64,000 nucleotides of DNA, taken from the NCBI GenBank assembly GCA_951804945.1, contig OX638158.1, positions 35,216,001 through 35,280,000 of the forward strand. The letters run 5' to 3'. Origin of the DNA: Podarcis cretensis (lineage: Eukaryota). The translations under genes and the position numbers were made by a program. Positions within the stretch are counted from its first letter, which is position 1. Every line of letters begins with the position of its first letter. Positions 1 to 64,000 of this stretch are shown piece after piece. The notes beneath the pieces were generated by a model that had not been told where the DNA came from, searched no databases, and saw only the letters and a list, made by a program, of their open reading frames with translations.

Positions 1-108
1 CACAGGAACTCAATTCTGGCACCTCTCAGGTGGGTGTTATTGCCATTCTAAGAACTAGGGAGTGTTGGTGGTGAGTTCCAGCACCTCTCTTTCTAGAAAA
101 ATAGCACT
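1..108. mobile_element. Partial non-autonomous DNA transposon (hAT-like, CAGTGCTTTTTTTCTAGAAAAA-type terminus)
   Basis: Ends in TTTCTAGAAAAATAGCACT, the reverse complement of the start of the element at 34438-34561. Confidence 0.5.
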
Positions 109-1827
109 ATATTTTGTGTGTTGGCAGAGGGGAAATGGCAGGAAAAAGCACCCTTCCTTTGCAGCCCATCAATGCCAAATTCTGCCCTACCCCACATAGC
201 AACCATATTAACATGGAAAGTTTGCTCCTTAATGTTAAGTTGTACTAACAAATTCAATATTCTATTGAGCAATAGTTTGTCCAACCTGCATATTATATTC
301 TCTTCCAGTAACAATTAAGCAAAACGGAAGGTGTTGTGTTAGAGTCCCATAATGCCTACATATTAATTAGCAATAATGTCCAAACGGATAAATGTCAGAC
401 TACATCTCTATTAGATAGGCTTGCCATACGTTGGATATGTCTGATGTATACATCCAGGGGGAATTTCTGCTGCAAAGCAATGATTCATCCTGGATCTTCA
501 GCAACACAACTGAATAATTATGTTCCCTTTTTTTTTTACAAACAGCTCAACAACTTGGGTCACATCTCAAAAAACAAAACAAAACAAAACAAAAACTCAA
601 CAACTTTAAAGTTTTCCTAAATATATATATATGGCAACCCTATATTAGAACACCACAAGACTCCTAAAATTATCCAGGTCTTGCTCAAAGTGTCATCAGG
701 ATGTTACACATAGTAAAACTACAGCAGACAGAAGGGAGTCATTCACATTGAACATTTCTCATGGAAAAAACATGTCAGAGCCAACTCTATTACAAGATTG
801 CAAAGTACTCTAAAATATTTTTCTTCAGACCAGAATTGCATAGCTACCAGTGTTTGTTCGTTTTTTAATTAAAAATATAATTTTAAGGTTTGCTTCTCAT
901 CATCAGTGGTAGGCAGGGCAATTCACTACTGCTAGTTTAATGTGCTCATTATCCTCTGTTCAACCAGCAGTTAAGCTTACTCAAGAAGAGTTGTAGAAAC
1001 AAAAATGAATGTAGGAGCACTGGACAGACAGCACTCTGGAAGCTCTGTTAACAGCCACCAGTCACAATGCCACTCACTAAAACCACACCCACTTTACCAA
1101 AGCATGAAATGTTGCAATTCTAAAACACACTTCCTTGGGAATAAGTCCTACTGAACACAATAGGACTTTAAACTGCACATTGAACTGCACTGCTAAATAA
1201 ACACAGATTGCTAATGTTGTTTATACTATTTTTTCCTTTGCAGTCCACATTTATGGCACAGTTCATTTACCAAACAAGTGCATTCAGCATACTGCAACCC
1301 TTTTACCAAGCTGCTATGTTTTTATTCCAATAGTGTTTCACCTTAGTAAGTTTCCTATTGACATTTTACCACTACAATTGGCATTATAATAATTTTTTGC
1401 TCTTTGTTGAAAAGATGCACAATATTAGTTATTTATCTACTTTAACACTTGATATACCAGAGTGCAGATACATATATTGGTCTAAGTGCCTAGAACTGGA
1501 AACTAAGTTTCAAAGGTATGTTGCTGAAAGACATTTGAATAAATCTAGAACTTTCAGTCCCTTAAAACAATTGAGCTACTTTGTTCTGTAGTTAAATATA
1601 TAACTGCTAAATCAAATGGAGCAATTTGTTTGAAACAAATCAAAGGTACACACAAAACCCAATATAAATTACAAAGAATTTGATGTATCTATTTGCAAAC
1701 AGCCAGAGCTACTTGGAGGTGACCAATCTGAGAAACTATGACTAGAACATTTAATTCTTTGCTATTCTTTCAAGATCTGTTTAACCTCAAGGACATTGTG
1801 CAAACCATATGAGTGCGTACGGTGCAC

Positions 1828-2067
1828 TGTTGGCACCTGTCTGTCTTGAGAGACAATGGAGTGTGCCTCTGGGGTGAATTCAAGAAGCCACTGTGTTAGC
1901 AGTACTGAAGTGACCTCCCCAGGGTGCAAGCCTGGGCAGTGTGTCTGGAGGTCCTGGGTTGCCAAGGTGACAGAACCCCCCTCTTGGCCTCGCTGATGTG
2001 GTCCAAAGGAAAGCAGAGCAATATGTTTGGCAACAGCTTGGTTGCAAGAGTTGCTGGAAGAGGCATA

Positions 2068-2114
<47 letters not shown>

Positions 2115-3020
2115 TTTATTTATATCCCGCCCTCCCCAGCCGAAGCCGGGCTCAGGGCGGCTAACAACAATCAAACAATCAAACAATCAAATAATCACAC
2201 ATTCTAAAAATATTTTATTATAAAAATCAATTAAAATCAAATTAATGGCAACTGATCAAGCAAGATTCTGTGCAGGTTGCCAGAGGAGGGAGTCAGGCTG
2301 CGCCCTGACCAAAGGCCTGGTGGAACAACTCTGTCTTGCAGGCCCTGCGGAAGGATGTCAGGTCCCGCAGGGCCCTAGTCTCTTGTGACAGAGCGTTCCA
2401 CCAGATTGGAGCCGCAGCCGAGAAGGCCCTGGCCCTAGTTGAGGCCAGCCTAACCTCTCTGAGGCCTGGGACCCTGAGGATGCTATTATTTGCAGACCGT
2501 AGGTTTCTCTGTGGGGCATACCAGGAGAGGCGGTCCCGTAGGTACGAGGGTCCTAGGCCGTATAGGGCTTTAAAGGTTAAAACCAGCACCTTAAACCTGA
2601 TCCTGTACTCCACCGGGAGCCAGTGCAGCTGGTATAGTACAGGATGAATGTGAACCCGCAGCGAAGACCCCATAAGGAGTCTCGCCGCGGCATTCTGCAC
2701 CCGCTGGAGTTTCTGGCGACATCCAACTGGGACTCCACTCCAGATTTGTGTAGGATTTACTCTTTAGCCCTTTCTTCTCCCAAGAATGTCCCACAAGGCA
2801 GATGAAGTCTGTCTTTGCATGCAGGGGAAGTCCCTAACTCACCGAGGGTTTGAATCCCATCAGCTATCCTCACTTGGTTTAACTGGCCGGTCAAAGACAT
2901 TTCTGGCATGCTGACAGCTTCTAGGAATCATGGGTGAGAGATGTGCTGAGTGGCAAGCAAAGGCGGACAAACTACCTCAGAAGGAGCATAATGCATCCCC
3001 AACAGAGTACTCCTCCTGCT
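1828..3020 (-). mobile_element. Non-autonomous RTE-tail retroelement (SINE-like), interrupted by an L2 insertion at 2069-2714
   Basis: 1828-2068 plus 2715 onward align colinearly with the uninterrupted copy at 47704-48112; terminal ~60 bp match the 3' end of the RTE LINE at 21709. Confidence 0.75.
2069..2714 (-). mobile_element. 5'-truncated L2-clade LINE (ORF2 C-terminus, 3' UTR, TTA-repeat tail)
   Basis: ORF 2293-2700 QNAAARLL..LHWLPVEYRIRFKVLVLTFKAL..RAFSAAAPIWWNAL..FRRACKTELF is the L2 ORF2 C-terminal signature; (AAT)n tail 2069-2112. Confidence 0.9.
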
Positions 3021-3181
3021 TTAACACCCTATACAACTTATACAACTTATAAATGATAAGTTACACATCCTGTGATTTCTTTTTCTACACCTGTTAAACC
3101 ATGTATTCTTAGGCAATTGTTCCTTAAAACATCACTGTAATGACATTAGAAGCAATACGTATTTCCCTCCTAAAACCTCAC

Positions 3182-3358
3182 CTGTTTTGTTGATTTTTTA
3201 GTGCCATTAAAAATCTTCCAAGCAAGCCCATTGCCACCGCTAGCAATATGTCGTCCAACATCAAATTCCCTGGTAACTGGATTTCCCATGACTGCACTAG
3301 TGACATCTGCAGTCACTTTCGTAACTGTGCTCTTCAATTTGTTTAGCATGGACTCCAT
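3182..3358 (-). CDS. SCYL2: SCY1-like pseudokinase 2, first coding exon (exon 2 spans 3182-3386); gene continues left of the window
   Basis: MESMLNKLKSTVTKVTADVTSAVMGNPVTREFDVGRHIASGGNGLAWKIFNGTKKSTKQ = SCYL2 N-terminus; donor CAG|GTGAGG at 3181, acceptor TTTTGTAG at 3387. Confidence 0.97.
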
Positions 3359-5379
3359 TGTTATGAATGTATGCTAGTACATTTACCTACAAAAAGAAAA
3401 AGAAATCTCAGAATCCATTTTGGAAATTTTGCTAAGCAGAACATAGACTCTAAATGTTATTAAGCAAATGATATAAATATTTAAGTCTATGTTTTTCTAG
3501 CCGGCATTCAATCTCAGTACTTATATCAACTGAAATATGCTGTCACAAATAAGAGCAAAAAGCAGCAGTTGAAAATCAGTTTCTATTCCTGTTTGAAGCT
3601 GTCAGGATGAGAGATGAAAACTAAGTTGCTACATTTAACAAATTTTAACACAGCTAGCACTTTCTGTTATAATTTAGGTGTTAAAGATATCAGCTGTTTG
3701 GGCAAGTGAAAGAAAAACTGTATCCAAAAAAGGATGAATCAACAGATCATGCACAGGAATAGGCAGACAAAGTTAATATGCCAGTTTGGTCCACCACAGA
3801 ATTTATGAAAAAATAATTAACCACTAGAATTAACATCGCCTTGATTGCAAAACAAGTGAAGAGAGTTCAGGGTGTGAATTAGTTATCATATTTGACAAAT
3901 ATCTGGATGTTTAGAATGAGTTCATTTAAAAGATTAATTGCTGTAGTTGGATAGGCCAGCAAATATAACTTTTTAAGCTGAGCATTAAATGTCTGCTTAA
4001 CAAATTTAGAAGTATGCTGAAGTGTCCCGAGGCTACTTAAATAGTTTCTATCCATTACCTAACACAAACAAATCACTGGATCCAATACTCTTATCTTATC
4101 ACCTATTGTACCTGTGTAGCAGAGTATACTTGTACAGCTTTTGGGGGTGAACAGGGGAGCTGCAGGGGGTAGTTGAGAAATGCAAAGCCCCACTACACAA
4201 GTGAATTTCTGTCACACTTAGCAGGCTGACCTCACAATTGAATCTTACTCACATAAAACTGTTGGATGTCAGCTTTGCAATAAGAAGCAGATAAAATAGT
4301 ACCAATATATCATTTAAACTGTAAAACATTCTTCTTCCAATTGATTTCCTTATAAAAACCATGCATTACTTGCATAAGCAATTCAGAGCTTATAATGGAT
4401 CATTTACTGAATTTTTTGTTTTCTTGTTTCTTCTTAAAATGTTGAGGATTTATGGTGAAATATCCCAGTATACATGTGCACACTTTGTCTTTCTCCCTCA
4501 CACACAATATCATACTTTACAAAAGGTTAATGAATGCTACTTATCTATTAATATATAGTATCACCCATAAGCCTGTAATGCCACCCTACTTTTAGCAGGA
4601 AATTTTTTAGTTTTCAATGTTATTTACGGTTTTACCACAGTACGGGATCTACATTTTAAACTAGTAAGTCATTCAAGAAAACATACTCTGATGATATTGC
4701 TGCATTATTATAAGCATCACAGCACTGAATTTAGTGGTTCCTATGGGAATTCTTAGTAAAGAATTCAGACTATGGCCACTAGCAACTTTCCCCAGGTGGT
4801 GTTTTCAAAGGGTAAGATTTCCATTTAACTGCTTACTGCTGCCAACATGCCTCCGAGGCTTGCTGACTATATTTAAACTGAATTGTCAGAAGAAAGTTTC
4901 AGAATGGACATTGAACACTCAGTGTAGGAGGCACCGGAAAACAATTATTTCCTATACAGCAGTAGCTTAATGAAGGCTGTTGCCTTAAAAGAAGAGGTGT
5001 GGCTTAGAAGAGACACCTGACAATCCTCACAAGGGCTTTGTCACATACAGTCCTGTAATAAGCAAGGTAGGTACACATAATATGCGCACAGATGCTCTCA
5101 CGCCCCATTTGGAATCACAAAAGCTCCAATTAATGTTCTACATAAGTCACTCGTGTGTGCTTCTGTCAATACAAGCCTTCAAATATATTTTCACGGTAAA
5201 ATCTACCGTTACTGGACACTTCAGCAATATTTGTGCGGGATACTTTGCATTTATCACAGCAAGACTGGTTTCATCTTTTAACGAAGAACCTTTGCTGCTG
5301 AAATGAGAGCGGCAGTGGAGTATGAGCAGAAACCTTAAAGAGCAATTAGGGAATTTCAATACCTCGACCAGCCACCCCT

Positions 5380-6170
5380 CAGCGCGGCAAAGCAGCCCTC
5401 CCTCTTACCTGAGAAAGGGTTTGAGAGCTCCTGCCACACCGCAGGCAGATAGGCCCCTTGCCTTCCCTCTCCCCAAGTCGGCTGACAGCCACTCGGCAAC
5501 TGCCTGTTCGTGGGCGGCGGCACAAAAGGGAAGCTCCCCCCCCCCAAGCCCTCTTGCCCCACTTTGTGAGCAGCCCAGGCCCAACCCTACGGTTCTGAGG
5601 AAGGAAGCGAGCAAGCCCTTCCCTTCTCAGCGGTCTCAAGGCCACGCTCGGCCCCCCCGCCGCAGCAACAGCCCCGCTGGCTTCTCACCTCAACCTGAAG
5701 GGGGGGGGGAAGCGCTGCCCCACCGCGGGGCGTGGTTGACCGTGCCGCGACCCCCGGCTCTGCTACGCCATGACGGCCACCTCAGCACAACCTAACCTGA
5801 CCGGTTCGAACACAGTGTATATATATATTTATTTCTCTCTCTCGCTTCCGCCTCCGCTGCTGTCACTGGGAGAGAAAACAGGGCACGGGAGCTGAGGCCG
5901 GAAGTCGAGCCCTAGGAAGCCCCGCCCCCTCCGCCTCGCGCCGCCAACGGCGGTTTCCGCGAGGGCGGCAAGTTTGATTGTCAGGGCGACGAAGCGCCGG
6001 CCGAGCCCTCCGTTGAAAAAGCGGTACGGCGGGTTTGTTTCTTTTGCCCCCCCCCCCTCACCGGGATACTTTCGAGCCTCCGCGGTTGCCTTTCCGTTCT
6101 CTCACAGCGAAGTAAAGCGGTGAAGTTGTGGGAGAAGAGGAAAAGGCGTAACAGGTTTAAGGCCGAGGAG
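5380..6170. promoter_or_regulatory. CpG island / SCYL2 promoter with ETS site CCGGAAGT (5898-5905) and GC box CCCCGCCCCC (5920-5929)
   Basis: High GC and CpG density against an AT-rich background; motifs read directly. Confidence 0.85.
5797..5900 (-). other. SCYL2: Probable non-coding exon 1 (5' UTR) of SCYL2
   Basis: Within CpG island, downstream of ETS/GC-box motifs; candidate donors CCG|GTCAGG (5801) and CAG|GTTAGG (5796); TSS approximate. Confidence 0.6.
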
Positions 6171-6560
6171 GAGGAATATATACGGACTTGGTTCTCTCAG
6201 CGGAGTGGTCCATGCAAGTGGGGCAGGATAGCAGATCAATTATTATTAAAATACATACTGAGTGAATGTACCACAAAAACGGCAAAAGGAATTCTGTGTA
6301 AATATGTATGTGGACAGTGGTCAAACTTCACTAAGTTTGTTTGTTTTTTCTATGAGGGGACCAAGTATGTTGAGATATATTTTACTTCTAAGGCAAACAT
6401 TCTCCCAAGGAGCAACAAGGCATAGTGTTGGCCCTCAGGCAGTGTATGGTTTCCTATGGAAATGTTAAGGTTCTGTGGTAGGCTACCATAAGGAGTAATG
6501 ACTACCCCAGAGACACCTTAGGGTTGTTTCATCCCCTTTATTTGTCAAGGTGTAGCTGTA

Positions 6561-6928
6561 GGGACGCAGGTGGCGCTGTGGGTTAAAGCCTCAGCGCCTA
6601 GGACTTGCCAATCGAAAGGTCGGCGGTTCGAATCCCTGCGGCGGGGTGCGCTCCCGCTGCTCGGTCCCAGCGCCTGCCAACCTAGCAGTTCGAAAGCACC
6701 TCCGGGTGCAAGTAGATAAATAGGGACCGCTTACCAGCGGGAAGGTAAACGGCGTTTCTGTGTGCGGCTCTGGCTCTGGCCAGAGCAGCGATGTCACGCT
6801 GGCCACGTGACCCGGAAGTGTCTCCAGACAGCGCTGGCCCCTGGCCTCTTAAGTGAGATGGGCGCACAACCCCAGAGTCTGTCAAGACTGGCCCGTATGG
6901 GCAGGGGTACCTTTACCTTTACCTTTAC
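6561..6928 (+). mobile_element. Full-length Sauria SINE (Squam1), tRNA-derived
   Basis: GGGACGC start, A box TGGCGCTGTGGG (6571), B box GGTTCGAATCC (6625-6635), (ACCTTT)n tail. Confidence 0.92.
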
Positions 6929-7885
6929 TAGCTTTTTTAGAAAGATGAATAGACAGGATTCATCCAATGGGGTGGGATTCTTCCTATTTCCCCAGTTATT
7001 CCTTTATGCTGCAGCTATAGCTTGAATGAATCTTTATTTGCATCAGCCATAGCAATAAAACAATACGATATACAAAGAATAGAAATAAAAAGTCAATTAT
7101 ATAAAATACATTTTAGGGTTTTGAATCAATAGTCATATATCTTCAAGGGCTCTGGGCTCTCTTCCAGCTTTAAGATTTAAAGTCTTTCAAGTCTTCCAAC
7201 GAGCTGATGTTCCAAATAAAGGTCTTCCATAGAAAGCTATATCATAGGGTGTATTTCATGATTAGTAACCTTTCCCACATCTTCTAATCCACTAGCATAC
7301 GTTTTGAACAAGTTGGTGTTGTGGACAGAAGTTACTTCCAAATTACTGTTTTGTGAGGTACAACTGTTTATGTACACACACACAAATTGCACGCCTCTTC
7401 GTAAGTGTAGAACAGCTCAGGTAAACATAGCAATGGTGTCTGGCTGCTTTTCCCTGTCCAGATTGCACCACACCTATGAGCAATAGGTTGTCATTCTGAA
7501 ATGGGGAAAACAAATTAATCCTTGAACAAAATCCAAGGTGGAAGAGTTGCAGTTTTTTATTTTAAAAAAGCAACACATGGCCTGTAGCTGATCTGAGCTG
7601 TTTCTCTAATAAAACACATCATAATACTTTTTATTATAAAAATGTTTTAAATTGGTGACTCTTTTTGTTTGACTTGAGCATCTACTGTTGTCCTCTTTTT
7701 ATTCCCTTTCACAGAAAATAAAAGCATTCCTGCTTAAATCCCTCTTTAATATAATAGTAGATAGGAATTGTTAAGCGGAGTGTTTGAAGAAATCTGGAAC
7801 TAGCCTTCTAGATTTATGATCTAGTGTTCTTGTGTTCAGTTACAATACAACCACTATTTTCCAAATAAACTTTGGATTCAAATGT

Positions 7886-7891
7886 TTTATT
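7886..7891 (-). terminator. Candidate ACTR6 polyadenylation signal AATAAA
   Basis: TTTATT on plus, ~290 nt after the ACTR6 stop; further candidates near 7700 and 7556. Confidence 0.5.
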
Positions 7892-8183
7892 TCATTTTCC
7901 TAATAAATATTCTAGCATATTGTTAATTGAAGAAATGTACTTTTATGGATATATTTTCATTTCAGCCATTTGCATCCAGTTTTCAGTTTCTACCAGCATT
8001 TGAGCGGCAAAGAATATGAAGGAAAAAACCCAATAAGCTACATGTATATAAAAATGAATAAAACCTTACATATATATTGACAGTACAGTTTCATTCTTTA
8101 AAAAAAAACTACAGGGTTCCAATCTAAGAAAACTTCCCAGGTCTTTAACATATACAATATAATGTCCATATCTTGTGAACCAT

Positions 8184-8313
8184 TTAAATATCAAATTTCT
8201 CTTCACATATACTATGTCCATTTTCTTCATAGTCTTCTCTGGTTACCACCATATCTTCAAAATCGTCATTTTCAGAAATCAGCTTTCCACCTTCCCAGGA
8301 ATAAGTAATAGGG
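8184..8313 (-). CDS. ACTR6: ACTR6 exon 11 (last coding)
   Basis: PITYSWEGGKLISENDDFEDMVVTREDYEENGHSICEEKFDI*. Confidence 0.96.
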
Positions 8314-11300
8314 CTGGAAAGTCAATAAAATAATTGTGTAAACTGTAAAATACAGTTAGTTTACAAAGTTAGTTTAATATTGATTTTCAGTATCGGCTAG
8401 TACTACATTATATGACATTAGAATATGGAATATAAAAATAGAGTGGGTAACTGTCAGTTGAGAATCCACATTTGTAACTGAAAGGTTACTTACTTCTCTG
8501 GCAGAACAACAGAAACATCGTAGTCAGTGGGAGTGAGGCATCGGACCTCAGAGTAAACACGATCCCTGAAGCCGGGGAGATGTGTGTTTCCACCAGTTAA
8601 AACAATATTCTTAAAGAAATGTGGTTGCATTTCTATGAAGACCAGAAAGAAACAAGTTATAATTCTACAATAACTTGCTTGATTTTATATAGTTATATTA
8701 AGTCTGTAATGAAAAGCATTGGAAGCACTTGCATCGGAGTCTGTAATGAAAAGCACTTGCATTGGAGGCAGTACCTCAGTCACATGTTTAAATATTCTTC
8801 TAATGCAAATTGCTTACTTCCAAGTTTATGAAGAGGGTGCTAAGTGTTCTGGCTCCCAATCAACTTTGGATGCATTAAACTACTTAATTCAGAAGTCTGG
8901 ATAGTGCATAGGTAACTTCAGCAATTTTACAACAGTAACATGTCAAGAAATAGTGTTTATTACAATCTGATACTGGAGAATTTCTAGAACAGAGGTTTTC
9001 AGTCTTTTTGAGTCCGTGGCTCCCTTGACTAACTACATTCTTTCTGCAGCACCCCTGTGGGGCTTAGGAGCCCAGCCTCTCACCCTTTTTCAAACACTCC
9101 CTTGAGTGTTCCCTCAGCCTTCTCTCCTCTCCTCAGAGCAGCCACTGCTGCCATCCCTGGTCTCTGAGCTGTCCCCCCCCCCCCCCGCCCACCTCAAAGA
9201 GATGTGCCTCCTCACACTGCCCCACAGGGGCCTGGAACATGTCTGTCCATCCCCAATAGCAACGGCTGGTGGACTGGCTGGCTGGGTTCCCTCACCTGTT
9301 TGCTTGCTTACTCCAAGGTTGTCTCAGTTCCTGGCAACCAGCACCCCCTTACCAGCCCCCGAGGCACCATTTGCCTGCAGAGCTTGTAGCCATGACTGCT
9401 GCAACAAACAGCTGTACAAGCCTTTGGGAGGCAGAGATGCAAGAGGGCATCAGAGGAAGGAGGGAAGGAAAAAGGGACAGAAGTCAGCGTTGCCCATAAT
9501 ACCCCTGACCATCCTTCAAGGGTGCCATGGTACACTGGTTGAAAACCACTGTTCTAGACAACTGAGTTTTTGTCCTTGATATGGGAACTTTAGAAGCAAA
9601 ACAAAAAGTCTAACTATGCAACATGTTCTACAGTTAATTTTGGTAGTTACATTGTTTAAATAAGAATACCTTCCGGCAAGTTCTGAATTGAATAAACAAT
9701 GGCTTCAGGAATTCCCATTTCTTGAATACCAATATCTGAAGGATGGAAGAGTATCTCTGGAACAGCAAATCGCTCATTTGTAAGACGAAGTATTTGTTCA
9801 CCAGTTTTGTATTTTCCACTTAACACCATTTCTTCCCTTGGCTAAATCAAACAGATGTGAATTAACACACATGTAATAATGAAACCAGCTTTTAATATCA
9901 ACATTAATCAGTCACCTTATTTGCATGATTTTTCCCATGTAGTAGCTGGGATCCAAAACCTGTATGGGAATTTGAAACTTGTATATTTCTTCCATACAAT
10001 TATACCTAGCTATATCAGCACATAATAACATAGAAATTGCAGCCAACATGCTATGACTGAACAGTAAGAGGATGAATCAACAAACGAAAAATGGCAATTC
10101 ATTTCACATCCCCCCTCTCTCAATAGAGACTTTATTTTTTTTCTAACTAGGTTGCATAAGTGTTGGAGAACCTTTCATCCTCCAGATGTGTTAATTACCT
10201 TGTTTTAAATTTGCACTTTACATCTGACTTCCTCTAATAATGTTTCCTTTTGAAACATTTAATATAATTTTTTATTATCTTTGCTGCATTAAATGTTCAT
10301 TCTGTAGTTGACCTCCTTTGTAATGTTTTAGTTTCAAAATCTTAAAGGCAATATTTTAATTTCCTGTTAATTATGCTGCTTTGAATATATACTTTATATT
10401 GGACTTTCTTCTGTAATGTCTTCTTCTGGATTGTTTTATTTGATGTAGGTTGTAAATGCTTTGAGATCTTTTTCTTAAAAATATATGTAAGTATAGAAAT
10501 GAAATGAAATGAAGAAGAAGACTGATTTTATGCAATTACCTTACAAAACCCTTTTTTTATTGTGCTGAAGTCTGGTAAAACATAGTCCAACATTACTGTA
10601 TTTTCTTCCCCCTTCAATCTGAAACAGGTTGGAATTCAGAATACATCCTAAAGTTAATGATTCTTCAGAGCCACAAAAAAATATATATTTCATTGTAAAT
10701 AAATAATTAACAATTTACCCTAATATGGGTCTAAGTCCAACTTTCTCAAATGTGGAGACCTCTCAAAAGGAGGCTTTGATGATAACTAAATAAGAAAGCT
10801 GCATAGGATAACCTCCTTTTGACTTTTAATCAGTAAGACAGCTCACCACTATTTGGGGTATTCAGTGCATATAGATGTTGAACTTAATAGCGGGACAATC
10901 ACACCTTGCATGGGGTTTATGTTCTGGGGATGGCAGGAATATGCAAAACTGTGTAAATTCAAACCACCCCCACATAAGTATCCTTGCCAAGCGAGCCTTA
11001 CCATCATCCCCCACACCCCGGGAAGACAGCTTTTAAGCTCTGCCATGCTTACCAGGCAAGTCCCGCACACTGCATAGGCTTTGGGATGCTCTTGCAAGTT
11101 CCTGTGGGACTGTCTGAGTTCCTGTGAGATCTTGCAACAACATGCCAGAACCTGTGTGCACTCTGCGTTGCATGCAATTTCAACCACATAAGTTAATTGC
11201 ATATGTAGAGCTTGAAAATGATTTGGAACATTGCAGATGCTTCAGTAACGGAATCAAGACTATAAACCCAAGTCTGGCTGAAATGAGACCTCAAAGATCA

Positions 11301-14300
11301 TTATCCCTGTTTCCAGATATGGGGACTTGGGTCAGAACAGCACTCCATACATGCTCAAAGGCAGTCTTCATAACAACATGTTTCAGAGCTAACCCTTAAT
11401 GAACCCAAGCTTAAATTTAAGCCCCAGACCCAAGACGCTTTCAGTAAAGGAATTTGATATTTAATGTATTCATAGACCACTGCCAACAGAATGGTGGTTT
11501 TTTTCATCACAAGGCAATACATAATAAATTCTTCAGGCCATAGACAAAATTACCATTAACCATATTTAGCAGTATAAAAAAACCCATACTTGGCAGTCTC
11601 CATATCCTTGAAAAAGTCTTGGGAAACATAACATACATCTTCTTTCACTTGGTTAATCACATGGGTTTCATCCATAACATGGAGTTGCCTATAATTTTTA
11701 AAGAAAATAATGCTACTTTATCTTGTTTTCATTGCTGGTCTGTTATGAGTATTCAATATGAGTATTTATTGAAGCTTAAATGTTATAGTAAAGCTGTTAG
11801 ATTAATTGTGGAAAACTCACTTAAGCCTTTAATCCTCTGTGGAGTAGGGCATGCTATTAAACCAAAGAACAGTAAGAGGAGGATGAACGTTCTTAACACT
11901 GCACTTCTTTGAGTTCTCATTAAGTTGTGATTAGGAACTAATCTGTTAAACCAGATGAAGTTCATGGTTTTTAGTAGAAAAAGTGAATAATATTCTCATA
12001 CCACCCTTTCTATACAAGAGGAACAAAATTATGTATATAGGAAAGGTACTGTTTGATGGGGCTTTTTAAAAAAAGGAGATTATACATATTGTAATCGTTC
12101 AGGAATCCTACCTTTGCAGAAGACATTCAGAATTGGCACATGGGTAGTATCTAACACTAAACAGCCCTCTAAATAGAACCAGCAAGACCTAAGGATGCAG
12201 GGGGATCTTCAGAATAGAAAAGTTCTCACTACTGTTGAGATGGGGGATAGGGGATGGGAAACAAGTGGCCGTGAAATCTAGGTTGAGCAGCTTAACTCAC
12301 TGTGAGGAACCCAGCTGGTTTTGCCCATCTGTATATTCCCAATGAACTTTCTAGGGTGTAGCTTATGAAAGTTTGTGTATACAAAAAGAGGGAACCCTCA
12401 AGTTCATGGACCTTGCCCCATTATAGTCTACTCATGTGGCCTAGCATACCCACAGATTCACTCAGATTCTCCATGGAACCAGTGGCATTTGGAAACAACC
12501 AACAAGATATGCCAGTAAATTATGGTGCAGTTTCATTACCATACCTAAAACAATTCACAGAATAATTTTACTGCTCATTTTCTGGAGTGTTCCATCTATT
12601 TTTCCAATTTAACTTTTGCGGCAAAAAAACTAATTTTAAGTATCATTGCATACCTTGCACCATAATCTAGGCAAAGTAAGCCTTCAGCAAACCTTGAGTT
12701 CAAAAGTTAGCTTAATCTTTTTGTCCTATAAAATAAACTAAACTATATTTTTATTACCGTGAACCAGCTAAGATTGTAATAACTTCTAGTTAGTGTTTTA
12801 CCTGTAAGAGATTATTTCCTTTAGATGATTGGTTAAGAGCTTTCCTCCCACGTTAATCCTAAGAACAAGAAAATTTTTCTTTAATATTTATATTTTAAAA
12901 ACATGAATACATCTTTTTTTAAAATATGAAAAATACGGTTTTTTACCTTATAATGGCCTCCTTCTTCTTTTTACTTCTGCAGTAAGGTACAATGTGTGTA
13001 AAAGAATACCCACTGTCTACAATGATGCAACATAGTTCTGATGGGTTGTCCCGGAAGTATCTATGGGCACTGAGAGCCCCAGCTGAAAAACAGAGCCATG
13101 TCATAGTGTCAGATACATTTCTTAACAAGTGTTTCAGGCAGAGGGCCTTCTCGGCAGTGGCGCCATCCTTGTGGAACACCCTGCCATCAGATGTCAAGAA
13201 GATAAAGAACTACACAACTTTTAGAAGACACCTGAAGGTAAACTTGTATTGGGAAGTTTTAAATGTTTGACATTATGTTTTTACATGTCTTGGCGGCTGG
13301 GAAACCCAGCCAGATGGGAGTGGTATAAATATATTAATTATTATTATTATTATTATTATTTTAAGCAAACATAAAGTGTTGTAGTAATGCCAAACGAAAA
13401 CATTTTCTCCCCCAAAAATAAACAGTAAGAGGACTTGCCATTCACCATTTACTCTGAGAACTGCTTGGAATTGGTATTCTTCAAACAATATTTCGTTCAT
13501 GGACTCTTGTATTGAGCTGAAGTTGAAATAAGGTTCTGTGATGATGATATTGGTATCTACAAAATCTACCTATGTAGGAAAATATTTCAAGATTCAGAAG
13601 CAATCCTTTTTTTAAAAAAAAGAGTATCTAAAATTAGGGTCTGACTATTAATAAATATGTTCTTAATAATATGTACAGAGAATATTTCAAAACACTTCAC
13701 ATAAATTATCTCAATAGTATTTGGAACAGTCTTAGAAAGATAGACCAGTAATGCTCCTCTGCTGCAGATGAGAGACTGGGTAAAATTGGCTTGATGAAGG
13801 GTCATCAATGGCTAAGGTGAAATTTGAACTGGGGATTTTCTCCTAACTCACAGCTCACACTTCTTGCCACTGTAGTATAGTAGCTTTCTGTTGTGACAGC
13901 AGGAACACATACTTGAAAAAAAAAATTGTAGGTTATACAAAATTTCATAAAACCTACATATTTTTACAGAGGTAACTAGTGAGTGGGCAAGTGACTAATG
14001 GATGAAGTAATTCAAGCTACCCATTTACCTGTAAGTAGGCCTCACTGAACTCAGAGGGACTTACTTTTGTGTATACAGGTACAGCAGGGATGTCCAACAG
14101 GTCAATCCCTGGGAGCTTTTGGTAGCTCGCGGTTGATTGCTGGTTCCCTTTCCTGCCCCCTCTCACAGCCCTCCATTGTTGCACGATGTGCAGAATGTAA
14201 AACCTTAGTGTGAACTTGAATTCCGGTTCAGCAATGTTTTTTCCTTGTGTTCTATGGAATTCTTTAGGAAACTGAGTGGTAACTTGCAATAAAAAACCCC

Positions 14301-16166
14301 CATCCTAAACTCTATAATGTACTTGCTAAAATGTATCATCCTGTATGCTAAAGACAGTAACAGATAAAAGTATTGAGTAAACACTGGCGGAGATGGGTTT
14401 GCCATGATGCATCTTGGGATGTAAAATCAGCAGGTGCAACTCCAATTCAGAAAAATACCTAACACTGAGATAAAATACTCTATGAAGGTTTGACAAGCAG
14501 ATATGGATTATTTTATCTGCTGATACATCATTCTTTAGAACACCTACACTGAACAAGCACATTTTTGTAAAAATAAAAACCCATGCTTTAAATGAAACAG
14601 TAAATGCCCTCATTTGTAGAAATCAAAACACTCACAGTTTAAATTAAAGCTGATGCACAAACTTCAACTATTAGGTTATGCTGACTTCCTATAAGCAGCC
14701 TGCATTCTTATATTCTTCTTGTGCTACCTTCAAGATATAGGAAAGTGTTTAATTACCTGATACATTTCTTTTCCATAAAGATAGTCCCACACTTGTCTTT
14801 GAACATCCCAGTTTACCAAGTAGCCCTGTTATTTAAAAAGTAAAGTTACTGCTCTAACCATTTGATATTTGCATAATTTTACACTGTCCTTCAAACTTTC
14901 TTTAGTACCCTACTGGAAGAAACCTGATCTCTTGAAGGTGTTTGGATGATTTGGCTCCTGTCCTAGAGTAGTATTTTACTCCATGTTATTTGTTTATGAT
15001 ACATTATTTAAGACTTTATCCTGACCATTTCTATATATAAGTATATTCCTCTGAAGGCAGTGGGACTTACACCCAAATAAGTGTTAACAGGTTTGCAAGT
15101 TTAATTTATTATTATTAAGATGCACAGCTAAATATGAACAATAATTTCCATCTAAGGCTTTGTTATATAGAAAGAAATGTTTCCCTCCTCTCTGATTTTA
15201 ATTACATTAATATTCTTATTCAAAAACTACATTTACTCATGCATAAATCTGACTAAACCTTTACCTGTCTCACTGAACCTTAACTGATTCTTGTGTAAAA
15301 AGATTTCCATGCTATTTAAATTACCTTCTGGAACGGAAGTATATAAAAAAGTCCAGATGGATCTTTAATTTCATCCAGTTGGTTAGCTGTAAATGTTTTC
15401 AGACGAGCAGTCTTTGATCTAAACTGACAGTTCGGAATAACACTGTGGGGAGGGGAAAGAAACCCAGCAGCTTTATACACATTTTAAAAAGTCAGTAACG
15501 TAAGTGACCAACCAATGCCTGTGGGAAACCCACAAGTGTGACCAAAGTACAAGAGTGCTATCTCCTTCTGAGGTTTCCAGAAACTAGTATGCAGAAACCT
15601 TACCTCCTCTCACTTCAGAGCATAGCCATCATAGCCTTTGGAAACCCTCTCCATGAATTTTTCAAACCCTCCTTTAGGTTGGATTTCCTCCCACCATCTA
15701 GGCTGGTGGCCATCACTGCCTCCTGGGAGAGTGGGTTCCACAGTTAAACTACTTTAACATGTCAATTTGCTGGAAACACCTTTTGTAACCCAGATCTCTC
15801 AGAGGTTTGCACACTCCTACACCAGCTGTTTCCAAACAAACCATACTGATTTCATTCTTTCGTTGGATTTAGTACCTGGATTATGTTTTCTGTAATAGCC
15901 ACTTTTTCACTGGACGCTTGTTTGGACAATACCTGCACATCTGGAATAATTTCTTAATTCATTCATAACTGCCAGTGAATTGATTAGATTCTCACAGATG
16001 CCCATATCCAAACATGCGAGAAAACCCATAGGAGAACCGACTGCCTGTTCCAAAAGAATTTAACTCCATCCAGACCTCAAGCGAATAAGGCTTCTCACCT
16101 GACATGAGCGTGACTGTACCCGATCTTGGCATTGTAGGCGCCGTTATCTAACACGAGAGTCGCCAT
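8184..16166 (-). CDS. ACTR6: Actin-related protein 6 (SRCAP/SWR1 complex subunit), complete 11-exon gene, 396 aa
   Basis: Exons 68+118+69+124+136+57+99+79+172+139+130 = 1191 nt in frame from MATLVLDNGAYNAKIG to CEEKFDI*; all introns GT-AG. Confidence 0.98.
8494..8632 (-). CDS. ACTR6: ACTR6 exon 10
   Basis: MQPHFFKNIVLTGGNTHLPGFRDRVYSEVRCLTPTDYDVSVVLPE. Confidence 0.96.
8990..9551. mobile_element. Non-autonomous hAT (Charlie-like) DNA transposon in ACTR6 intron 9
   Basis: TIRs CAGAGGTTTTCA / TGAAAACCACTG; 8-bp TSD TTCTAGAA (8982-8989) / TTCTAGAC (9552-9559). Confidence 0.85.
9670..9841 (-). CDS. ACTR6: ACTR6 exon 9
   Basis: PREEMVLSGKYKTGEQILRLTNERFAVPEILFHPSDIGIQEMGIPEAIVYSIQNLPE. Confidence 0.96.
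10540..10618 (-). CDS. ACTR6: ACTR6 exon 8
   Basis: LKGEENTVMLDYVLPDFSTIKKGFCK. Confidence 0.96.
10890..11215. mobile_element. Degenerate Tigger/pogo-like DNA element fragment
   Basis: GGGGTTTATGTTC..GCAAAACTGTGTAAATTCAAACC resembles 39530-39600. Confidence 0.35.
11590..11688 (-). CDS. ACTR6: ACTR6 exon 7
   Basis: QLHVMDETHVINQVKEDVCYVSQDFFKDMETA. Confidence 0.96.
12802..12858 (-). CDS. ACTR6: ACTR6 exon 6
   Basis: INVGGKLLTNHLKEIISY. Confidence 0.96.
12947..13082 (-). CDS. ACTR6: ACTR6 exon 5
   Basis: AGALSAHRYFRDNPSELCCIIVDSGYSFTHIVPYCRSKKKKEAII. Confidence 0.96.
13134..13360 (+). mobile_element. L2 LINE 3' fragment in ACTR6 intron 4
   Basis: RQRAFSAVAPSLWNTLPSDVK..FRRHLK, 3' UTR and (TTA)n tail. 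Confidence 0.85.
13446..13569 (-). CDS. ACTR6: ACTR6 exon 4
   Basis: VDFVDTNIIITEPYFNFSSIQESMNEILFEEYQFQAVLRVN. Confidence 0.96.
14757..14825 (-). CDS. ACTR6: ACTR6 exon 3
   Basis: GYLVNWDVQRQVWDYLYGKEMYQ. Confidence 0.96.
15325..15442 (-). CDS. ACTR6: ACTR6 exon 2
   Basis: VIPNCQFRSKTARLKTFTANQLDEIKDPSGLFYILPFQK. Confidence 0.96.
15500..15760 (-). mobile_element. CR1 LINE 3' fragment
   Basis: CCATGAATTT..GTGGCCATCACTGCCTCCTGGGAGAGTGGGTTCCACAGTTAAACTA is the reverse of a typical CR1 ORF2 3' end. Confidence 0.6.
16099..16166 (-). CDS. ACTR6: ACTR6 exon 1
   Basis: MATLVLDNGAYNAKIGYSHAHV; donor AG|GTGAGA. Confidence 0.96.
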
Positions 16167-16340
16167 TTTTCTCCTTTGGTCCTTCAGCTCCGCCCCATCG
16201 GCAAGCCAGCGCTAAATAACCATGCGGCTGAAACGTCTTTAGTCTCCACCGGGCGGATCCTCTCTTTCTCGCCTTCTCATTGGTAAAAGGAACTTAGCCC
16301 CGTTGAATGATGGGATAGTGGAGGACTTTCCCGACGTAAG
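16167..16340 (-). promoter_or_regulatory. ACTR6 promoter: GC box (~16188-16197), CCAAT (16279-16283); YY1-type AAAATGGCG overlaps the start codon
   Basis: Motifs read directly in a small CpG-rich patch. Confidence 0.65.
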
Positions 16341-17970
16341 AGCAAATACTGTAGGGGGAAAGTCATAGAGATAGGAAATTATAGAAGAGCTCTAGATTCC
16401 TATGTTTGAGTGTTAGGCGTAGACTTGTAATCTTAGACTAATAGAGTTAGTTTTAATATAAACTTAGACTGCTTCATCCCAGTTTCCAGTTTCAGTTAAG
16501 TCCATTCAGACAAGAAAGGGGGATGTCTGTTCTTTGAAACATTCTGTTTTGGGGACCTTTTAGGCATGCATCGGGTGAGATGCTCGGATAGCATCAGCGT
16601 TCACTTACAATATCTGTATAGCCTTATATTTCCGCATCTATATAATATGCGAGTACTGTGTATAATTATCGTGGAAACCTCTGTAAGGGAAAACTTCAGC
16701 CTCCAGCACTTCTGCACTGTAGGGAAAATTATGTCGCTCAGAGCCAGCTCTCGTCATCTGCAATATAGTCTAATATGTAGACGTTTTATTTATTCGCTGC
16801 TGATGCAGACTTCCCAAGACATTTAAAAAAAAAAAAAAGCTTAAAGGAATGTGTGACTGTGTGTCTCATTTTTCACCCATACAAGGCAATCTGGGTTGTG
16901 TCCTTTAAACACGTTTAAACATTTATTAAAGTGGAAGGTCAGAAATTGGATAGTCAAAACGCAGTATTTCACTTACACTAGTTATCCCACACTGCATAAA
17001 CAAAATCCTATCTTTTAGTTGAGGGTAGGTATTGTCTTCATACTTTTAAAAATTCTACTATGACTTTTTCCCTTCAGGCTTTTGGATAGTTTGCGGGCTT
17101 AAGGTGATTTTATGCAGCTTGACACTTTGCAATTATTTCAGTAGTACTTATTATTCCCGAGTAATTGTAAACAGGATATGCTCTTGGATTTTGATGGCAA
17201 TTAGATGCTCAAATTTGTGAGGAGAAAAACAGTATAATGTAGGGAGGGGCAATAGGGAAGGAATTCTAAATTGCTTTAAGGAGTCAGATCTTCTATGCAC
17301 AACATCATTCCCCTCTCATAGCGAATTTGGGTGACAGGGTTCATCGCGAAGAGAGAGCTCAGGAAAATAAATCGTGTTTTTGTATTACGCTCCTGATAAA
17401 CGTTGTAAGTGGACCTGGAAAACAGGTACTTAAGTGCTATTGTGTAAAAGCTGCCCCTCTTCGTTGCAAAAACAAAAAACCAACTCCTCAAGATATTTCT
17501 CTTTCCCAGTTTGGAAAACGGACTTTTGTGAGTGGGGCGGTGAGGCTTCCAGGCCGGCGTGCCTCGCTGCCGTGAAATTATTCCACTAAAGCTTGGATTT
17601 AGCGGGCGTCATTCACCGGAGGCAAAAGGTGACATCGGCGTCAGGCAGCAGCTCCCGGGGAGCCCTTGTGGCGGGATCCTCGCCGCCCTTGCCCGCCGAA
17701 TCCCGGCCGAGAGCCGCCCGCTTCCCCCGTCCGGGTTCCAGGCGGGCGGCGCTCCTGGCGCTGGTGCCGCCCTTTCCCCGCCCGGCTCTGCTCAGCGAAA
17801 GCCTGTCAGCTGGCGATACTGCAATCAAGATGGCGGCGGGGCCGGAGAGCGGGTGAGCGGGGGCGCCTCCGCTCCCTGGCACAGGACGGCAGGAAGCGCC
17901 GGGATGGGTCGAGGAGCGCCGGGTTTCTTTCGGTTTCCCTGAAGCGGGCGGGGGGTGAGGCGCGCTGGCC

Positions 17971-51538
<33,568 letters not shown>

Positions 51539-52450
51539 CAGAAGACTCTATAATGTTGCACTGGAACAAAAAGGGATACATTTTAGACTGTTTTTGGAAC
51601 CTGAGCTCTGAACAAAATTTCTGCAGAATAATCAGTTCTGTCAACATCTTCAAAGAATTAGGATGTGCTTCTCTTTAGCCTGAATTTAAGATGCAGTGAT
51701 GCAGGGAAAATCAATTTCTATTATATGTTACTAATTTGTTTAATAGGTGGTGGCATGAATAAAATGTACCATGTGTCATTGTTAGGCTATCTTCATTTGT
51801 GAAGATAAAGTTCTGTTATTGGTAGAAGAAAAGTACTATTCAAGGGAGATTAAATTTGCACTATTAACTGTAGGTGGGCACAACATGGTCCATCGTAGCT
51901 AACTAATACTGAAGTAATCATCCAGAGACTGGGCCTAACACCAACAGAACTTGCCTGGGACTGCGCACCCCCTTTATGCCTACATTATCAGCTGTGTTAA
52001 TGTGTTGAAACCCCTCTTGGAAAGGTGTGACCCAAGAAAATGAGGGAACACTCCAACTGTGCTGGAACCATGCTAATGTTTGGTTTCTTTTTATCCAGTA
52101 TTTGTGACCATTGTACAGTGAAGAATATTGGAGTGGTGCTTGGTCAGCTGATCTGTCACTAATTAATGATTAGACCAGGGCTCTTCAGAGATGATCACTG
52201 GTCATTTGTAGGAACATTCCTTACTTAAACCTTTTAACAGATTGGGGGTTTTTTTTGTAAAAATGTAATCTAACTGTATATTAATGCACTTGGGAGGGGG
52301 AAAATCGAATAACTGCCCTCTTGGACTTGTGAAATTCCATTAAAAATGTAAAACTGCATTATAAACTATGGGCTACTTGTAAAAATTTAAATTCTAGTTT
52401 TCAGCTGAAAACTGCTGCAAATATATAAATAAAAAGCAGACTTGTGCAGG
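51539..52450 (+). other. BLTP3B: BLTP3B 3' UTR (minimum extent) with AATAAA at 51758 and 52428
   Basis: Repeat-free AT-rich sequence after the stop; true end unknown. Confidence 0.55.
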
Positions 52451-55400
52451 AGGTTCTAAGTTTTTAAAACAATGAAGACTACACCCAATAGGAAAATTCA
52501 CTTTGGATAGACCTTTCTGAATCATTTTGTTGAAAACATTGTCTGGTATTTGTTTCGTCTGAATTATACAATGTTTTACGGAATTGGGAAATACCTTGTT
52601 TTTAAAAGTGCAAACCAGAGTCCTAATATCTACAGTTCTGTGGTTGGAGTTTTGTATGTGTGGGAAAGTGAAGAACTGGCTTGGGTGGAAGTGTCTTTAA
52701 TTAATTGTTTCTCCTGACAGCAAAAATGGGAGCGTGTATATATACTTTCCATTTTGGTGGTCCAGCTTCCAGCTTCCTCTCATAAGGTCAGCTGCAGTGA
52801 TGATATTGTGGTTGAAATGAGATAACACTTTCCCAAAAAAGATCTTGTCATTTTTAATAATTTCTTATCTCTAACTTGAAGTGTCATATGTAGTATACTC
52901 TGGGATTGCATTTGTACTCAGTACACCACATCATCTCAGTCATCTGGTCAATTCTGAAGAACCCCAGCTCTCTTCTTGTGTCATTCCCAGTAGAAGATTC
53001 TGCATTAAGTAGCAAAAGTCTTTAAACAGATGATCTTACAGTTTGTATTATTACATTTCATCCAGTTCCTGTAACTCCAGACAGTGAGATCATTTGGTCC
53101 ATCCATGTTATCTTTCAGTATTTAATTTGTACAAAAAATATTTTTATATTGACATCATCAGTGCATTATCTAAGTTTCAGTTAAACAAATTGATTTAGTT
53201 GAGGAGTTTCACTGCCTCCTAAATATGAAGCCTTGCTTTCTGGAAATACTTTGATGCCCTTCGAATTAGGTTTTAGTCATATGCTTTACTAAACATTTTT
53301 TTATAAAAAAAGATTCCCAAGGAACATTCATTGTTGCTTCAATTAACAGCAAGCTGAAGGACTTCGAGGGAGCACCAGCTCCATCTAGTGAGAACTCTGT
53401 GAACCTTCCTCTTGGGTTTGGAAATTGGAAATGGCATGAGCTCTCCACGCGTTGATCATGCTCCAAGCAATGCTTTCTGCTATGAAATCATCCTTGCAAT
53501 AATGAACTTTTGCCCATGCTCTTATGGACAAATGACCATATTCCCACAATGCCTTTTTAGTTTAGTTTCAAGGGTAAACTGTTATAGTTAGTCTTTATGA
53601 GGGTTTTACGAATGTAAAACCTACATTGACCAGAATGCAAGCTTTAATACAAATTCTTTTTTATGTGAATAAGTGATCTGATATTAACATAAATAGCACA
53701 GGAGGCTCAAATGCAATTTAAATCTCACATATAAAAACAGTCCTTGGCTTTTGACCTATACAAAAACCATTCTGCTTCTCCCCTCACCCCAAATGAAATG
53801 TGAGATCAGCAGAGCCATTTTCGCAAGCAACTGTTAATGCTTTTATTCCAGAATATAGAATACAGCCACTAGTCTTTCAGTTTATTTTGAAATGTAAAAA
53901 CTGATTTCAATATCATTTGGAAAATGGCATGCATGTATTGTCTTTGTTAAGTACACATGTCAAAGATGTGAAGAGAGGCACCTTTGGCGAAAACTCCAAA
54001 CCTAAACATAGTAACACTTTTTGAAAACCAGCTCCTCCTATTTAGCCAACCCAATCCTCAAAACACCTTCCCCCTTCCTTCTAAATCAACTTACCAGACA
54101 TGACAGAAGGAACAGCAGCATTGCAGCCAGGATTACAGAGGGAAGGACAAAAATCAGATTTCAGCCTTGCCCCCTCGTTTCAGCAATAGCAGTAACCTAT
54201 GAAAACAGAACTCCCAAAGGTCATCTTGATCATGCTTGCAATGTGCCCGAGAGGAAGGAAAGGGAGATCAAGGGAAATGGAGGGTGCAAGAAGGTAAGGT
54301 AAGAATTGTGGGTCTTGTGTAGCATATGGTTTATTAGAGGTGAGCTTTACTAGTTCCCTAAAGATCATATCACAGCCCAGCATGGTTCACTGGCAGCTTA
54401 ACTTTTGTGCCTAGTATTTTACAATAGTCTTAATCTCTCATAGAATGTTGGAAAGGTTATGGTCATATAAAGTACCCATTATAGTACCTGCAAAAAACCC
54501 CAACTGATTTTATCTGAGCCACCTCTTTGGAAACACAAGACAAGCAAACAGAAAAATGTTGCTATCTTTGTGGACAGACAAGCCCTACAGGTGTACAACA
54601 AGCTAAAAGTAGAGGAAGAGTCAGAGCATTGGTAGGTACTAATAACAGATTCAGCATCAAGAGTACGGTAATAGGCAGAAAGCAGGCTGCAAGGGAAGGA
54701 TAGATAGCAAGGTCCAAAGAATGCTCTGCTAGACCATGGACAGCTCCAGGATAGCAGATGACACACTTTGCATTTTAAAGAAACAAACATGATACATGAA
54801 GTAGTGTTCATAATGTCACTTAAGCACTTAAGTCACACTTGTCTTTTCAGCTTGTTCACTCACTACTTCTCCTGGATGAAAAAACCTTGGAGATAAAATA
54901 GAAACAAAACCTTACCTAAGAAGAGTTAATAGCAAAGTCAGTGACAGATTTAATACAAGGTGCCACTGCTGTTGTTCTGTGAACTTGGAAACCAAAGAGT
55001 GTATTTGGAATGACCCTAAGGAATTCCTGATTCCAGCTGATTGACAGAAATTGTAAACCTGTTGCCCAAATTATGTACAAGTTGTATTCTGGTTAACCTT
55101 TGGTTGAAGGAGATCAATCATACAGTCATCTAGGAAGCTGTTCCCTAATAGTCTCTGAGGTGGGGAAAAGGAACTGGTATAATGAACCTAAAGACTCAGC
55201 TATACAGCTGCAAATATAAGGTTTTAAGCGTGTTTTAAGCGCATTATAGACTGGATGTCGATAGTACACTTATGTCAAATTCAATGTATTTTTTCAAAAT
55301 GTTTGTTTAAAAAGCATTTTCACAGTGTTTTTTATATGTATCGAGATTCTACCTAAGAGGGGCTATGGACAGAGGAAAACACACATCCTCAAGCAGGTTC

Positions 55401-56593
55401 TGAAACCTTGCTATTTGAAAAAACTTTCTTGGTCAGAAACTGCATGTAACCCATTTTTAGCATACCCTCACTGGGGGTCAGGGATTTAAAGTTAGAGGTC
55501 TAGTGGTAGAATACACAGAAGTCATTCAAAGTTTCCCCAGTGAGTTGTAAAGCTTTTACACAAAATCTTTACAGAAAAATCTACTGGTTTATACCCAACT
55601 GTACAGAAATCGTTCAAGGCACTATATTAAGACTGATAGTTTTCTATTCAATCTAAAGTTAGATCAAAATTCTGTTGAACCCTTATCAGTAATGTCTGAT
55701 AAGTTTATCACCACAAATATAGAGAACTAAGCTGAATGTTTCCAAATACTTTTCACTGAAAACTCTAAAAGTAGCGGTAACCTATAGAATGAAGAGAGCT
55801 GCTTCAATTCTTCTTCTAGTTTTCAAATACATTTAAGCCTATTTGACATCAGAGGTTTTGCCAGTCATTACAGTGTTGAGATTTCTTGAGATGAAGCGTG
55901 AGAAAAGCTTTTTGCTGATGAAAAGGGAGGAACTTAAAGGGGCTCTTCATAAATTGCATATTACTGTTGTGGGATCATACATCAGTGGCTGAGTCACTAC
56001 ATTTTAAGTGCCAATCAGGAAGCAACATGGAAGGATTAAGGTACTTATATAACTCTCATGATTTTCTATGCCAGGAACTGCCAGCTGCTGCATGTTCAGC
56101 TGTTCTGAGAGGGAAGGAGGAGGTGCAATGAACCATGTTGTTTACAGTGGAAGAGTTTAAAAGGGTCATAGGCAAGAGTTGCCTTGACTTGTGGGACTTC
56201 TAATATGTCATTCTGCTGAGAAACAGAAAAAGAGCTCTCATATTTTAAACTTATTAATCTTTTTCTGGAATAGGTACGTTAGGGAAGTCATGGGGGTATA
56301 GATTTTGTTCTACGTGTATCTTTCATTTTACAAAAAGCAAGTGAATAGAACTTGAAAATAATCTCAGAAGATGTTACATATTTTACGATTTGCCCTCTGA
56401 AACCTTAATATGCTCATTCTGCAATACTGTTTGGTAAACATGTAATTTAATTGGAGCTGATCCAGCATATTATGTAGACCATATTTCCAAGACAGCCTTG
56501 CTGTGCAAGGATAATTTCAAGGTTTTGACATGAGAGTGGCAGCTCCTGAAAACTCAGATTTGAGGAGGCACATACTAATACTGGCATTGTGGG

Positions 56594-56594
<1 letters not shown>

Positions 56595-56625
<31 letters not shown>
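56595..56625. repeat. (TG)n microsatellite
   Basis: Direct. Confidence 0.95.
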
Positions 56626-56628
<3 letters not shown>

Positions 56629-58839
56629 ATCTGAGCAGATTCTAATAAAAACATGATGTGCCATTTCTGAGCAAAATAGATCAAAACAGAAGAAACCACT
56701 CATACATCCAGGTCCTAAGCATTTTTTTAGACTCAGTACAAGCTTGAAGCACAGTCCCCATTCCCCACACATAGTACTATCTCATCTCAGACATGCAATG
56801 CATGAGTCATGAAAGAAAATGTTCTAATTTCATTCTAAATTTACTTTTTCTACATTTTTAAAATTACGTGGGACTTTTCTGTCATCAGAGCTCAAGCATG
56901 GTATCTGCCCCATCTCTGGGTCCTGGTACAATGCATCCTTCTCAGCCATCCACTTAGGTTGAGCATTGGAAACATCTAGCTACAAAAGCAACGTATAGTA
57001 GAACGTTGGAATTCTATTCACTCACAGCTCAGTTTATACCCTCTCCAGTATGTCATCTACTTCTGTAGAATGGGGATACATTACCATTCACTTGCTTTCT
57101 GAACATCAGGCACAGCAGAAGAGACTCCAGATACTAGATAACCATCATATGCGCTCTCAGAAAGAAAAGGAGCTGCTGCTAGCCTATATCAACTTAAGCT
57201 TAGCAGCTACAGCTATCTTTTTGAGTAAGTCATTTGTCATTTGCTTCAACAGCAACACCTTGTTTTACTATGGTATAATCAGTTATTGCTTTGGAAAACA
57301 TTTTTAAGAAAGAAAAAGAGAAAAAGACATCTGCTAAACAGAACAGGTTGATGTGGGGTAGCAATACTTTTCGTTTGAGAAACCCTATGGTATGCCATTC
57401 GTTGATGTTCCTCATCCCTACTTTCTGTTCAGGTGCTGTTAGATGGTAATCCTGATTCCTTTTTAGGATTTAAAACTAGCAGAGGGCAACCCTCACCAAT
57501 GCTGAACTAAACCTGAAAAAAATGCAACAAATAGGGAAGAGTACAATATTAAAGCTGAAAGTTCTGTATAGAATGCTTTATCTTGAGGTTTGTCAGGGCA
57601 GGGACAAAAGGCATATAAAAAACAAGGCTATTTGGGGAGAAATGAATATTTTCAAAGTGTTTTGTTGGGGGCTTACCATTGGTGGAATCTGAGACAGACT
57701 TTTTTTTAAAAAAAAAATCCTGCTAGAAACAGTTTCATTGTAACTGAAGCTACATTACGCTGAATCAGACTACAGATCTCCCTTACTCAGTATTGTCTAC
57801 TAGGGCTGTGCAACTGCTTCATCAGAATCCTGAGGTGACTGTGTTCAGACCCAAGTGGGGCCTGCTTAAAGTGATCCAAAATAAATACCCCCCCCACCAA
57901 AGCTCTTTGGAGATTGTTTTTTGTTTTTTTAAAGTCAGCCCATCTCTAAAACGATAGAAAAAAATATGAACAACATAATGTAAGTGCCAGGATGGGGAAG
58001 AGGAAGGAAGGAAAGGAACTGGATCTTGATCACTGGGAGTTAGAATCTCACCCAACACACTCCAATCACAGTGCTTGGAGGGATGGATATAGCGTACTGG
58101 TAAGGTAATGGCTCGCCTCTCCAAAAGGGTATGGAAGAATATGATGCTAATAACCAATACCAAGATGATGGTCTACCTACCAAGCTTGCATGATGGGCAC
58201 GCTGCTTTACGGTAGTGATACGTAGGCAACTTAAAAGATCTAGGAATGTTTTAGACGTTATTAACTAGGAAGGCTAAACCTTTACAGATTAAAACAAAGG
58301 AAAGATTAGGGGAAATTAAGAAGAATGTTATAATAAATTTGATTTTAAAGGTTGTGTTAAATATTTAAAGATGTACTAAAATCTGACCCCACTGCAATAG
58401 CCTGCGATATACATAATGCAAGTTCCACTCTCCAGCATAATGACTCTACAGAGTGAAGCAAGAGATATAATTCAATTCAGAGAATTAATTAAAAATATTA
58501 AGTTTCTTCCCTTTGAGGAGCCAATAAAAATGAAACGGAAGTACATAAGCCACCATACTACACAGATGTAGATAATTATTTATATTATTACTGGTTGAGG
58601 AGAAACCACCTGCAGCAGAATAGCTATTTTTTTTATTAAAATAACTCCTCCTCTAATACTCACCAGGTTGGTGGACTTGGCTGTAGTAGTGGAAGTGCCC
58701 TGCGAACTTGCACCTCTTAAAAAGGACTGGGGAGGGGAACCAGGCAACCCGTATTTTAGAAATCTCTGGATTCCATAATATTCCCACCGTGGATTCAAAG
58801 GTGCCATTTTCGTAACAGCCCTACCCAGTGGGTTTAGAG

Positions 58840-59640
58840 ACGCAAATCTGCTTTGATTAGCGGGTGAGGTGTGCGGTGTGAGGACACCCTTTTAAAAAGT
58901 GTGGGCGCACCGACAGCAAACGGGAATACCGTGATTGCTGCTCCTGGAATGCTCTCTATGGGTCGCCTCCGCTCTGGAGAACCCCAAGTTCCCCCATATA
59001 TATCTCCCCTCCCTTTCCCAGCTGCCCTTCTCCCAATGGGCAATCCTGGCCTGCCTCGTCACTCCCGTCGCAATGTGGGGGGGGGGGGGAGAGGAAGCGG
59101 GCGGCCCAGATTCCTCCTTCGAAATGTTGTTTTCCTACTTCTATTTCCCCACCCTGACGGGACTACACCGCGGTCTCACCCCACCACCTCACCCTCCCAG
59201 CTCCTCCCTTTTCCACTCCCTCCCTAACGCTATTCCTGCGTGAGGGTGGGTGAGCGCGCGCGCGCGCAGCTCCTCGTCCCCCCCCCCTTTTTCGGGCAGC
59301 CGTTATCGTTCGAGTCGCGCGCGCGTATGTATATGTGTGCGCGCGCGACACCGCAGTGGAGCGCGAGACGAGCTCCTGTTACAGTTGCTGCCGCTATTTG
59401 GGCGGGCTGGACAGCTGAGGGAGGGGAGCAGAATCCCTCAACGCAGCGGGAGCCGGAGCAAGGGCACGCGACCGGGAGCCAGATAGGGGAGGGAGGGGGG
59501 GGAGACCCACATAGTCTGCCAGCCATTCAGAAGCGGAGAACTCTTGTCTCCTCAGCAACGGGCCTGGGTGGCCAAGACTGCGTCTCCCCTTATTTCGCGC
59601 CCTGCTGGTCGTTAAGATCTCCCTCACTCTTCACCCGCTT
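58840..59640. promoter_or_regulatory. CpG island / ANKS1B promoter
   Basis: CpG-rich with (GC)n runs, ~400-1200 bp upstream of the ANKS1B ATG. Confidence 0.8.
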
Positions 59641-60031
59641 CAGCCTGGCACGAGAGCTCTGAGCACTCTCTCTCTCTCTCTCTCCCCGCTTCACCAAACT
59701 AGAATTTGGGCAGAGGGTGGGGGGAAGAGTCTTTCTTCCTCTGCGCCCCCCTCCTCCCTCTATTTTTCTTCCACACTCCACCCAGAAATGATCTGCTGAA
59801 AATAGGAGGTGATTTTTCCCCTCCCAACCACTGCTCCTGCTGCTCCTTTTTCTGCTGAGTTCTCGTGAAGCCTTCAGGAATATCCCTAAATCGCTCAGTC
59901 TGACAGGCAGGCGAGCAGGGAAATTATTATTTTTTTGTGGAGAGGGTCCATTTTTGGGTGGGGAGGCGGGGATAACTTACACGGCGTTTTGGGGGTGGTC
60001 TCGTGTGAAGGTTCTCTGATGATTCCCGACC

Positions 60032-60165
60032 ATGGGGAAGGACCAGGAACTGCTGGAAGCTGCTCGCACTGGGAATGTGGCTTTGGTGGAAAAACTCTTG
60101 GCTGGCAGGAAAGGAGGGCTCCTGGGCAGTGGATCTGGACCTATTCCTTTATCCAACTTGCTGAG
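60032..60165 (+). CDS. ANKS1B: ANKS1B (AIDA-1/EB-1) first coding exon; gene continues beyond window
   Basis: ACCATGG Kozak; [44 protein letters not shown]; donor AG|GTAGGG. Confidence 0.96.
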
Positions 60166-60203
60166 GTAGGGATATGGTTTCCCAGCAGGTACTGGGCATA
60201 GTA

Positions 60204-60270
60204 ACCTCCTCCTCCTCCTCCTCCCCTTCATCATCATCATCATCATCACCATCACCACAACCACCGCCAC
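60204..60270. repeat. Compound (CCT)n/(CAT)n/(CAC)n trinucleotide repeat
   Basis: Direct. Confidence 0.9.
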
Positions 60271-62747
60271 CCTCATTCTTGCTGTATTATAGTAACTATA
60301 AAATATGTCTTTCTTCTGAGTATGTACAGCTGAGGGAGAGGTGTGTGTCCTATATGAGTTTAAAAGCAACTGGCCATGATGTTATTGACATACAGTAGTA
60401 ACATTCGCATTTATTTCCTTCAGTGAATCGGTAGGAACTTGCATTGGCTTCATTACTTGTACTGGGGCAGAACTTTGGAATATATTGGACAACTTGATGT
60501 GTACATGCACATTATTTCTCTCAGGTTTTCTTTTTTCATCTGGATAATAAAAAATTAGTTCATTTGGTAATTAAAGGCATACTTGCATATTTGTAACTAT
60601 ATAGCAAATAGCCTTCCTCCATTGCCTTATGCTTACTGCCCTCATTTGCAACAGAAATTAGCCATGTGTCTCATTAATAGGACTATACTGTTAAGAAATT
60701 TGAACTTCCTGGTGAGAGGTCAGCTACAAGCAATAGGTGCAAAATGTATGCAGTCAGTGATTAACATTTTCAGAACTATATGAGACTAGGTTATTAGGCA
60801 TTTCCAGGTGGAAGGGGCCAACTTCTAATCCTGAAAGAGCTTATACAATGTGTGGGATAGCATTTAATGTAAAGCATGAATGGTACAGTATCAGTACAGT
60901 ATCTGCAGGTGAGAAGAACATATATTTTTTTACAGGTATTTGACTTTAGTGAAATAAAAGAAGGTCTGCAGCACACAGTTCTCTGTTACGGCAGACACAA
61001 GTGCAGCAAGGGAAAATGAATTGGCATGCTATTGACCTAAAACTTGAACTAATCATTAAATGTGTTCCACTGCAAGAACAGAAGCAGGCCTGAAGTAATG
61101 AAAATTGTTTCAGTGACAAGCAAAAAAAGGTCATGTAGTTTCCAGGATTCTCCATAGTAACACGTTTAATATTTTGTCAGGCTTCCACATTATCTTTTTG
61201 CAAATGTAGTTGTTTTAAAGGTTATTAATTTTCACCCACTTATTTCTTATTTTTATATTTTGCAATGGTTCAATAAGAACAACATTTTTGTTAGTGTATT
61301 GGTTGGCATAGTGAATATATGGTATTGTTTTTAGTAGTATAATTATATAACTTGGGTCAAAAAGGAAATGTCAGTTAATTTGATGAATTTTAATGTAAGC
61401 ATCATTAATTAAACATGATTTAAAAAACTACAACCCTACACATACCAGAAATTCACTTTGATGCAATTAACATCCACCTCTACTGTAATCAGTCTGTACA
61501 GTTCTTAAATGTTTACTTTCTTTGGATTCCTTTTAATAGAGCAGTGTATTCCTATATACATCTCTTTGAGAGAATCTGATGGCTCATTTTTAAAAATAGG
61601 GAATAGATTGAAGAGATGCATTTGTAATGTGGCTTGAAGACTACAATGGTGGGTATTATAGAAAACTGTTGATTACTAAAAGTAGAAAGTTACATTAAGT
61701 GCTATCTGGCACTATTTTTAATAGAAAGCATATTAGTTTTGTAACGCATTACAGTTGCATATTGGTGCACTTTCCTTCTCACTTAGCCCTGCTTTTGGAA
61801 CCTTTTTAAAACAAGACAATCCATATATGACAAGTGTCATTCAGGTTACTCAACAAAGCTAAATTTAAGGCCCTATCTTCCACAAGTACAAAATGTACAT
61901 ATTTATCAGTAAGGCTGGAAAAATATTTCTTATTTTTAAAAGTCAGTTAACATCCAGGGTTGTAGTCTACTAAGTTATAGAGCAGGGTCACTGAAATCAA
62001 TTTGTCCATTGATTTCATTAGGTCTACCCCGACTTAATTAGATGCAGCACTAAACATTTGCGTGGCAGTGTAGAAAACAGATAAAGGCACCACCATCACA
62101 TCAAGTACCTCTTGAGCTTCTTTTGATAACTTTGTTGATAACATAATAAATGATCAGATACATAAATATACATCCTATTGCCCTGATACTGCATTAAATT
62201 GCTGTTGGATTTAATAGTTTCTTATGTTCCTAGACTTAACAGTATCACTGACATCATAGTCACTTATCTTGTCTGTTTTTCAAGATCAAATGCTGGTGGA
62301 AATTGTGAATCCACTCACAGATGTAGTTTTCTCTGTACAATTCCAGTATTAATTAAAACTTCACTTGTGAAAACTGATGGACTCTCAAACTGGAATGCTT
62401 ACTACAGTGAGATGAACAAAGTTTGCAGCTGTGTGTTTGGATATTGGCATATACAAGTGGGAATGTTTTGGTATCATGACCCATTAGGAGAAGGGTCATT
62501 CACAGTAACCCTGAACTTGTGTGGTCCTGTACATATAAAGCTTGGAAGTGAAACAGGCCATTCAGAAATAAGCCAGAAGCTTTTGCATTCTAAGGTGGAA
62601 TCTAGGTATACAAAATTAGTTTAGTTTGTATCTTAATAATTGTCAAATATATACCTACAAGCTTGTTGGGGCAGAGGTGGATTTAAGAGAGAGTGATTGG
62701 TTTGCCTGCACTGAGCCCTGAGCTGAGAAGGTGCTGCAGCAATAACT

Positions 62748-63064
62748 TAGACCATCCAAGTATCTCTATTTTCCAGGGATGTTCCTGATTTAGAGAAGCC
62801 ATCCCAGTTTCTGATTTGATCCCAAAATGTCCTGCTTTTCCTTAGGACGTCCCTATTTTCATTGGTTAAATGTTAGAGGGTATGGAGTTATTCGACTCGT
62901 GAGCTGTCTGAAAGCAATCCTGTATAGGGAAGTTTTGCTTAATGTTTAATGTTTTATTATGTTTTTATATATATTGGAAGCTGCCCAGCGGTGGCTGAGG
63001 CAACCCAGTAAGATGTGTGGAATGAGATGTCCCTATTTTCATCGGAGAAATGTTGGAGGGTATG
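62748..63064. mobile_element. Non-autonomous hAT-like element with duplicated right end and captured L2-like 3' segment
   Basis: Left end TAGACCATCCAA vs two right ends TTAGAGGGTATG (62884) and TTGGAGGGTATG (63064); between them a segment similar to the L2 tail at 13245-13320. Confidence 0.6.
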
Positions 63065-64000
63065 GAATAGAAGGCAAGAGGCCAGGTTGAAATTACCAGG
63101 GCCTTGCAATCTAGAAGGGGTCCCAGGGCCTGACTATCTTGCATTTGTTTTATGTAATTTCTAATAAAATAAATATTTCATATTCAGTGCACACACAATT
63201 CTAAATAACCAGCTTACAAATTTGTGCTGTAAACATTTGCGACTCTATATGAACATTTGCTTCTGTGGTTTGACAGTATGACAGTGCAGTCTCATCTTAT
63301 TACACGAAGTCACATTTGTATGTTTTTTTAAGTGAACACTGCAAATACAACAAAGTTGTTGTGTGATACACATTGTGTTGTGTTACACATACAAGTAACA
63401 TTTAAAGTACTGTATAGTTAATTGAGCAATTATTATATGAGTGCTTATTGATATTAGTCATTAGGATCTTAACATTCTCAATAGGTACACATATTATATT
63501 TATTATTAAACTAAAAATGAGACCACACATTTATTTTAAATCCCATGTAAATATTTTTAGCTGGCTTGCCCTTGCTGAAGGGCACAATTTTTTTTTCCAT
63601 TGGGGCTCGAACCTGCTTTCAGTGGCCCTGGGAAGAGAAAGGTATATAAAAAAGAGAGAGGGAGAGAGAGAGTGGCAGAAAGAGGAGGTCTCACCTTGTG
63701 ATACTTTTAATCCCTATCATTGCAGTACTGAATTTTCAAATATGAAAAAGGGATATAGCTATAGCTAGGTTAGCTGTACACCTTTAAACTCTACAAGTTT
63801 GGATTAATGGGAAACCTGTGTTGTTGTTGTTGCCCACACCTCCCAGTTGGAGAAGTCTTGATGTTTGCTCTACACTTCTTTGAGAGTTCAAGAATACAGC
63901 AAACCACTGATGTTTTAAAGCAGACTGTGGAAGTGGAGCAATGAACTGTCAAGTGAGTCATCAGCCCAGCCTGTGTATCTGACTTTCTATTTGGTCATCA

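What the first reader, a model, noticed from the sequence alone, without database searches (positions are those of the whole stretch)
5950..8180. DEPDC4 appears lost: only ~2 kb separates the SCYL2 promoter from the ACTR6 3' end
Established: in human and other vertebrates DEPDC4 lies head-to-head with SCYL2 and tail-to-tail with ACTR6. Seen: all flanking genes (SCYL2, ACTR6, BLTP3B, ANKS1B) keep the human order and relative orientation, but the gap is ~2.2 kb, partly filled by a Sauria SINE, with no ORF encoding a DEP domain. Inference: lineage-specific deletion/pseudogenisation of DEPDC4.
Basis: partly seen in the sequence, partly recalled or inferred. Interest (0 to 1): 0.7.

Follow-up and report, generated by a model that had tools for sequence, protein, structure and literature searches.

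The report
Lizard lost DEPDC4; fossil exon remains
This lacertid lizard's genome assembly has no intact DEPDC4 gene, which birds, turtles, frogs and fish keep; the gene was likely deleted from between its two neighbours, leaving what is likely a 41-base scrap of its last exon inside the neighbour ACTR6's untranslated tail, an ordinary kind of gene loss not found reported for this gene in reptiles.

Summary
Observation confirmed, with corrections. The genome is a lacertid lizard (DEPDC7 exon 97% identical to Podarcis lilfordi). Neighbouring genes keep the expected order. No DEP domain lies in the gap or on this contig. Emu and turtle DEPDC4 find only the paralogue DEPDC7 and distant DEP genes genome-wide. 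Corrections: about half of the '2.2 kb gap' (7106-8183) is ACTR6 3' UTR, shown by spliced RNA contigs of a relative. The Sauria SINE (6553-6928) is a late insertion, absent in contigs of five runs, so it did not cause the loss. New: window 7978-8020 (+) looks like the splice acceptor and first 13 codons of DEPDC4's last exon, with the expected strand, intron phase and end of the gap (8/13 identical to emu; 0 of about 45,500 control AG sites score as high). The candidate was spotted post hoc and is weak without the splice anchor. Best reading: deletion of exons 1-8, bounded by the SCYL2 promoter and the ACTR6 UTR, shared by close relatives. How far the loss extends in squamates was not testable. 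Not found in print for reptiles; mouse also lacks coding DEPDC4. Ordinary paralogue loss, modest interest. No earlier scan finding matched.

The parts
5688..5867 (-). SCYL2 non-coding exon 1 (5' end at least 5867; gene name recalled)
   Evidence: RNA-type contigs of organism F cover 5687-5867 and 5687-5826; GT donor next to 5688
3176..3358 (-). SCYL2 first coding exon, approximate left end (ATG at 3358; name recalled)
   Evidence: Read from the sequence; no Pfam or PDB hit for this exon alone; later exons hit Pkinase
5868..6552 (.). GC-rich SCYL2 promoter region and unique DNA, where DEPDC4 exon 1 would be expected; no remnant detected
   Evidence: Single copy in the genome; exon-1 profile not above control, 30 of 197 windows as good
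5916..6425 (+). 169-codon open frame without ATG; judged chance
   Evidence: only a sub-threshold Pfam hit; broken by a 2-base insertion and a 4-base deletion in run X4 of the same coded organism
6553..6928 (+). Sauria SINE (body 6558-6928) with a 5-base target-site duplication; recent, presence/absence variable
   Evidence: Contigs of X1, X2, X6 and X11, X5 join 6552 to 6929; tail and TSD
7022..7139 (-). 118-base 3' tail of a high-copy repeat, probably a LINE (inferred from AATAAA plus microsatellite end); carries an AATAAA at 7033-7038 in ACTR6 sense
   Evidence: 39 other copies at 90-96% among 40 scored of 781 candidates
7150..7268 (.). Older repeat fragment
   Evidence: 3 other genomic matches at 71-79%
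7106..8183 (-). ACTR6 3' UTR (minimum extent, from a related organism)
   Evidence: One contig of X15 joins exon 8494-8634 to 7106-8313; X17 pieces cover the same range
7978..8020 (+). Likely DEPDC4 last-exon remnant: AG acceptor 7978-7979, 2-base split codon, then 13 codons (FSFYQHLSGKEYE against emu FTFCQRLTSKEYE); frame stops at 8078-8080
8184..8313 (-). ACTR6 last coding exon, stop codon at 8184-8186

Best explanation
DEPDC4 is absent as an intact gene from this lizard's assembly, and was likely removed by one or more deletions that took exons 1-8 and likely left only a decayed start of the last exon, antisense inside the ACTR6 3' UTR. The deletion was probably bounded on one side by the SCYL2 promoter and on the other by the ACTR6 UTR, both still needed (inferred). 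The retained whole-genome-duplication paralogue DEPDC7 probably made the loss tolerable (inferred, untested). The loss predates the split of the related lizards sampled; the SINE came later.
For: Shown. Pfam DEP scan: 21 matches of 38 candidates, none on this contig, one DEPDC4/7-type. Podarcis DEPDC7 finds its own 9 exons plus 2 weak DEP hits. Emu DEPDC4: 10 matches of 13 candidates at E<=1, 6 at the DEPDC7 locus, none on C10. Turtle DEPDC4: 10 of 11 at E<=10, 5 at the DEPDC7 locus, none on C10. These searches see the paralogue at 31-59% identity, so an intact orthologue should be seen. Layout shared: single contigs span the promoter to 7050 (skipping the SINE) in X1, X2, X11, two overlapping contigs in X6, and 7106 to beyond the ACTR6 stop in X1, X2, X6, X11, X5. 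Remnant: AG, phase 1 and first residues match DEPDC7's last intron in this genome; bird isoforms end or diverge at the same point. Anchored profile score 32.0 against control maximum 26.3, 0 of 32,618 AG sites, 0 of 6,000 shuffles. With six single queries at three lengths, 7980 was the best of about 150 gap AG sites in 18 of 18 cases; 0-2 of about 45,500 controls reached it at 13-15 codons; emu 43 against maximum 30. Identity 6-8 of 13 to 158 of 160 DEPDC4 sequences, mode 5 for 56 DEPDC7. DEPDC4/7 as a duplication pair: 10.1101/667535 passages.
Against: The remnant is short and was spotted before the test was designed. Without the splice anchor it is weak: tblastn E 1.6 (BLOSUM62) or 0.053 (PAM30), rank 11 in the window by HMM, 2 of 197 control windows as good, one of 9 exons tried. 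Across the 16 boundary tests the bound is only P<=0.07, set by the control size. At 10 codons 8 controls reached it, at 30 codons 1; with the frog query at 20 codons, 24. Similarity ends after codon 13 even with frameshifts allowed. No locus-specific contig listed for any of 8 runs bridges 7050-7106. The genome search scores only first-look candidates and could not take a profile. The deletion junction and its cause were not located.
Confidence: 0.88

Rival explanations
1. DEPDC4 is lost, but the 13-codon match is chance and nothing of the gene remains.
For: Unanchored scores are not significant; the stretch is AT-rich UTR; the candidate was found post hoc.
Against: Strand, end of the gap, AG and phase all agree with the expected last exon, and six diverse queries pick the same site; 0 of 6,000 shuffles of the AT-rich part.
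Confidence: 0.12
2. An assembly collapse at the repeat 7022-7139 hides part of DEPDC4, perhaps a short DEP-only form.
For: 7050-7106 is not bridged by a listed locus-specific contig in 8 of 8 runs; the assembly-wide absence cannot exclude a collapse.
Against: The stretch lies inside one repeat that 39 other copies match colinearly across it, which explains the contig break; depth is alike on both sides in X1 (16.2 and 15.5); 1.5 Gb in 51 contigs; the last exon, outside that spot, is already broken.
Confidence: 0.02
3. DEPDC4 moved elsewhere or diverged beyond detection.
For: Only single-protein and Pfam searches of the whole genome were possible, with a first-look filter.
Against: The same searches detect the older paralogues DEPDC7 and, weakly, DEPDC1-type exons; the DEP exon has many invariant columns from fish to mammals.
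Confidence: 0.02
4. The locus survives as a non-coding RNA from the shared promoter, like mouse VINAS.
For: Mouse has a lncRNA at this position (PMC7710319 passages); the GC-rich promoter is kept.
Against: Under 0.9 kb of non-SINE DNA lies between the promoter and the ACTR6 UTR, and no DEPDC4-like sequence was found in it.
Confidence: 0.08

Closest known systems
Squamate gene losses by segmental deletion with a retained paralogue (Salve et al. 2026, PMC13005343)
   Same: Flanking synteny kept, shortened intergenic distance, paralogue retained; exon remnants reported for CYYR1.
   Different: DEPDC4 is not among their 53 genes: it occurs once in the supplements, in the list of all human genes. 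Their set required absence in all 30 annotated squamates and an intact copy in five outgroups including chicken; which filter DEPDC4 failed is unknown.
Mouse VINAS lncRNA at the DEPDC4 position (PMC7710319)
   Same: Same neighbourhood (SCYL2, ACTR6, ANKS1B); coding DEPDC4 missing.
   Different: Mouse keeps a transcribed locus with about 74% similarity to DEPDC4 over 157-323 bp; the lizard has lost nearly all the DNA.
DEPDC7 (paralogue, intact at G000:C1:67.14-67.16 Mb)
   Same: Same last-intron position and phase, related last-exon start.
   Different: Intact 9-exon gene on another contig; the remnant is closer to DEPDC4.
Sauria SINE
   Same: (ACCTTT)n tail, target-site duplication starting with T.
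   Different: Nothing unusual; this copy is absent in contigs of five runs.

Membership tests
Gene loss by segmental deletion | Flanking genes in conserved order and orientation | tested here: met
   ACTR6, BLTP3 family, kinase gene; human order from PMC7710319 passage, orientations recalled
Gene loss by segmental deletion | No intact orthologue elsewhere in the genome | tested here: met
   single-protein and Pfam searches only
Gene loss by segmental deletion | No assembly gap or collapse at the locus | tested here: inconclusive
   No N in the window; all bridged except 7050-7106 inside a repeat; no long reads listed
Gene loss by segmental deletion | Interval shorter than in species that keep the gene | tested here: inconclusive
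   2.3 kb cannot hold a 9-exon gene like DEPDC7 (about 12.4 kb here; coding length alone about 1.6 kb); outgroup intervals not available
Unitary pseudogene (remnant at the orthologous place) | Recognisable orthologous sequence at the syntenic place, right strand | tested here: met
   Anchored tests; weak when unanchored
Unitary pseudogene (remnant at the orthologous place) | Reading frame disabled | tested here: met
   Similarity ends after 13 codons, stop after 32 codons against 71 in emu; exons 1-8 not found
Squamate-wide gene losses (Salve et al. set) | Absent in all annotated squamates | not testable with these tools
   Only this vertebrate genome can be searched; the DEPDC4 protein search listed 120 of 560 hits, all birds
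Squamate-wide gene losses (Salve et al. set) | Intact in frog, alligator, chicken, turtle and human | tested here: inconclusive
   Named DEPDC4 seen for Xenopus, snapping turtle, emu, crow, alewife, coelacanth; none seen for chicken, duck or crocodilians among the listed hits
Sauria SINE | (ACCTTT)n 3' tail and target-site duplication beginning with T | tested here: met
   empty site
Sauria SINE | tRNA-related head and Bov-B-derived 3' part, alignment to the consensus | not tested
   No consensus held; body resemblance is recalled

The most novel reading that the evidence does not exclude
DEPDC4 has been lost again and again in amniotes (mouse, this lizard lineage, perhaps chicken and ducks), the lizard loss reaches across squamates and was missed by the 2026 survey because its chicken filter failed, and the only fossil of the gene survives because it is embedded antisense in ACTR6's 3' UTR, which would let the loss be dated from transcriptomes alone.
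Probability: 0.3. Interest if true: 0.45.

Novelty: new member of a known kind. Interest (0 to 1): 0.28.

Why it matters
DEPDC4's function is largely unknown (PMC5175133 passage), and its human protein was not detected in one tagging test (PMC7710319 passage), while birds, turtles, frogs and fish keep a full-length gene. A clean deletion in lizards shows that an amniote can live without the protein and probably without an RNA from the locus. It adds a candidate to the squamate gene-loss list and shows how a neighbour's UTR can preserve a fossil exon. It opens no new mechanism, hence the modest score.

Tried and rejected
No run on record as RNA held the stretch ('no RNA holder listed'). Two RNA-type runs of organism F had no cover at 5885-6469; this is a blank in contigs and is not used as evidence. 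The 169-codon frame 5916-6425 was rejected as a gene (no ATG, frameshifted in X4). Other remnant candidates were rejected: an SNPLA-like stretch ending at 7297 (exon 3; 9 of 197 controls as good), a donor-anchored hit at 7316 (3 of 25,322 controls, P 0.02 before correcting for 16 tests), an exon-5 hit at 7571 that came from a mis-set anchor and vanished, and an exon-1 look-alike near 6100-6170 (30 of 197). In one search two anchors were mis-set and exon 3 was left out; one search corrected this. Its DEPDC7 positive control recovered 6 of 8 acceptors and 4 of 8 donors, so absence of exon 2 and 3 boundaries is weakly tested; exon 2 absence rests on the unanchored tests (DEPDC7 scores 263, gap 27). 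The SINE as cause of the deletion was rejected (absent in relatives that share the loss). No target-site duplication was seen by eye around the 7022-7139 repeat; it was not shown to be the junction. The search for squamate DEPDC4 proteins failed to answer: 120 of 560 hits listed, all birds; DEPDC4-like sequences among the other hits were fish, frog, turtle, bird, mammal or unnamed. The CHST16 supplement gave no lizard DEPDC4 row. Earlier scan findings: nothing by place or sequence, unrelated rows by words.

Full report
Source and setting. The window is G000:C10:35,216,001-35,280,000, in a 1.51 Gb assembly of 51 contigs. Its DEPDC7 DEP exon is 97% identical to Podarcis lilfordi and 95% to Lacerta agilis, so this is a lacertid lizard. 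ACTR6's last exon is on the minus strand with its stop at 8184-8186. BLTP3-family exons follow on plus. A kinase-domain gene runs on minus to the left. The names SCYL2 and ANKS1B and the human orientations are recalled; the VINAS paper states that SCYL2, ACTR6 and ANKS1B surround DEPDC4 (PMC7710319, passages).

Is DEPDC4 missing? I obtained named DEPDC4 proteins from emu, crow, snapping turtle, Xenopus, alewife and coelacanth. The Pfam DEP model gave 21 matches of 38 candidates in the genome, none on C10, and only one of the DEPDC4/7 type (assignment of the other loci is by recall). Podarcis DEPDC7 found its own nine exons and two weak DEP hits. Emu DEPDC4 gave 10 matches of 13 candidates at E<=1, six at the DEPDC7 locus with 31-59% identity, none on C10. 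Turtle DEPDC4 gave 10 of 11 at E<=10, five at the DEPDC7 locus, none on C10. Searches that see the paralogue should see an intact orthologue. In the window, tblastn and a 130-sequence HMM gave no significant hit.

Is the gap real? Contigs of eight runs were laid (4, 4, of 24 listed). Single contigs of X1, X2 and X11, and two overlapping contigs of X6, run from the SCYL2 promoter to 7050, joining 6552 directly to 6929; X5 shows the same joint; X4 breaks there. Single contigs run from about 7106 past the ACTR6 stop in X1, X2, X6, X11 and X5. This covers four coded organisms (A, B, C, E), up to about 3% diverged. The stretch 7050-7106 is not bridged by any listed locus-specific contig. It lies inside a 118-base repeat tail that 39 other copies match colinearly, which explains the break. 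No long reads were listed, so a collapse is not formally excluded; I put it at 2%.

What fills the gap. The Sauria SINE at 6553-6928 has the (ACCTTT)n tail and a 5-base target-site duplication starting with T (PMC13295347, passages). It is missing in contigs of five runs, including two of the organism closest to the window, so it is recent and variable and cannot have caused a loss that relatives share. A contig of RNA-type run X15 joins ACTR6 exon 8494-8634 to 7106-8313, and X17 covers the same range in pieces. So 7106-8183 is ACTR6 3' UTR in that relative, and SCYL2 exon 1 reaches at least 5867. The truly intergenic DNA is at most 1.24 kb, or about 0.86 kb without the SINE. The 169-codon frame at 5916-6425 has no ATG and is frameshifted in X4.

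A likely fossil exon. One search showed a weak match of emu residues 472-484 to 7982-8020 on plus, the strand and the end of the gap where DEPDC4's last exon should be. In this genome DEPDC7's last exon starts after a phase-1 intron at the homologous residue, and several bird DEPDC4 isoforms end or diverge at that point. The window has a pyrimidine-rich run, AG at 7978-7979, two bases, then 13 codons with 8 identities to emu. I scored every AG-anchored site against exon-start profiles. The site scored 32.0, against a maximum of 26.3 among 32,618 control sites from 486 kb of this genome, and 0 of 6,000 shuffles reached it. With six single queries at 13, 15 and 20 codons it was the best gap site in 18 of 18 cases; at 13-15 codons 0-2 of about 45,500 controls reached it. 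It is closer to DEPDC4 (6-8 of 13 in 158 of 160 sequences; 160 of 178 had a parsable exon start) than to DEPDC7 (mode 5; 56 of 120 parsable). Against this: it was spotted before the test; unanchored it has E 1.6, rank 11 by HMM, and 2 of 197 control windows match as well; over 16 boundary tests the bound is P<=0.07; similarity stops after codon 13 and the frame ends after 32 codons. I put the remnant at about 85%. No other exon left a significant trace.

Mechanism. Shown: no intact gene in the assembly, a short interval shared by relatives, a UTR over half of it, a late SINE. Inferred: one or more deletions removed exons 1-8 and stopped at DNA the neighbours need, the SCYL2 promoter and the ACTR6 3' UTR; the last-exon start survived because it lies in that UTR. 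Whether frame-breaking mutations came before the deletion cannot be told. DEPDC4 and DEPDC7 are a family pair in blocks from the vertebrate genome duplications (10.1101/667535, passages), so cover by DEPDC7 is plausible but untested. DEPDC7 is cited as binding CARMA2/3 and regulating NF-kB (reference title in PMC5978004).

Comparison with what is known. This matches the class of squamate losses by segmental deletion with a retained paralogue (PMC13005343: abstract, Results part 1 of 3, one Methods section, passages, supplement file 1 parts 1 and 14 and a term search). DEPDC4 is not among its 53 genes. Either some squamate keeps it or one required outgroup lacks it. None of the 120 listed DEPDC4 hits (of 560) was a chicken or duck, whereas DEPDC7 lists held them; this is only a lead. 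Mouse lacks coding DEPDC4 and has the lncRNA VINAS there. Paper searches: 'DEPDC4' 24 papers, 23 listed, none on reptile loss by title; the full name 0; with 'lizard' only the CHST16 paper; with 'pseudogen' 4 listed, none on this; a broad gene-loss search. Public annotation tables and papers outside the library were not seen; supplements of most papers were not searched.

Verdict. A real, apparently unreported gene loss of an ordinary kind, with a small fossil exon as added evidence. New member of a known kind; interest 0.28.

Noticed in passing
window 6553-6928: The Sauria SINE is a presence/absence variant: contigs of two runs nearly identical to the window (X1, X2) and of three related organisms lack it; usable as a population marker about 0.7 kb from the SCYL2 start.
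   Followed up: partly
window 7022-7139 and 7033-7038: ACTR6 RNA contigs run into this repeat tail and stop at 7106; the tail carries an AATAAA in ACTR6 sense, so the longest ACTR6 UTR may end on a repeat-donated signal. Four more AATAAA lie at 7556, 7630, 7698, 7886.
   Followed up: partly
protein hits; P0331: No chicken or duck among 120 listed DEPDC4 hits (560 in all). An unnamed bird-like DEP exon, P0331 (76% to emu), has changes at invariant or nearly invariant columns, like a decaying copy. Possible further loss in birds.
   Followed up: partly
G000:C1 about 67,153,230 (L062): DEPDC7 intron 6 appears to have a GC donor.
   Followed up: no
window 6466-6467: A 16-base segment present in X11 and X5 is missing in the window.
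   Followed up: no
window 2110-2760: A LINE reverse-transcriptase 3' fragment on minus (frame 2296-2763) with a (TAA)n tract at about 2070-2112, in a SCYL2 intron; family recalled as L2-like.
   Followed up: no
window 5410-5564: A low-depth RNA-type contig of X17 lies inside SCYL2 intron 1; alternative exon or pre-mRNA.
   Followed up: no
window about 17,500-18,050: ACTR6 and BLTP3B start head to head in one GC-rich island.
   Followed up: no
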